Source: Thecamonas trahens ATCC 50062
Taxonomy: Eukaryota > Protista > Apusomonadida
DNA: 64,000 bases
Assembly (NCBI RefSeq): GCF_000142905.1
Contig: NW_013657671.1
Coordinates: forward strand, 480,373 to 544,372
Direction of reading: 5' to 3'
Numbering within the stretch: the first letter of the stretch is position 1; each line of letters starts with the position of its first letter. The translations under genes and the position numbers were made by a program. This document shows, piece by piece, positions 1-64,000 of the stretch. Under the pieces are notes generated by a model. It saw only the letters and a program-made list of their open reading frames with translations. It did not search any database and was not told the DNA's origin.

Positions 1-1225
1 CGCCTGCTACAATTGACGCCTCTGACTCGAGCTCTGACTCGGGCTCTGACTCTGGCTCTAGCTCTAGCTCTAGCTCCAACGCTGCCGATGGCGGTCAGCC
101 TGTTGACGGTGGTGCTGTTGGAGGTGGTGACGAGGCCGCGCCGGTGCCGGTCAACCTCCCCCACTTTTACGAGATCGTTGCCGCCTATGCCTGGGCCATT
201 CTCGACGTGAACAAGGATGGTACGTCCTTACCCACCCCCCTACCTACTCTACCCCTTCTCTCACTCCCATCTTCCCTTTGTACCTCCCGTTAGCCCCTTC
301 CCCATCCCCTCGCCACCCATCACCGCCTGTTCCCGGAATGCGACATTTTTCGGCCGGCTGCCGTTGGCAAGGGCTTGCAGGGGAGGGGGGGGGGTATGGG
401 GGGGTATGGGGAGTGGGGGGGGGGGGGGGGAAAGGGGAAATGGATGAAGGGGGAAGGGGGAAGAGGGAAGAGGTGTGTGTGTGGGGGTGTGTGAAGGGAG
501 GTGATTGGTTGGATCGGGCGAGGTGTGCATTGTCGTGTGCGTGGTGGTGGAGGTAGATGTGGGGGGCAATGGGGGAGAAGAGAGCGAGAGAGTGAGGGAG
601 CGAGAGATTGAGAGAGATAGCGAAGTAGCGAGATAGCGAGGTAGCGAGAGAGAGAGAGATAGGTATTGTGCGGCTTGTAATCATGCTGAATGGTGCGACT
701 GTGACTGATCCTCCTCCTCCTCCCCCTTGTTCTGGTATAGGCGTCATCGATGTCCAAGAGTGGGTTACGGGCGTGGCCAAGCTGGTCCCGACGGCAGACA
801 AGGCGCAGATCAAGGCTGATCTTCGTGCATACGATGCTGACGACAACGGCGAGATCGACTTTTCCGAGTTTGCCGTCTTTATGGCCGGCTGGGACCAGTC
901 TGGTCAGGCCGTCCTTCGCGAGGAGAACATCCGCGCCCTGGTCGACACCCTCGAGCTGTTCAAGGGCGAGCCGGCCGTCGTCGACTGGGCTGCCTTTCTC
1001 TCCATCGCCCGCCGCTTTGTTCCTGCAGAGGCCGAGACCACCGTGCTGGACGAGGACTTTGGCCGCCAGCTGCTGGCTGCTGTCTCGCTCGAGCCAGACC
1101 ACGTCAACTCGCTGACCTACGGCGAGGTCCTCGTTGCGCTCTGCACCATGTGGCACGGCCCGCCGCAGGGCGCCACCGTTGCCTACTACGTCCGTAACGT
1201 CTGGAACGTTGACGGCCGCTCCTAG
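1..1225 (+). CDS. EF-hand calcium-binding protein, 5'-partial; exons <1..219 and 741..1225
   Basis: Frame from nt 3 is open (PATIDASDSS...AWAILDVNKD). Splicing GTACGT (220) to TATAG (740) rebuilds the EF-hand loop DVNKDGVIDVQE. A second loop DADDNGEIDFSE follows. Confidence 0.8.
220..740 (+). other. Spliceosomal GT-AG intron (521 nt, phase 1)
   Basis: GTACGT donor, GACTGAT branch-like motif near 703-709, pyrimidine tract, TAG acceptor; removal restores an EF-hand. Confidence 0.8.
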
Positions 1226-1309
1226 AGTTGGGCCCCGTCGCCGCTACTAGCTTTGAGCATACACACACACATACGCGCACACATGCACGCACACACACAC
1301 AGTCTTTAC

Positions 1310-4300
1310 TCACTCACTGGCACTTGCGGCCGGACTCGACCACGCGCCTGCCGCATGGCAACCGTCGCACACACGCCCGAGCTTGCCACGCTTGCCCTGC
1401 AGAGGAACCTTGTTCGATGAGCAGGCCGAGCAAAAGATGCGCCCGCACTGGCGACAGTGATGGCGCCGCTCAAGGAGGGTAAAGGTCAGCGCGCACGCCG
1501 TGCAGGCCTTGACCGACTCGTCCTTGACCCAGTAGTCGGACGAGCCGCCATCCGGGAGCGACCACGAGAACACCCGGCCGAGGACGTCGCCCGAGTAGAG
1601 CTTGCGGTCGTCGGGCGCGAGCGCGAGTGCGGTGACCCCGACGGCGTCGGGCGCCACCGATCCCAGCGTGGTCAGCACGCCTTGCGTGTCGTGGACCGAC
1701 CGCCACAGGCGCGCGAGCCTCTCGGCTTCGCCCACGTCGGCCGGCGCAGGCACCGACGCCGAGTGGCGGAGCTCAAGCTCGGAGCCGGTCACCGACCAAA
1801 AGTTGATGCAGCCGTCGGCGTGCCCGGTCACCACCACGTTGTCCGACCGCCACACCGGGCCCATCGAGAGCGCAACCGAGAGCAGCGCCTCGGACGCCCG
1901 CAGGCCGATGTCAGCCCGGACCAGAAGCTCGCCGTTGATCGACCACACAAAGGCCGACGTCAGCGTGATGCTCACAATATCGCCCGACAGGTGATTGATG
2001 GCAACCTGTCGGACCGGCGCCCCGTGACCGGCAAGCTCTTCCACGTACACCCGCCGATTGAGGTCCCATACAATCGCCGTACCATCCATCGAGCCCGAGA
2101 CAAAGATGGAGAACGAGCGCGAGAGTGCAAGGCACGACACGGCGCCCTCGTGGCCCGACAGCCGCTTGATGAGCGTAAACTCGCGCGCCTTGCGCGGCTT
2201 GGTCGACGCCCACACCGCCACGCAGCAGTCGTCGCCGCCGGTGTAGAGCGTTGAGCCCGTCGGGTCCATCAGCACGGCAGTCAGCTGCCCATGATGCATG
2301 CCCTCGGTTCGCCCCAGCACCTTGCCGCTCTCAGCCGCCTTTTCCACCAGTGCGTGATCGGGAAAGCCCCAGGCAAGTACCTTGTTGCAGTGCGGGAGGA
2401 TGAGAGTGTGTAGCGCAGGCGCAACCTGCAGCGTATCGTTCACAACCCGGAGGAGGCCGACGAGCGAGTCGAGCTGCCGCACAGGTGCGGACGACGGCAG
2501 GAGGACGTGCGGCGCAGAAAAGACCGTCATCTGCAGACTCGCCTCGCGGACACGCTCCATGTTGCGTGCAGGGTGCGGCTTTTTGAACAGCTGCCGCGGC
2601 GTCTGCCCAAAGTTGTTGATCTGCGCAATCGTCGCCGCCTTAATCACCGGGTCGTCGATTGCCGCAATGTCGACTGCGCCTTCGTACGTGAGGTGGAAGA
2701 AGACGTTGAGTGCGTCGCGCGCCGCCTCTCCGCGCTGCTTGTAGCCGAAAACAAGATCGATCCACTCGTGCAGGTGCGCAGAGACGTAGTCCGACTCGAG
2801 CGCCGCACGGTGGATCCGCACAAACTCGCGCGCAGAGCCGTGCGCCCAAGGCGGGAGCTCCACGTCCGAAATGACCACCCCGTCCTGCCGCACCCCGAGC
2901 TCAAACTTGTTGACGTTCGCCAGAAAGTCCGGGAGGTAGAAGAACTCGGGAATGAGCTCCTTGACGTCGGACATGTTGAGCGCCGACGCCGACTCCCATG
3001 ACTCACGGAGCGAGGCAAACAGCCGGTCCGGGTGGTCAAACTTACCGCCCTGCAGTTTGAGAAAATGCGAGGTGAACGGCTCCATTCGAATGAGGTAGTG
3101 CAGAACCGTGCCGGCCGACGAGTAGTGCGTGCCGTAGTGGAACGGTGGCGCCATGTCGTCCTCCCACATGGCATACCGCTCCTCAAACTGCGCCCGCCGC
3201 TCCGCCCCGATTGCGCCCATCGGCTTGCTCAGATCGCGATAGACCGACGGGTCCGATAAGTCGAGCGTCTCACTGACATAGTCGGAGAGAATCCATGGAA
3301 AGACCGGATACTGCGTGAGATCGTTGTAGCTCCGCCCCGCCAGCGTGTTGAGGTGCATGAGGTACTCAAAGTTCGAGATCGAGCCCTCCACCCACCGCGC
3401 CTTGACCGACGAGCTGCTCGAGGCAAAGAGCTTATTGAGTCCACGACGCGAACTACCACCGCCCTCGCTCCCGCGCAGCGGACGCCCAGTCTCGGATAGC
3501 AGCGACCATGAGACGGCAGACGACGAAAACAGGCCACCAAGCGCCTCGAGCGGCGACCGAGACGACGACGAGCACTTGGCCTTGATCTTGGATACAACCT
3601 CGTTGCGCTGTGCAATGTCAAACATAAGCAGATCATTCCGCCCGTCGACCGAGAACAGCTCCAGCGCGTTGTCACGCAGCAAGTACCGCCGCTTGAGCAC
3701 ATTCGCAATGTCCTCGTACTTCCACCACACCACCGCGTGGCCCTCCTTCTCCGCAGCCTCGGACGAGAACGCCAGTGGGCCGAGCGCAGGATCGACCTCG
3801 TGCACAGACGCCCCAGACACATCCTCCACGTCGCCTGAAGGGAGCACCATGTAGTAGTCGATCACATACACTGCGCTCTCACACACCAGAAACAGCGCCG
3901 GCCACGTGTCGAGCCCCACAATTCGCGCGCAGTTGTACATGTACCGCATCCGCTCGCCAGGCTCAAGCAGTCGGAGAATCTTACGGTCCGTCCGCTCCTC
4001 CGAGAGCGTCTCGTCACCACCAAGCCACTTGCCCTCGTTGCGACCGACAAGCACAGTGTCATCATCATCATCATCATCCTCATCATCGTTGTCGTCGCCA
4101 GAGCCGTCGCCGCTCTCCTCGCCAATCGCGTCGTCGCGCTCGGCCGCATTGCCATTGGCAGATCCCCCGACGTGCGACGGTGCAAACTCGCCACTTCTGG
4201 TGACAGGCAATACGATGGGAGCGATCTGAGCATCGGCGGCGTCGGCGGCACCGTCAACAGCGTCCAGGCCCCTCCCGGCGGCGTCGCCGACTGCACCAGC

Positions 4301-7300
4301 CTGAACCGCCACAGCCGCCGGCTCGGCGGCGTCCATGAGCTCGGCCCACGCTGCCGAGTCGCGCGAGGTCGGGATCTTGCCACCATCGCCCGAGTTCTGC
4401 CCTTCGCCCAGAAACGGGAAGCGGGCATAAAAGTCTGGGTTCGGTGTCATCTTGAGGCGGATGCGGTGCGGGCCCTCTGTCCGGTCGAGTTTCCATTTGA
4501 GCAGTGCGGTTGCGCGCGCATCCTCCCACAGCCCGCGCTGGCGGTAGAGCTCTGCGCGGGTCTCGCGCCAAAGAATGGAGACCTGCTTGGTGCGATCGGC
4601 GATGGCGAGGCGCCGCTTGCGGCGGCGGACCGCCTGCACGTGCTGGATGCCGACGACCCGGTTCATCCGCCGCATGTCGGCTTTTTTCATCGCCGCAAAC
4701 GTGGCCTGCTTGACCCGCAGCCGTGCCTCTTGCGCCGCGCTCCGCGCCGCGTTGGCCTTGCGCAGTGCCGCGGCCTGTCCGCGGACCTGGATCCGCTCAA
4801 ATGCCTCCCACACCGGCGCCAGCGTCACATCAAACACAGCCTTGACTGCGCTGTCGTGCTCGGCCATCCAGTACGAAAAGCCGTTAAAGTCCTTGTCGCG
4901 AACAAGCCGCTCAAAGCCGCCGGTGTAGACGTCGGCCTCGGGCGAGCTGGCAAGAAAAGGGCCGACGTGCTCACGCCGGGTGAGAATGAGCAGCTTCCAC
5001 AGGTTCATGGCTGAGAGCCGCAAGTGCGAGTCGTCGTGGAGGAGGAACCGGTACAGCCAGTAGCAGAGGCAGCCGTAGAATTCGCTCGACGTGTTTGTCG
5101 GGAGAAAGACTGTCTGCTGGTAGAGAAGAAGTCGGTTGAGGACGTCAAGCGGCGGCTCGCGTCCGACCCCGTTCGCCGCGCAGTACACGTCATGGATGAC
5201 AATGAGCGAGAGCGCAGATGTGAGCGGCGCCACAAGCGCCGCACTCGCTGGCGCCGCGCTGACCCCAAGCTTGGTGATGAGCGTGACAAGAAAGTCAAAG
5301 ACAAGCCGCGAGCCACCGGGGAACGACTTGCGGTAGACCTTGGCCACCAGCAGTGAGTAGAACGCCTCGGCCGCCGCCGCGAGGTTCGGCGACGCCACAA
5401 GCTTGTCGACCGTCAGCGACGCCGCAAGATAATCCATCAGGTCCGAGAGGAGCTTTGACTGGAAGAGTACATGATGGTCGCGACCAACATACGGCGGCAC
5501 AGCCTCCAGGACTCGCTCCAGCAGCTCTGGCCCGGTGCTCGAGTGGATGAACGATTCTTGGACAAGCGTGCGCAGAAAGTCAAAGACGAGCATCGAGACT
5601 GGGTGCAGGAAGAGAGTGACAAGCTGTGACTGTGCCGACGAACTCGGACTCTCGCCGCTGCTTGAGCTCTCGACTGTGCTCTCGACCGCACCCGCACTCG
5701 CACTGGGGGACGACGACGGCGAGAGGCCGTAAAAGTCCTGCAGCTTGCGCCGCGACGCCGATTGTGGCGACGCCGGCGTCACCGGCGTACTCGGAAGCCG
5801 GAAGCCCGAGTCCGAGACCGACCGCGGCGATGGGGAACCCGGCGCTGCCAGACCCTGCCGTCGCACCGCAACCGAGACACTTGGCGAGGTCGGCGATGGC
5901 GACCGCGAGATCGACGAGCGCCGTACAGGCAGCGCCGGCCGCCGGCTCGGGCTCGACTCGGCGTTCTCGACTGGCTGAATGACTACAAAGCCCGCATCGC
6001 GGTCGTGGTCGTGGTCATCCCCGCCGTCGCAACTGCCGACGGCCTCATCCAGACTCGAGTCCTCACGCACAGGCGTGAGGAGGCTGGTCTCGACGACTGA
6101 CGTCGCAATGTGTGCTCGCGGAAAGAGGACTTCGGTGAGCTGACAGATGACGTCGTCCTTGGAGGCCAAGGTGCGGAACGAGGGCGAGGCCTTGAACAGG
6201 AAGGTCATAAACTTGAGCATGGTGACCTCGACTGACGACGACGAGGCGGCAGCTTCGGCAGGTGTCTGTGATTCCGAGCCGCCCGAGGCCTCTGCGGCGA
6301 GCACAGCGGCGCAGCGGGCCTTGAGCATGGCGAGAAGAACAAGGACGATGTCGCCGTGGACGACAGTCGCCTCCTCGACCCCAAAGGCGTCGACAAGCAG
6401 CTGGAGCGGCGTGGCGCCGGACGCAAAAATGCCATTCTCGTCGGTGGCGCAACCATCAAGTCCCTCCGGAGGATTGACGACAAGGTCGAGGCGGCCGAGG
6501 AGAATGGCAAATAGCAGAAAATAGGCTGTGAACGACGAGGCCGCGTGCGGAAGCATGTGCGCGAGGGCGGCAAAGCCGTCAGAGGCGCGAAATTCCCGCG
6601 CAAACGACGAGGCGTGCTCGCCCAAGAGCAGGCTGCCGAGGATGCGTAGCGCGAGGAGGACGGTCGACTTGTGAACGTTGCGCTCGAGAAAGAACAGGAC
6701 CCACTGGCGGGTGGTGCGGCGGGCAAAGATCTCGGCGGCGACAGAGGCGGCCTGCGGCGACGAGCCACGCGCTGGCCCAGCGAGTGCATCGAGAACGTCG
6801 GTGAGGAGCATGTTGCGGATAGAAACAAGACGCGAGGCCTTGTCTTCTGAGTTGCCGACCACCGGCGCGACGCGGAGGCCAGCAGCAATGCCTGGCGAGT
6901 CTAGGACGTGCTCGTGGAAGGCACGGGCCGAGGCGGCACCAAATGAGCGAGCCCGGCGGCGACGGCGCGGGCGCGATCCACCCGAGTCAGTGCGTGGACG
7001 CGCGGACTCGCTCGCACCCACCCAGCCCTGGGTCTCGACCGTGGCCGAGAGCGTGGCAACCAAGTAGTGGGCAAGTTCGGAAAAGTCGACTTCGCGCGGG
7101 TCGGCTGCGAGCAGCGCGCGCAGCAGCGCACGCGCAGGCTCCAGCAGCGACGTTGCGGTCTCGGGCGCAAGCATAAACTCGAGGACATGGATGAGGACGC
7201 CCGAGGCGCGGAAGGCTGAGAGGTTGAGCTCGGCAAGCGACGAAAAGGTGACCAGGTACGAGAGCCGTGAGAGGAGGAGCGCCTGGAGCGCAACCGGCGC

Positions 7301-10300
7301 CGACGCCCACATGCACGGATTGGCAAAGAGCGCGTCAAAGGCGGCGACCGAGGCTATGAGGCCGTGGTCCTGCGAGACAATGTCCTTGCCGACTAGCGCA
7401 ACAAGCGCGTTGAGGGTGGCGTGGTCGACAAGGTTGTCGCGCACCTTGTCCACCATGACCTGCGCGAGAATCTCGTAGCCGGCGAGCGCGGTCATTTGGG
7501 CCAGGTTCTGCGGCGCAGCGTCGAGGAGCTGCGAGAGGAGCTGGACGCGGGCAAACAGCTCGTCGCGGGTGGTTGCCGTGGCGACCAGCTCGAGGACAAC
7601 AGGCACACCGCCGACCGACTGCAGCGCGGTGGCGAGCGTGGTGGGCGTGTACGCGCCGGCGAGGCCCATCAGCCGGCCGACGGAGCCCGAGGCCGCGTCG
7701 CCCGAGACAGCCGACGCCGACGCAAGGGCGGCGCGCTCGAGGTCGTAGTACAGCGGGGTGCCGGCCTGGAGCGCAGGCGGGTCGCCGGCGCCCGGCGGGC
7801 CCGAGCTTCGGCCTGCGCCACCGGTGCCGCTTGGCGCAAACGGCTCCGTGGCGAGCGCGAGTGCGGCAGCCGAGCGCGGCGCGATGAGCGAGCGCGGCGC
7901 GGCGGCGGCCGGGCTAGCCAAATTGAGCAGGTGTGACGAGGCGACGAGTGCGTCGGCGCCGGCGTGGGTAGTGACCTTGGACGAGAGGTCCAAGTACGAC
8001 TTGGCAGAAAAAGCAAAGACAATGTTCGGCCCCGTGAGGGTGGTAAAGCTCGCGGCGGCGTAGTTGAGGTAGCTGGCCCACTCGAAAAAGGCAAAGCTGC
8101 GACCGGCAGGTGACGGATCGACGGGTGAGGCGCCTGCTGGGGCGATGGCAGTCGCCAGCGCGGCGGCAGGGGCGGCGAGGCGGGCGGCGGCAAGCGAGGC
8201 AAGAGCGGCAACAGCCGAGGCAGCAGCAGCCGCGGCCGACGACGGGTCGGACGCTGCCGAACTCGAGTCAGACGCATCGAGGGCGGTGGCGGTGGCGAGG
8301 TTCGGCCCGTCGAACGGAGCGTACGACTGGTATGGTTCGAGCGAAGGATCAAACGTGCCCGAGTACTGTGGGCCGAGACAGTACCAGAGGTGGACGTCAC
8401 GTGGCGAGGCGACGGCTTCGATCATGTACGTCGCGCCAAGCTTAAAGGCAGCGCTTTCGGCGGAGCCGCGCATCGACGGCGAGGTGCCAATGAGAGCTGA
8501 GACCTGCGAGGCGGCCGAGGCAGGGTAGGGGCAGCGGTGCGAGCCCGCAAGCAGGCCGTCGATGTAGAGCGATGCGACCGAGGCGTGAAGCCGGGAGCGC
8601 GAGTGGGTGACCACAAGGTGGTACCAACGGCGCGACTTGATGACCGCGCCAGCAAAAGTTGCGGCGGCGGTGTCCGCGGCCGAAGTCGAGAGCAGCGGTG
8701 TGGTCCCGAGGAGCGAGAGCGCGAGGTACGAGCGCTTGTCGTCGGAGGAAACGGTGAGGAGGCGAAGGAGGTGGGATGCGTCAAGCGCCTCGACGTAGAG
8801 CCAGGTGCCAAAGGTGTAGCCGGTGGCCGGCGGCCACGACCGCGATCCGAGTGACGGCATGTGGAGGCCGGCAAAGCCCGGCTTGTGGCGCAAGTCAAAG
8901 TTGACAAACGGCGGGTCGTTGGCGTATGGCTCGGCAAGGAGGAGAAGGGTGTTGGTGAGCTCGAGCGTGGCCGCAGCCGAGCCGCCGTGGGCGGTGTAGA
9001 GATTGAGGAGCGCGCGGAGCTCCGACGGAGCGAGCGCCACCCGGCCTACAGCCTGAATGAGGCGCAGGATGCCTGGCCGCAGCCGCTCGGACTCGAGCCA
9101 GGTACCGCTGTGCGCAAGCAGTGCAGAGAGCAGCGAGGCCGATCCGAGCGAGGCGGCGTTGTGGACGGCGGCAGCAGCGAGAGCCTCCAGCAGCGCCGAG
9201 AGGTGCGGAAGCAGGCTATCGACCAGGTGGGTACCGTGAAAGACAAGATTGAGCGCGAGGAGGACAAAGGCCGGGTGCGCGAGCCGGGTGTTGGCCGAGA
9301 ACACCAGCGGGAGCGTGTAGCCTCCGGGTGGCGGCGGCGCGTTGAGGACGAGAGCGTCAGCGGCAAGACCGGCGATGCTGTCGCCGGCGAGAAGACGGGC
9401 GAGGAGAACGTCCCACGCGTCCGAACCAAACGGGAGCGGCACGGGGTGCGACGGCCTGGCGCTCGAGGTCAGTCTCGGCATGGCCATGGCGACAAGGAGG
9501 TACACGTAGTACGGGGCAAGAGTCGAGTCGAGGAAGCCGGTGTTGAGGAGGATCTGGCCGAGCGGCTTGAATCCAATGTGGGCCGAGACAAAGGCGAGGT
9601 TCTGCTCTTGTGAGACGACGGCATGGTAGAGGAGGCGGAGGACGGCGAGGACGAGCGCATGGGCGTCTACAGCCGGCGCGTCTGTAGGCGACGGTGTGTC
9701 TTTGGTTGGCGCAAAGACTCCTTCGAGGGCGACGAGTATGGAGACGAGGGTGACGAAGCCGCCGAGGTCGCGAAAGGTAGCGGTGGCACCCGGGTTGGCG
9801 CGGAACATGAGGGTGATGGCGTTGAGCATGTCAACAGTCATGGCATGCGAGGTCTTGGAGTGGACATGGAGAAGCTCGATGTAGTGGACAAGGTCTGCAT
9901 GCTCCTGGCGCTTGTCGGCACCGACAATGCGGACAAGGAGCGTGAGCGCTGCTGGCCGCAGCGAGTCGTGGACAAGGAGGTCCATGAGCGTGGCTGGAAG
10001 CGAGGCAGCGCGGACGGCGCGGACGTTGGTGTAGTTGGACTCAAGGAGGCAGGCGAGGGTACCGGTGACGGCGTCGATGGCGGCGGTGGGCGCAGTCCAC
10101 GGCTGAGCGGCGGGATCAAGGAGCGCGACGAGGGCATCAACCACGCCGAGCTCGCGGGCCTCGTCGCGGTAGCTCGAATCGAACGAGACGAGCGAAGTGA
10201 AGACGGCGGTAATGAGCACGACTACCGGGGCGTCGAGCGCGAGGGTGGCGAGGAGATGAGCAAGCCGGGTGAGCTCCGGTGTCGGGTGCGGCTTGATCGA

Positions 10301-11886
10301 CGTCGCCACAAACTGGACGAGCTTGATGAGCCTGTTCTGGACGACAGGCGCGTACGACGGGAGCGGGATGAGGAACGACGAGAGCACATTCGGCCCGTTG
10401 CACGCTTCGTACGCCCCTGGATCGACAGCAAAGATCGAGAGAATGAGGTCCAGCAGCTCGACGCGAACGTCCGGCGAGGCAGCATCGTTGAAAAAGCTGC
10501 AAGGACCGTGAATGCGCGCGGGTAGGTTACAACCTTGGTTGCCGAGCCGGGCGAGAGCATGAGGTCTGCAGCGCCGCGGTCGGCCGGCGCAGAGACTGAG
10601 CGCGTCGGAGCCACACTCTGCTGGGCTGCCTGTCCACTCTCGATGTAGAGCAAGTCGACAATAGTCCCAATAAGCTGATCAAGCTGGGTCGGCGAGCCGG
10701 TGGCCTCCATGTACGAGAGGAGCTTGATGAGGTAGACATCGGGCCCACACTCAAAGGCGCGGAGAAGTGACAGGCGGGCAGGCGGAGAGAGGTCTGGTTC
10801 AAAGAGCGGCGCCAGCAGCGCGAGCAGAGTATCGAGTACCAGCTGCGGTGAGAGGTCGGCCAGGCCGTCGACAAGCGCCGAAAAGGCAACCCGGTAGCAG
10901 CCCTTGTCGGCAATGTACGACGCCGCAGCCGGGAGCGAGAGGAAGGCCGGCGAGAAGACAGCAGCCAGTGGCGGGAGGAGCGATGGTGAGAGCGGCGGGA
11001 GCTTGCAGAGCACAAAAACGGTGTCTGAGTCGAGGAGATCCTCGACGGCGGCGTGTGAGGCCGTGATGAGGGCGGCGAGAGTCCGGGCCGGCGGCCCGAG
11101 CCTCTGCTCGCACCCGACCGCGAGGACAAGCGCCTTGGCGAGCGCAGTCGGAAGGGCAGTGCGGGCAACAGCGTCGGCGAGGAGCGGAAGTGGCGTCAGC
11201 GGAGCGGTGAGGACAAACTCGAGGACGCTCACCAAGAGCGGGCCGTGCGACGACGTGCCGTCGCGGGCGACGAGCAAGGCGGCAGTGGCGGATGCGGCGG
11301 CTGCACGCGAGGACGCGGCTCGACCGGCGGCCACCAGCGAGCTCCGCAGTGAGCACGCAGCAGCAGCCACAAAGAGCGGCAACGGGGCGAGGGTGACGGT
11401 GAGCTGATCGATGAGATCGCCGTCGAGGCGCGGAGCGTCGAGATAGAGCTCAGCAAAGAGTTCCAACAGCGGCATGAGGAGGGCGTTGAGGTTTTCCAGC
11501 GAGATCTTGCTCAGTTGCGCAGCTTGCGGTGAGAGAAACCTCGCAGGGCCACTCACTCCAGCAGCATCAGCCAGAGCCTGAGCAAAGGTAGCCGAAGACG
11601 AGGCGAGGAGGGCAGCAGCTCGAGCCTGAGGCGAGTCCGGGGAAGTGGTAGGAAAGACAGCGGCAAGATCTGCAGGCGAAGCCGGCCAACTCGAAGAAGT
11701 ATATCTCTGAGAAGAAGCTGTCGTCCCACCAAGGTCACCCCCCTGCCCATCACTTCCGCTCCCGCCGCCTTGTTCCATGCCCGCGCCCCTGTCACTCCCA
11801 CTCGAGCCACCACGACCACCTGGCCCTCCACGGGCATGCTCCCCAGGTGCTCGAACTTTGTTCACCAGCGACTTGACCCAGTTCAT
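1310..11886 (-). CDS. WDFY3: WDFY3/ALFY-like protein (ConA-like, PH-BEACH, WD40, C-terminal FYVE); one-base frameshift at ~10491-10495
   Basis: BEACH motifs (ISNFEYLMHLNTLAGRSYNDLTQYPVFPW, HYGTHYS, ELIPEFF, NNFGQTP), WD40 repeats and FYVE (WVKD...RRHHCRQCGRIFC). The 554-aa and 3025-aa ORFs join as RAFTVLAAF-FNDAASPDVRVELL if one T is added to a T5 run. Confidence 0.9.
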
Positions 11887-12426
11887 CCCAAGCTCAACGT
11901 GCTTCCTCTCAAAGAGTCAACGTGTGTTGCGTGCGGTGAAGTGTGGCGTGTTGCACGTGGACCCGAGAGCTTGGCCATGGTCGCCGCCGCGGTGCGGGGC
12001 TGGACCAAGGGTCAGATGCAGGAGATCAGAGTGGAGGATGATCGGGGCGCCCGGGAGGGGGGGGGGGGGGTATAGAGGGAGATAGTGGGTACTTGTATGC
12101 GCGCGTGTGTGTCTGTAACCACACCATGGTGATGGCTTGAACTTGATTATGGATGACTCTGGGCTGGTGACGCCATCCGAGGGAGTGACCAAAGGACAGC
12201 CATGTGACCGATGATGTCAGGCAGGCAGAACGCGACCAGAGCCGAGAGCCCAGTCGCAAGCACCGACCACGCACACTCACTCGACTGACAAGACACAAGG
12301 ATTTGCTTGTGGATGAACAGGAACGCAGCTGACGGGGTCCGGCGACGCGGGCGTGGGACGCACAGCAAGGCTGGGAGCGATTCGGGGTGGGGCGGCGGAA
12401 GCTCCGATCACGGGCGCGAGTCGTCG

Positions 12427-13662
12427 ATGGGGAAGACTGACAATCGTGGGACGATGATGCGACAAATGCAGGCGTTTCTGGGTGCGGCATCGGTAGCATC
12501 GGTACCGGGATTGCTCGCTACCCACGTCAACATTGCCATGTATGCCTTTGCCTACTGGCTGCAGCAGCCGGTCCTCCCGTTCATCTCGTCGGAGCTCGGA
12601 GCTTCGGCGGCGACGTTTGGCCTCCTCCAGTCGGTTTTCTCGGGCGCACAACTACTGGGCGGCCCGGTCATGGGTACGATGGCGGACTCGTTGTCGCCGC
12701 GGGCGATTCTGGCGATCTCTTTGGCTGCAGGCGGCGTGTCGTATGGGCTACTCGCCCTCACTCACTCGCTCCCGATGCTGTTTGCGTCCAAGCTGCCGTC
12801 GGCAGCGATGCACGCGATGATGGCAGCACAGGCGTGCGTATCGACTTTGTCGACACCCGAGGCGCGGGCGCAGGCTCTCGGGCGGCTCTCGCTGTCATAC
12901 GGCCTGGGGATGGTGGCCGGCTCAGCGCTCGGCGGCTCGCTGACGCGGGTGGTCTCGCTCCACACGGTGGCCGGCATGTCGGCTGCTGTCTCGTTTGCCA
13001 CTGTTGCCGCGACGTATCAGCTGTTGCCGGATAAGGTGGGCGGCGAGGGGCGGAGAAAGGAAGCCGAGGATAAGGACGCGGCCAGTCCTGGATTGGGCGC
13101 GTCGCTGAAGCTCATGGTCTCACCGGCGCTTGCGCCGGTCATGCTCTTTGTGGCTGCCGTCGGCCTCGCACTCTCGATGCAGCGGGCGACGTTCTCGATG
13201 ATGGCCAAGGACGCGTTTGGCCTCTCATCGGAGGAGCTCGGATGGACGATGTCGTACGGCGCGCTGCTGGGGCTTGTTGTGAACGTCGTCATTGTCCCGC
13301 TTCTCACCTCGGTCATGTCCGAGATCCAGACCTCGATAGCCGCCGCCGCGCTCCTTGCCCTCGGCTTTGCAGGCTATGGCTCGGCAGCGTCGCTCGCGGA
13401 CATTGTGGTTGTTCTCGTCCCGCTCACAGTGGCGAGCGCGACGCTCTACACTGTCACAACAGCGCTCATCTCCAACGTCGTCCCGGCCGAACTGGTTGGC
13501 TCGGCCATCGGCTTGCGTCACGGCCTCGGCTCGCTGCTCGGCGTGGTCGCGCCAGCGCTGGCATCGGCCATTCTCGCCGCGTCGTCACCTGCCGGCCTCG
13601 CTTACGTCTGCGCCGGCCTCGCGGCGGCGGCGGCGGTGGCGGCCCTTGTTGCGCGAGCCTGA
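12427..13662 (+). CDS. Major facilitator superfamily transporter (DHA1/SLC22A18-like)
   Basis: About 12 hydrophobic segments, motif A-like GTMADSLSPR, and RAQALGRL...GMVAGSALGG. The start codon is uncertain (12313 or 12427). Confidence 0.8.
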   Translation: MGKTDNRGTMMRQMQAFLGAASVASVPGLLATHVNIAMYAFAYWLQQPVLPFISSELGASAATFGLLQSVFSGAQLLGGPVMGTMADSLSPRAILAISLAAGGVSYGLLALTHSLPMLFASKLPSAAMHAMMAAQACVSTLSTPEARAQALGRLSLSYGLGMVAGSALGGSLTRVVSLHTVAGMSAAVSFATVAATYQLLPDKVGGEGRRKEAEDKDAASPGLGASLKLMVSPALAPVMLFVAAVGLALSMQRATFSMMAKDAFGLSSEELGWTMSYGALLGLVVNVVIVPLLTSVMSEIQTSIAAAALLALGFAGYGSAASLADIVVVLVPLTVASATLYTVTTALISNVVPAELVGSAIGLRHGLGSLLGVVAPALASAILAASSPAGLAYVCAGLAAAAAVAALVARA

Positions 13663-14475
13663 TGACACGTGGATCACGTGCGCGTCAGAGTCACGAGGTC
13701 TAGAACTGACTTGTGATTTAGTTGCCCCAGCGGCTTGGTCCGCAGTAGGGCCGAGCAGGCAACTTTTTGCCGATTATGTTCGATTCGCGAGATACCGGAC
13801 ACGCCGAAATTGACAGGGTGTCCCCAATCAAGGCGATGATCAACCAGTGTGTTTAAGGCCGCACATGGTAGCTGCCTGGCAGTCACACGTCAGTGTGTCC
13901 AAGTTGACTGCGTGAGATGGTGTGTGAGGTAGCGCTCGCTAGCGTTTCTGCATAGATTATGAGGCCAATATCGGCTTTAGATGAGGCTCACATGGCATAC
14001 CACACGAGGTACGGGTTCTTGATTGGAGGGCAGACAGTGCGGCTGGTATTAGCGGAGACAGAATAATAGACTGACAGGTAGTTTGCGCGTCTGACCTTTG
14101 ACTTCCTGGCACTTGGGGGCCGTAGTCGGCAGCATTTCGCCGTTGTGGGCCCCAATGTGAGCTTGGAGCTTGCAGAAAGGTTGCGGAATGGGTATCCTAC
14201 GTTGCGATGTTGGTCTCTGATCAAGCTTACGGGCCGGGCTCGAATGCCTGATTCGACGCAACGAAGTCTTTCCAAGCTCTGTGGATGCGGTAATTGCCCG
14301 AGTGACAGCCAACTGGCAGACGGCGACCGTCACACGGAGACTCGGCACGGTGCGAGCGTCGAGATGGACAAGGCGTTCACGGTCAACACAACTCTCGCTG
14401 GCAAGCAAGTGCGCACAGAGGGGTAGAAGAGAGACTGGCAGCTGGTAAGGCCTGGGTCTGGAGTGCTGAAAGCCG

Positions 14476-15027
14476 ATGTTGACGTCTCTGGCGCAGGTGA
14501 TACCTGCTGTTGTCCCTCGGGTGGCGCCGAACTACTTTGCACACACCTTTGGCTTGCTCAAGCCCGATCTGGTAGCAGCGACGCCGCGAGCTGCTGCGGT
14601 TGTACGTGCGCTGGCTGCTCCCGATTCTCCGCTGCGGATTGTGGCGCTGAGTCATCGTGAGGTTGATCCGCAGCTCGCTGATGCGTTCTACGCCGATCAC
14701 GCTGGTAAGTTCTTTGCACCGCGACTGACCGCCTCAATCTGTTCAGGCCCGCTGGTGGCGATGGTACTCGAGTCTGTTCCGGCGTCTGGCGAGCATGCAG
14801 CGGGCTCGATCGATGTCAGTGCCATCGAGGCGTGGCGGTCGCTGATCGGACCGACCAAGGTGAACTCAGCGCGATGCGCGTTGCCTGGCACGCTCCGCGG
14901 GTTGTATTCGACCAGCGACACGCGCAATGCCTTTCATGGGGCAGACGCGCACGCCGCAGTCCTTGCCGAGGCCGAGCTCTTCTTTCCCGGCCTGCTTGCT
15001 GCGGCTCCGAGACCAGCGCGGGAGTGA
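14476..15027 (+). CDS. NME6: Nucleoside diphosphate kinase, NME6-like
   Basis: TFGLLKPD, HAGKFFAPRL...SGP, WRSLIGPT, and TLRGLYSTSDTRNAFHGAD with the catalytic His. Confidence 0.8.
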   Translation: MLTSLAQVIPAVVPRVAPNYFAHTFGLLKPDLVAATPRAAAVVRALAAPDSPLRIVALSHREVDPQLADAFYADHAGKFFAPRLTASICSGPLVAMVLESVPASGEHAAGSIDVSAIEAWRSLIGPTKVNSARCALPGTLRGLYSTSDTRNAFHGADAHAAVLAEAELFFPGLLAAAPRPARE

Positions 15028-15359
15028 CAGAGACTGTGGCACATAAGGTGCGGAGATCACCTATGCGGCTCGGAGGTAAATTGGCCGCAACAGGACCAAA
15101 ATTATTCACCTTGGTGTTGATTGGTCCTTGATAGTGGCCAACTAGCGCGGGTGGGCACACGCAACTGCACACGCTCAGGGCCTCCTCCAAAGCCAAACTA
15201 GGGAGACCCAAGAGCATCCATAGGCACACTTACTCGACGTCAGACCAAGGAGCTCTTTCCGCACGTCGTGGAAGGCGTAAACAGAATTGACAAGAGTCCC
15301 GTTTATTGACCTTGCGGGTCAACGTGGGGAGAAGCGCCGCATTGACTGACCAAGCCTTT

Positions 15360-17243
15360 ATGACGTTTGTCTCGAACGGGTCAGCGGGCGGACCCGGCAA
15401 CGAGCAAGCGCCGCCGCAACAGGTACCTCTCTCCCCCACGCACACCTCTTCTCCAACAAGTGCAAGCAGCAACGCCCCGCTCTCGGCTCTCAACATGGTG
15501 AGCGGCGAGGCGTTGGCCTCGACGACCTCGGAAACCAAAGTAACAACGACGGCCCCGGGCGCCGGGTCGGCCGACGCCAACCCTGGTGGCAGGCCAATTG
15601 GCTCCAGCATGCTGGTGACGACCGAGACGGAGACCACAAACAGCACCAATAACCACTCCCAACTGCATGGAGATGCCGAGGAGCACGTCGGCGACATGGC
15701 GCCCGTCAATGAGTCATACTCGGTGGCGGGCTCAGAAAATGGCGGTGGCGACCGAGCGCGCGCTGCCAAGCGGTCTAAGCTGTCAAGCTCGGCAGCTGTC
15801 ACCCGGCAGACGGCCGAGGTGGACTCGGGTTCCGACTCGGACTATGTCGAGGGAAAGAAGCAAGATGGAGGCAATGGCAAGCGCAAGCGCAGTAGTGCAT
15901 CCACCAAGCGAGGCGGTGGAGCCGCTGCCAAGAGTCGTCGATGGGGCGGCAACCGCGCGTCGAGCCGCCTCTTTCCGCCGCAGGCCAAGGCTGTGTTCGA
16001 GACCTGGCTCAAAGATCACCTTGACGAGCCGTATCCTGAGGAGGAAGACGTGCTGAGGATGGCGCATGACGCTGACGTCAAGCCTGATCAAGTCCTGCAG
16101 TGGTTCATCAATGCCCGCCGCCGGCATCCGCTGCTTGTCAACCGCAACTTCAAGCGGTGTCGCCGTCGGTACTCCACCATTTCCGACCGCGCCTCGACGC
16201 AACGCCGCAAGTCGCAGCGCCGGACAAGAAGCCCGGCCGAGCCAGCAACGGCTCCGATGATGACCGGGACCGGCGGACAGCCGGTGGCCGCATCGTTCCT
16301 TTTCGGGCAAAGCGCCAGGGGCTCCGGCGGCGCCAGCTCGCTGATGCTGCCCACGGCGCAAGACGGCGATGTCGGCTACGGCACCACCGCGCCCATCTAT
16401 CAGACTATCGGTGCAGGCGGCGAGGTGTCGCTCATGCCCGGTGCTAGCGGTGCCTCCTGGCCGGGCACTGCCGCAGCCATGCAGTGGTCTACAACGCCGG
16501 TGACCATGCAGCAACAGGCTCGCCTCTTTGCGGCTCAGCAGCAAGCCCAAGCACAGGCCCAGCAGTTGCAGATGCAGGCCCAACAGATGCGCCTGGCCCA
16601 GCAGATGGGCATCATGCAGGGCATGGTGCCGGGGTCGTACCCGTCGTCGCCGTACACAGCGTCAGGTATGAGTCCACAGATGCAGTCACTGGCATACATG
16701 CAGCAGTTCCATGCCCACCAGCAGGCAGTCCAGGCTCAGCAGCAGGCGGCACAAGTCCAGTCGATCAAGACGATGTCGCACTCCCAGCAGGCGCTCTCGC
16801 ACTTGCAGCAGCTTCCTCAACTTCAGCAGCAGCAAGTCTTTAATCAAGGTCTCGTCACGCCAACCATGACCGACGTGTACTCCAGCTCGTTCGGCAAGCT
16901 TACCCCGGGTTCAGCTTCGGGCTCGGGTCCGGGCTCGGGCTCAGGCCCGGGCTCGGGCTCGGGCTCATACCCGTCGTTGGCGCAGACTGGCTCGCTCGGT
17001 ACGTCCGGCATTGCTCCGGTCTCCTACGAGGTCCAGAACGCGCGCCAAGCCCTTGACCTTGCCAATCAGGTCTTGTACAACGCACACGGTCAGGTGGCCG
17101 CCCCGAGCAACAGCCAATCAATGGCTGCCGCCACCACCAAGGCCGACGATGCTGCTGCTGCTACCACTGCTGCCGCTGTCGCTGCTGCTGCTGCCGCCGC
17201 CAGTACGGCCAACGTCGCTGGCAGCACCCCAGCAGCAATCTAA
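15360..17243 (+). CDS. TALE-class (KN/TGIF/MEIS-type) homeobox transcription factor with Gln-rich C-terminal region
   Basis: WLKDHLDEPYPEEED...QVLQWFINARRR shows the PYP loop and Ile50. Basic NLS-like segments; first in-frame ATG at 15360. Confidence 0.85.
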   Translation: MTFVSNGSAGGPGNEQAPPQQVPLSPTHTSSPTSASSNAPLSALNMVSGEALASTTSETKVTTTAPGAGSADANPGGRPIGSSMLVTTETETTNSTNNHSQLHGDAEEHVGDMAPVNESYSVAGSENGGGDRARAAKRSKLSSSAAVTRQTAEVDSGSDSDYVEGKKQDGGNGKRKRSSASTKRGGGAAAKSRRWGGNRASSRLFPPQAKAVFETWLKDHLDEPYPEEEDVLRMAHDADVKPDQVLQWFINARRRHPLLVNRNFKRCRRRYSTISDRASTQRRKSQRRTRSPAEPATAPMMTGTGGQPVAASFLFGQSARGSGGASSLMLPTAQDGDVGYGTTAPIYQTIGAGGEVSLMPGASGASWPGTAAAMQWSTTPVTMQQQARLFAAQQQAQAQAQQLQMQAQQMRLAQQMGIMQGMVPGSYPSSPYTASGMSPQMQSLAYMQQFHAHQQAVQAQQQAAQVQSIKTMSHSQQALSHLQQLPQLQQQQVFNQGLVTPTMTDVYSSSFGKLTPGSASGSGPGSGSGPGSGSGSYPSLAQTGSLGTSGIAPVSYEVQNARQALDLANQVLYNAHGQVAAPSNSQSMAAATTKADDAAAATTAAAVAAAAAAASTANVAGSTPAAI

Positions 17244-17695
17244 CTTTGTCCTCAGCACTGCTATGATAATGAAGCACCTTGCTGAGCCTGGAGAGGGAAT
17301 GGGGTGATGATGTTGGCAATGCCGTGCCAGCTGGTCGTCCAAGGTTGGGTGTGTCCTGGCGGTGGTTCGATGAACATTGCGCGCGACCTCCCCCTATTCA
17401 GGGCTCACATGGGAGGCGGACAAGAGGGACAGACCAACATTCACATACATGTTGGCATGTAACTCCCCGGCATCGATGGCATGGATGGGCAGGTCGCGCG
17501 AACTGTTGCTGCCACCGGCGGTAGTTGACAGGGAAGGCCACGGGGGTGAACGTGGGTGGAGCAAGCGAGTAAGATGGGTGAGAGGAGTGAGCCGACGACA
17601 GGCTGTCGGTCGGAGAGCAATGCAACATGTCATCTGGTATGTTGAGGAGCGTATGCGATGGTGATGGTGTACTGAAACAACAAGAAGGCGAGCGG

Positions 17696-18502
17696 CTACG
17701 CGGAGGCGCCAGCGGCGGCGGCTGTCTTGATGATGTCGACAAACTCGGGCTTGAGCGAGGCGCCTCCGATGAGGAAACCGTCGATGTCGGGCATGGCGAT
17801 GAGCTCGGCACAGTTGGCGAGCTTGACCGAGCCGCCGTAGATGATGCGGACGGCGGCGGCGATGTCGGGCGAGGTGGCAGCAGCGACGGCGGCGCGGAGC
17901 TGGGTGTGGATCTCCTGAGCCTGTTCGGGCGAGGCAACCTTGCCGGTGCCAATGGCCCAGACGGGCTCGTAAGCGACGACAATGTTGGCCCAGAGCTCGG
18001 GCTTGGTAGCGAGGGCAGGGTTGTCAAACAGAGCGGCCATCTGCGCCGCGACGGGGCCAAAGGCATCGCCACCCTCGCGCTGCTCCAGCGTCTCGCCGAC
18101 GCAGTAGATGAGGCCGAGGTCTGCATCGAGCACAGCTGCGATCTTTGCACGAGTATGGGCATCCGACTCGCCGTAGACATGTCTCCGCTCCGAGTGGCCG
18201 ACAATGACCCAAGCAGCACCGAGATCGGCGGCCATATCAGCCGCCACGGTTCCGGTGTGAGCGCCGCCTTCACGAGCAATGGCAACGTCCTGGAGAGCCA
18301 CCGCAGCAGACGAGCCATGCTCATCGAGCACAGCCTTTGTCGTCAGAATGTACGGCGCAGGCGGAGCAATGACAATGTCCACATCATCCGACGACGGCAG
18401 ATCAGGAGCAGCCTCGGCAAGCAGACGTGCACGCGACGAGGTCGCCGTCACGCTGCCGTTGCACTTGTGGTTGCCACCGACAAAGACCTTCCGAATCGAC
18501 AT
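17696..18502 (-). CDS. TPI1: Triosephosphate isomerase
   Basis: VGGNHKCNG, GHSERR, YCVGETLEQRE, AYEPVWAIGTG, IIYGGSV, DGFLIGGASLK. Confidence 0.95.
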   Translation of the reverse strand: MSIRKVFVGGNHKCNGSVTATSSRARLLAEAAPDLPSSDDVDIVIAPPAPYILTTKAVLDEHGSSAAVALQDVAIAREGGAHTGTVAADMAADLGAAWVIVGHSERRHVYGESDAHTRAKIAAVLDADLGLIYCVGETLEQREGGDAFGPVAAQMAALFDNPALATKPELWANIVVAYEPVWAIGTGKVASPEQAQEIHTQLRAAVAAATSPDIAAAVRIIYGGSVKLANCAELIAMPDIDGFLIGGASLKPEFVDIIKTAAAAGASA

Positions 18503-18783
18503 GAGTGAGTGTATGTGTGTGTGTGTGGGGGTAGGGGGGGGGGGGGGGTGAAGTGTAGCTGAGTCGGTCTCTGTCTCTGTCACGCTGATGTGGTGTTGGT
18601 AGTGGTGACAGTGCCTGGGCTGGCTGGCTCACCAACGTGGCGTGCGGGACTTGGTTGCCAGCGGAGAAACTGGCGGAGTGGTGAAAGGGAAGGGGGAGGG
18701 GATGGGAGGGGGGATGGGGAGATGTTTGGCATTGGTGGAAGTAGTGATGGTGATGGTTGATGGTGGTGATGGGGGTCTTTATC

Positions 18784-18862
18784 TGGGTTGGGCTGGGTTG
18801 GGTTGGGTTGTGCTGGGCTGGGCTGGGCTGGGCTGGGTTGGGCTGGGCTGGGCTGGGCTGGG
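18784..18862. repeat. (GGGCT/GGGTT)n pentanucleotide tandem repeat, about 16 units
   Basis: Directly visible in the sequence. Confidence 0.9.
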
Positions 18863-19302
18863 ATGCTCTCAGGCAAATGATGAGTGGGTTGAGGTGAGGC
18901 AAAGATGGTGTTGCGATGGTAAAGGGTGTGAACGATTGCTGTGGTTGTGGTGATACGTCTGCTTTGCGATGATAGAGCTGTGATGATGGGTGTCAATGCG
19001 CGACAATGGGCGAGAATGGGTGACATGGGTAAACGATGGGGTTGGGGAGGCGAAAGGCTGGACAACCCACGACCCGCCCACCAGGGCTTTGGCTCTGACA
19101 GGCGCTGACTGAGAACATAGGCGCATGAGGAGACATGGTCAACGCAAACGTACCGTTTGGCGTCACAAACGAAGTTGATGCATCGTCAACGGCGAGTCAA
19201 CGCAAACGCACGAAGTTGGTGCCAACTCCAGTAGACGGCGAGGCCGGCGGCACGCGGACGCCAGTCAACGGCACCGTTGACTCGGTCCTGCACAACCAGC
19301 AG

Positions 19303-21338
19303 CTACAGTCGCGACGGGATGTGGAGGTTGGAGAAAAGCGACTTGTCAATAATCGGCCGCAGATGTTCCTCAAAGCCATTGCCTCCGGGTGGACGTTGAC
19401 CGGGGCGGAGCGAGCGGCCTCGACGAGGCCGACGTAAACATCGCCGTCCTTGCGGCCAAGCGCCGAGTTGAGGAGAAAGTCGGGAAAGTTAAAGGCGTCG
19501 ACAAGGGCGACGGCATCGGGGCGGATGACTGCAAGGGTAGCGTGGACAATGTCCTTGACCCACTGGCTCTGGCCCTTGGAGAGGTACCCCTGGGCGAGGA
19601 ATGAGCCGAGGTCAGCCTCGATGCGCGATGCAGCGTAGAGGCGGCAGAGTGCAGTGAGGATGCCGGCCAGATCGGGGCATTCGACGGTGGCGATGGCGGC
19701 GGCAAAGTTGCGGACAACCGAGTACTCACAGTGCGCGCGCGAGGCGGCACAGAGCTCGACCATAAGGTGGTTCCACGCCTCGTCGTAGTCGACGCCCGAC
19801 GCGAGGAGCGCGTCGAGCCGGCCAGTGACGGCACGGACGGCCTCGCCGGCCCGCGCGGCGAGCGTGGCAGCGAGCACATCCAGCCGGCCCATGTCGGCCG
19901 GATTTGCCGCCGCGCACGTAGCCCCGGGCCGCGCCGAGAGGTAGGCCACTCCGGCAGAGAGCGGCTTGCCGTCGGCAGCCTGCCGGCACGACTTGATGAG
20001 GTAGCGTGCGGTCTGCAGAGCGAGGACCACGTTGTCGCCCTCGTACGTCACTGCCGGCACGTACCAGGTGTAGAGGTACGGGAGGCCCGAGAACTGCGAG
20101 AAGCCGTGCCCGCCGCATGCGCGCCGTGCCTCCTCGATGCCGTCGGCGGTGACCGTCGTCGTCATCGACTTGAGCCCAGCCGACGTGGCGTGGACCTCGG
20201 GAAGGACCGAGAGGTCGTTGTCCTCGAGGTCAGCCTGCAGCCGGCGGTAAAGCTCCATCATGTACTCGCCGGTAAAGTGAAAGGCGTACGCGGTGGCGAG
20301 CAGGATGAGCAGCCGGTGCTGCTGCATGGTGTAGTCAAGGACCACCATCTCGCCGCCATCACGCCCGCGGGTGGTTCCCTGCCGCCGCACCGCAGAGTAG
20401 CGGATGGCGATAGTGCAGGCACGCGCGAGCGCGTCCGACGCTCCAGCAACAATCATGGACCGGATCCGGATCATGGTCCCGTACCCAATCTTCTCGTGCG
20501 GCGGCTTGGTGTAAGTCCCATCGCGCGCCACCGTTGCGTACCGGGCGAGGAGCTGGTTTCGCGGAATGCGGACCGAGTCAAAGGCGAGGTACCCGTTGTC
20601 GGCGGTGTTCCATCCAAACTTGGGCCCGATGTCACCGATGACAATGCCCGGCAGCGGCGTGTGGTCCTCGAGGTCACGGACTTGGACAATGAACGTGTGC
20701 ACGCCGTAGTCGGTGCCATCGATCATAAGCCGGGCGTGCGTGACGCAGTGGGTCGCCGCCACGCCGAGCCCACCGGGCCACCACTTCATCGATGTCAGCG
20801 TCGGCGAGTTGAGCACAAACTCGTCGGTCTCAACGTCAAAGGTGGCAGTCGTCTCGAGACCACGCACGTTTGACCCGTGCCCGAGCTCAGTCTGGGCATA
20901 CGCACCGATGATGGAGAACATGGCGGCGAGCGGGAGCCACTCTGCCCGCTGCTCGTCAGTCCCCTGCGACTGGATGGTCGGAATAAACATGCCATGGTGG
21001 AGCGAGGTTGGCATCGGCTCGTTGACGTAGTAGTACATCCGCACCCCATCCTCACGATCGAGGCCGGCCGCCAGCGTCAGCCGCACGATTTCTTTGAACT
21101 TTTGCATTGCCCGCGCCAGCGACTCCTGCCGACCCACAAAGTATCGATCAGATGCCTGCAGCACCGCATGCTCCTCCACCATCGCTGCCACGCGCTCCTT
21201 CTCCGCTGTCGCCTCCTCTCCGCCGTCCAACAGGTGCGTCATGGCCCGGACATTGAAAGACGCTGCCGCACGCTCCCGCGCAAGCAGCGCCACTCCCTCA
21301 TGCTTTGCCTCCAGAAACCCTTCCTTGCTCGCCGCCAT
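19303..21338 (-). CDS. ACOX1: Peroxisomal acyl-CoA oxidase; one-base frameshift at ~19382 restores a C-terminus ending SRL
   Basis: GAYAQTELGHGSNVRGLET, KWWPGGLG, RRACGGHG, TYEGDN with the catalytic Glu. The shifted frame reads NGFEEHLRPIIDKSLFSNLHIPSRL*. Confidence 0.9.
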
Positions 21339-21829
21339 CCTGTTCTCTTGTTCTGCGTAAAGTGTGACTCTAGCCGCTCTCGCCGTCCGCGCGCGGTGCG
21401 CTGTTGCCGCTGACGCTGACGCGTGACGTGGAGGAAGTTGCGGGATGGGGGGGTGGGGGGTGGATTGAAAAAAAATGTTGTGGCGGGGGGGAAGGGAGGG
21501 GGGAGGGGGGGGGCGGAGGCGACGACTCCAACGACTGCAACGATTCCACCGACACCGTTCATGCTACAGCACAATGCGGAAGATATAGCCATAAACTTGG
21601 TAGCAGTCCTTGTACCTATCAATCACCATTGCGCTCACCATCGATCGCCATCGCCAACGATGACTCAAACGATCGACCACCGTCGACAGCCATGACTATG
21701 ACCATGACAATGACAATGACAGAGGAGGCCACTCACGGCAACTCACCTCACCCACCGCCATTACCCCCCCCCCCCCCCACCCCACCCACCCACCCACCAC
21801 CACACGCAACACACCAAATTATCTCCACC

Positions 21830-24800
21830 ATGAACGACCTCGACGGGGTTGCGCGGCAGCTGCTGTTTGCGAAACAGAGCAAGTCATCGCCAGCAAGCAC
21901 CTCGTCAAGCAGCAGCCATCCGTTGGCGGGAGGAAAGGCGGGAGAGGGGATGGGCAAGGTCATGGCCACCGAGGCTGTGGTTGGCTTGGCCACAACAGCA
22001 AGTGCATGGGCTCTCGCACCGTCAAAGTATGCTGTATGGTTGGATCTCAGCTCGCGGCTACCCACTCGCTACTCCGGACACATCCAGATCGAGGCTGATG
22101 CCATCGCTCATCCCAAGGTCAAGCCCATGCCCAAGCCCATGCCGACGCCGACCACTGATGCCGCTGCTGCCAATTCTCCGGCTTCTTCGTCCGCAACCCA
22201 TGTGCCGTCCTCGAGCTTTCCTGCTGCGCGTCATGCAGGCTCGCTCGCGTCGTCGTCGTACGCCTCGCGCTCGCTGATCGACGCGGTCGTGCTCCGTGCG
22301 GCAGAGCACATTAAGCTCGGCGACGTCTCGGTCGACTCTGCCAGCTCAGGCAGCGGGCTAGTGCCGTCGGCCATCCAAAGAGTCACTTCGCTCCCGCGGC
22401 ATCCGCATCCGCCGCAGGTCGACGGCCTCGAGTTTGACGCCGATGCTGCTGCCGGTATGGTCTTCTTTGTCCTTCATTTTGAGCCGCCGCTGCGGCCCGG
22501 GCCGCTCCTCCTCCGCATCGCCTTCTCCGGTGCCATGGCTCGCTCGGGCATTGTCCGCCCGGGCCTTGTCGCGCCAGGCTCGGCCAATGCCCGTACTCTC
22601 TCGCTCGCGCTCCTCGCCCCAGGGGATGGCGGCGCCGTCTGGCCAGTCGTCGGCATCCGCGGCGCTCGCTGTAAGACCCTTCTCTCGCTCGTTGTACCAG
22701 CCGCGCAGCGCGCCCTCGCCTCGTCGCCGTGCGCGGCCTCGCAAGAGCTTGATGCCAGTTCCGGCTCGGGATCGGTTGTCGCTGATCGCGTCCGCCACGT
22801 CTTCCGCCTCTCGCGGACCGGCCCCGAGACGAGCTACGGCTTTGCGGCGGGCTCATTCGACTCACGTATCGCCTTTTCCGACGCCGGCTACGCGCTCGGC
22901 ATTCATGTCGCCTATGCTCCGGACGCCGCCACCGGTGTCGGCCACGACGGCGCCCCGTCAGCTGCTGCCGCCGCCGCTACTCTGGCCATGACCTCGTTTG
23001 CGCTCGACACGCTCTCGGCCGCGCTTTCCGCCATCGAAGACGTGCTCGACGCACCGCTTCCGATGGACAAGTACGACATTGTCATTGTACCCGACGGTGT
23101 TGCTCTCCCCAACGCGGCCCCGCTCTTGGCGCTCGCCTTTACAACCGCCGCCAACATCGTCTTTGACCCAGCCCTCCATCCACCGTCGCAGCTCCGTCAT
23201 GTCGCGTCCTACATTGTCGCCACCGTCATCGACTCGATCCTCTGCGTCGCCGCCTCGCCCCTGCCCGACGCCTGCGCGCCCTGGCTTGGTGCTGGCCTCC
23301 GCAAGTGGCTCGCTGACAAGGTCCTCGCACTCCTCTTTCCCTCGTGGAACGTTGCCGCTCTCACCACCACCGCTCGCTTTGCCACGCTCCATCATCCGCT
23401 CGCCACGCGGCTCCCGCTCCGGAGCACCATGTCGCGTGCGATCACGCAAGCGATTCTTCCCTGGCAGTCTGGACACATGGCCGGCATCGCCGCCATGGTC
23501 TTTGCATGGATTGGCTCCGGACCGCGGACTGCGTTCTACCGATCCTGGGCTACTCTCAACGCGTCCTACTCGGACACCACACTCCTGGCCCTCCTTCAAC
23601 GCCATGCCGCCAAGCCGCTTGACGTTGTTCTCGCACCGTGGTTCGAGGCTGCGGGCGTCCCGTCGGTTCATGTCACGTCACGTAGTGACAGCGATGGCAT
23701 AGACTCGGGATCAGGCTCGGATGCCTCGGCAGTAGACTCTGAGTACGACGACAATGACGACGCAAACGCGCTCTTCCTCCAGCTGGAGGTCTCGCAGGCC
23801 GGTGCCGTCCAGTACTGGATCCCACTCTTCCTCATGCAGCCCGGTGCGTCACGAGTCCGGGTCAAGGTCTTTGCTCATGGCCAAGTCACCGTTCACATTC
23901 AGACCGGGGCCTGGATCGCCGTCAACTGGCTCCGCTCCGGTCACTACTCTGTCGTGTACTCGGGACCTGTTCTCCGCTCTCTCCGTGACGCCGCAGTCTC
24001 GCACGCGCTCGGTGCACCGTCGCGCGCGGCCCTGGTGTATAACGTCGGTGCAGCCGTCCTTCAGCGCGCACTCCCGCTCACCAACTACCTCGACCTCATC
24101 CAGGCCGTCGGCACTGATGACGAAGACGCGGTCGAAGTCTGGCTTGAGCTCGTTGCCTCGTTTGACGCCATCTTTATTGCAGTCCGCACCTGCCGCATCC
24201 CAGCGTCGCCCGCCGGTTCGGCCGCCCTGGCGCTCCTCACCACTGCTGGCCGCAAGGTCTTTCGATCTGCGCTCCGGCTCACCGGCTGGGACCGTGTGGC
24301 CTCCGAGGCGCTCGCTATGACCTCTCTCCGCACCGACGTCATCCGCCTCCTAGCCGTCGTCCTCGTTGATCCGGAGATTCAGACCCGCGCCGTGACCAAG
24401 TTCAACTCGGCTGTCGTCCATCGCGAGCTCGCTCGCTCACACCTCGCACTCCCGCTCGCGCAGGCCGCAGTTCAGGCGACAGGCAAGGATGCGTTCGAGA
24501 CAGTGCTTGAGGTCTACCGCGAGGCCCCAAGCACCCGTCGCCGCCTGCTCGGCGCGCTAGGCACTGCTGTCTCGCCACTTCTCATCAGCCGTGCCCTTGA
24601 TCTTGTCCTCCACTCCACCATGCCCGTCGAGGGCTGCGCCTGCATCCTCACCTCAGCGCTTGCTACAGAGACCGGCGCCCACAAGACCCTCGCTTTCCTC
24701 GCTGACAACCTCGGCGCCGTCCACTCGCGCTTTGTCGCTGCCCATGCCCACACGCTTTGGCTCGACGTCCTCGCTGCACTCGTCGCCGGCTACGGCCCGC

Positions 24801-24937
24801 CGTCAGACACTCCAGCTGCAGATGTACCCGCCGCTCTCGTAGACGCCACCGAGCTCCTCCGCGAGCTGCTGGTCGACGCCGTGCCCGGTGCGTGGCAAGT
24901 GGTCGCCGCGCTGCTCGACTCTGAACCCAGCAAGTAA
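21830..24937 (+). CDS. M1 aminopeptidase-fold protein (puromycin-sensitive/ERAP-like) lacking catalytic motifs
   Basis: PLPMDKYDIVIVPD, PWFEAAGVPSVHV, WIAVNW..SGHYSVVY and ERAP1_C-like helices are present; GAMEN and HEXXH are absent. Alternative in-frame start at 21692. Confidence 0.75.
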   Translation: MNDLDGVARQLLFAKQSKSSPASTSSSSSHPLAGGKAGEGMGKVMATEAVVGLATTASAWALAPSKYAVWLDLSSRLPTRYSGHIQIEADAIAHPKVKPMPKPMPTPTTDAAAANSPASSSATHVPSSSFPAARHAGSLASSSYASRSLIDAVVLRAAEHIKLGDVSVDSASSGSGLVPSAIQRVTSLPRHPHPPQVDGLEFDADAAAGMVFFVLHFEPPLRPGPLLLRIAFSGAMARSGIVRPGLVAPGSANARTLSLALLAPGDGGAVWPVVGIRGARCKTLLSLVVPAAQRALASSPCAASQELDASSGSGSVVADRVRHVFRLSRTGPETSYGFAAGSFDSRIAFSDAGYALGIHVAYAPDAATGVGHDGAPSAAAAAATLAMTSFALDTLSAALSAIEDVLDAPLPMDKYDIVIVPDGVALPNAAPLLALAFTTAANIVFDPALHPPSQLRHVASYIVATVIDSILCVAASPLPDACAPWLGAGLRKWLADKVLALLFPSWNVAALTTTARFATLHHPLATRLPLRSTMSRAITQAILPWQSGHMAGIAAMVFAWIGSGPRTAFYRSWATLNASYSDTTLLALLQRHAAKPLDVVLAPWFEAAGVPSVHVTSRSDSDGIDSGSGSDASAVDSEYDDNDDANALFLQLEVSQAGAVQYWIPLFLMQPGASRVRVKVFAHGQVTVHIQTGAWIAVNWLRSGHYSVVYSGPVLRSLRDAAVSHALGAPSRAALVYNVGAAVLQRALPLTNYLDLIQAVGTDDEDAVEVWLELVASFDAIFIAVRTCRIPASPAGSAALALLTTAGRKVFRSALRLTGWDRVASEALAMTSLRTDVIRLLAVVLVDPEIQTRAVTKFNSAVVHRELARSHLALPLAQAAVQATGKDAFETVLEVYREAPSTRRRLLGALGTAVSPLLISRALDLVLHSTMPVEGCACILTSALATETGAHKTLAFLADNLGAVHSRFVAAHAHTLWLDVLAALVAGYGPPSDTPAADVPAALVDATELLRELLVDAVPGAWQVVAALLDSEPSK

Positions 24938-24989
24938 CAACCGCAGAAAGGCTGCGCCCAGGCACATCAGCCAGTCGGCACGAGGCTAT

Positions 24990-27900
24990 TTACCTTCCGA
25001 AACCGCGTGTACCCGGCATGGCCGACAGCTTGCCGCGCGGCGACGCCATTGACAGCGACGGCCGCCTCTTCCGCCGCTTGGCGAGCACGGACTCGAGGTT
25101 CGATGACGAGACGAGGAGATTCATGTTGGCGCCTCCGCCCGAGTGCTTGCGTCCGAGCGAGTCATCACCGCCCGAGCCACGGCGGACGTGGCGAATGCGC
25201 GAGGCGATGTCCATCGGAACCGGCGGAGCGCTTGGCACACCGCGCGCTTCGCTGGAGCCTGACTTGGTTATCGACGCAAGCGAGACCGACTGCGACCGCG
25301 GCCGAGAAAGACCGGCTTGAATGCCAGTTGCGATCTCCTGCTCACGGACGGCTTGCAACCGCGATTTCGACGTCGACGACCGCCGGGCGAGCCCCGGCGA
25401 GGGCGACTTGAGCCGCCCAGCCTGCTCCAGTCGGACGTTCGAAACGTCCGAGAGAATATGGATGAGTACGGCCTGCATGCGATCGAGCTGGTGCGGAGCG
25501 AGCGTCGAAAAGTCCTTGCGCAGGTCGATGAGCTCATTGAGCGCAGAAAAGACTCGCGGCGCGGTGTGGCTTCCGAACAAGAATGACGTCCCACCCGCCC
25601 GCCCGATCGACGCCATCGCGGCTGCCTGGCCTAACGCCTTGGCAATGACTGCTCCCGACACCGATTGCCGCCGATCGCCAAGATCGCGCGGAGAGAGCAT
25701 GGCCGGCGCCGACGCCTTGCGGTGGCCACTGCGGCGTGCCATTGTTGTCGCGTCTGCTGGCGACGAGTCGGTGAGGTACGACGATGACGACACATCCGAG
25801 GTGTAGTACGAGTAGCTTCGATCCGAGTATGAGTACGACGACGCATCGGCAGTGAGCGAGCCACGCTGGATGTCAGTGTGGTTCGATGTGACCGAGAGCC
25901 GAGTCCGAAACGCGTCCTTGGAGCCGTTCTCTCTCGGGGCTTTGGACTGCCCACCGTCGTCAGACTTCTCGCCGTGGTGTGGCTGCGAGATCGACTGAAC
26001 GAGGCCATCGTCCGGGCTGGGCGACAATTGCGACAAAGGCAGCATCGGCATCGAGGTCAGCGCGCCCGAGCCCTCGCCGTTGGCAATGGTTCCCATCGCA
26101 TATGGATGCAGTCGCGTCTGTGACGCCACAACCGTGCCGGTCGACGTCTCCGTTCCATCGCCAGAGAGCGACGACGACAACGAGCTTGTCGATGAGGCCG
26201 AGACAAGAGATGACGAGTCAGACGACGAGACAACAAAGTCGGTCGACTCGGTCGCCTTTCGCTGAAGCTGGTGGCGGTGCATAATCTCCCTTGTTGACTC
26301 GAGTGGCTGCGAGGTTGTGGACTTGAGCACTTGAAGCGTGTCATCCAACGGCTTGGGTGGCGTCGCGTACGTAGAGTGCCGCCGCGAGCCCGAGCCAACA
26401 TCTGCAGCTCCAGCCAAGGAGCTCGAGACCGAGTCCGAGACCTGAACCGACGAATTGAGCGTAGTTGTACCGGACGAAACACGGACGTTCAGGCCGCGCG
26501 AGTTGCCATTCTCGGCCGAGTCCCGCCCCTTGTACACAACAGTGTTGTTGAGGTCCGACTCGGAACCAGGAAGCTCCAGCGCTGAGCTGGCTAGCTGGGC
26601 CGAGCGCGCAAAGTCAGCCTTGACGTGGCCACCGCTGTCCAACTCCGTCTTGCCGTCGCCGGCTCCTCCCCCTGCCGCATCAACCTTGGCAGTCTTGCGG
26701 GCCCGCTTTGCAGCTTTGCGGGCCTTGCGGGCCCTTCGAGCCTTGGCCTTGGCCTTGGTTCCGTGCTTGCGTGACACCGTTCCGCCGGTGGGCGTGGTGG
26801 CAGAGCTCGGCTCATCCCCCTCGCCGTCAGGGGACAGCGCCTGGTGCGAGACGCGATGCGAGCCATGGCGCGAGCTGTGGCGTGAAGTGTGGCGCGAGCT
26901 GCACGAGCGGGAGTGCGCTGCTGATGACCCGTCCTTGCGGCGGCGCCTGCGCTTGTCCTTGCGCTTGCGCTTGCGCTTGCGACTGGACCTGTATCCATGG
27001 TGGCGGCATGGTGACCGCGAACGCGAGGCCGACCCCGAGAGCGGCGAACTGCCATGGCGACCGGCCACTGTGCGGTGTGCAGTCTCGTCATTAGAGCCTG
27101 CACCTGCAGCAGCATTGATCTTAGGAATTGTGGTCAGACTCTGACCGACACCGCGCATGGATGCGGTCTGAACCGAGATGCGTGGCGCACCGCACTCCGA
27201 GCCAGAATGGCCAAGATCAGTTCCAAACTCGTGAATGACGTCGCTCTGCTCCGAGGCTGTGTCAGAAGGTACCTGTCCAGGAAGAATCGGGCCCGAGGTG
27301 GAGGTTGCGGCAATAAGGCCTCTGCTAGAGACGACCGGCGGCAGGTTCGGCTGTGCTGGCGGGGCAAAGCGTGATGGTGAGCGCGGGACCGAGCTAGTCG
27401 AGCCCTGCGAGCGGTTGAACAGCGTCTGCTGCTGCTCGGCGGCGTGAGCGAGGAGGTCACCAGAGGCCGAACGGATGATGTCCACAATCGGAAGCTGGTT
27501 GGTGATCGAGCGAGTGCGGGAGCCGGAGCGGGCGCGCGCGAGCGAGAGGACAGCTTCACGCGACGAATACGCGGCAGCACTGCGGTCAAACGAGCCGTTG
27601 AGCATAGCGGTGGGCATTTTGGGCGAGGGCGGGCCGATGGCCTGCTGCGACGTAACCTCATGTAGCGAGAACGAGCGGTTCGGATCGTCGTCATAGGAAG
27701 ACTGGCGCGCAAGAGCGTGAAGCACCTCTGACGAATTGAACGGCTGGAGCTCAGTGCCTGAGACGCCGCGGTGGAGCTCTGTTCCCGAGACGCCGAGCGT
27801 TTTCCCGCCAACGTACTCGAGCTTGTCGGCCAATTGCTCAATGTCCTCCTCAGAGTCTTCGTTGTCATTGGCCTTGTTCTGCCGCTTGAGCAACTCCTCG

Positions 27901-29359
27901 GCAGCCTTGGTGTAGAGCTCGTCGGCGTAGAGCGGAAAGTCTGTGAGCGCCGAGTCCACGTCGTCCTTCTCGAGGACAAAGACGTCGACGTAGGTGCGCG
28001 CGACGATAGACGCGTTCCGCTTTGCCTTGAACAGCAGCGCCTTTTCGCCAAAGTACTGGCCCTCGCCGAGCTGGGCCACACGACCAAGATCGATGGTGAT
28101 GACGTCGACGATGCCGCGGGTGATGAAGAACATGGACTGGCCCATTTCGTTCTCTCGGACAATGTAGTCGCCGGGAGTGTAGATTTCGGGGCGGAGAGCA
28201 GACATGAGGGCCTGGATGAACGGCTCGGCGTTGTTGAGGGCCTTGAACATGGGCACTTCGCGGAGAATGTTCTTGTTGAGGTCGTCCGAGACGAGGGCTC
28301 GCAAATGCTCGGGAAAGTCCATGAGAATGATGTTGTCGTTGAGGCCAGCCTGTCGCTGCCACAGGTACTCGTAGTACGAGCGGATTCGCGCTTGGAGGCC
28401 GGGCGCAATGCCCTTGTGGCGCATCCACAGGTTGACAATGTCCATCTTCTTCTTGTGGTCGGCCTTGGTCGCCGACGAGTTGGCGATGAGCGAGCCGACG
28501 TTACCAATAATGGCGGCAAAGACCACAATGCCCATAAACAGAACAATGAACATAAAGACGAGCTCAATGTCGGACTGTGGGTAGTTGTGATCGGGGCCCA
28601 TGCCAGTCAGCAGCGTGGTCGACCAGAACAGCGCGCGCATGTACGGTCGGAAGGTCGGCTGGTCGAGGTAGAGCTCTAGGCCCTGAGCCCAGCCAGAATC
28701 GCCGGTGTCGGGCCATTGGCCGCCGTTGCTGTCGTTGATGCGGTAGACAAGGTAGAAGAAGCAGCACGCAGTCCAGTGCGCCATGCCGAGAATGCCGAGA
28801 ATGAGCTTGACGACTCGGTAGAAGGTCGGCCTTGACGTCGCCCGCTCCCAGCGGTGAAAAACGACGGGACGCGATAGAGGAAGCCGATGCGGTTGATGCG
28901 GAGGATGGCGTGGATGGCACCTGAGCGCGAAAAGGCTGGCAGGACGCAGAGTACGTCAAAGGCAAAGTTGGTGGTGAGGTAGTGGAAGGCGTTGAGCGGG
29001 CGGTCGGTGACAATGACCCCCAGCACTTCGTAGCCCATGAGAAACCGCGTGGCAATGTCAAAGATAAGCACAGCATCCAAGCAGTAGTCGACGACATACC
29101 ACCAGTACGACTCACCGAAGCGCGGAAAGACCATCCGCATGGGGATCGTCGCCGAGTTCCACACCGTGATGAAGAAGATGAGGACCGAGAGAATCGACCG
29201 TACGCTGGTATCTGGTTCTCTCAGCGAGTCCAACCACCATTGTGACGACACTAGATTGCGGATGCTGAATCCCGTGCTTGCTTCGGTGTTCACCGCCGCT
29301 GTATCAATCGGTGGCAAGATTTGCCTGTGAAACACGAGGGAACCGGTAGACGTAGCCAT
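24990..29359 (-). CDS. Cyclic-nucleotide-gated/CNBD cation channel with very long disordered C-tail; one-base frameshift at ~28857-28861
   Basis: S1-S4 (LRINRIGFLYR), AHWTAC, pore helix ALFWSTTLLTGMG, S6 FAAIIGNVGSLI, C-linker, and CNBD YFGEKALLFKAKRNASI. Confidence 0.9.
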
Positions 29360-30109
29360 GGCCACGTGTCGAGGTCAAGTGGGGCATGAGGCGAGAGGGG
29401 AAGCATGGATGCAACCAGATGACCGAATGCCACCCAGCCCATACCAGGTGGCGCCGTGGGCCGTGAGCAGTGGCGGCAGTTGCGGCCGTGCGGTGAGAGA
29501 GAGGGAGGAGAGGGAGGGCAGACCGAGTATGGTTGAGCGGAGGGAGACAGAGGGCAATTCGTGGCCAGTGGTCATACGGGGTGGCGTTGGGGGAGGAGTT
29601 GCGGGGTGGGTGAGTGGCTGGCGGGAGGAGGAAGGAACAGCCGAGGTGAAGCTGAGCGGTGCGGCAAGGATCAACGTGGTCGTACAGAAGGGTGTGCGGG
29701 AGGGAGGGGGAGGGGGGGGGGGGCTGTATGGAGGCGTGATAGAGGGGAATGAAGGGAGAACGGGTGGGTAGGAGATATAGTGAGGGGAGGTAGTGAGGGT
29801 GGGAGGTTGTTTGCGTACACAGAGTTGGCCTCTCGTGCTCGCATGGAACGGAACCATGCCTTGGGTCCCGGCATGGTGCGCGCGAACGACGAGTGCCGAT
29901 CAGTAGCAACCCGCCGCGACTGTTGGGCGCTGTTTGCTTGTCGACGGTTGAATGGTGAATCGACAATGCCCCTCTCCCCTCCCCCCCCCCCCCCTTCCCT
30001 CGCACACACACATGATGCTCTGCACTCGCCCGATGTGGTTTTATTCCATCAGCGACAATGAGGGGGTAGGGGGGGATGTTGCAAGAGTATGAGCAGAACG
30101 CTCGCCCGA

Positions 30110-32692
30110 TCAGCGAGCCGAGGTTGCAGCAGATGGCGGCTTGGGCTCTACCGCCGCCGAGTTGAACAGATGAATGACACCATCATCAGCGACGGCGACA
30201 AGGAGAGGGCCCTCGGATGGTGGATGGGCCGAGAATGAGACGGCGCGGATGGTGCCAAATCCAGAGGCCTCGGTGTCGAGGCCGGGTGCGTTGCAGTTGA
30301 GCGTGTACAGCGGAGTTACCGAGGCGGTGCCCGAGGAAAAGTCCGGCTCGGCGTCGACGTCAAAGACAAAGACCTGCGATTGCGAGGTACCGACGGCGAG
30401 GAATCGGGCCGATGCCGAGAGATCCATCGGCGTGTACCACAAGTCTCCGCCCGTGTACCGCATGGCGGCGAGGACGTCGACAAAGCCGCCGTGTGAGACC
30501 AGGGCGGTGTCGTTGAAGACCTCGTAGAACATGTCACCGGTCTTTGGGTCCGACAGCGCCAGCGGTGTCCACCGGACAATGGTCGACTCGACCGACTTGG
30601 TGCAGAGCGTGTCGCCGACGTACCGCAGCGAGTCGACGTAGTTGGTGTGAATGCGGAAGGACCAGAAGGCTGGATGCGAGACAAAGACAGCCTTCCAGGG
30701 TCGGCTCGGGTCCTCGGCCTTGTAGGACGCCTCCATCGCCCGCAGCAGTCGCACCGTGTTGAGCTGCCACACCCGCACCGACCGGTCCATCGAGCCGGTA
30801 GCCATTTCGGTGCCGTCCGGATGGATGTCGAGGGTAAGCATCTCGGACACGTGCCCGCCGTCGCCTCCAAAGATCGCCACCGTCCGCTCGGTCTGTACGT
30901 TCCACAGCCGTGCCGAGTGGTCCTCTGACGCCGAGAACAAGAGGCAGTCGTCGAGCGGATGGACCCTGAGCTCGTGGACTGCTCCGCCGTGGCCGCGCAG
31001 CGTATGCACTACCTTTTGTGTCGTCGTGTCCATGACGCGGATGACTCCATCGGCGGCACCGACGGCAAGGAGTGCATGCCCGGTCGCCGGCTCGTGCAGC
31101 CACGCGAGAGAGTACAGCGTACGTGCCGACGACTCATCGTACAGCTGCAGCAGACGCATGCTCCCGTTGGCACAGCACTGCAGTACCGCAACTCCCGTCC
31201 CAAGCAGGACTGCAAAAACGTCAAAGAGTCGTGGGTTGAGCGTGTTGAACGCAATCCGGTACGATGAGGTTTGAGAAAAGTTGAGCTTGATGGCGTTGAC
31301 GTGCGCAAACGAGCCAAGGCCTGGCGACGGCGGGAGCGGAGGCGGGTCGATGTCAGCTGGGGAGGCCGCTGCAGGTTCCTGTGCCGGTGGACAGGCCTCC
31401 GCTTCCGCGCCGAATACTTCCCCATCGTCGGCCACATACAGCGCCTCGAGAGCGTCAAGAGCCTGAGACGGCAGCGCGTTGCCAGATGCCAGGCGCTTGT
31501 CCCATCCGAGGCTGGTGGAGTATGCATCCGCCAGGCGATCTTCGGCCTTACGGGCAAGATTGTCGGTCGCCGGCTTGGAAGGGTCAACTGGGGCGTCAAA
31601 GCACGCCACCGATGGCTGGCGGAGAAAGTATGGCAATACAATCGAGTCGAGCGAGGCCAGCGCGTCGGCGACGGCTGGGATGGTTCCAGACTGGCGAACA
31701 TCGCGCTCGCGAAGCGCAAGAGCGGCCCGCGACCCGTTGACAGCTTCGCGGATCTCTGCCCTGACAGCCGTGCGGCGCGCACTCATGTGCGGAGCAAAGG
31801 CTTTGCTCCGCGGATCACGCGAGCTTCCCTCGGCTGCCGCAGCGATGGCGAGGTCCTCGACAAGGTCACTGGCGGCGCGCATGGCTCGCCATCGCTCACG
31901 CTTGACAGACGGGTGGACAAGTGCAGACGCGCCCTCAGGCATCGCAATGCCCAACGAAGCCGCAGTCGACACCACTTTTGCCGGTAGCGGGGCGTGTTGG
32001 TCGTCGTCACTGTCGCAACCGGTCAGTCCGGCAGCAGCAGTCGCCTCCTCATCCTGCGGCGGATGCCACGGGTTGATTGCCACGCCTACGGCGGTAGTCG
32101 ACTGCCGCCGCAGTAGCTGGGCGTGGTAGTCCTGCCGCTGCACACGAGCACCGCCACTACCCGACATCTCCGCTGCCGACTTTGCAGCACAGCGGGCAGC
32201 GCGGCGGTGAGCATGGCGCTTCCTCCTCGTCCGCTTCCGCTTCCGGCCCTGACCATGTGACAGCGGTGGACCACCCGCTTTTGCCGCTGCGCCCAGAGCC
32301 ATCCTCAGTATATGCTCGTGCGTTTGCATGTGCAGTGGAGGCTCGCCAGCGCGAGACGTTCTTGTCTTGGACGTTGACGACGATGATGATGACGCCTTGA
32401 AGATCCGGCTTGCGCCTGAGTTCTGCGACGATGGTGAGCCCCTGCTAGCCATAGTTTGACTGAGCGAAGCTGACATCGATGGCTCACTTGATGCCATACT
32501 CTCCTCGTCCAAGCTTGTCGTCCCCGAGGAATACCCCGAGTTGCCCTCCTCCTCCTCCTCCTCCCCGCCTTCTCCGCTCGCGCTCCTGCTCAAGCTCTCG
32601 CTCTCACCCAAGCTGATAAGCATGCTCTTCGCTGTCTTGCGTCCGCCCGCCTCGCCACCAGCTTTCTTCTCAACGTCACACCTCTTTGCCAT
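30110..32692 (-). CDS. EED: Polycomb PRC2 subunit EED/ESC (WD40) with long N-terminal extension
   Basis: LYSLAW, GHGGAVHELRVHP, LWNVQTERTVAIFGGDGGH, IHTNYVDSLRYVGD..CTKSVE and DLWY are diagnostic EED blocks. Confidence 0.85.
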   Translation of the reverse strand: MAKRCDVEKKAGGEAGGRKTAKSMLISLGESESLSRSASGEGGEEEEEEGNSGYSSGTTSLDEESMASSEPSMSASLSQTMASRGSPSSQNSGASRIFKASSSSSSTSKTRTSRAGEPPLHMQTHEHILRMALGAAAKAGGPPLSHGQGRKRKRTRRKRHAHRRAARCAAKSAAEMSGSGGARVQRQDYHAQLLRRQSTTAVGVAINPWHPPQDEEATAAAGLTGCDSDDDQHAPLPAKVVSTAASLGIAMPEGASALVHPSVKRERWRAMRAASDLVEDLAIAAAAEGSSRDPRSKAFAPHMSARRTAVRAEIREAVNGSRAALALRERDVRQSGTIPAVADALASLDSIVLPYFLRQPSVACFDAPVDPSKPATDNLARKAEDRLADAYSTSLGWDKRLASGNALPSQALDALEALYVADDGEVFGAEAEACPPAQEPAAASPADIDPPPLPPSPGLGSFAHVNAIKLNFSQTSSYRIAFNTLNPRLFDVFAVLLGTGVAVLQCCANGSMRLLQLYDESSARTLYSLAWLHEPATGHALLAVGAADGVIRVMDTTTQKVVHTLRGHGGAVHELRVHPLDDCLLFSASEDHSARLWNVQTERTVAIFGGDGGHVSEMLTLDIHPDGTEMATGSMDRSVRVWQLNTVRLLRAMEASYKAEDPSRPWKAVFVSHPAFWSFRIHTNYVDSLRYVGDTLCTKSVESTIVRWTPLALSDPKTGDMFYEVFNDTALVSHGGFVDVLAAMRYTGGDLWYTPMDLSASARFLAVGTSQSQVFVFDVDAEPDFSSGTASVTPLYTLNCNAPGLDTEASGFGTIRAVSFSAHPPSEGPLLVAVADDGVIHLFNSAAVEPKPPSAATSAR

Positions 32693-32858
32693 GGTCGGCG
32701 ACCGAGGGTCGTGCAGAGGTGGAGTGGGGTGTTGGTGTTGATGCACGGGGGTGGGTGAGGGGTGAGGGGGCTTGGGGGTGGCTTGGCCGGGAGTTGGTCG
32801 ACAGCAGAGTGAGGTCGTGCCGAGGGGATCGGTTTGTGTGGGGGAGGGGGGGGGGGGG

Positions 32859-33380
32859 NNNNNNNNNNNNNNNNNNNNNNNNNNNNNNNNNNNNNNNNNN
32901 NNNNNNNNNNNNNNNNNNNNNNNNNNNNNNNNNNNNNNNNNNNNNNNNNNNNNNNNNNNNNNNNNNNNNNNNNNNNNNNNNNNNNNNNNNNNNNNNNNNN
33001 NNNNNNNNNNNNNNNNNNNNNNNNNNNNNNNNNNNNNNNNNNNNNNNNNNNNNNNNNNNNNNNNNNNNNNNNNNNNNNNNNNNNNNNNNNNNNNNNNNNN
33101 NNNNNNNNNNNNNNNNNNNNNNNNNNNNNNNNNNNNNNNNNNNNNNNNNNNNNNNNNNNNNNNNNNNNNNNNNNNNNNNNNNNNNNNNNNNNNNNNNNNN
33201 NNNNNNNNNNNNNNNNNNNNNNNNNNNNNNNNNNNNNNNNNNNNNNNNNNNNNNNNNNNNNNNNNNNNNNNNNNNNNNNNNNNNNNNNNNNNNNNNNNNN
33301 NNNNNNNNNNNNNNNNNNNNNNNNNNNNNNNNNNNNNNNNNNNNNNNNNNNNNNNNNNNNNNNNNNNNNNNNNNNNNNNN
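32859..33380. other. Assembly gap (N run)
   Basis: N bases, preceded by a poly-G run. Confidence 1.
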
Positions 33381-34034
33381 GCCCACAGAGTGTGTCGTCA
33401 CTTTAAGCTCAGCGTCTCTACCACGCCCAGAACGCTTCACTGGACAGAAGCCCTCGTCGATTCTAGGAAATGTAAGACCACAGGCAGTATGCCAAAATCG
33501 ATTCTTCTCGCCCGCTCTCGTGGTGCGCGTTTCTCAAGCCTCATGCGCGCCCACGCCGGATGTACACATACCCGGAAAGGGGGCCATTTTGCGGGCCAAA
33601 AGTGCGAGACGGGTTGAGTCCATTGGGGGATAAGCCCCTGTCTCCTCCCCTCTTTTGCCCAGTCGTGGGGGGTGCGGGGGGAGGGGAAATAGGGGGATGA
33701 TATGGGGATGGAAGTTTGGTTTGCAGGTAGTATGGCGAGGAGGGGGTGTGTTGATGTGACTTACTATGTGTTGGGATGACTTGTGTGGCATCTATGGTTC
33801 TCCTCTCGTCATGTTCGCCCGGCGGGTGGTGTGGCGGTGTGGCGGTGTGGCGGTGTGCTGGCTCGGGCACAACGGCGCGCTTTGTTTAATATATGCGGAA
33901 TCGACTTTGTCGGCGAATCGATCGGAAACGACTGCGGCGGATGGTGGCGGTGGCGGTGGTGGTGGTGGCGGCGATGATGGCGCTGGCAATTGCCGGCTTC
34001 CGTCATCTGTGGCGTGTCTTGGGACTCTTTGTCG

Positions 34035-35878
34035 ATGACCCACAGACATCACAATGCCGAGGAGGAAGCGCCGCGGAAGGCCATCAAGACCAAGAAGGCC
34101 AACAAGGAGGATGATGTTGCCGATGCGCCCGACGGCCAGGTTAGCAAGGCCGAGATCAAGCGGGCGCTCAACGACGAGGAGGCCGGCGCGTCGTCCAAGG
34201 TGACGGAGCGGACGGTGACAGCGACGCTCCCGCCCGGGCATCTCTCGCACTCGCGCGACATCTACCTGGTCAACTTTTCGCTCAACTTTTACGGCACCGT
34301 CCTCATTCATGACACCGAGCTCAAGCTCTCGTACGGCAACCGTTATGGGCTCATCGGCCACAACGGGTGCGGCAAGTCGACGTTCCTCACTGCGCTCGGC
34401 AAGCGCGAGGTGCCGATCCAGGACCACATCGACATCTTCTACCTCGACCGCGAGGTCGAGGCGCTCGACATCAACGCCATGGACTTTATCATCTCGGACA
34501 TCGAGGCCAAGGTGGCCAAGCTCGAAAAGTACGCCGAGGTCGTCATGGACTCGCTTGGGCCCGACGCCATGGAGCTCGACGAGATCTACGAGCGCATCGA
34601 CGCCATGGACATTGCCACGGCGCCGCGCCGTGCCGGTGAGATCCTCCACGGACTCGGCTTCACCAAGGAGATGATGGCCCAGCCGACCCGTGACTTTTCT
34701 GGAGGCTGGCGCATGCGGATCTCGCTCGCCAAGGCACTCTTCCTCGAGCCGGCCCTGCTCCTGCTCGACGACCCGACGTCGCACCTTGACCTTGAGGCTA
34801 CCCTCTGGCTCGAGTCGTACCTCGCCAAGTACCCGGCGTGCCTCGTCCTCGTCTCGCACTCGGAGGACTTCCTCGACAACGTCTGCACCCACATCATCGA
34901 CCTGCGCCTGCAGCGCCTCTCGTACTACACCGGTAACTACTCGGCGTACGTCCGGACTCGCTCCGAGAACGAGGAGAACCAGCGGCGCGCGTACGAGAAG
35001 CAGCAGAACGAGATTGCCCACATGAAGCAGTACGTCGCACGCTTCGGCCACGGAAACTCCAAGATGGCTCGCCAGGCCCAGTCCAAGGAGAAGCTCATTG
35101 CCAAGATGGAGCGCGAGGGCCTTGTCGAGGCCGTCGTCGTCGACCGCAAGCTCAAGCTCTCGTTCCCCAACCCGCCGCCGCTGGCGCCGCCCGTTCTCTC
35201 CTTCACCGACGTCACCTTTGGCTACACGCCCGAGAAGCTCCTCTTTGAGCACCTCGAGTTCGGCATCGACCTCGACTCGCGCGTCGTCCTCGTCGGTGCC
35301 AACGGTGCCGGCAAGTCGACCTTCCTCAAGCTGCTCAAGGGCGACCTCAACCCGCTCGAGGGCCGCATCCAGGCCCACGCTCACTGCCGCATCGGCTTTT
35401 ACTCGCAGCATCTTACCGAGAACCTGCCGCTCGACCGCACGCCCGTCGAGTACATGCTCTCCGTCTTCCCAAGTTTGACGGCGGCATCGACGGCATGCGC
35501 TCCATCCTCGGCCGGTTCGGCCTCTCGGGCAAGGCCCAGGTCTCGCCCATTCGCCACCTCTCTGGCGGCCAGGTCCGTCGCCTCGGCTTTGCCTACCTCG
35601 CCCAGACCTCGCCGTCCATGATTGTCATGGACGAGCCGACCAACGGTCTCTCCATGGACGCCATCGACGCCCTCGCCGACGCCCTCAACGAGTTTGAGGG
35701 CGGCGTCGTCGTCGTCTCGCATGACTTCCGCCTGCTCGAGCGCATGGAGCGGGCCGAGATCTTTGTCACCGAGAACAAGTCGCTCAACCGCTGGAACGGC
35801 TCCATTATGGAGTACAAGCAGCACCTGCAGGCCATCATTACCGCCCAGCACGAGGCCTACATTTCCGACAACATGTGA
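34035..35878 (+). CDS. ABCF2: ABC-F family ATPase (ABCF2/Arb1-like); one-base frameshift at ~35468-35470
   Basis: Two NBDs and no TMD: GHNGCGKS, FSGGWRMR, YYTGNYSAY, ARFGHG..KMARQAQSKEK, GANGAGKS, LSGGQ, VVVSHDFRL. Confidence 0.9.
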
Positions 35879-35888
35879 GCAGCCAAGT

Positions 35889-35943
35889 ACACACACGAAC
35901 GCAACACACGCATACGCACACACACACACACATACACACACAC
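35889..35943. repeat. CA-rich microsatellite-like tract between convergent stop codons (similar tract at 1257-1301)
   Basis: Directly visible in the sequence. Confidence 0.7.
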
Positions 35944-35971
35944 TGTGTTTCTTCGTCTCTCCCTCTTGGCA

Positions 35972-38900
35972 TCACGGGCATCGAATGACAATGACAGAGA
36001 TGTTGTCCGTCGAGCCCGAGTTGTACGCCATGTCGCGGAGGACTGCGGCTGCCCGTGAGAGCGAGCCAGTCTCGCGGAAGACTTGCGTCACAACATGCGC
36101 CGCCGTCGCGTCGTCGATCTCGTCCCACACGCCGTCGCACGCCATGATGAGCACATCGCCCGAGCTAAAGGCCACCGGCGCTGCACAGTACGGTGCTGCA
36201 ATGACATACGGCTTGAGGTGAAAGTCGCCAAATGCCCGCGATACCGCAAGGTTACCGTTCACCCGCCCGTTGAAGGCCACATACGCCCGCGCCCGGCGAA
36301 TCCGCTCCTCCTCCTCAGCCGTCGTGGGCTTGTGGTCCATCGACAGCCGGCGCACCCGCCGCCGCACCCGATTGAGGGCAGACGATGAGTCCGACCGCCG
36401 CATCGACGCAATCGACCGCGAAAGCGGCTTGCTGCTCTCGGCCGCCCCGGCCGCCATCTCATCAAACGAGGTTGCGGGGACAAGGACTGCCCGCGAGTCG
36501 CCGACGTTGGCTACCGTGAGCTGGCCGCCGACAAAAAACGCAAACAGGCCCGTTGTCCCACCGCGCGAGTCTGACTTGGGCGTTGCGTCCGAGGTAAGAA
36601 ACGCACACAGCTCCTCCTCGGTCTTTTCGATGGCCGCCACCAGCGCGCTGCAGAGCGCAGCATGACTTGCCTCGCTGTCGTCGCTGGAGAGCTCCGGCAG
36701 CTCAAGATTGGTGTGGAGTCGCTCGGCGCAAAATGCTGACGCCGCCGTCCCGGCGTGACCGTCAAAGAGTCCAAAGTAGTCGACTTGGAGCGCGTCGACT
36801 CGCGGATGCGGGAGCGCCCAATGCCACGTCAAGGCGTCCTCCATTGTCGGCCGCTTGCCGATCATCTCTGCCACGCCGAGCTCGAACCGAGCACGCTCGG
36901 AGCCAGTCACGTACGCCTTGCCGGCCATCAGTGCGTCGTACGGCGAGTCGTACTCGCTGCCCACCGCGGTCCAATCAGCAAAGGCCTCTGACACGCTCCC
37001 GGGATTACCCTCGGTACAGCACCAGAGCGCAGACGCGAGCGCCGGTGGCACCTCGCTCAGTTGGTTGTACGAAATGTCTGCCCGCGTCACCCTCCCGCTC
37101 AGCGCAGCCTCCATGTCTTCGAGCGAGATGCCGTCGCTGGTCATGGCGTTGCGCCCCAGGTACACGGCCGAGATCCGTGGGAGCTCGAGGAGGAACAAAG
37201 GGAACGCCGAGATGGCGTTCCCTGTTGCTACAAGCTCCTCAAGCTCAGAGAACTGGGAGAGGTCTGGCAGCTCGGTCAACTGGTTGTTGCCGACGCTGAG
37301 GACGACGAGGCCCGAGGCCAGCATGCTGATTTCATCCGGCAGGCGCGCTATGCGATTGCCAAACACGTTGAGCTCAGCGAGGTAGCAGAGCCCGCCGACC
37401 GAGGACGGGAGCGCGACGAGGTCGTTCGACCCGACGTCGAGTGTCTCAAGGCAGGTCAGCTGACCGAGCGTCTCCGGGAGCATGGTGAGTGCGTTGTGCG
37501 AGACGATGATCGAGTCGAGGTGGGTGGCGAGCGGCACCAGTGACGGCAAGCTGGTGAGCGCGTTGTGACGGCAGTTGAGGTACGACAGCGTCGCCGTCGC
37601 CGACGCCGCGGCAACACCGAGCTTGGGCTCGGGCCATTGTGCAATCGAGTTGTGGCTCGCGTCGAGCCACTGCAGCGCCGGCAGCGTCCAGAGCCATGCC
37701 GGCAGCGCGTCGAGCGTGTTGTGCGAGACGTCGAGCCGTGAGAGATTCGGCAGCTCCAACGGGTGCGACGAGAGGTTGACCAGCTTGTTACCGGCCAGGT
37801 TGAGCTCGGTCAGCTTGGGCAGTGCGTCGAGCGCATGTCCGAGCGTCTCTAGCTTGTTCTTGGAGAGGTCGAGCACAACAAGCGAGCCCCAGCTAGTGTG
37901 GATCCCGTCGGGGAGGAGGTGAAGGCTATTGCGCCGGAGAATGAGCTTGACAAGCGCAGTGTAAGAGGCGAGCTGCGGCGGGGCGGTCGTAAGCGAGTTG
38001 AAGCCAATGTCGAGCTCGGTGAGCGCCGGTAGGTGAGTAAGGTCTGTCGGCCACTCGTCAAGCTCATTGCCGCCAACCTTGAGCTTGGCCAGGTTGGTGA
38101 GCGCGGTGAGGGCGTGCGGCAGCTGGGTGATGGAGTTATGGGTAAGGTCGAGCTCTGCGAGCGCGGTGAGACCTGCAAGCTCTTCTGGAACCGAGGTGAG
38201 AAAGTTCTTGGCAAGGATGAGTCGCTTCCAGTGGGTGTTGTCAAAGACTTCGAGAGGAACAGTGTCGAGGTTGTTGTCGGCAAAGTAGCCAAACGGCATG
38301 GTCTTCTTCGACGGCGGCTTGGGCAGGGCCTTGGGTGGCGGCGTGGCAGGCGAGGCGGATGAAAGAGGACAGTAAAAGTCGTCACCGCCGAGGAGAGAGA
38401 TGGCTTCTTCAAAGCTGGCCACCGTTGCCGGGAGGAGGGTAAAGAGAGTGTCCGGCGAAACGTGCGGCGCAGCTGGCACGCCGTCGCCGGTCACCACCGC
38501 CGCCAGCTCGGCCACCATTGGCGCGGCAGCAGCGAGGATAGCCGGGTCGCCGCCGCCCTCGACAAGCCTGTTGGCTGCTGCGGCGGCGTCGGTGGCAAGC
38601 TTAATGCGAGCGTCAAAGTACGCGCGCTCAGCAGCAAGCTGTGCAGCTTCGTGGGCGGTTTCGTTGCCAAGCGAGTGCTGGCGGAGGCTCGCGAGCCTGA
38701 CGCGAAGCGCGTCGACAAGTTTGTCTTCCAGCGCACACCATGCTGCGGCATGGCTATCAGCCCGTCCCTCGAGCGTCGTCTTGGCGGCGTCGAGCTTGTA
38801 CAGCAGCTCGCGCGAGCTGGCAATCCAGGTCTGGAGCTCGTGGGTGGCGCTGGTGAGTTTGTCGGCGAGCAACGAAGCGGTCTCGCCCAGCGGGAGGCAG

Positions 38901-40016
38901 TGATGTGAGGAATGGGCGCCGTGCATGGCGCAATTGTGGCAGGCGGTCGCCTCGCACGCAGAGCAGTACAGGGTCTGCGGCAGATCGTGGATCTCGCACG
39001 CTCTGCTTCGCTGGGCAATTGCCGACGCCAGCGCAAACCTGGTGCCTTCGTCCGACTCGCTGCTAAGCCGCGGGCTCGCAGGCGGCGGCGTCTCGTCGCC
39101 ATCGGCAGGAGGAGGGGCCGGGGACTCGACATGGGCCTCGTCCTCGGAGCCGCCGTCGGCCGAGTCGGACGCCGACTCGGCTTGCGCAAGCGAGACAAGC
39201 TCGATCCTGGTGTGGGAGGCGAGCGGGGAGCCATCCGCATGGTGGCTCGTCCAGCACTCGCCGCAAAACGAGAGCAGGCCAATTTGAGCGCAGACCAGGC
39301 ACTGGGCCTCTGCAGGTGCATTCCCTGCAGCAGCGCACCTGTCGCAAGCCAGCGGCTCGCCGCTGCGCACCTGACCAAGCTTTGCCGCCAGCTCCTCATC
39401 CAGATCATCATTTCCAGGCAAAGCATCAACTCCGCAACCCTTGATCGACGACGGTGTCCCGCAAGCCAAGCACGTCACCGCATCGACCTCGCACCTGTAG
39501 CAGCAGACAGAGCCAGTCCCAAGGCGAGCAGCGCGTATTCATCGACATGAGCGAGTGGTATGGATTTGAAGAGAGGGCAAGAAGGGGATCCGAGTGGCCG
39601 AACAAAGCGCAGCAGCATCAATCCAGTTCCAGTGAGTCCAGGAGGGGGGAGGGGGAGGGGGAGGAGATAGAGGCAGGGAGATGAGAGGGTGGTAGTGGTG
39701 GTAGTGGTGGTAGTGGTATGGGTGGTGGTGGTGGTGGTATGGGTGGTGGTATGGGTGGTATGGGTGGTGGTGGTATGGGTGGTGGTCGGTGATTGGCAGG
39801 GAAAAGGGGAGGCGTGCGGCATTCTGGAACGTACGCAAGGTCATGGTGATGGTGGTCGGCATTGTGGTCAAAGCAGAGGTGGGAGTATGTTCGGCGGGTA
39901 CGTTCAAGTAGGACAAGGGTAGGGATGCATGTGGCGCAGACAGCATGCCAGCATTCAAGCATCCGTGGCTTGTGCAGTACCTCTAGGCACACACTGCAAA
40001 GTACTTGATTGGCCAT
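35972..40016 (-). CDS. RING - B-box1 - B-box2 - coiled coil - LRR - PP2C protein; exons 40016..39835 and 39494..35972
   Basis: Spliced C3HC4 RING (CSVC..CWH..CATC...CLAC), two B-boxes, helical region, roughly 18-20 LRRs, and PP2C motifs RPTMED, FDGHAG, NVGDSR, CDGVWD, STDNIS. Confidence 0.85.
39495..39834 (-). other. GT-AG intron (340 nt, phase 2)
   Basis: GTACGT donor and CTACAG acceptor with matching phase; contains CCA-type repeats; removal completes the RING. Confidence 0.75.
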
Positions 40017-40155
40017 GACGAGTCACGGTCGAGCGCGGCTGGCCAGAGTGGTGCGAGTCAGGTGTGGCCGTGCTGAGGCCGTGCGGAGGCCGTGCTGAGG
40101 GCCGGCGGGGAGGGAGGGGAGGGGGAGGGGAGGGGGGGGGGAGCGCTTCAATTGA

Positions 40156-42317
40156 TCAGTGCGAGGTGTTGAACGAGGCTGAGAGGAAGGTGGCATCAAG
40201 CTGGTCCTCGAGCTCGACGCGGGCGAGATGGCGGGTCTCGACGTCCTTGAGCTGCTCGAGCTCAGAGTCCCAGGCAGCCTTGATGGTGTCGAGCTGGTCA
40301 ACATAGTGGGGCGGGAGGTCGAGCGAGGCAAGGGCGTCAAAGAGGAAGACCCAGGCCTCGCGGGCGGCCATGCGGTCGCGGAGCGCCTCCACAAGACGGC
40401 GCTCCTCAGACGCGATGCGGTCTTCGATCTCGGCAACCTCGCGCGAGCACTGTGCAACCCAGTCGGCGCGTTGCGCAGCGTTGGAGCGCTGCTTCTTGAC
40501 AAGCACGCCCTCGCGCTCCTGCTTGAGGATTTCGATGGACGACTCAACGGCAAAGGCGGCAAAGGCAAGTTTGGCGTGTTTGCGCGCGGTGAGCGCGAGC
40601 CGGGCGGCCATCATGTTGAACAGCTCCTCGACAACGGTGGCAAGGCGAGCCTGGGCAAGGTCAGCGAGGTCGGCGGAGACGTCGCCGTTGGTCTCGTTGG
40701 TGAGGCCGGTGACTGCGAGGTGGGCGCGGGCATCAGTGAGAATGCGGGCGGCCTCCTCCTCCTCGCCCTCGGCAAGCACATCGTTGACGCGGATCTTCTT
40801 GGCAATGAGGTCCATCGTGCCCTCGACGACGTTGACCCGCTTGGTCTCCTTCCATAGCGACATGTGTGCGTCGCCAAGGTCGTTGATGAGGCTCGCAATG
40901 TGGGCCGAGATCCGGTCGACGGTGGCGGCGGCAGCGACCTGCGACTTGCGGCACGAGTCGAGATAGCGCGAAACGCCCTCGGAGAGCATGGCGCCCGCGC
41001 GGTGACCAGCGCGGACCGCGTCGCGCATGGCGACGAGCTGGGCCTCGACCTTGGCAATGAGCGCCCGGACTGAGTCGACGTCGAGCTCAGCGGGGATGAC
41101 CTTGAACGCCGTCAGCGTCTCGTACGTCTCAGCGTTGACCGCCTGTGCCTCGCCGGTCTTTGCCAGCACGGCCTCGACTTTGGTGTAGAGGTCGGTCTCC
41201 TCCTGCTCGCAGGCCAGAGTCCAGTCCTCGACGGCGCGCTTCTCCTCAAAGACGCCGCACTGGGCGTCGACGGCGTGGGCCTCCTCGAGGACCTCGGGCG
41301 CCAGATGGGCGGACGGCACGCCCTCGATCTTATCAAGCAGCTGTGAGACGGCGGCGCAAAACGCGGTCTCGCCCGCCACGTCGCGGGAGCCATCGATGGC
41401 GGCGGCGGCCTCGTCCACATACGCGCCCAGCTTGTTGACCAGCGGGAGCTTGGACGGCGAGAGCGCGCTGTCGGTGGTGAGGGTGGCGATGCGGGCGCGG
41501 ACGCCGGCAAAGGTGGTTCGTGGCGTGCCGGCGTCGGGCGCAGACCGGATGGCGTCGATGGCCTCGGCGTTGTCCGGGAGGATCGACGGCGCAGACGGCA
41601 GCGCCGAGTCGAGCTGGTCCGAGAGTAGCACGTCATCAAAGGCCTTGGATGGGACCGGGATCTCGCCCAGGCTCTCTAGCGCGGCGTGGATGCTGGCCTT
41701 GGCGTGGGCAACCTGCGCTGCGTACTCGTTCTCCTCCCGCGACACTGTGCCCGAGGTGAGGACCGGGGTCAGGTTGAGCTGGTCCATCGTCGGCGGCGGC
41801 GCCGACGGCGAGTCGTACTCGGTTGCCGCAGCACGAGTGAGGGCGGCGGCGTCCGAGTTGCCGCTAGTCTGCTCGCGCGGTGAGCTCGGCGTGGCCGGCG
41901 AAGTCGGCACGGTCGAAATCGTCGACGACGGCGACGTCATCATCATGCCCCGCGGATATCCGTAGCCCTGCGGGGAGTACATCTGTACGCGCCGAGATGT
42001 GGATCATGACATGGTCGTAGGGGGGATGGGGGAATGAGTGTGGCGTGAGATAGTTGCGTTTGCCATTGCCACCGTCATGCATCGTTCCATTGATCATAGC
42101 GCCCGTCGTCGTTCCGTTGATCGTTGTGCCATCGTCAACCAGTGAATCATTGCCAATGTTCAATTAATCGTTCGTTCGGTTGGACAGACCATTCGTCGGG
42201 TTAGTCAGCGGCAGGAGGTATGGCTATGGAGACAGAGCAGGTGTGAGGGAAGCAAGGCGAGAGGAGGTGAGGTGAGGAAAAACAGCAACATACCATAGGA
42301 GAGCCAAAGTACGACAT
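40156..42317 (-). CDS. Uncharacterised alpha-helical/coiled-coil protein; exons 42317..42294 (MSYFGSPM) and 41982..40156
   Basis: 608-codon ORF with typical codon bias. Phase-0 intron from GTATGT (42293) to TACAG (41983). Confidence 0.7.
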
Positions 42318-42393
42318 AGTATCCTGGTCGTGGTGCAGTGGGGTGGTTCCGTCCTCCGCTACTCTGTCTCCAAGGGGGAGGGGGGGGGAGGGG

Positions 42394-42797
42394 NNNNNNN
42401 NNNNNNNNNNNNNNNNNNNNNNNNNNNNNNNNNNNNNNNNNNNNNNNNNNNNNNNNNNNNNNNNNNNNNNNNNNNNNNNNNNNNNNNNNNNNNNNNNNNN
42501 NNNNNNNNNNNNNNNNNNNNNNNNNNNNNNNNNNNNNNNNNNNNNNNNNNNNNNNNNNNNNNNNNNNNNNNNNNNNNNNNNNNNNNNNNNNNNNNNNNNN
42601 NNNNNNNNNNNNNNNNNNNNNNNNNNNNNNNNNNNNNNNNNNNNNNNNNNNNNNNNNNNNNNNNNNNNNNNNNNNNNNNNNNNNNNNNNNNNNNNNNNNN
42701 NNNNNNNNNNNNNNNNNNNNNNNNNNNNNNNNNNNNNNNNNNNNNNNNNNNNNNNNNNNNNNNNNNNNNNNNNNNNNNNNNNNNNNNNNNNNNNNNN
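42394..42797. other. Assembly gap (N run)
   Basis: N bases, flanked by G-rich (left) and C-rich (right) tracts. Confidence 1.
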
Positions 42798-43196
42798 TCC
42801 CCCGCCCGCCTGTTTGCCAGCCTGCCAGCCTGCCCGCCCGCCCAACGCCATTCACCCACCACTCACAGCGAAACAAGCTGATGACATGACACTCATCGCA
42901 TCACATACGATCCCACCCTCTACCGTATTTCATCCCCCTCATCCCCCTCATCCCCCTCATCCCCCGGTCCCCCGATGGCCCGATCCCGCGAAGCCCTTCC
43001 TCTCCCCCCCCCCCTCATCCCCTGCTCCCAATCACCTCATCCCCCCCACCCCCCCACCACCCACCCACCCCCACCCCACCCCCCATCCTTCGATGCCCCG
43101 ATGCCCACTACATACCCCTCACCTTCGCCTTCCCTACTCCCCAACCCTCGATGACCAGCCTGCGCAGCACTCGACTCAAATCAGCGGACCATACAT

Positions 43197-44459
43197 ATGC
43201 TGAGGATTGTCAGCCGACAGCCGACATGGATGTGGCGAGGCGAGGGCCAGCGGTACCTTAGCAGCAACGAGTTGCGAAACAAGTTCTTGGCATACTTTGA
43301 GAAGGAGGGCGTGCCGAGTGTGGCTCCGGGACCAGCGGTGCCTGTGGGAGGTGATGGCTCGCTGTTGTTCAATGCTGCGGGGATGGTTCAATTTCGAGAC
43401 GTCTTTACCGGCTCCACTGGCCGAGATCAATTTGTGGCTTCGGATCTCAACGTTGGCTTGGCGGCACATGTGGCTACGGCTCAGCCATGTGTTCGCGCTG
43501 GTGGCAAGCATAACGATCTGGATCAAGTTGGTGCTACTCCTCGTCATCACACTCTGTTTGAGATGCTCGGCAACTTTGCCTTTGACGGCGCTCTGCTCAA
43601 GCAGGATGCCATCGATCTCGCCTGGCGCTTCCTCACACATGATCTGGCTCTTCCTCGCGATCGCCTTGCTGTCTCGGTCCATGTCGACGATGCCCGTGCC
43701 TACGCACACTGGACCAAGAGCATCGGCCTCCCGCCCGACCGTGTCTTCAAGCTCGGCGACGCCGACAACTACTGGGCCATGGGCGAGGTCGGGCCCTGTG
43801 GTCCCTGCACCGAGATGTTCTGGATTCCGGATCCGCTGGTGGGCAAGCCGCTGGATAGCCTAGACGAGTGTCTTGAGCTGTGGAACGTGGTGTTTATGGA
43901 GGACGAGGTCCGCGCCGATGGTGTCCGCGCCAAGCTCCCGGCGCCGGCCGTCGATACCGGCATGGGCCTGGAGCGCCTGGCCTCGGTCGTTCAGGGTGTC
44001 TCCTCCAACTACGCCACCGACGCCTTTGCTCAGCCCATCGCCGCCATGCTCGCCAGCGTCCCGTCTCTGGCTACCGTGAACTACTCGGTCGACTCGGCCG
44101 CTGCGGACTCGATCGCCGTCCGCGTCGTCGCCGACCACCTCCGCTGCCTCTCGTACCTCATTTCCGAGGGCGTCATGCCATCAGCCTCGTCGCGCGGCTA
44201 CGTCGCTCGCCGCATCCTCCGCCGCGCCCTCCTCCACGCCCACACCGCCCTCGACCTGCACGACCCGTGCCTCCCGGCCCTTGCCGCCCCGTTTGTTGCC
44301 TCGCTCGCCGACTCGATGCCGCGCGTCGCCGCCGCCACAGACACCATCATTCGCACCCTCGAGGCCGAGGAGCATCTCTTTCGCGCCACCCTTGACCGCG
44401 GCCTTGCACGCTTCGCCGCCGCCGTCCGCCACACAGACGCGCTCTCGGGCGCTGACGCC

Positions 44460-44490
<31 letters not shown>

Positions 44491-45979
44491 TTGATCTCAC
44501 CACCATGCTCGCCGCGGATGCCGGCGTCACCGTCGACGTCGCAGGCTTCCACGCTGCCCTGCAGGCCTCGCGAGAGGCCTCTCGCACCGTAGCGGGCGCC
44601 GCCGCTGAGCCTGCCTGGGAAGCCGCCGCCGCCGAGTCTGCACTGCTTGCGCAGCTCGGTGCTCAGCCGCCAGCCACGCAGTTTGTCGGCTACGATGACC
44701 TTGCCGTCACCGCTGCGCCGGTTGCCGCCTGCTGGTCGCCGCCGTCCGCGCCGCATCGCGCCTACGTCGTCGTCGCCGCCTCGCCGCTCTACCGCGAGGC
44801 CGGCGGCCAAGTCTCCGACTCGGGCGTACTCGTCACGCCGACCGGTCAGGAGCTTGTTGTCTGTCAGCTCCTCCCGCTTGCCCGGGCTCCGAGCACCGCC
44901 GTTGTCGTCGTAGAGTCCAAGGGCGGCGAGTCGATTGCGCTCGCTCCCGGCGACGCCGTCGATGTCGCTGTCGACGCTGCTGCCCGCGCCCGCACCGCTG
45001 CCCACCACTCGGCGACGCACCTCCTCCACGCCGCCCTCCGCGCCGAGCTCGGCGAGTCGGTGGCGCAGGCCGGATCGCGGGTCGAGCCTGCCCGGCTCCG
45101 GTTTGACTTTTCGGTCGAGCCAGGCAAGGCCATCACGCCGGAGCTCCTCCGGTCGGTCGAGGCCTCGGTCAACGCCGCCGCCGCCGCTGACCTTCCGGTG
45201 GAGACCCGCGAGACGACGTATGCCGACGCTGTCGAACGTGGCGCTCTCGCTCTCTTTGGCGAAAAGTACGATCCGTCCTCGGTCCGCATGGTCTCGATGG
45301 GCGATGCGTCGACCGAGCTCTGCGGCGGGACACACGTGGCGTCGACCGCCGCTCTCGCGCCCTTTGTCGTCCTTGGCGAGCGTGGCATCGGCGCCGGCGT
45401 TCGGCGCGTCGAGGCCCTCGCCGGCCCGGCCGCCGCAGACTACCTCGTTGCCCAGCACGCCGAGCTCCGCGCAGCCGCCGCCGTCCGCGGCATCGCCCCG
45501 ACAGCCTCGGCCGTCGTCGTCACGCCGACCGGTCCGACGCAGCTCGCCGCAAGGCCGCCTCGGCGCTCAAGACGCTCCGCAAGCAGCAGCGCAAGACCGG
45601 TCCCGCCAGCAAGTCGGTAGGCCTTGTGCCAATCGCCGAGCTCTCTGCTGGTGCGCTTGCCGTGTACTCGGTGACACGCGAGACGCTCGGCCTCGCGCCC
45701 GATGCGTCCGGTAAGGCTCTTCGCATTGCGCTGCAAGACACAGGGCGGGCGCTGGTCGGGCAGGCCTCTGCTGTTGCGCATCACGTTCTCGTCTGTCCGG
45801 ACGACGGAGTCGTGGCTGTCGCTGCCTCCAACGGCGGTAACGCTCCTGCGCTCCTCGCTGACGTTCTCGACAAGGTCGGTGGCGGGCGCGGCGGCGGATC
45901 GCCGCACTTTGCGCAAGGTAAGCCGGCCGGCCGAGTCGATGCCAACTCCATTGTTGCCGCGCTCGACTCGGACAACTAA
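43197..45979 (+). CDS. AARS: Alanyl-tRNA synthetase, probably mitochondrial; one-base frameshift at ~45550
   Basis: LLFNAAGMVQF, QPCVRAGGKHNDLDQVG, HHTLFEMLGN, DTGMGLER; editing site HSATH and ELCGGTH; C-terminal GGRGGG..FAQG; Arg-rich N-terminal presequence-like segment. Confidence 0.9.
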
Positions 45980-46009
45980 ATGCTGGGCGTGCTTTTACAT
46001 AGACTACAC

Positions 46010-48418
46010 TCATCGCCGCCCGTTGATGCCCGGCGAGCCGGGCGATGGCTGGAGCGCAGGCTTGGTCGCATTGGTGTTGGACATCTCGACCATGAGCCGG
46101 AGCCGGGCGCGCGCCGACGGCCGTATCGGCGACTCACCGCCGGGCGGTCCGGCCCCGGGCCCGGCCCCGCCCCCTCCCATTCCGGCCGGCGACGCCCTCT
46201 GCGCCACTGCCGGAAGGTGGCCATGATCGCCGCCGCTTCCGCTCCCGCTCCCGCCGCCAGAGAGCTTGCCGAGGCGGGCGAGCGCCGAGAGCCGCTCTTC
46301 GGCGGCCAGCGCACGCTTCTCCATCGACTGCAGCTTGGCGGTGACCAGGTCGAGCTGGGCGGCGAGCGCCGGCGAGTGCGCTCCGGTGGAGACGCGGACC
46401 CGCGGCGGCGGCGACTGCGATGCCAACTGTGCCTGCACCACCCGGAGGTTGGCCTCGAGCTGGCCGACGCGGACATGGGCGTCCTCGAGCTCGCGCTCGA
46501 GCTCGGCGACTCGCGCCGACGACCGCACGCGGTTCGTCATGCCCGCCACAGCGGACGCAGCCGACCGTGCACCGGCACCGTCGTCGACCGCCGCAAGCGC
46601 TGCCGCCGTCAGCTCGCCCATGGTACTAGTCCGCGACGCGTCGACGTAGACTGCAGCGACGTGGGCCATGGCGCCTGGATCGGCAGCAACTACCGCGCGC
46701 GAGCCGGTCCCGACATAAACGGCGCGGGAGGCGAGGACAAGAACATGGACGACAACTCGCCCGGCGTTGGGTACCACGCCAGCCGCGGGCATGCTGGGAT
46801 GAAGGTCGAGCCAGTTGAGCGAGGAGAGGACGGGCTTGCCTGGCGCCTCGGCGAGCGGCGTCCACTCGAGGCAGACGAGTGGGGCGCGGGTGCCGGCAAC
46901 CCGCGGCGGGAGCGGGCGCGGCGGGTGGTTGGCGGTGCGGGCAATGTTTGCCGCGAGCGCTTCAGAGAGCCCGGCCTTGACTGCCGCGCCGATAGCGTTG
47001 GAGCGGACGTTGAGCGCAACAAGAGTGGTGTTGTGGGCAAAGGCGCCAAGAAGCGCGCGGCCGCCGTCAGGGCCAAGCGAGTTGTTGCGGAGATTGAGCG
47101 CAGTGAGCGCGGCGTTGACCGAGAGCGCGGCGCCGAGGATGGCGCCGGCAGTGGCGTCCAATCCGTGCGACGGGAGGCTCAGCGCGGTGAGCGCCGCGTT
47201 GTCGGACAACGCCTCGCCGATGGCCTCCAGCATGCCGCGGTCGTCCGAGCCAAGCGGGCAGTCGCGCCCGTCCAGCTCGAGCGACGAGAGCGTGGCGTTG
47301 TTGGCAAGGACCTCGGCGAGCGCCCAGCCCGAGTGCGCAACAGCATTGCCACCCAGCGAGAGCGAGGTGAGCACCGAGTTGCCAAACAGCCACATCAGCG
47401 GCTGGCCAAACAGCCGCTCGGTGCTTGCCGGACCGAGCGAACCGCGCGAATCCGCAGGCTCACTATGAGAACCGCTTCCGTGCTCGCTTCCTGCCTCGTC
47501 CGACTCGTCCCACAGCCGCACGTCGCGAAGGTCAAGCTCGCGGAGTGCAAGCTCGCCGCTCAGCAGTGGGCGGGCGTCAAGCGGCTCGCCGTCGTCTTCG
47601 GCGAGCAAGTTACCGGCAAGATTGAGCGAGAGCAGGGTGCTGTTCGACATCAGCGCGTTGACGATGTGATGCAACGCGTCGCCGAGCTCGTTGTGTGCCA
47701 CGTTGAGGACCGTGAGGCCCGAGTTTGAGGCCAGCGCCCGCGCCAGCGCCATGCCAGCGTGGACACCGAGCTCGTTGTTCTCCAACCCGAGCCACCTCAG
47801 GGAAGAGTTGTCTTGCTCGAGCGGCGCGACAAGCCCAGCGCCACCGTACGCCCCCAGGCCGGTGTAGCCGGCGTCCAGAGCCACCAGCGCCGTGTTTGCC
47901 GCCAGCGCCTGACCGAGGGCCAGCCCGCCATCGGTGCCGAGCTGGTTGTACGAGACATCCAGGGCGGTTGTTCCGGTATTACTCGCCAGAGCGGTGGCCA
48001 CCTGAGCCCACCTGGGCGCTCCTAGGTGCAGCCGGGACAAATCCATGTGGGTAGGCGGCGGGGAAGCCGTGAGGGCGGCGAGGGTAGAGGCGAGAAGGAC
48101 GTCAGCTGGGTCGGTGACACCATCATCATCTCCTCCTCCTCCTCCTCCGTCACCCTGACCGTCACCACCGACACCTTGCCCATCCCGCATGTGTGCAAGA
48201 GGTCCATGAGGTCTTTGCATCGGTGTATGGGGCGAGACTACAGGCGGACCAGGTCGTCTTGTCCGCATCGGGCTTGCCAGGTGACCACCTCCACCGCCGC
48301 TCCGACCGCCTCTCCCCCCGCCACCGCCGCCGCCCCCGCCCCCGGCGTGCCCTTGGTTCCCCTCTTGGCCGTCGGTAAGGTGCAACCTATTCCCTTGGCT
48401 ACTCTTGGCATTGCCCAT
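46010..48418 (-). CDS. RNI-like/NLRC3-type leucine-rich repeat protein with N-myristoylation motif and C-terminal coiled coil
   Basis: MGNAKS N-terminus; 28-aa repeats of LxxNxxLxxLxLxxNxLG; heptads RVAELERELEDAHVRVGQLE. Confidence 0.8.
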   Translation of the reverse strand: MGNAKSSQGNRLHLTDGQEGNQGHAGGGGGGGGGGRGGRSGGGGGHLASPMRTRRPGPPVVSPHTPMQRPHGPLAHMRDGQGVGGDGQGDGGGGGGDDDGVTDPADVLLASTLAALTASPPPTHMDLSRLHLGAPRWAQVATALASNTGTTALDVSYNQLGTDGGLALGQALAANTALVALDAGYTGLGAYGGAGLVAPLEQDNSSLRWLGLENNELGVHAGMALARALASNSGLTVLNVAHNELGDALHHIVNALMSNSTLLSLNLAGNLLAEDDGEPLDARPLLSGELALRELDLRDVRLWDESDEAGSEHGSGSHSEPADSRGSLGPASTERLFGQPLMWLFGNSVLTSLSLGGNAVAHSGWALAEVLANNATLSSLELDGRDCPLGSDDRGMLEAIGEALSDNAALTALSLPSHGLDATAGAILGAALSVNAALTALNLRNNSLGPDGGRALLGAFAHNTTLVALNVRSNAIGAAVKAGLSEALAANIARTANHPPRPLPPRVAGTRAPLVCLEWTPLAEAPGKPVLSSLNWLDLHPSMPAAGVVPNAGRVVVHVLVLASRAVYVGTGSRAVVAADPGAMAHVAAVYVDASRTSTMGELTAAALAAVDDGAGARSAASAVAGMTNRVRSSARVAELERELEDAHVRVGQLEANLRVVQAQLASQSPPPRVRVSTGAHSPALAAQLDLVTAKLQSMEKRALAAEERLSALARLGKLSGGGSGSGSGGDHGHLPAVAQRASPAGMGGGGAGPGAGPPGGESPIRPSARARLRLMVEMSNTNATKPALQPSPGSPGINGRR

Positions 48419-48744
48419 GTGACCTTGGGCTGAGTGCGGTGTTGTTCCCTGTTGCGTTTGGCTGTCGACAGAGGCGAGAGGGGGGAGGGAGGGAGGGAGG
48501 CGGGAGGAGCCCGCGCACGCGCGAGTCGCTACTTTGGCGAAGAGGTCTTTGACGGCCTTTTTCGGCAGACGGCAAAAGCGAGAGATTGATCACAGCGGCG
48601 ATCGCGATCGCGGACAGGTTCGAGTTAGGGGAGACGACGCCGTGTCGCCGGCGGCTGTTCAATACACCTCACGTTGGCGCAGTGGCTGGTGTTGTGGTTG
48701 TGGAGAGGGTCAAGGAGCTTCTGGAAGGCGTTTTGGCAGCGGTG

Positions 48745-49452
48745 ATGGACGTGTGCATGCGGTGGTGGGTGTGGTGCTGCTGCTGCGGGTGCTGTCGTCG
48801 GAACGCGCGGGTCTCGCCACTCCATGACCCAAGTTGGGATACGAGCCTAGCGGGTCTCACCCGAGCCTATCTATGGGCTGGAAGCCAGCCTGCCGCACCG
48901 CTTCCTCCGCTGCCGCCTCGGGCCTGGGCGCCCGTCCTTGCGGTGGATGGCTATGCGCTGGCTGCCGCGATGGCGCATCTTGCTCCGCGGCACGATCCGG
49001 TGCTCCTCCACGAGTCAGCCGAACGGCGAGTGCCGTGGCTGGCAAGCGGGCAGGAAGGGAGCAGCCGGCAGAGTGTGTCGGTCAAGGCGCTGGGCAAGGC
49101 GCCCAAGAGCAGATGGTGTCGGGTAGATGCGCCGCGGATGGCGCTTGCGGTCTTCCCACTGGGTCTTGCGGCGCGCCGCTCATGGGCGAGCTTTCTATGG
49201 GCCATGATCGATGGTGACGTGCTCGCGTGCGTGTACTGGGCAGTGGATGGCGATCAGGGCATTCCACACGCACGGGCGCTGCTCCGAACCTTTGCGCCGT
49301 TTCTGGCTCTCCGCCCGTTGGTGGTGCTTGTATCATCGCCACCCGGGGTGAGGCTTAACGTGGCGGGCGTCCGCTCTAATCTGGGCCTTGACCAGCTCGG
49401 CCTGCTTCACGTCGACGTGGTGAGAGTGGCTGAGGCTATCGAGCGGATGTAG
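48745..49452 (+). CDS. Hypothetical protein with cysteine-string N-terminus and degenerate Arf/Arl-like C-terminal domain
   Basis: The ORF fills the space between two genes; WWVWCCCCGCCRR; the C-terminal pattern resembles Arf beta3-alpha4. The start is uncertain. Confidence 0.55.
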   Translation: MDVCMRWWVWCCCCGCCRRNARVSPLHDPSWDTSLAGLTRAYLWAGSQPAAPLPPLPPRAWAPVLAVDGYALAAAMAHLAPRHDPVLLHESAERRVPWLASGQEGSSRQSVSVKALGKAPKSRWCRVDAPRMALAVFPLGLAARRSWASFLWAMIDGDVLACVYWAVDGDQGIPHARALLRTFAPFLALRPLVVLVSSPPGVRLNVAGVRSNLGLDQLGLLHVDVVRVAEAIERM

Positions 49453-49482
49453 CGCCGTGGTTTTGTTGCAGTGGTTCTGTGT

Positions 49483-52400
49483 TCATTCTGCTCGCCAAGA
49501 CGGCAATGACGCGGGGGCAGCAAGCTCGCTACCACGGGTAACGTTGTGGAGAGCCCAAGAACCGTCGGGAGCCAGCTGGAGGGCAGTGGTGTGGAAGCGG
49601 CGGACGTTGGAGCGATGCGAGACCGAGATGCACTGGATGCCAAGCGAGTTGGCGAGCGAGTAAAAGGTGTTCTCCATGTCTTCGTCGAGGGCCGAGGTGC
49701 ACTCGTCGAGGATGGCAAACTTGGGGGCGTGGAAGAGGAGACGGGCCATGGCAAGACGCTGCTTCTCGCCGCCGGAGAGGATATTGGCCCAGTTTGCGTA
49801 GAGCCCACTGTTTGTAGAGGCGTACGCGCGATCGAGGAGGTGTGAGAGGCGGACGAGGGAGAGGAGCTCGTGAAGGTCGGCGTCGGAGAGCGGGGCCTCG
49901 GCGGCGGAGCGCGGGTAGACGATCTGGTCCTTGAGCGAGCCGAGGATGAGGAGCGGTGACTGCGGGAGGAAGAAGATCCCGCCGCGGCCGATGGCGAGCG
50001 GGCGCTCGACACGGCCAGAGGCCGGAGGCCAGAGGCCCATGAGGGTGCGGAGGATAGACGATTTGCCGACGCCGGACGGGCCCTCGACAAAGAGCGAGTC
50101 ACCAGTGCCAACGCGAAAAGAGAGGTCCCTGGCGAGACGCTTGCCGGACGGCGTCTCGACGGTAACATTGTCAAAGACGACAGCGTCTGGGTTTGCGACG
50201 ATGGCCGACATTGCGCGGGCCTCGTGGTCGTAGAGATCAAATATCTCGAGGAGGTCGCCGAGGCGGTTGGCGTGGCCAAAGAGCTTGGCGAGGGCGCCTG
50301 AGAGGGTGAGGACCTCGACAATGTTGCGGTAGAGGGTGTTGAAGGTGATGTAGACAATGAGGAACTTGTTCTCGACGTTGCCGGTGAGGTGGCCGGTGAA
50401 GGCGAGGATGCCCGGGAGGGCAAAGCCGCCAAGGACGCCGAGGTAGGCGGAGAAAATGACGTAGACAGAGAGGAACCAGAGCTTCTTGACGAGCTTGACC
50501 AAGTTGTGGAGGACGAGGGCGAGGGCTTTGTTGAGGAGCTTGTGCTCGGTGGCGTGGCCAGCGAGGAAGGCGACAGACTCGGCGGCCTCGCGGAGGCGGA
50601 CGTGAGCAAAGCGGAGGTCACCGGTGAGGCGGTCCTGGCGGAAGACGAGCGGGACAAGCGGGGCGGTGGCGGCGCGCGAGAGGAGGAAGACCAGGATGGC
50701 GAGCGCGTAGGCGAGGACGACACCGATCCATGTGATCTGGAACCAGGCGACGACGGTAAGGCCGATGGTGACCGGGAATACGGCGAGGGCCGACGGCGAG
50801 AGCGGAGTGCCAAGAAGGACCTGGGCGAGCACATGGGCGTAGGAGCGGGCGTCTTCGGTGAGCCGCTGATCGCAGTTGTCGATCCGGCTGTCTGCGACGT
50901 TGGCCTGGTAGTAGTTGTTGCCGTTGAGATAGCGAAAGTGGAGGTGACGGGAGAGGCCCTTGTGGCCCACGATGCCGAGGAGCGCGGCGTAGTAGTACTG
51001 AAAGGCGGTAGTGATGCTAGTGGAGACAGTGAGGAAGGCGAGGACCGACATCCAAGTGATAAAGGTGCCCGATTGCGACTTTGAGACCGAGTCGACGATC
51101 CGGGCGAGGATGAGCGGGCCGGCCACGGTGGCTGCGGCGGCGTAGAGGACAAGGGCCGAGCCGCAGAGGAGAAGCTTGCGAGGCTGCGAGGTGGGCGAGA
51201 GGAAGACGATGGCGTTGAGCCGCCGCATGCGCTCGAGGAGTCTGAGGCCGAGCGCCGATCGGGTCGAGGCCTGGTCAACGGCCTCGACTGTGGCAAGGAG
51301 CGAGGCGGCGACCGATTTGGGGAAGGGGAAGAAGGCCTCAAACTCGTGGTCTGGGATGTCTGTCTTGGCAAACGGGGTGGGCGGCGGCGAGCTTGCGTCG
51401 CCGACGGCAGTAGCCTCTGAGATCGGCCGGTAGGTGGGGACGTCGGTGGGAAGCGCGTTGTCGGAGCGCGAGCCGCGAGCACCGATCGAGGTGAGGAGTG
51501 TCACCTCGGGGTCGTCGGCGATGCTGAGCGAGTCAAACGAGCGGTGGAGAGTGCCGCGGGTAGCAGAGCCGGGAGCGAGGACCGAGAGCGAGACCGGAAG
51601 TGGCTCTGCGACCAAGTTTCCGGCGCGATCGGCCTCGAGGCGGGCGACAGCGTCCTCGCGGGAGAGGAGCGCGTAGCTGTCGGGCCCCTCGAGAAAGAGC
51701 ACCTGCTGGTGGAAGGGCAGGACACGAACCGAGTGGGCGACCGAGACAAAGCCGATGCCCGAGGCTGTGAGCTTTTGGTAGAACACGTCCTCCAACTCCT
51801 CATTAACGGCTGAGGTGCACTCATCGAGAATGGCGAGCTTGGGCGCATGGAAGAAGAGCCTGACCATGGCGAGGCGCTGCTTCTCCCCGCCGGAGAGGAC
51901 GACGTCCCATTTGAGCGGCTCGCCGGCGTCGCGGGCGGCGGCCTCGATGGTGGGAAGATGGGCGAGGTCAAACTCTGCAAGGAGAGCGTCGAGGGTGGCG
52001 AGCGGGACGGAGGCTCCGTCAGAAAGCGGGTAGGCAACCTGGTCGGCGAGCGAGCCACCAAGGACCATGTACGGGACCTGCGGGAGGTAGAAGAGGCCGT
52101 CACGGCCGATGCGCGCGGGGCGGGAAATGGTGCCCTCGCCGTGTGTGGGCCAGAGGCCGCCGAGGACACGAAGGAGCGAGGACTTGCCGACGCCCGACGG
52201 GCCCATGATGAGGAGCGAGCCGCCGGGGCGGACCTCGAACGAGATGCGGGTGGCGAGCTTGACGTTGTCCGGGGTGTAGGCTGAGACATCGGCGAGGGCG
52301 ATGCGGTTGGGCTCGGTGAGCGTGTCGCCGATCATGACGGCCTCGTGGGATCCTGCGAGGTGGAAGGTGTGGATGCGCTCCTGGGCCTGGACATCGTCCA

Positions 52401-53775
52401 TGACCTCGAGCATCTCGCCGAGACGGTTGGTGACGCCGGCGAGGCGGGTGATGGTCTGGGAGTACGAGAGGAGGGTCATGGTGGCGCCGGTGAAGCCCGA
52501 GAGGTAGGCAAAGGCGTTATCAAAGAGCGAGGCGTTCTGCGAGGGCGTGTTGGGCGAGCCGTCGGCGTTCTTGGAGGGGAAGCCGTAGGCAAAGAAGACG
52601 ATGGCCGGGACAAGGATGGCGATGTTGTTGGAGATGCCCTGCGAGAGGTTGACGGCGAGGTTGAGCGGGAAGCGCTTCTTGGCAAGCGCGTACGCGTTGG
52701 CGAGAACACGCCGGAGGCCGAGGTTGATCGAGCGGTGCTGCTGCTCGTGGCCGTCGAGAAAGGCGATGGCCTCGGCGTGCTCGCGGATGTGGACGTGCGC
52801 AAAGCGGAGGTCTCCCTCAAGCCGGTCCTGTCGGAAGACGAGCGGAACGACGCGGCCGATAAAGGTCTTGGCCAAAAAGGTGGAGCAGATGGACATGAGA
52901 ATGGCGAGGGCTAGCGCCTGCCAACCGAGCTCTTGCAGGGTGAGGAAGCCAAGAATGATTCCGGGAACGAGCGTTCCAAGCGCGCCGCCAGTTTGGTCGA
53001 GCGTGCCGCAGAGAATAGCCGGAACAGCCGAGGTAAACGACTCAGTGTCGGTGACGATCCGTTGGTCCGGATTGTCCACCCGCCCGTCCATAAGAACCAT
53101 GCGATAGTAGATGTTGCGCGAGAGGTAGCGAAAGTGCAGCCGGCGGGTTAGCGACTTGCGGAGGCGGACGGCAACTCGCTGGCCGACGTAGATGGCTGTG
53201 GCCTGGAGGAGCGTTGCGGTGGCAGCAACGATGACGATGGGTAACATTGAGGTGAGGAACCGCGACAACGACCGGTCCTTGACGGCAGAGATGATGGGTG
53301 GGAAGAGGACAAAGAACATGGTGTTTGAGATGGCACCAAAGATGGCAAGCATTATGCCGAGGGCAAGGAGCGAGCCATCGCGGGTGCAGCAGCAGCGGGT
53401 GCGGAAGGACCACGAGAGCAGGCGCTTAAATCGGCGCCAGAAGACGCGCCCTAAGGCAGCGCGCGCGGCAGCGCCATCCGAGCTCTCGACGTCAGCAAGA
53501 ACATGACTCCCGCCAAGAGCATGCTCGGAATCCCTCCAGAACCGCTGCAGCTCTGATCTGGGAATGTCCTTGGGTCCCGGACGAAAGATGGACTCCTCGC
53601 GATCATCTTGATAAAACTTGGAGTAAAAGCCCTCGTCATCGGCGGCAGGCACCAGCACCGCCGCCGCATCGTCCCACAGCCGGGCCACGAGCGATGGCTG
53701 ACTCACCTCCTCCCCACCCGTAGCTCCCACATCTTGAAGGAGAGGCGTTGTTGCCTCTGCTGCGTTGACCGACAT
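49483..53775 (-). CDS. Full-size (TMD-NBD-TMD-NBD) ABC-D family transporter, ABCD4-like
   Basis: Each half has DN[PC]DQR, an EAA motif (EAIAFLDG / ESVAFLAG), GPSGVGKSS, LSGGEKQRLA and ILDECTSA. Alternative start at 53895. Confidence 0.9.
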   Translation of the reverse strand: MSVNAAEATTPLLQDVGATGGEEVSQPSLVARLWDDAAAVLVPAADDEGFYSKFYQDDREESIFRPGPKDIPRSELQRFWRDSEHALGGSHVLADVESSDGAAARAALGRVFWRRFKRLLSWSFRTRCCCTRDGSLLALGIMLAIFGAISNTMFFVLFPPIISAVKDRSLSRFLTSMLPIVIVAATATLLQATAIYVGQRVAVRLRKSLTRRLHFRYLSRNIYYRMVLMDGRVDNPDQRIVTDTESFTSAVPAILCGTLDQTGGALGTLVPGIILGFLTLQELGWQALALAILMSICSTFLAKTFIGRVVPLVFRQDRLEGDLRFAHVHIREHAEAIAFLDGHEQQHRSINLGLRRVLANAYALAKKRFPLNLAVNLSQGISNNIAILVPAIVFFAYGFPSKNADGSPNTPSQNASLFDNAFAYLSGFTGATMTLLSYSQTITRLAGVTNRLGEMLEVMDDVQAQERIHTFHLAGSHEAVMIGDTLTEPNRIALADVSAYTPDNVKLATRISFEVRPGGSLLIMGPSGVGKSSLLRVLGGLWPTHGEGTISRPARIGRDGLFYLPQVPYMVLGGSLADQVAYPLSDGASVPLATLDALLAEFDLAHLPTIEAAARDAGEPLKWDVVLSGGEKQRLAMVRLFFHAPKLAILDECTSAVNEELEDVFYQKLTASGIGFVSVAHSVRVLPFHQQVLFLEGPDSYALLSREDAVARLEADRAGNLVAEPLPVSLSVLAPGSATRGTLHRSFDSLSIADDPEVTLLTSIGARGSRSDNALPTDVPTYRPISEATAVGDASSPPPTPFAKTDIPDHEFEAFFPFPKSVAASLLATVEAVDQASTRSALGLRLLERMRRLNAIVFLSPTSQPRKLLLCGSALVLYAAAATVAGPLILARIVDSVSKSQSGTFITWMSVLAFLTVSTSITTAFQYYYAALLGIVGHKGLSRHLHFRYLNGNNYYQANVADSRIDNCDQRLTEDARSYAHVLAQVLLGTPLSPSALAVFPVTIGLTVVAWFQITWIGVVLAYALAILVFLLSRAATAPLVPLVFRQDRLTGDLRFAHVRLREAAESVAFLAGHATEHKLLNKALALVLHNLVKLVKKLWFLSVYVIFSAYLGVLGGFALPGILAFTGHLTGNVENKFLIVYITFNTLYRNIVEVLTLSGALAKLFGHANRLGDLLEIFDLYDHEARAMSAIVANPDAVVFDNVTVETPSGKRLARDLSFRVGTGDSLFVEGPSGVGKSSILRTLMGLWPPASGRVERPLAIGRGGIFFLPQSPLLILGSLKDQIVYPRSAAEAPLSDADLHELLSLVRLSHLLDRAYASTNSGLYANWANILSGGEKQRLAMARLLFHAPKFAILDECTSALDEDMENTFYSLANSLGIQCISVSHRSNVRRFHTTALQLAPDGSWALHNVTRGSELAAPASLPSWRAE

Positions 53776-54262
53776 ACGCCAGGTGGAAGTGAGGTGTTTG
53801 TGGCTACTGGCTGGTAGTGGCACGGTCGTGCGCGGTGTGCTGTTTTGATGGGGGCGACTGGCATGTGCGAGTTGGGAAGGCACCGGTGGGCACATGGGGG
53901 CGGGGGGGGGGGGAGGGGGGGGGGGGGGTGCAGTAGGGATGACGATAAGGGGATAGGGATGGAGGAGGGATGGCGATGTGGGATGACGGGATGGGGATGG
54001 GGATGGGGATGACGGGATGGGGATGGAGGGATGGGGGGATGAGGGGGGGGGGGGGGGTTACGGTGTTGGGTGAGTACCCAAAAACAAATTGCGGTCAATT
54101 ACGGCAGAGCCGTGCAATTGCGGTGTGAGTAGTGGGTGGGGGCGGGCGGCGTAGGCGGCGGGGAGAGGCTGCGACTGGGCGACGGATTGGGGAGGGGAGG
54201 GGGGGGGGGGTCAAGCAAGGGCGAGGGAGACCCGACTCGGCAGGGAAGGAGCGAGGAGCAGG

Positions 54263-55798
54263 ATGAAGGGCATTGTTCCTAGGTTCGGCCCGTGGATTGC
54301 TGGAGGGATTGGGTACTTTCTCGGAGTGTACCAGCTGGAATACGGATGGGTCTCCCCGGCGAGTGCGGGACTGGCGGTCCTTGCTCTGCTGGTGACCACC
54401 ATGGGTGTGGAGAAGCTCTCGACGGCAACAGCAGCTGAAGGACGTCGGGGACTGCGCAAACGGCGACTCTCGTTCATGTCGCAACTCATTGCGGAGAATC
54501 CTTTCCCCGATCATGTCAATGCTCCCTCGGCGCCCATTCACGCCGCCCTGTTCATGGAGACCATGCCAACAGTCGACGAGATCGTGGCTGTCACCGACGA
54601 CATCCTCCTCCCGCATGATCGATTTGCCTGTCCGGTTGTTGCCGTTCCACCGACGCTGTTGGAAGAGGGCTTTCTCGCTTGGGGGCCTCGTCCGGGCACG
54701 CCGGACTGGGCCTACCACGTCGTGGAGGACAGAGTGGGGAGCGAGGACGAGCTGATGGCGTACTGCCAGCCGCTGGTAGGCGAGGAGCTCGATGAGAGCC
54801 GGCCGCTGTGGCAAATTCGACTGGTCAAAGTTGCTGACTCTTGTCGCGGCCTGCTCCTGCTCCGCATCTCGCATGTGGTCGGCGACGGCGTCTCGCTCGT
54901 CCACACGCTCATCTCGCTCCTCACCCACGGCGACGGCAGCGCGTACACACTGCCGCCGTTCCAGCGGCGCGCGGTGGCAGCGGCGCCGAGTCTGGCTGCG
55001 CGCGCGGCGGCGGCGGTCAAGCTCGGCTTCGGCACGCTTCGGGCAGCGTTCAAGGTTGTGACGCTGCCGGCTGGGCCGGCGGACTCGCCCAACGCCCTCA
55101 AGCGGTCGCTCGCCGGCTGGGTCCGCCCCCAGGCGTACCGGCTGGTGCGGACACGCAAGATTGCGGTGGAGCGGCTGAAGAAGATCAAGAACGCGCTTGG
55201 GGCGACGATCAACGATGTGATGGCTGCGGGTCTGGCGCGGGCTGCGCGGGCGTACCTTGCGCAGGTCGGCGATCCTGTGGTTGACGACGCCTCGCCGCTG
55301 CTGCGGGTCTTCCTTCCTTACGCCTTTACTCAGCGGAGCAAGGTGCTCACCAACAAGTGGTGCTTCCTCTCGCTCAAGCTCCCGCTCGCGGACATGTCGC
55401 CGCAGGCGGCGCTCGCCGAGGTCAAGGCCGAGATCGACGCGCTCAAGTCGACACCCGAGGCCCACCTCCAGTTCTACCTCCAGCAGCTTGCGTCGGCGGT
55501 CCTTCCCACGGCGCCACGCAAGCAGACGGCGCTCGACACCATGCTCTCGCACACGCTTGTCTTCACCAACGTACCCGGCCCGCCGACGCCGGTCTACTGT
55601 GCTGGCCACAAGGTCGACGAGGTCATTGTGTACATCGGCAACCTCATCTCCCAGGTCTCGGCGCTTTCCTACAACGGCAACGTCACCGTCACCTTTGCGC
55701 TCGACGCCGACGTGATCGAGGACCCCGAAAAGCTGGCCGCCTGCTTTGAAGCCGCCATCGACGAGCTCGAGGCCGCCGCGTGCGGTGATGGCCAGTAG
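54263..55798 (+). CDS. Wax ester synthase/diacylglycerol acyltransferase (WS/DGAT)
   Basis: LDESRPLWQI, SHVVGDG (variant of HHxxxDG), GATINDV, FTNVPGP, SYNG; N-terminal hydrophobic segments. Confidence 0.85.
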   Translation: MKGIVPRFGPWIAGGIGYFLGVYQLEYGWVSPASAGLAVLALLVTTMGVEKLSTATAAEGRRGLRKRRLSFMSQLIAENPFPDHVNAPSAPIHAALFMETMPTVDEIVAVTDDILLPHDRFACPVVAVPPTLLEEGFLAWGPRPGTPDWAYHVVEDRVGSEDELMAYCQPLVGEELDESRPLWQIRLVKVADSCRGLLLLRISHVVGDGVSLVHTLISLLTHGDGSAYTLPPFQRRAVAAAPSLAARAAAAVKLGFGTLRAAFKVVTLPAGPADSPNALKRSLAGWVRPQAYRLVRTRKIAVERLKKIKNALGATINDVMAAGLARAARAYLAQVGDPVVDDASPLLRVFLPYAFTQRSKVLTNKWCFLSLKLPLADMSPQAALAEVKAEIDALKSTPEAHLQFYLQQLASAVLPTAPRKQTALDTMLSHTLVFTNVPGPPTPVYCAGHKVDEVIVYIGNLISQVSALSYNGNVTVTFALDADVIEDPEKLAACFEAAIDELEAAACGDGQ

Positions 55799-55823
55799 CG
55801 CGGTAGCAAAGATTGCAGTCAGT

Positions 55824-56978
55824 TCACACGCCCATGTTTTCGAGTGCAGCAGCGACGTGCGGCGCGCCGGGACTGGCCGCGCCGCGAGCGAGCGCCTCGT
55901 CGTACGCGTAGTGCATGAGGTGCTGGGCAACGACCGGGCCGACGTCGGCACCGGCGCCAGCGTCGAGGGCGTCGGCGAGAGCTCGCGGCGTGAGCCCGCT
56001 GGTAGACTTGAGGCGTGCCGCGCCGCTGGCGGCGACGCCACCACCGGCGAGGGCTTCAAAGACCTCAAGCGGTAACCCGTAGAGGACCGCGAGGTGAAGC
56101 GGAGTGAACATTCGCAGAGTGTCCTGGGCGGCAAGCAGCTCAGCCGGGGCCGACGACGCGGCGAGGAGCGCGGATATGGCGCGGGTGTTGGCGCCTAGAA
56201 CGGCAACGTGCAGCGGGGTGAGGCCGGCGGTGATTCGCGCCGCCAGGAGCTTGTCGACAGTCGCCGTACTTGCTGACGCCGGCAGCGCCGCTTCCAGCGT
56301 CGAGAGCAGGCCGCAGATATCGACGTACGAGAGCTTAGCGGCGACATGGAGAAGCGTCGCGTCGTTACCCTGGCATCCGCGGCACGGATCCGCGCCGTAC
56401 TTTGTCAGTAGCAGCTCCATCATGGCCCACCGACCGTGTAGCATGGCCGAGAACATCGGCGTGAGACCATCGGGAGCGAGGCTGGCGTCGGCCGCAGCGC
56501 CGTACTCGTCGACTAGCAGAGCCACAGCTTCGACGTGCCCGGCCATAGCGGCGTAGTGGACCAGGCCCAGGCCAGCGCTGTCAACCACCGCATCTACATG
56601 GACTCGGCCGGCGTCATCGAACTCGACGTGCAACAGCTGGTCGTCGTCATAAGCGCGAATGAGCGCCTCCTCGGCAGCCTCGACCGACGTTTCCCCCGCG
56701 CCAGAGACATCCATCTTTTTTCCACGGCAGGCATCTTTTTCGCCATCTTCATCTCTCTTGGCTTGCATTCCCTTCGCGCCGCCTCGAGACAGCGCGGCGA
56801 GCGGACTTGGCGCGTGCGGCGAGCAATGGTCAGCAAGGACGGCGGCGAGTTCTGCAAGACCGCGTGACTTGGATTGGGCAAGTCGGAGTGCCTTCTCCCC
56901 CCACCCGTTCCGCATGGCTTCGGCATGCGCTTGCGCCGCACTCGGTTGCTCTCCCCATTTGGAAAAGGTCTCTCCCAT
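55824..56978 (-). CDS. Ankyrin-repeat protein
   Basis: GLGLVHYAA..GHVEAVALL, GLTPMFSAM, TLLHVAA, GLTPLHVAV, FTPLHLAV. Confidence 0.85.
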   Translation of the reverse strand: MGETFSKWGEQPSAAQAHAEAMRNGWGEKALRLAQSKSRGLAELAAVLADHCSPHAPSPLAALSRGGAKGMQAKRDEDGEKDACRGKKMDVSGAGETSVEAAEEALIRAYDDDQLLHVEFDDAGRVHVDAVVDSAGLGLVHYAAMAGHVEAVALLVDEYGAAADASLAPDGLTPMFSAMLHGRWAMMELLLTKYGADPCRGCQGNDATLLHVAAKLSYVDICGLLSTLEAALPASASTATVDKLLAARITAGLTPLHVAVLGANTRAISALLAASSAPAELLAAQDTLRMFTPLHLAVLYGLPLEVFEALAGGGVAASGAARLKSTSGLTPRALADALDAGAGADVGPVVAQHLMHYAYDEALARGAASPGAPHVAAALENMGV

Positions 56979-57802
56979 GGCGGTCGGCGAGCGAGGTGTG
57001 GTGCGGTTTGATCAAGAGCATGAGCATGATCATGCTCGTGATCGCGATCGTGATCACCTTCGGTTCGGTGTGGGTCGCGCGGGGAAGGGCATGAGATGGA
57101 CAGAATGATGGTGTGATGGCTGGGAAAAGTAGACAAGTGGGTGGAGACAATTGATATCTGTAGTGTGGGAAGGTGTGGGCGGTCGTGGGCAGGAGGAGCG
57201 GTGCGTGATGGAGGCGGAGAACAGCAAGTTGGAGTTGCAAAAAGGAATGTGTGATCACGAATAAAAGTAGCCGTGGTTGGTACTCGGGCGTCGACCCGGA
57301 AGGGGGGGTGGCGTAGTTGAAGACAATCAGAGAAAGTTGTTTATCAGTGTTTGGGTTATATGCCACCTGTTGTGATGATGATGTAGCAAGTCGATCTCTG
57401 CTCTTGTGTGCCGTGATCGGCGTGATGTCATGCTGTGTCTGCATACTGGTGTCCAAGCGCCATCAGCCGCCGCGCGCCAAGCCATCGTATCAATCCCGTG
57501 ATCATCGACCGGCATTACCAGCACTAACCCCCTTCCTCCCCCTTGCCCTCCCCCCCCCCCCCCCGTGCATGCGCTCATCGCTCTCTCGGTCTGGGGGGGC
57601 AAGTTGTTTGGGTGCTTGTTGCTGATGGTGGCCCTCCTGCTCGGCCGGACGCTTCAACTTGACTGGTCTCCGCGAGAGGCGAGCTCACACTCGACGACCA
57701 CGTACCCTCCGTGCCATAGGCACAAGCACAACACTCCCACCACTACCGGCCACCCGACTCTACGGCGAGTATTGCTGAGAACAGCTGGGCGGGAAAGAGA
57801 GC

Positions 57803-57925
57803 ATGGACGGAGCTCGGAGTCGGCTTGCGGCGGTGCTTGCAGGCGATGTGAGCGGAGAGGCAGCATGGTATGGGCATGACGTGGGCGTATGGGGTGGGTT
57901 GTGGGATGTGGATGTTCGTGTACTA

Positions 57926-57973
<48 letters not shown>

Positions 57974-58260
57974 GTGGTGTTACTGATGACGATGATGGTG
58001 GTAGGCGGGCTGTGTGTCGCGGATGGAAGACGTTCTTGTGGGGGACGGGCAAGTCCGGGGTTGGGACGGGCGGCAGACGGGGAGGCAGAAGAGGAGAGAG
58101 TCAATGCGGTGACGCGGCGGCAAGGGGAATTCCTTTGATGGTGACAATGCAAATGGCTGAACAGTTGAGGGCTCTTGGCTACAAAGATGACCACATCAAG
58201 TCGATGCTGCCCAAGCACGCCATGGCCATTCTCGACAAGGCAGGGTCCGGAGGGGGATGA
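57803..58260 (+). CDS. Small spliced hypothetical protein; exons 57803..57867 and 58005..58260
   Basis: GTATGG...TAG intron with TACTAAT and TACTGAT branch-like motifs and matching phase; protein-like C-terminus IPLMVTMQMAEQLRALGYKDDHIKSMLPKHAMAIL. Confidence 0.55.
57928..57972. repeat. (GAT)15 microsatellite inside the predicted intron 57868..58004
   Basis: Directly visible in the sequence. Confidence 0.95.
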
Positions 58261-58340
58261 CGGCGGGTGGTGGGTAACAGGTTGTAGCACACAACGGCAG
58301 CGGCGGCAGATGCACGGCTGCGGCGGGTGGTAGTCGGTGT

Positions 58341-59143
58341 TCACAGGTTCGACGACGACATAGCGCGCGAGTCCGAGCCGATGCCCGAGTCTGCGGCCGA
58401 GTCCGAGGCGAGGAGCGGCATTTGAGCCTCGGCCATGCGGCGGTCGACGGTCTCAAGGAGGAGAATAACAGCAAGGCGGCGGGTGTGAGCCTTGTAGGTG
58501 GCCCAGAACAGACCGATGTCGATGATAATCGAGCCGACAAACTGGAGGATGATGGTGGTGCGGACGGTGTCGAGGTTGCCCCAGCAGCCCTCGTTGTGGT
58601 GGTCGTGATCGCGGTCGACGGCCCGCTGGCAGTGAATGAAGATCATGAGCATGCGGCAGAGTGTGAAGATCGAGGACACAGGCATGGCGAGGCCGGCGAG
58701 GACCTTGGCCTTCCAAAGCCGCGAGTACCGTGCCTCCCACGAGCCAAAGTTGGAGGCGAGCCAGACGAGCAACCCGGTGCCGATGGCCACCAAGTACACA
58801 ATGACGTCGATGAGGAAGATCGAGACTGCAAATGCGCTCGTTAGATGAATCTTGCCCAAACTCGGCATTTGCAGCAGGCCGATAATGGCCACCAGAGCAC
58901 CGATCTATGCAAAAACTGGAGTGAGTATGGTGTGCGGGTCAGCAGTCGTTCCAGTCGGCTCGGCTCCACCACCTTGTTCGCTCACCGCCCCGCTCACCGC
59001 CAGCCCCCGCCGGCATCGCGCCCTCATGCACCTACCGCCACGATTACAGTCGCGACAAGCGAGTGAATCTCATGTGCTGACGGAGCGTAGTCTTCATATG
59101 CCCACGAACGACTGTCAGTTGCCGACAACGAGCTCGACGACAT
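58341..59143 (-). CDS. Small multi-pass (4-5 TM) membrane protein; exons 59143..59036 and 58904..58341
   Basis: Phase-0 intron from GTAGGT (59035) to TTTTTGCATAG (58905) joins two halves of a TM helix (SLVATVIVA-IGALVAIIGLL). Further TM segments follow, with a Cys pair in one loop. Confidence 0.65.
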
Positions 59144-59829
59144 GGGTGTGTGTCCTTGAGCGAGCGTCAAGTGTAGCAACGTGAGCACTCCCTGTGTCGT
59201 CGACAATATCGGTTAATTTGTTCTGTGTGTGTGAGGTCGATAGACAAACGCACCTTATCTGTCACGCTTCTAAGCCGCAGCTGTGGGGGGAAGAACTGAC
59301 TGCTGGTGCCTGGTTTGGCTGACGTTTGAGGTGCGGATGATGGGTAGCATGTCCAAACAGATGCGGAGGGGTCTTGGGTTGTGTTTGGGAAAAATGCAGC
59401 TGTGCGATACTGTTCACATACCACCGGGGTGGAACGTATCCACGGGAGAGCAAACGGATGACAGCGAAGATGATTGGTCAAAGGCAGTCAAAGCGGATGT
59501 CCCGTCCTCGCTGTGCCGCACATGACGAGCATACTCAGATGATGTCCGGAGTCCAGGAGACATTATCAACAGGTAGCGACGGAGTTGCTTGCTGCTCGTG
59601 CTAGTAAGACCATCAAGTGTCCATTAGTCCCCTAGTTAGCGCCCAACTTTCGCGTGTTGGCTGGATAGTTGGGTTGCAAGCGGCTGAGCAAGTGCGGGAA
59701 AGCGGGGCTTTGTTCGAACTTGTGCGGTCATCGTGACTCTATTGTCACCAAATTATTCTTCGATGCAACAAACTTCGACACGTCTCTCCCGCACGCCGCA
59801 GACAAGTCGGATACCCAAAGCACATCAGC

Positions 59830-62800
59830 ATGGCGGTCTACCAAGTCCTGACAACCATGGCAATGGTATGCATGCTTGCACACCTAGCGCGCGGCGACGG
59901 CACGACCCAACTCGGTACTACGCAGGCGCTTCAAGCGTCGACTGTTCTCTACCTTGACATTGATAACATTGCCAACCAGCGCATTTACTTTCAGGGCACG
60001 GGTCAACTCCGGATCTACCGCCCTGGAGACTTTGCCCAAGTGGGGACCATTCTTTCCGGCCAATTGTACACTCCGACAATGACGGGTGTGTATGGTGCGC
60101 TCCTTACGCTGGACCAGACGTACGGAGCGGTCTGGGACATCTCCGTGTATGACACGTCGACATCGTCGATTGATGCCGGACGAGTTTTTTCGTTCTCGTG
60201 GAACCTCGCCTCAAACTCGTTCTCTCAGAGCGACGCGGTCGACGTCTCCATCTGGTCACTCTTCTCGACGTCGCTTGGCGCCAAGCTTGTGGAGAACCGA
60301 TTCGAAGGCATGGCGGGCTTCATCTACCAGATCGCCGCGTCGACGACCGGCATCGAGACGGCGACACCAAAATACAAGTCTGTTCTGCAGTCCGGCAACT
60401 CGGTCACGCCCAACATCCGCCTCTACCTTTCCAAGCCGGAGCACGTCACGCTCTCATCGTCCGTGCCCAACATTGTGTTTGAAGGTGTGGAGTTTGTCAC
60501 GCTCGGCTGCTTCGACTTTATCTCTGACTGCAACACCGTGGTCGCAGACAAGGTCCATCCTCGGTTCAAGTTCAACACCGATGCTGCCGGCGGGCGATAT
60601 ACTCTTGTCTGCGATACCAACAGTGACGGCGCCCTCGACCTTGTCCGCCAGACCGATACTTCCCTGCGTGGCACAACCGTGGCGGGCGACAACATTGTCG
60701 AGTGGGATGGTCGCGATGACAACAACGCCCTCGTCACCGCGGGCTTTTACACCTGCAAGATGTTTGTCTATCTCGATGAGATCCACTTCCCGCTGGTCGA
60801 CATGGAGACGGTGTACCCCGGCCTGCGGATGTTTGATCACTCAAGTGGCACGCCTCGCCCGCAGATCATGTACTGGAACGATGATGGAGTCAACGCGCCG
60901 ATCGCGATGCCCAACGGGCAGTTCGGCGCGACGTACTCGGGATGCTGCGGCATCGACTCGGGAGTATCGACCGATCCGATTTCTCCCAACGTCAATGCAC
61001 GATCCTGGGGCAACTTTGTCTCGGGCTCCAAGGGTGATACCGCCATCCTCAACACCTTTTCGCTTGTCGAGGTCACTGTCTCGGAGGCCATCAACATCTC
61101 GGTGGCACAGCCGTCACAGTGCGAGACTGCGACGGTGAATCTCATCGACTACGTCCTGACGGAGCTTGACTCGGGCACCACCGTTGTCGAGGTCAAGCTT
61201 GCCGTCTCATCGTACCTCGCTGGCGACATCACGCTGGCCTACACGACGGCCGACGGTACGGCGACAGCTGGCTCGGGCGACTACGTCGCCACCTCAGGCT
61301 CCATCGTCATCAGCTCGGGCGACTTTTGTAACTCGCTCTCGGTCACCATCAATGGTGACGACATTGTCGAGTACGACGAGTGGTTCTTCCTCGACGTGAC
61401 CCAGACAGCAGGCCCTACGGTGATCATCGCTGACGGACGAGCGAACGTCACCATCCTCAACGACGACACACCGGTCACCATCTCGATGACCAACAGCGCT
61501 ACCTCAGTCACCGAGCCCTCGAGCGGATCGGCCAATGCCGGACTTACGTTTACCCTCTCGGCGCCCTCGACAGCGCCGGTTACGGTCTACCTCGCGACGA
61601 CAGCCCCTGGCGGATCGCTCGTGACGAGCGGAACCGACTTTACTCCCCCGCCGGCGTCGATTGTTATCCCGGCCGGCGTCACAACGTTTACTTACGACAT
61701 TCCCGTGGCCGCAGACAGGTTCTGGGACGACGGTGAGCAGTTTACCGTCTCCATCGCCGGCACCTCGGTCGAAGGTGCCGTGGGCGGACAGACATCGACA
61801 ACGTTCACCATCAACGACAGCGGCCCTGCCCCTGTGGTCACGGCGTCGGTCGTCTCCGGCAACGTGGCGTCGAGCACCGGCGACGGCACGGCATCCCTCT
61901 CCTCAACTCTCCCGGGTGACGGACGAGTCGGCGAGTCCAACGAGGTTGTGTACCAGCTGACACTCTCGCGTCCGTCCGAGTACGCCGCCGGACTCACGCT
62001 TAATGTCGACGGGCCGGCAACAACCGCCACGCTTCCTGGCGATGCGGACTTGGTCGGCACCATCGATCGAACGGGCGGACCGTTCACGATCGCTGCCGGC
62101 GAGACCTCCTTTAACGTCTCACTAGTGGTGGCTGGCGATGGCGATGCAGAGGCGGATGAAGTTGTCGACTTTGATGCGGTGGTCAACCTTAACGGTGCGA
62201 GCAACCCGACGACGACCGCGACCATCTTGACCAACATCCCCAACGACGATGTGGCGGTGGTGCAGATGGCGGCGCCGACGGCAGCGACAACAGAGCCGGG
62301 CTCTGGCACGGTCAACGTGCCCATCACAGTCAACTTGCTCGCTACTTCGCCATCGCCTGTCACGATCAACATCCAGACGTCTGTCTCATCCGGTTCACTC
62401 GCGACTGGCGGGGCTGACTTTACGGCCGAGTCAACAACTGTTGTCGTTCCTCCAGGCCAGATGTCCGTGGTGTACAACGCAGTTGTGGCTGCGGATACAT
62501 GGTACGACGGCGGCGAGACGTTCGACGTCAAGATTACCGGAGCAGACAACGGCTTTGCCGTCGGCGCGGCTGACACGACGGTCGTGACGATTGCTGACTC
62601 GGGACCGGCGCCGGTGCTGACCGCGACGGTGGTCGGCGGAACGACGACCGCTGTGTCGGGCGACGGGACGGATGTTATTGATGTGACCGGTCCCGAGGGC
62701 GCGGCGTCGACGACCAACGAGCTTGTGGTCGAGCTTGCGCTGTCGCGGCCATCCGAGTACGCGGCTGGACTCACGGTTCAGGTCGATGGTGTGACGTCGA

Positions 62801-64000
62801 CGGCTGATGTGCCGTCCGATGCGACGATTGTTGACACTGTGGCGCGGACGGGAAGCCCGATGACGATCCCGGCGCTTGCGACGACACACCAGGTGTCTGT
62901 TGTGGTGTCGGGCGACGGGGTGCTCGAGCCGACCGAGGTGCTCGACCTTGGCCTTATCGCCAACTACGGCGGCGCGGAACTGGCGGCTGACGTGGTCAGC
63001 GTGACCGCGACGATCACCAACGATGACGCGGCGGTGGTGACGATGGCGGCCGGGACGGCTGCAGCGACCGAGCCCGGATCGGGGACGGTCAACGTGCCGA
63101 TCACGGTGACGATGGACACGACGGNNNNNNNNNNNNNNNNNNNNNNNNNNNNNNNNNNNNNNNNNNNNNNNNNNNNNNNNNNNNNNNNNNNNNNNNNNNN
63201 NNNNNNNNNNNNNNNNNNNNNNNNCGTGACCCAGACAGCAGGCCCTACGGTGATCATCGCAGGGGACGAGCGAACATCACCATCCTCAACGACGACACAC
63301 CGCCCACCATCTCGATGACCAACAGCGCTACCTCAGTCACCGAGCCCTCGAGCGGATCGGCCAATGCCGGACTTACGTTTACCCTCTCGGCGCCCTCGAC
63401 AGCGCCGGTTACGGTCTACCTCGCGACGACAGCCCCTGGCGGATCGCTCGTGACGAGCGGAACCGACTTTACTCCCCCGCCGGCGTCGATTGTTATCCCG
63501 GCCGGCGTCACAACGTTCACTTACGACATTCCTGTGGCCGCAGACGGGTTCTGGGATGACGGTGAGCAGTTTACCGTCTCCATCGCCGGCACCTCGGTCG
63601 AAGGTGCCGTGGGCGGACAGACATCGACAACGTTCACCATCAACGACAGCGGCCCTCGCCCCTCGTGGTCACGGCGTCGGTCGTCTCCGGCAACGTGGCG
63701 TCGAGCACCGGCGACGGCACGGCATCTCTCTCCTCAACTCTCCCGGGTGACGGACGAGTCGGCGAGTCCAACGAGGTTGTGTACCAGCTGACACTCTCGC
63801 GTCCGTCCGAGTACGCCGCCGGACTCACGCTCAATGTCGACGGGCCGGCAACAACCGCCACGCTTCCTGGCGATGCGGACTTGGTCGGCACCATCGATCG
63901 AGCGGGCGGACCGTTCACGATCGCTGCCGGCGAGATCTTCTTTAACGTCTCACTAGTGGTGGCTGGCGATGGCGATGCAGAGGCGGATGAAGTTGTCGAC
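59830..64000 (+). CDS. Giant secreted/surface protein: signal peptide, FlgD-Ig-like N-terminal region, tandem Calx-beta repeats; 3'-partial, interrupted by a gap
   Basis: Hydrophobic leader ending ARG-D; YTTADGTATAGSGDY, INGDDIVEYDEWF and TILNDD are Calx-beta motifs; the internal repeats continue past the gap. Confidence 0.8.
63225..64000 (+). repeat. Near-identical intragenic duplicate of 61395..62169
   Basis: Direct comparison shows few substitutions plus small indels near 63262 and 63655-63665. It follows a 100-N gap (63125..63224). Confidence 0.9.

What the first reader, a model, noticed from the sequence alone, without database searches (positions are those of the whole stretch)
35972..40016. 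TRIM-type E3 ligase module (RING-B1-B2-CC) fused to a PHLPP-like LRR-PP2C phosphatase
Seen: the ORF track misses the RING. Removing intron 39495..39834 gives C3HC4 (CSVC-x11-CWH-x2-CATC...CLAC) followed by the TRIM-like GVDALPGN linker. Then come B-box1 (CDRC..CLVC..FCGECWTSHH..H), B-box2 (CEIH..LYCSAC..CHNC..HSSH), a coiled coil, an LRR solenoid and a PP2C domain with its metal-binding Asp residues intact. Known: classical TRIM C-terminal domains are SPRY, COS-FN3, PHD-BROMO, NHL, MATH, ARF or TM, while LRR-PP2C occurs in PHLPP and fungal adenylyl cyclase. Inference: one polypeptide may couple substrate recognition, dephosphorylation and ubiquitination. I do not recognise this architecture from any described family.
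Basis: partly seen in the sequence, partly recalled or inferred. Interest (0 to 1): 0.8.

Follow-up and report, generated by a model that had tools for sequence, protein, structure and literature searches.

The report
TRIM-like ligase fused to LRR-PP2C phosphatase
A single gene of the protist Thecamonas trahens joins a TRIM-type ubiquitin-ligase module (RING, B-boxes, coiled coil) to a leucine-rich-repeat PP2C phosphatase with an intact active site; I found the same fusion only in two uncultured relatives and in no paper, so it is a real but narrowly distributed new domain combination.

Summary
The window is Thecamonas trahens ATCC 50062.

Both exons and both B-boxes find human TRIM proteins as their best solved-structure matches. 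The C-terminal half has about 17 SHOC2-like LRRs and a PP2C domain that keeps every invariant catalytic residue.

Two uncharacterised orthologs carry the same architecture. One comes from environmental assemblies and has an intron at the same place and phase. The other is a single open reading frame that runs straight through the RING, including its unusual 30-38-residue insert. So the join is real and the fusion is conserved.

The PP2C domains of the three form one clade. Its sister is a second Thecamonas LRR-PP2C, and both lie inside the ancient LRR-PP2C family from which PHLPP and Cyr1 arose. There is no PH, RA or cyclase domain, so this is not PHLPP proper.

Thecamonas also encodes RBCC-MATH, RBCC-NHL and TBC-RUN-RBCC proteins.

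Coupled dephosphorylation and ubiquitination is plausible but untested. The RING lacks the N-terminal helix that many TRIMs use to dimerise. This is a new variant of known kinds, of moderate interest.

The parts
39835..40016 (-). Exon 1: start codon and the first six RING ligands (C7, C10, C22, H24, C27, C30), plus most of the RING insert loop with its conserved (S/T)Y..(L/V)C motif
   Evidence: zf-C3HC4_2 27.6 bits; best PDB sequence hits TRIM31 4.8e-5, TRIM39, TRIM5, TRIM34. The exon is conserved in L035/L036 and in P0030.
39495..39834 (-). Intron, 340 nt, GTACGT...CTACAG, phase 2
   Evidence: The public model P0001 uses it. Orthologs L035 (541-620) and L036 (198-277) have an 80-nt intron at the same position and phase, GTACGT...GTACAG. 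The neighbouring gene's intron also ends GTACAG.
39461..39472 (-). Last RING zinc-ligand pair, C69-x2-C72, at the start of exon 2
   Evidence: This pair is conserved in all three orthologs.
39212..39346 (-). B-box1-like zinc finger (residues 111-155)
   Evidence: The Cys/His pattern is conserved with L035. Statistics are weak: Pfam ANCHR-like_BBOX 17.4 bits and MID1 B-box1 E 0.39. AF2 pLDDT is 61-78 in the short model. The finger is absent from P0030.
38888..38998 (-). B-box2 (residues 227-263), with canonical TRIM spacing
   Evidence: Pfam zf-B_box 27.4 bits. All eight ligands are invariant in the three orthologs. PDB sequence hits are TRIM72 8.8e-4, TRIM2, TRIM28, TRIM54 and TRIM63. Foldseek rmsd is 0.7-2.0 A to TRIM B-box2 structures.
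38381..38887 (-). Coiled-coil / helical hairpin region (residues 264-432)
   Evidence: AF2 helices at model residues 202-273, 280-312 and 317-335. Foldseek hits are TRIM72, KAP1/TRIM28 RBCC and TRIM5alpha B-box-CC. Conserved positions are shared by the three orthologs.
37007..38281 (-). LRR solenoid, about 17 repeats of 23 residues (residues 466-890), opened by the conserved PFGYF motif
   Evidence: Pfam LRR_8 3.6e-41. SHOC2 E 2.6e-54. Repeat register. pLDDT above 90. Foldseek SHOC2 TM 0.69.
35975..36904 (-). PP2C (PPM) phosphatase domain (residues 925-1234) with all catalytic motifs, plus a roughly 45-residue low-complexity insert (about 1066-1110, between the GDSR and DHKP motifs)
   Evidence: Pfam PP2C 8.6e-50. 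Alignment to ABI1. The invariant columns of the 73-sequence alignment are all kept. Foldseek ABI1 TM 0.85.

Best explanation
This is one real, conserved two-exon gene (AMSG_11709 of Thecamonas trahens). Its protein is a TRIM-class RBCC module (RING, B-box1-like finger, canonical B-box2, coiled coil) whose variable C-terminal 'cargo' is an ancestral-type, catalytically competent LRR-PP2C phosphatase.

Shown here: the gene structure, the domain order, the intact PP2C metal and phosphate-binding residues, conservation of the whole arrangement in two other organisms, and descent of the PP2C from the LRR-PP2C family.

Inferred: the coiled coil makes an antiparallel dimer as in TRIMs. The SHOC2-like LRR together with the PP2C forms the substrate-binding cradle. 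The enzyme removes Ser/Thr phosphates from a signalling protein bound there. The RING recruits an E2 to ubiquitinate the same substrate or the enzyme itself. Signal termination by dephosphorylation and by ubiquitin marking would then be coupled in one polypeptide.
For: Gene model: the join equals public protein P0001. An intron sits at the same site and phase in L035 and L036. P0030 has an uninterrupted ORF from RING to PP2C, with the same long RING insert.

TRIM nature of the N-terminus: the exon-1 RING is closest to TRIM31/39/5/34. B-box2 and the helix after it are closest to TRIM72, TRIM2, TRIM28, TRIM54 and TRIM63. Foldseek finds TRIM72, KAP1 and TRIM5alpha B-box-CC. All ten language-model neighbours are RING/B-box clusters (a lead only).

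Phosphatase: PP2C E 8.6e-50, and all invariant residues of 73 LRR-PP2C homologs are retained. The model has pLDDT above 90 across LRR-PP2C. An amoebozoan LRR-PP2C with the same residues was shown to be active in vitro (PMC12002173).

Family: the PP2C domains of the three RBCC proteins form one clade (SH-aLRT 99). Its sister is the Thecamonas paralog P0031 (95), inside the LRR-PP2C group.

Context: the genome has other RBCC proteins with MATH, NHL, TBC-RUN and other partners.
Against: No activity, expression or oligomeric state was tested.

The RING has a 30-38-residue insert between ligand pairs 3 and 4, so Pfam models align only its first three quarters.

The first RING Cys is preceded by only 2-12 residues. 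The N-terminal helix needed for four-helix-bundle RING dimerisation in many TRIMs (PMC7752041) is therefore missing.

The residue after the last Cys is G, M or T, not the basic 'linchpin' common in active RINGs (my own knowledge).

B-box1 is weak and is missing from P0030.

The RBCC model has low confidence outside the B-boxes (pLDDT 51), and no dimer was modelled.
Confidence: 0.55

Rival explanations
1. The protein is an oligomeric phosphatase only. The RBCC serves as a dimerisation or higher-order assembly and localisation scaffold for an active LRR-PP2C. The RING is catalytically silent or needs a partner, as proposed for class VI TRIMs.
For: The RING insert is atypical. There is no N-terminal flanking helix and no basic residue after the last Cys. 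PMC7752041 reports TRIM24/28/33 RINGs as monomeric, with no detectable E3 activity for TRIM28.
Against: All eight zinc ligands and the RING insert motif are conserved across three orthologs that are only 27-39% identical in the RBCC. This argues for selection on the RING. The exon-1 sequence is very close to active TRIM RINGs.
Confidence: 0.3
2. The ligase acts mainly on itself. Auto-ubiquitination sets the level of the phosphatase, or the PP2C removes regulatory phosphates from its own RBCC in cis. TRIM21's B-box autoinhibition is relieved by phosphorylation.
For: PMC5906095 (abstract) describes phosphorylation control of a TRIM B-box. Covalent linkage of the two activities makes cis regulation easy.
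Against: There is no direct evidence, and no phospho-sites were mapped.
Confidence: 0.1
3. The model is an annotation artefact that fuses separate genes (a RING or B-box gene and an LRR-PP2C gene), or attaches a spurious RING exon.
For: Only the first 61 codons depend on a predicted splice. No transcript data were available here.
Against: B1, B2, CC, LRR and PP2C lie in one 1168-codon ORF with no stop. The same order is found in P0029/L035/L036 and P0030. P0030 is uninterrupted through the RING, and L035/L036 share the intron's position and phase.
Confidence: 0.03
4. The PP2C is a pseudophosphatase, as in metazoan PHLPP, and the protein is a pure scaffold or E3.
For: The LRR-PP2C chassis lost activity repeatedly in evolution (PMC12002173).
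Against: All catalytic residues that are invariant in 73 homologs are present: R942, D947, D972, G973, H974, D1060, D1181, G1182, D1224, N1225.
Confidence: 0.02

Closest known systems
TRIM / RBCC E3 ligases (for example TRIM72, TRIM31, TRIM39, TRIM5alpha, TRIM28)
   Same: The order is the same: N-terminal C3HC4 RING, B-box(es), then coiled coil. B-box2 has the canonical spacing. The best sequence and fold matches of each piece are TRIMs.
   Different: The C-terminal cargo is LRR-PP2C, which is not among the classes listed in the TRIM classifications I read (Marin 2012, PMC3503706). The RING carries a 30-38-residue insert and lacks the N-terminal dimerisation helix. The organism is not an animal.
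Ancestral LRR-PP2C phosphatases (Stenamoeba SsLRR-PP2C, Entamoeba, Balamuthia; Husremovic et al. 2025, PMC12002173)
   Same: LRR sits directly before PP2C. The M1/M2 metal ligands are intact. The PP2C groups with these proteins in the tree.
   Different: Those proteins have no RBCC. Their N-terminal extensions, where present, are unrelated.
PHLPP1/2 and fungal adenylate cyclase Cyr1
   Same: They are derived from the same LRR-PP2C chassis.
   Different: The protein has no RA, PH, kinase or cyclase domain. Metazoan PHLPP and Cyr1 have lost catalytic residues, whereas this protein keeps them.
SHOC2-MRAS-PP1C holophosphatase
   Same: The LRR is most similar to SHOC2 in sequence (E 2.6e-54) and in fold. 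Both use an LRR scaffold that presents a phosphatase.
   Different: Here the phosphatase is a covalently fused PP2C, not a recruited PP1. No GTPase partner is known.
Dictyostelid PP2C-DUF2921-RING-H2 proteins (P0044 Dictyostelium citrinum, P0060)
   Same: They are another natural fusion of a PP2C with a RING ligase domain.
   Different: The order is reversed: PP2C is N-terminal and a RING-H2 follows a transmembrane DUF2921. There is no B-box or coiled coil, and the PP2C lies in a different clade.
Other Thecamonas RBCC proteins (RBCC-MATH/TRIM37-like, RBCC-NHL, TBC-RUN-RBCC)
   Same: They lie in the same genome and have the same RBCC module type. The exon-1 RING is 38-45% identical over 29 residues to their RINGs.
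   Different: Similarity in the B-box and coiled-coil region is only weak. None is a recent duplicate, and none carries LRR-PP2C.

Membership tests
TRIM / RBCC family | N-terminal C3HC4 RING finger | tested here: met
   Eight ligands in RING order, conserved in three orthologs. Pfam thresholds are reached by exon 1 alone. The nearest PDB sequences are TRIM RINGs. Caveat: there is a 30-38-residue insert before the last Cys pair.
TRIM / RBCC family | B-box2 zinc finger (C-x2-H-x7-C-x7-C-x2-C-x5-H-x2-H) after the RING | tested here: met
   The spacing is exact. Pfam zf-B_box scores 27.4 bits against a cut-off of 24.1 in the exon-2 ORF, and 31 bits in P0029. The rmsd to TRIM B-box2 structures is 0.7-2.0 A.
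TRIM / RBCC family | B-box1 (optional in TRIMs) | tested here: inconclusive
   The pattern is present and conserved with L035. Scores are below threshold, and the finger is absent from P0030.
TRIM / RBCC family | Coiled coil directly after B-box2 that forms an antiparallel dimer | tested here: inconclusive
   Long helices are predicted directly after B-box2, and Foldseek hits TRIM B-box-CC structures. Confidence is moderate to low, and no dimer was modelled.
TRIM / RBCC family | E3 ubiquitin-ligase activity of the RING | not testable with these tools
   This needs a biochemical assay. The lack of an N-terminal flanking helix is a caution.
LRR-PP2C family (PHLPP/Cyr1 superfamily sensu Husremovic 2025) | LRR solenoid fused directly N-terminal to a PP2C domain | tested here: met
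   Pfam results. The model has pLDDT above 90. The fold matches SHOC2 plus ABI1.
LRR-PP2C family (PHLPP/Cyr1 superfamily sensu Husremovic 2025) | PP2C domain groups phylogenetically with other LRR-PP2C proteins | tested here: met
   Quick ML tree of 59 PP2C domains. The clade RBCC trio + P0031 (95) lies inside the LRR-PP2C group with amoebozoan members. Deep nodes are weakly supported. PHLPP proper was not in the tree.
PHLPP proper | RA and PH domains N-terminal to the LRR | tested here: not met
   There is no RA or PH hit at E <= 1. The N-terminus is an RBCC.
Fungal Cyr1 adenylate cyclase | Class III cyclase domain C-terminal to the PP2C | tested here: not met
   The protein ends nine residues after the last PP2C motif (D1224-N1225).

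The most novel reading that the evidence does not exclude
This would be a genuinely bifunctional TRIM: an E3 ligase whose substrate-recognition domain is itself an active Ser/Thr phosphatase, so that one dimeric enzyme erases a phosphate and writes ubiquitin on the same bound target. Together with the RBCC-NHL, RBCC-MATH, TBC-RUN-RBCC and other RBCC genes of the same genome, it would show that the TRIM module was already being recombined with diverse cargo domains before opisthokonts. It would also show that the LRR-PP2C chassis gained different N-terminal regulators independently in apusomonads (RBCC) and opisthokonts (RA/PH).
Probability: 0.35. Interest if true: 0.7.

Novelty: new variant of a known kind. 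Interest (0 to 1): 0.5.

Why it matters
TRIM ligases are usually presented as an animal family. Marin 2012 found only the TRIM37-like subfamily outside animals. The LRR-PP2C family has just been re-evaluated, with metazoan PHLPP reported to be a pseudophosphatase derived from an active ancestor.

Thecamonas belongs to the sister group of opisthokonts. A conserved fusion of the two modules there gives a natural test case in three respects. It shows how the RBCC scaffold accepts an enzymatic cargo. It links phosphatase and ubiquitin signalling physically. And it shows what the pre-opisthokont LRR-PP2C looked like.

It is not a new fold or a new chemistry. Domain shuffling of this kind is common in protists, so the value is evolutionary and mechanistic rather than categorical.

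Tried and rejected
(1) I considered alternative splice sites that would shorten the RING loop, such as a donor after CTT near 39910 with an acceptor at 39488. I rejected them because the long loop, with its (S/T)Y..(L/V)C motif, is present in all three orthologs and is uninterrupted in P0030.

(2) Word searches with the full protein and with residues 1-470 found only the protein itself. The orthologs appeared only with the PP2C region.

(3) The exhaustive profile search was meant to use only B-box2, coiled coil and linker. The tool modelled all 1166 positions of P0030 instead, so LRR proteins filled the list. It still shows nothing between P0029 (756 bits) and generic LRR giants (432 bits or less). 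A regex scan of all 280 fetched proteins found B-box2 together with PP2C only in P0001, P0029 and P0030. The RBCC-specific exhaustive search therefore remains undone.

(4) A JGI metagenome contig scan with the RBCC alignment found nothing.

(5) An own-genome search with the RBCC region found only LRR matches and no RBCC paralog. BLAST against the ten other B-box ORFs gave only weak hits.

(6) The RBCC-only AlphaFold model was poor (pLDDT 51), so its global fold matches are unreliable. Only the B-box superpositions are trustworthy.

(7) The supplement of PMC12002173 does not mention Thecamonas, RING or B-box.

(8) I did not build the spliced protein myself. Joined-sequence steps used only the database protein id P0001. 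Both structure predictions, the PDB sequence searches and the alignment queries (A1-A3, hence the exhaustive profile search) used exon 1 and exon 2 separately by reference. The complete RING was therefore never folded.
Full report
IDENTITY AND GENE MODEL

The window is contig C9 (480373-544372) of the Thecamonas trahens ATCC 50062 assembly. On the minus strand there is a 1168-codon ORF at 35972..39478. Upstream of it is a 132-codon ORF at 39618..40016 that starts MANQVLCSVC.

The sequence between them has a GTACGT donor at 39834 and a CTACAG acceptor ending at 39495. That makes a 340-nt, phase-2 intron. Joining 39835 to 39494 keeps the frame.

The public protein AMSG_11709 (P0001, 1234 aa, named only 'uncharacterized' or 'PPM-type phosphatase domain-containing') has exactly this sequence. 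Wherever a joined sequence was needed I used the database id P0001. Otherwise the two exons were searched apart by reference. The complete RING was therefore not included in either structure prediction.

INDEPENDENT SUPPORT FOR THE JOIN

A word search restricted to the PP2C region found two proteins with the same architecture.

P0029 represents a cluster of five environmental ENA sequences. It is 69% identical in the PP2C and 53% identical overall.
- Its contigs L035 and L036 carry a RING exon upstream of the called gene.
- That exon is separated by an 80-nt intron (GTACGT...GTACAG) at the homologous position and in the same phase 2.
- L036 has an ATG twelve codons before the first RING Cys.

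P0030 comes from a Logan assembly of SRR30952584. It is 45% identical in the PP2C and is one uninterrupted 1166-codon ORF running RING-B-box2-CC-LRR-PP2C.

In all three, the RING has an unusually long loop between the third and fourth ligand pairs: 38, 30 and 35 residues. The loop contains a shared (S/T)Y..(L/V)C motif. The loop spans the Thecamonas exon junction, so its conservation supports that junction.

The neighbouring gene's intron also ends GTACAG, so the splice signals fit the genome.

N-TERMINAL HALF

- RING. Exon 1 alone passes the Pfam RING thresholds (zf-C3HC4_2 27.6 bits, zf-C3HC4 26.3 bits). Its nearest solved-structure sequences are TRIM31 (4.8e-5), TRIM39, TRIM5, TRIM34, TRIM30, TRIM2, TRIM56, TRIM21 and TRIM25.
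- B-box2. Residues 227-258 have the exact canonical spacing. They pass Pfam's cut-off in the exon-2 ORF (27.4 bits; 31 bits in P0029). All ligands are invariant among the orthologs.
- RBCC part of exon 2. It finds TRIM72 (8.8e-4), TRIM2, TRIM28, TRIM54 and TRIM63 in the PDB, and only weakly MID1 B-box1 for residues 111-155.
- Structure. An AlphaFold model of this part is poor overall (pLDDT 51). It does give B-box folds at 60-80 and long helices directly after B-box2. Foldseek returns TRIM72, KAP1/TRIM28 RBCC, TRIM5alpha B-box-CC and isolated TRIM B-box2 domains at 0.7-2.0 A.
- Language-model neighbours are all RING/B-box clusters (a lead only).
- B-box1 is therefore plausible but weak, and P0030 lacks it.

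C-TERMINAL HALF

About 17 LRRs of 23 residues span residues 483-885. They resemble SHOC2 in sequence (E 2.6e-54) and in fold (TM 0.69).

The PP2C domain scores E 8.6e-50. It aligns motif by motif with ABI1.

In a 73-sequence alignment of LRR-PP2C proteins the invariant columns are the catalytic ones, and the Thecamonas protein keeps all of them: R942, D947, D972, G973, H974, D1060, D1181, G1182, D1224 and N1225.

The model of the exon-2 protein has pLDDT above 90 through LRR and PP2C (mean 77, pTM 0.70).

FAMILY PLACEMENT

Husremovic et al. 2025 (PMC12002173) describe LRR-PP2C as an ancient eukaryotic family.
- The ancestral form was an active phosphatase, shown with an amoebozoan enzyme.
- It gained an RA domain in the opisthokont ancestor.
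- It then gave rise to PHLPP (with a PH domain; a pseudophosphatase in animals) and to Cyr1 (with a cyclase).
- Thecamonas, RING and B-box are not mentioned in the text or in the held supplement.

In a quick maximum-likelihood tree of 59 PP2C domains, the three RBCC proteins form one clade (SH-aLRT 99). Its sister is a second Thecamonas LRR-PP2C, P0031 (95). Both lie inside the group of LRR-PP2C proteins that includes Balamuthia and Entamoeba.

The protein has no RA, PH or cyclase domain. It is thus a member of the LRR-PP2C family, but not PHLPP proper.

HOW RESTRICTED IS THE FUSION?

- The full-length and RBCC word searches gave only the protein itself.
- The exhaustive HMMER search, through a profile that unintentionally covered the whole of P0030, found P0029 at 756 bits and then only generic LRR proteins at 432 bits or less.
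- Of the 280 proteins fetched, a B-box2 pattern together with PP2C occurs only in the three orthologs.
- Other long LRR-PP2C proteins have unrelated N-termini.
- A JGI metagenome scan found nothing.
- Dictyostelids have a different PP2C-RING combination: PP2C-DUF2921-RING-H2.

An RBCC-only exhaustive search was not achieved, so very divergent members could have been missed.

GENOMIC CONTEXT OF THE MODULE

Thecamonas has at least ten further B-box ORFs:
- RING-B-box-CC-MATH (TRIM37-like);
- RING-B1-B2-CC-NHL;
- two RING-B-box-CC paralogs with an unassigned C-terminus;
- TBC-RUN-RING-B-box-CC;
- B-box-CC-RasGAP;
- B-box-DUF2009;
- an APC10-like / B-box / RING protein.

First-stage notes of this scan list several of them. 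Marin 2012 (PMC3503706) reported only the TRIM37-like subfamily outside animals and called the others animal-specific. None of these genes is a close paralog of the RBCC studied here.

MECHANISM

Shown: the architecture, its conservation, and an intact phosphatase site.

Inferred from TRIM and SHOC2/PHLPP knowledge:
- the coiled coil forms a dimer;
- the LRR-PP2C forms a cradle that binds a phosphoprotein and dephosphorylates it;
- the RING recruits an E2 to ubiquitinate the substrate or the enzyme itself.

Cautions:
- The RING insert is atypical.
- Only 2-12 residues precede the first Cys, so the N-terminal helix of the four-helix-bundle RING dimer is missing. That helix is described as imprinted in many TRIMs, and some monomeric TRIM RINGs show no detectable activity (PMC7752041).
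- No basic residue follows the last Cys.

A scaffold-only role for the RBCC is therefore a serious rival.

VERDICT

The functional coupling is untested. This is a new combination of two known modules, conserved in a small clade and already present in public databases as an uncharacterised protein.

Noticed in passing
L025-L034 (G000 contigs C59, C29, C1, C14, C22, C18, C23, C28, C50, C31): Thecamonas has a varied B-box/RBCC repertoire: RBCC-MATH (TRIM37-like), RBCC-NHL, two RBCC paralogs with an unassigned C-terminus, TBC-RUN-RBCC, B-box-CC-RasGAP, B-box-DUF2009 and an APC10-like / B-box / RING protein. Marin 2012 reported only the TRIM37-like subfamily outside animals.
   Followed up: partly
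P0031 (Thecamonas paralog, 1286 aa): A second Thecamonas LRR-PP2C has weak RA_2 (17.6 bits) and FERM_M (22 bits) hits at its N-terminus. If these are real, a ubiquitin-like RA/FERM module on the LRR-PP2C chassis may predate opisthokonts. That would differ from the scenario in PMC12002173.
   Followed up: no
P0044, P0060 (dictyostelids): A separate natural fusion of a PP2C with a ligase domain: PP2C, then the transmembrane DUF2921, then a C-terminal RING-H2.
   Followed up: partly
window 39495-39834 (-): The 340-nt intron is almost AG-free and holds a CCA/CCACCA-rich tract. The tract reads as a Pro/His-rich ORF and makes the exon-1 ORF appear to run on to 39618.
   Followed up: no
L035:340-400 versus L036:1-60: Two environmental alleles of the ortholog differ at the start. 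L036 has an ATG twelve codons before the RING. L035 has CTG there and no in-frame ATG upstream of the RING.
   Followed up: no
window 39835-39880 (-), P0001 residues 50-59: A His-rich run (HNADHHHHD) lies inside the RING insert. It is specific to Thecamonas and is absent from both orthologs. An acidic/Pro-rich spacer of about 65 residues between B-box1 and B-box2 (residues 158-222) is also largely lineage-specific: L035/L036 lack it and P0030 has only a shorter, unrelated spacer.
   Followed up: no
P0006 (EukProt tig00021680_g23034.t1, 1407 aa): An LRR protein with two C-terminal RING fingers and no PP2C. It is another LRR-RING combination from a different eukaryote.
   Followed up: no
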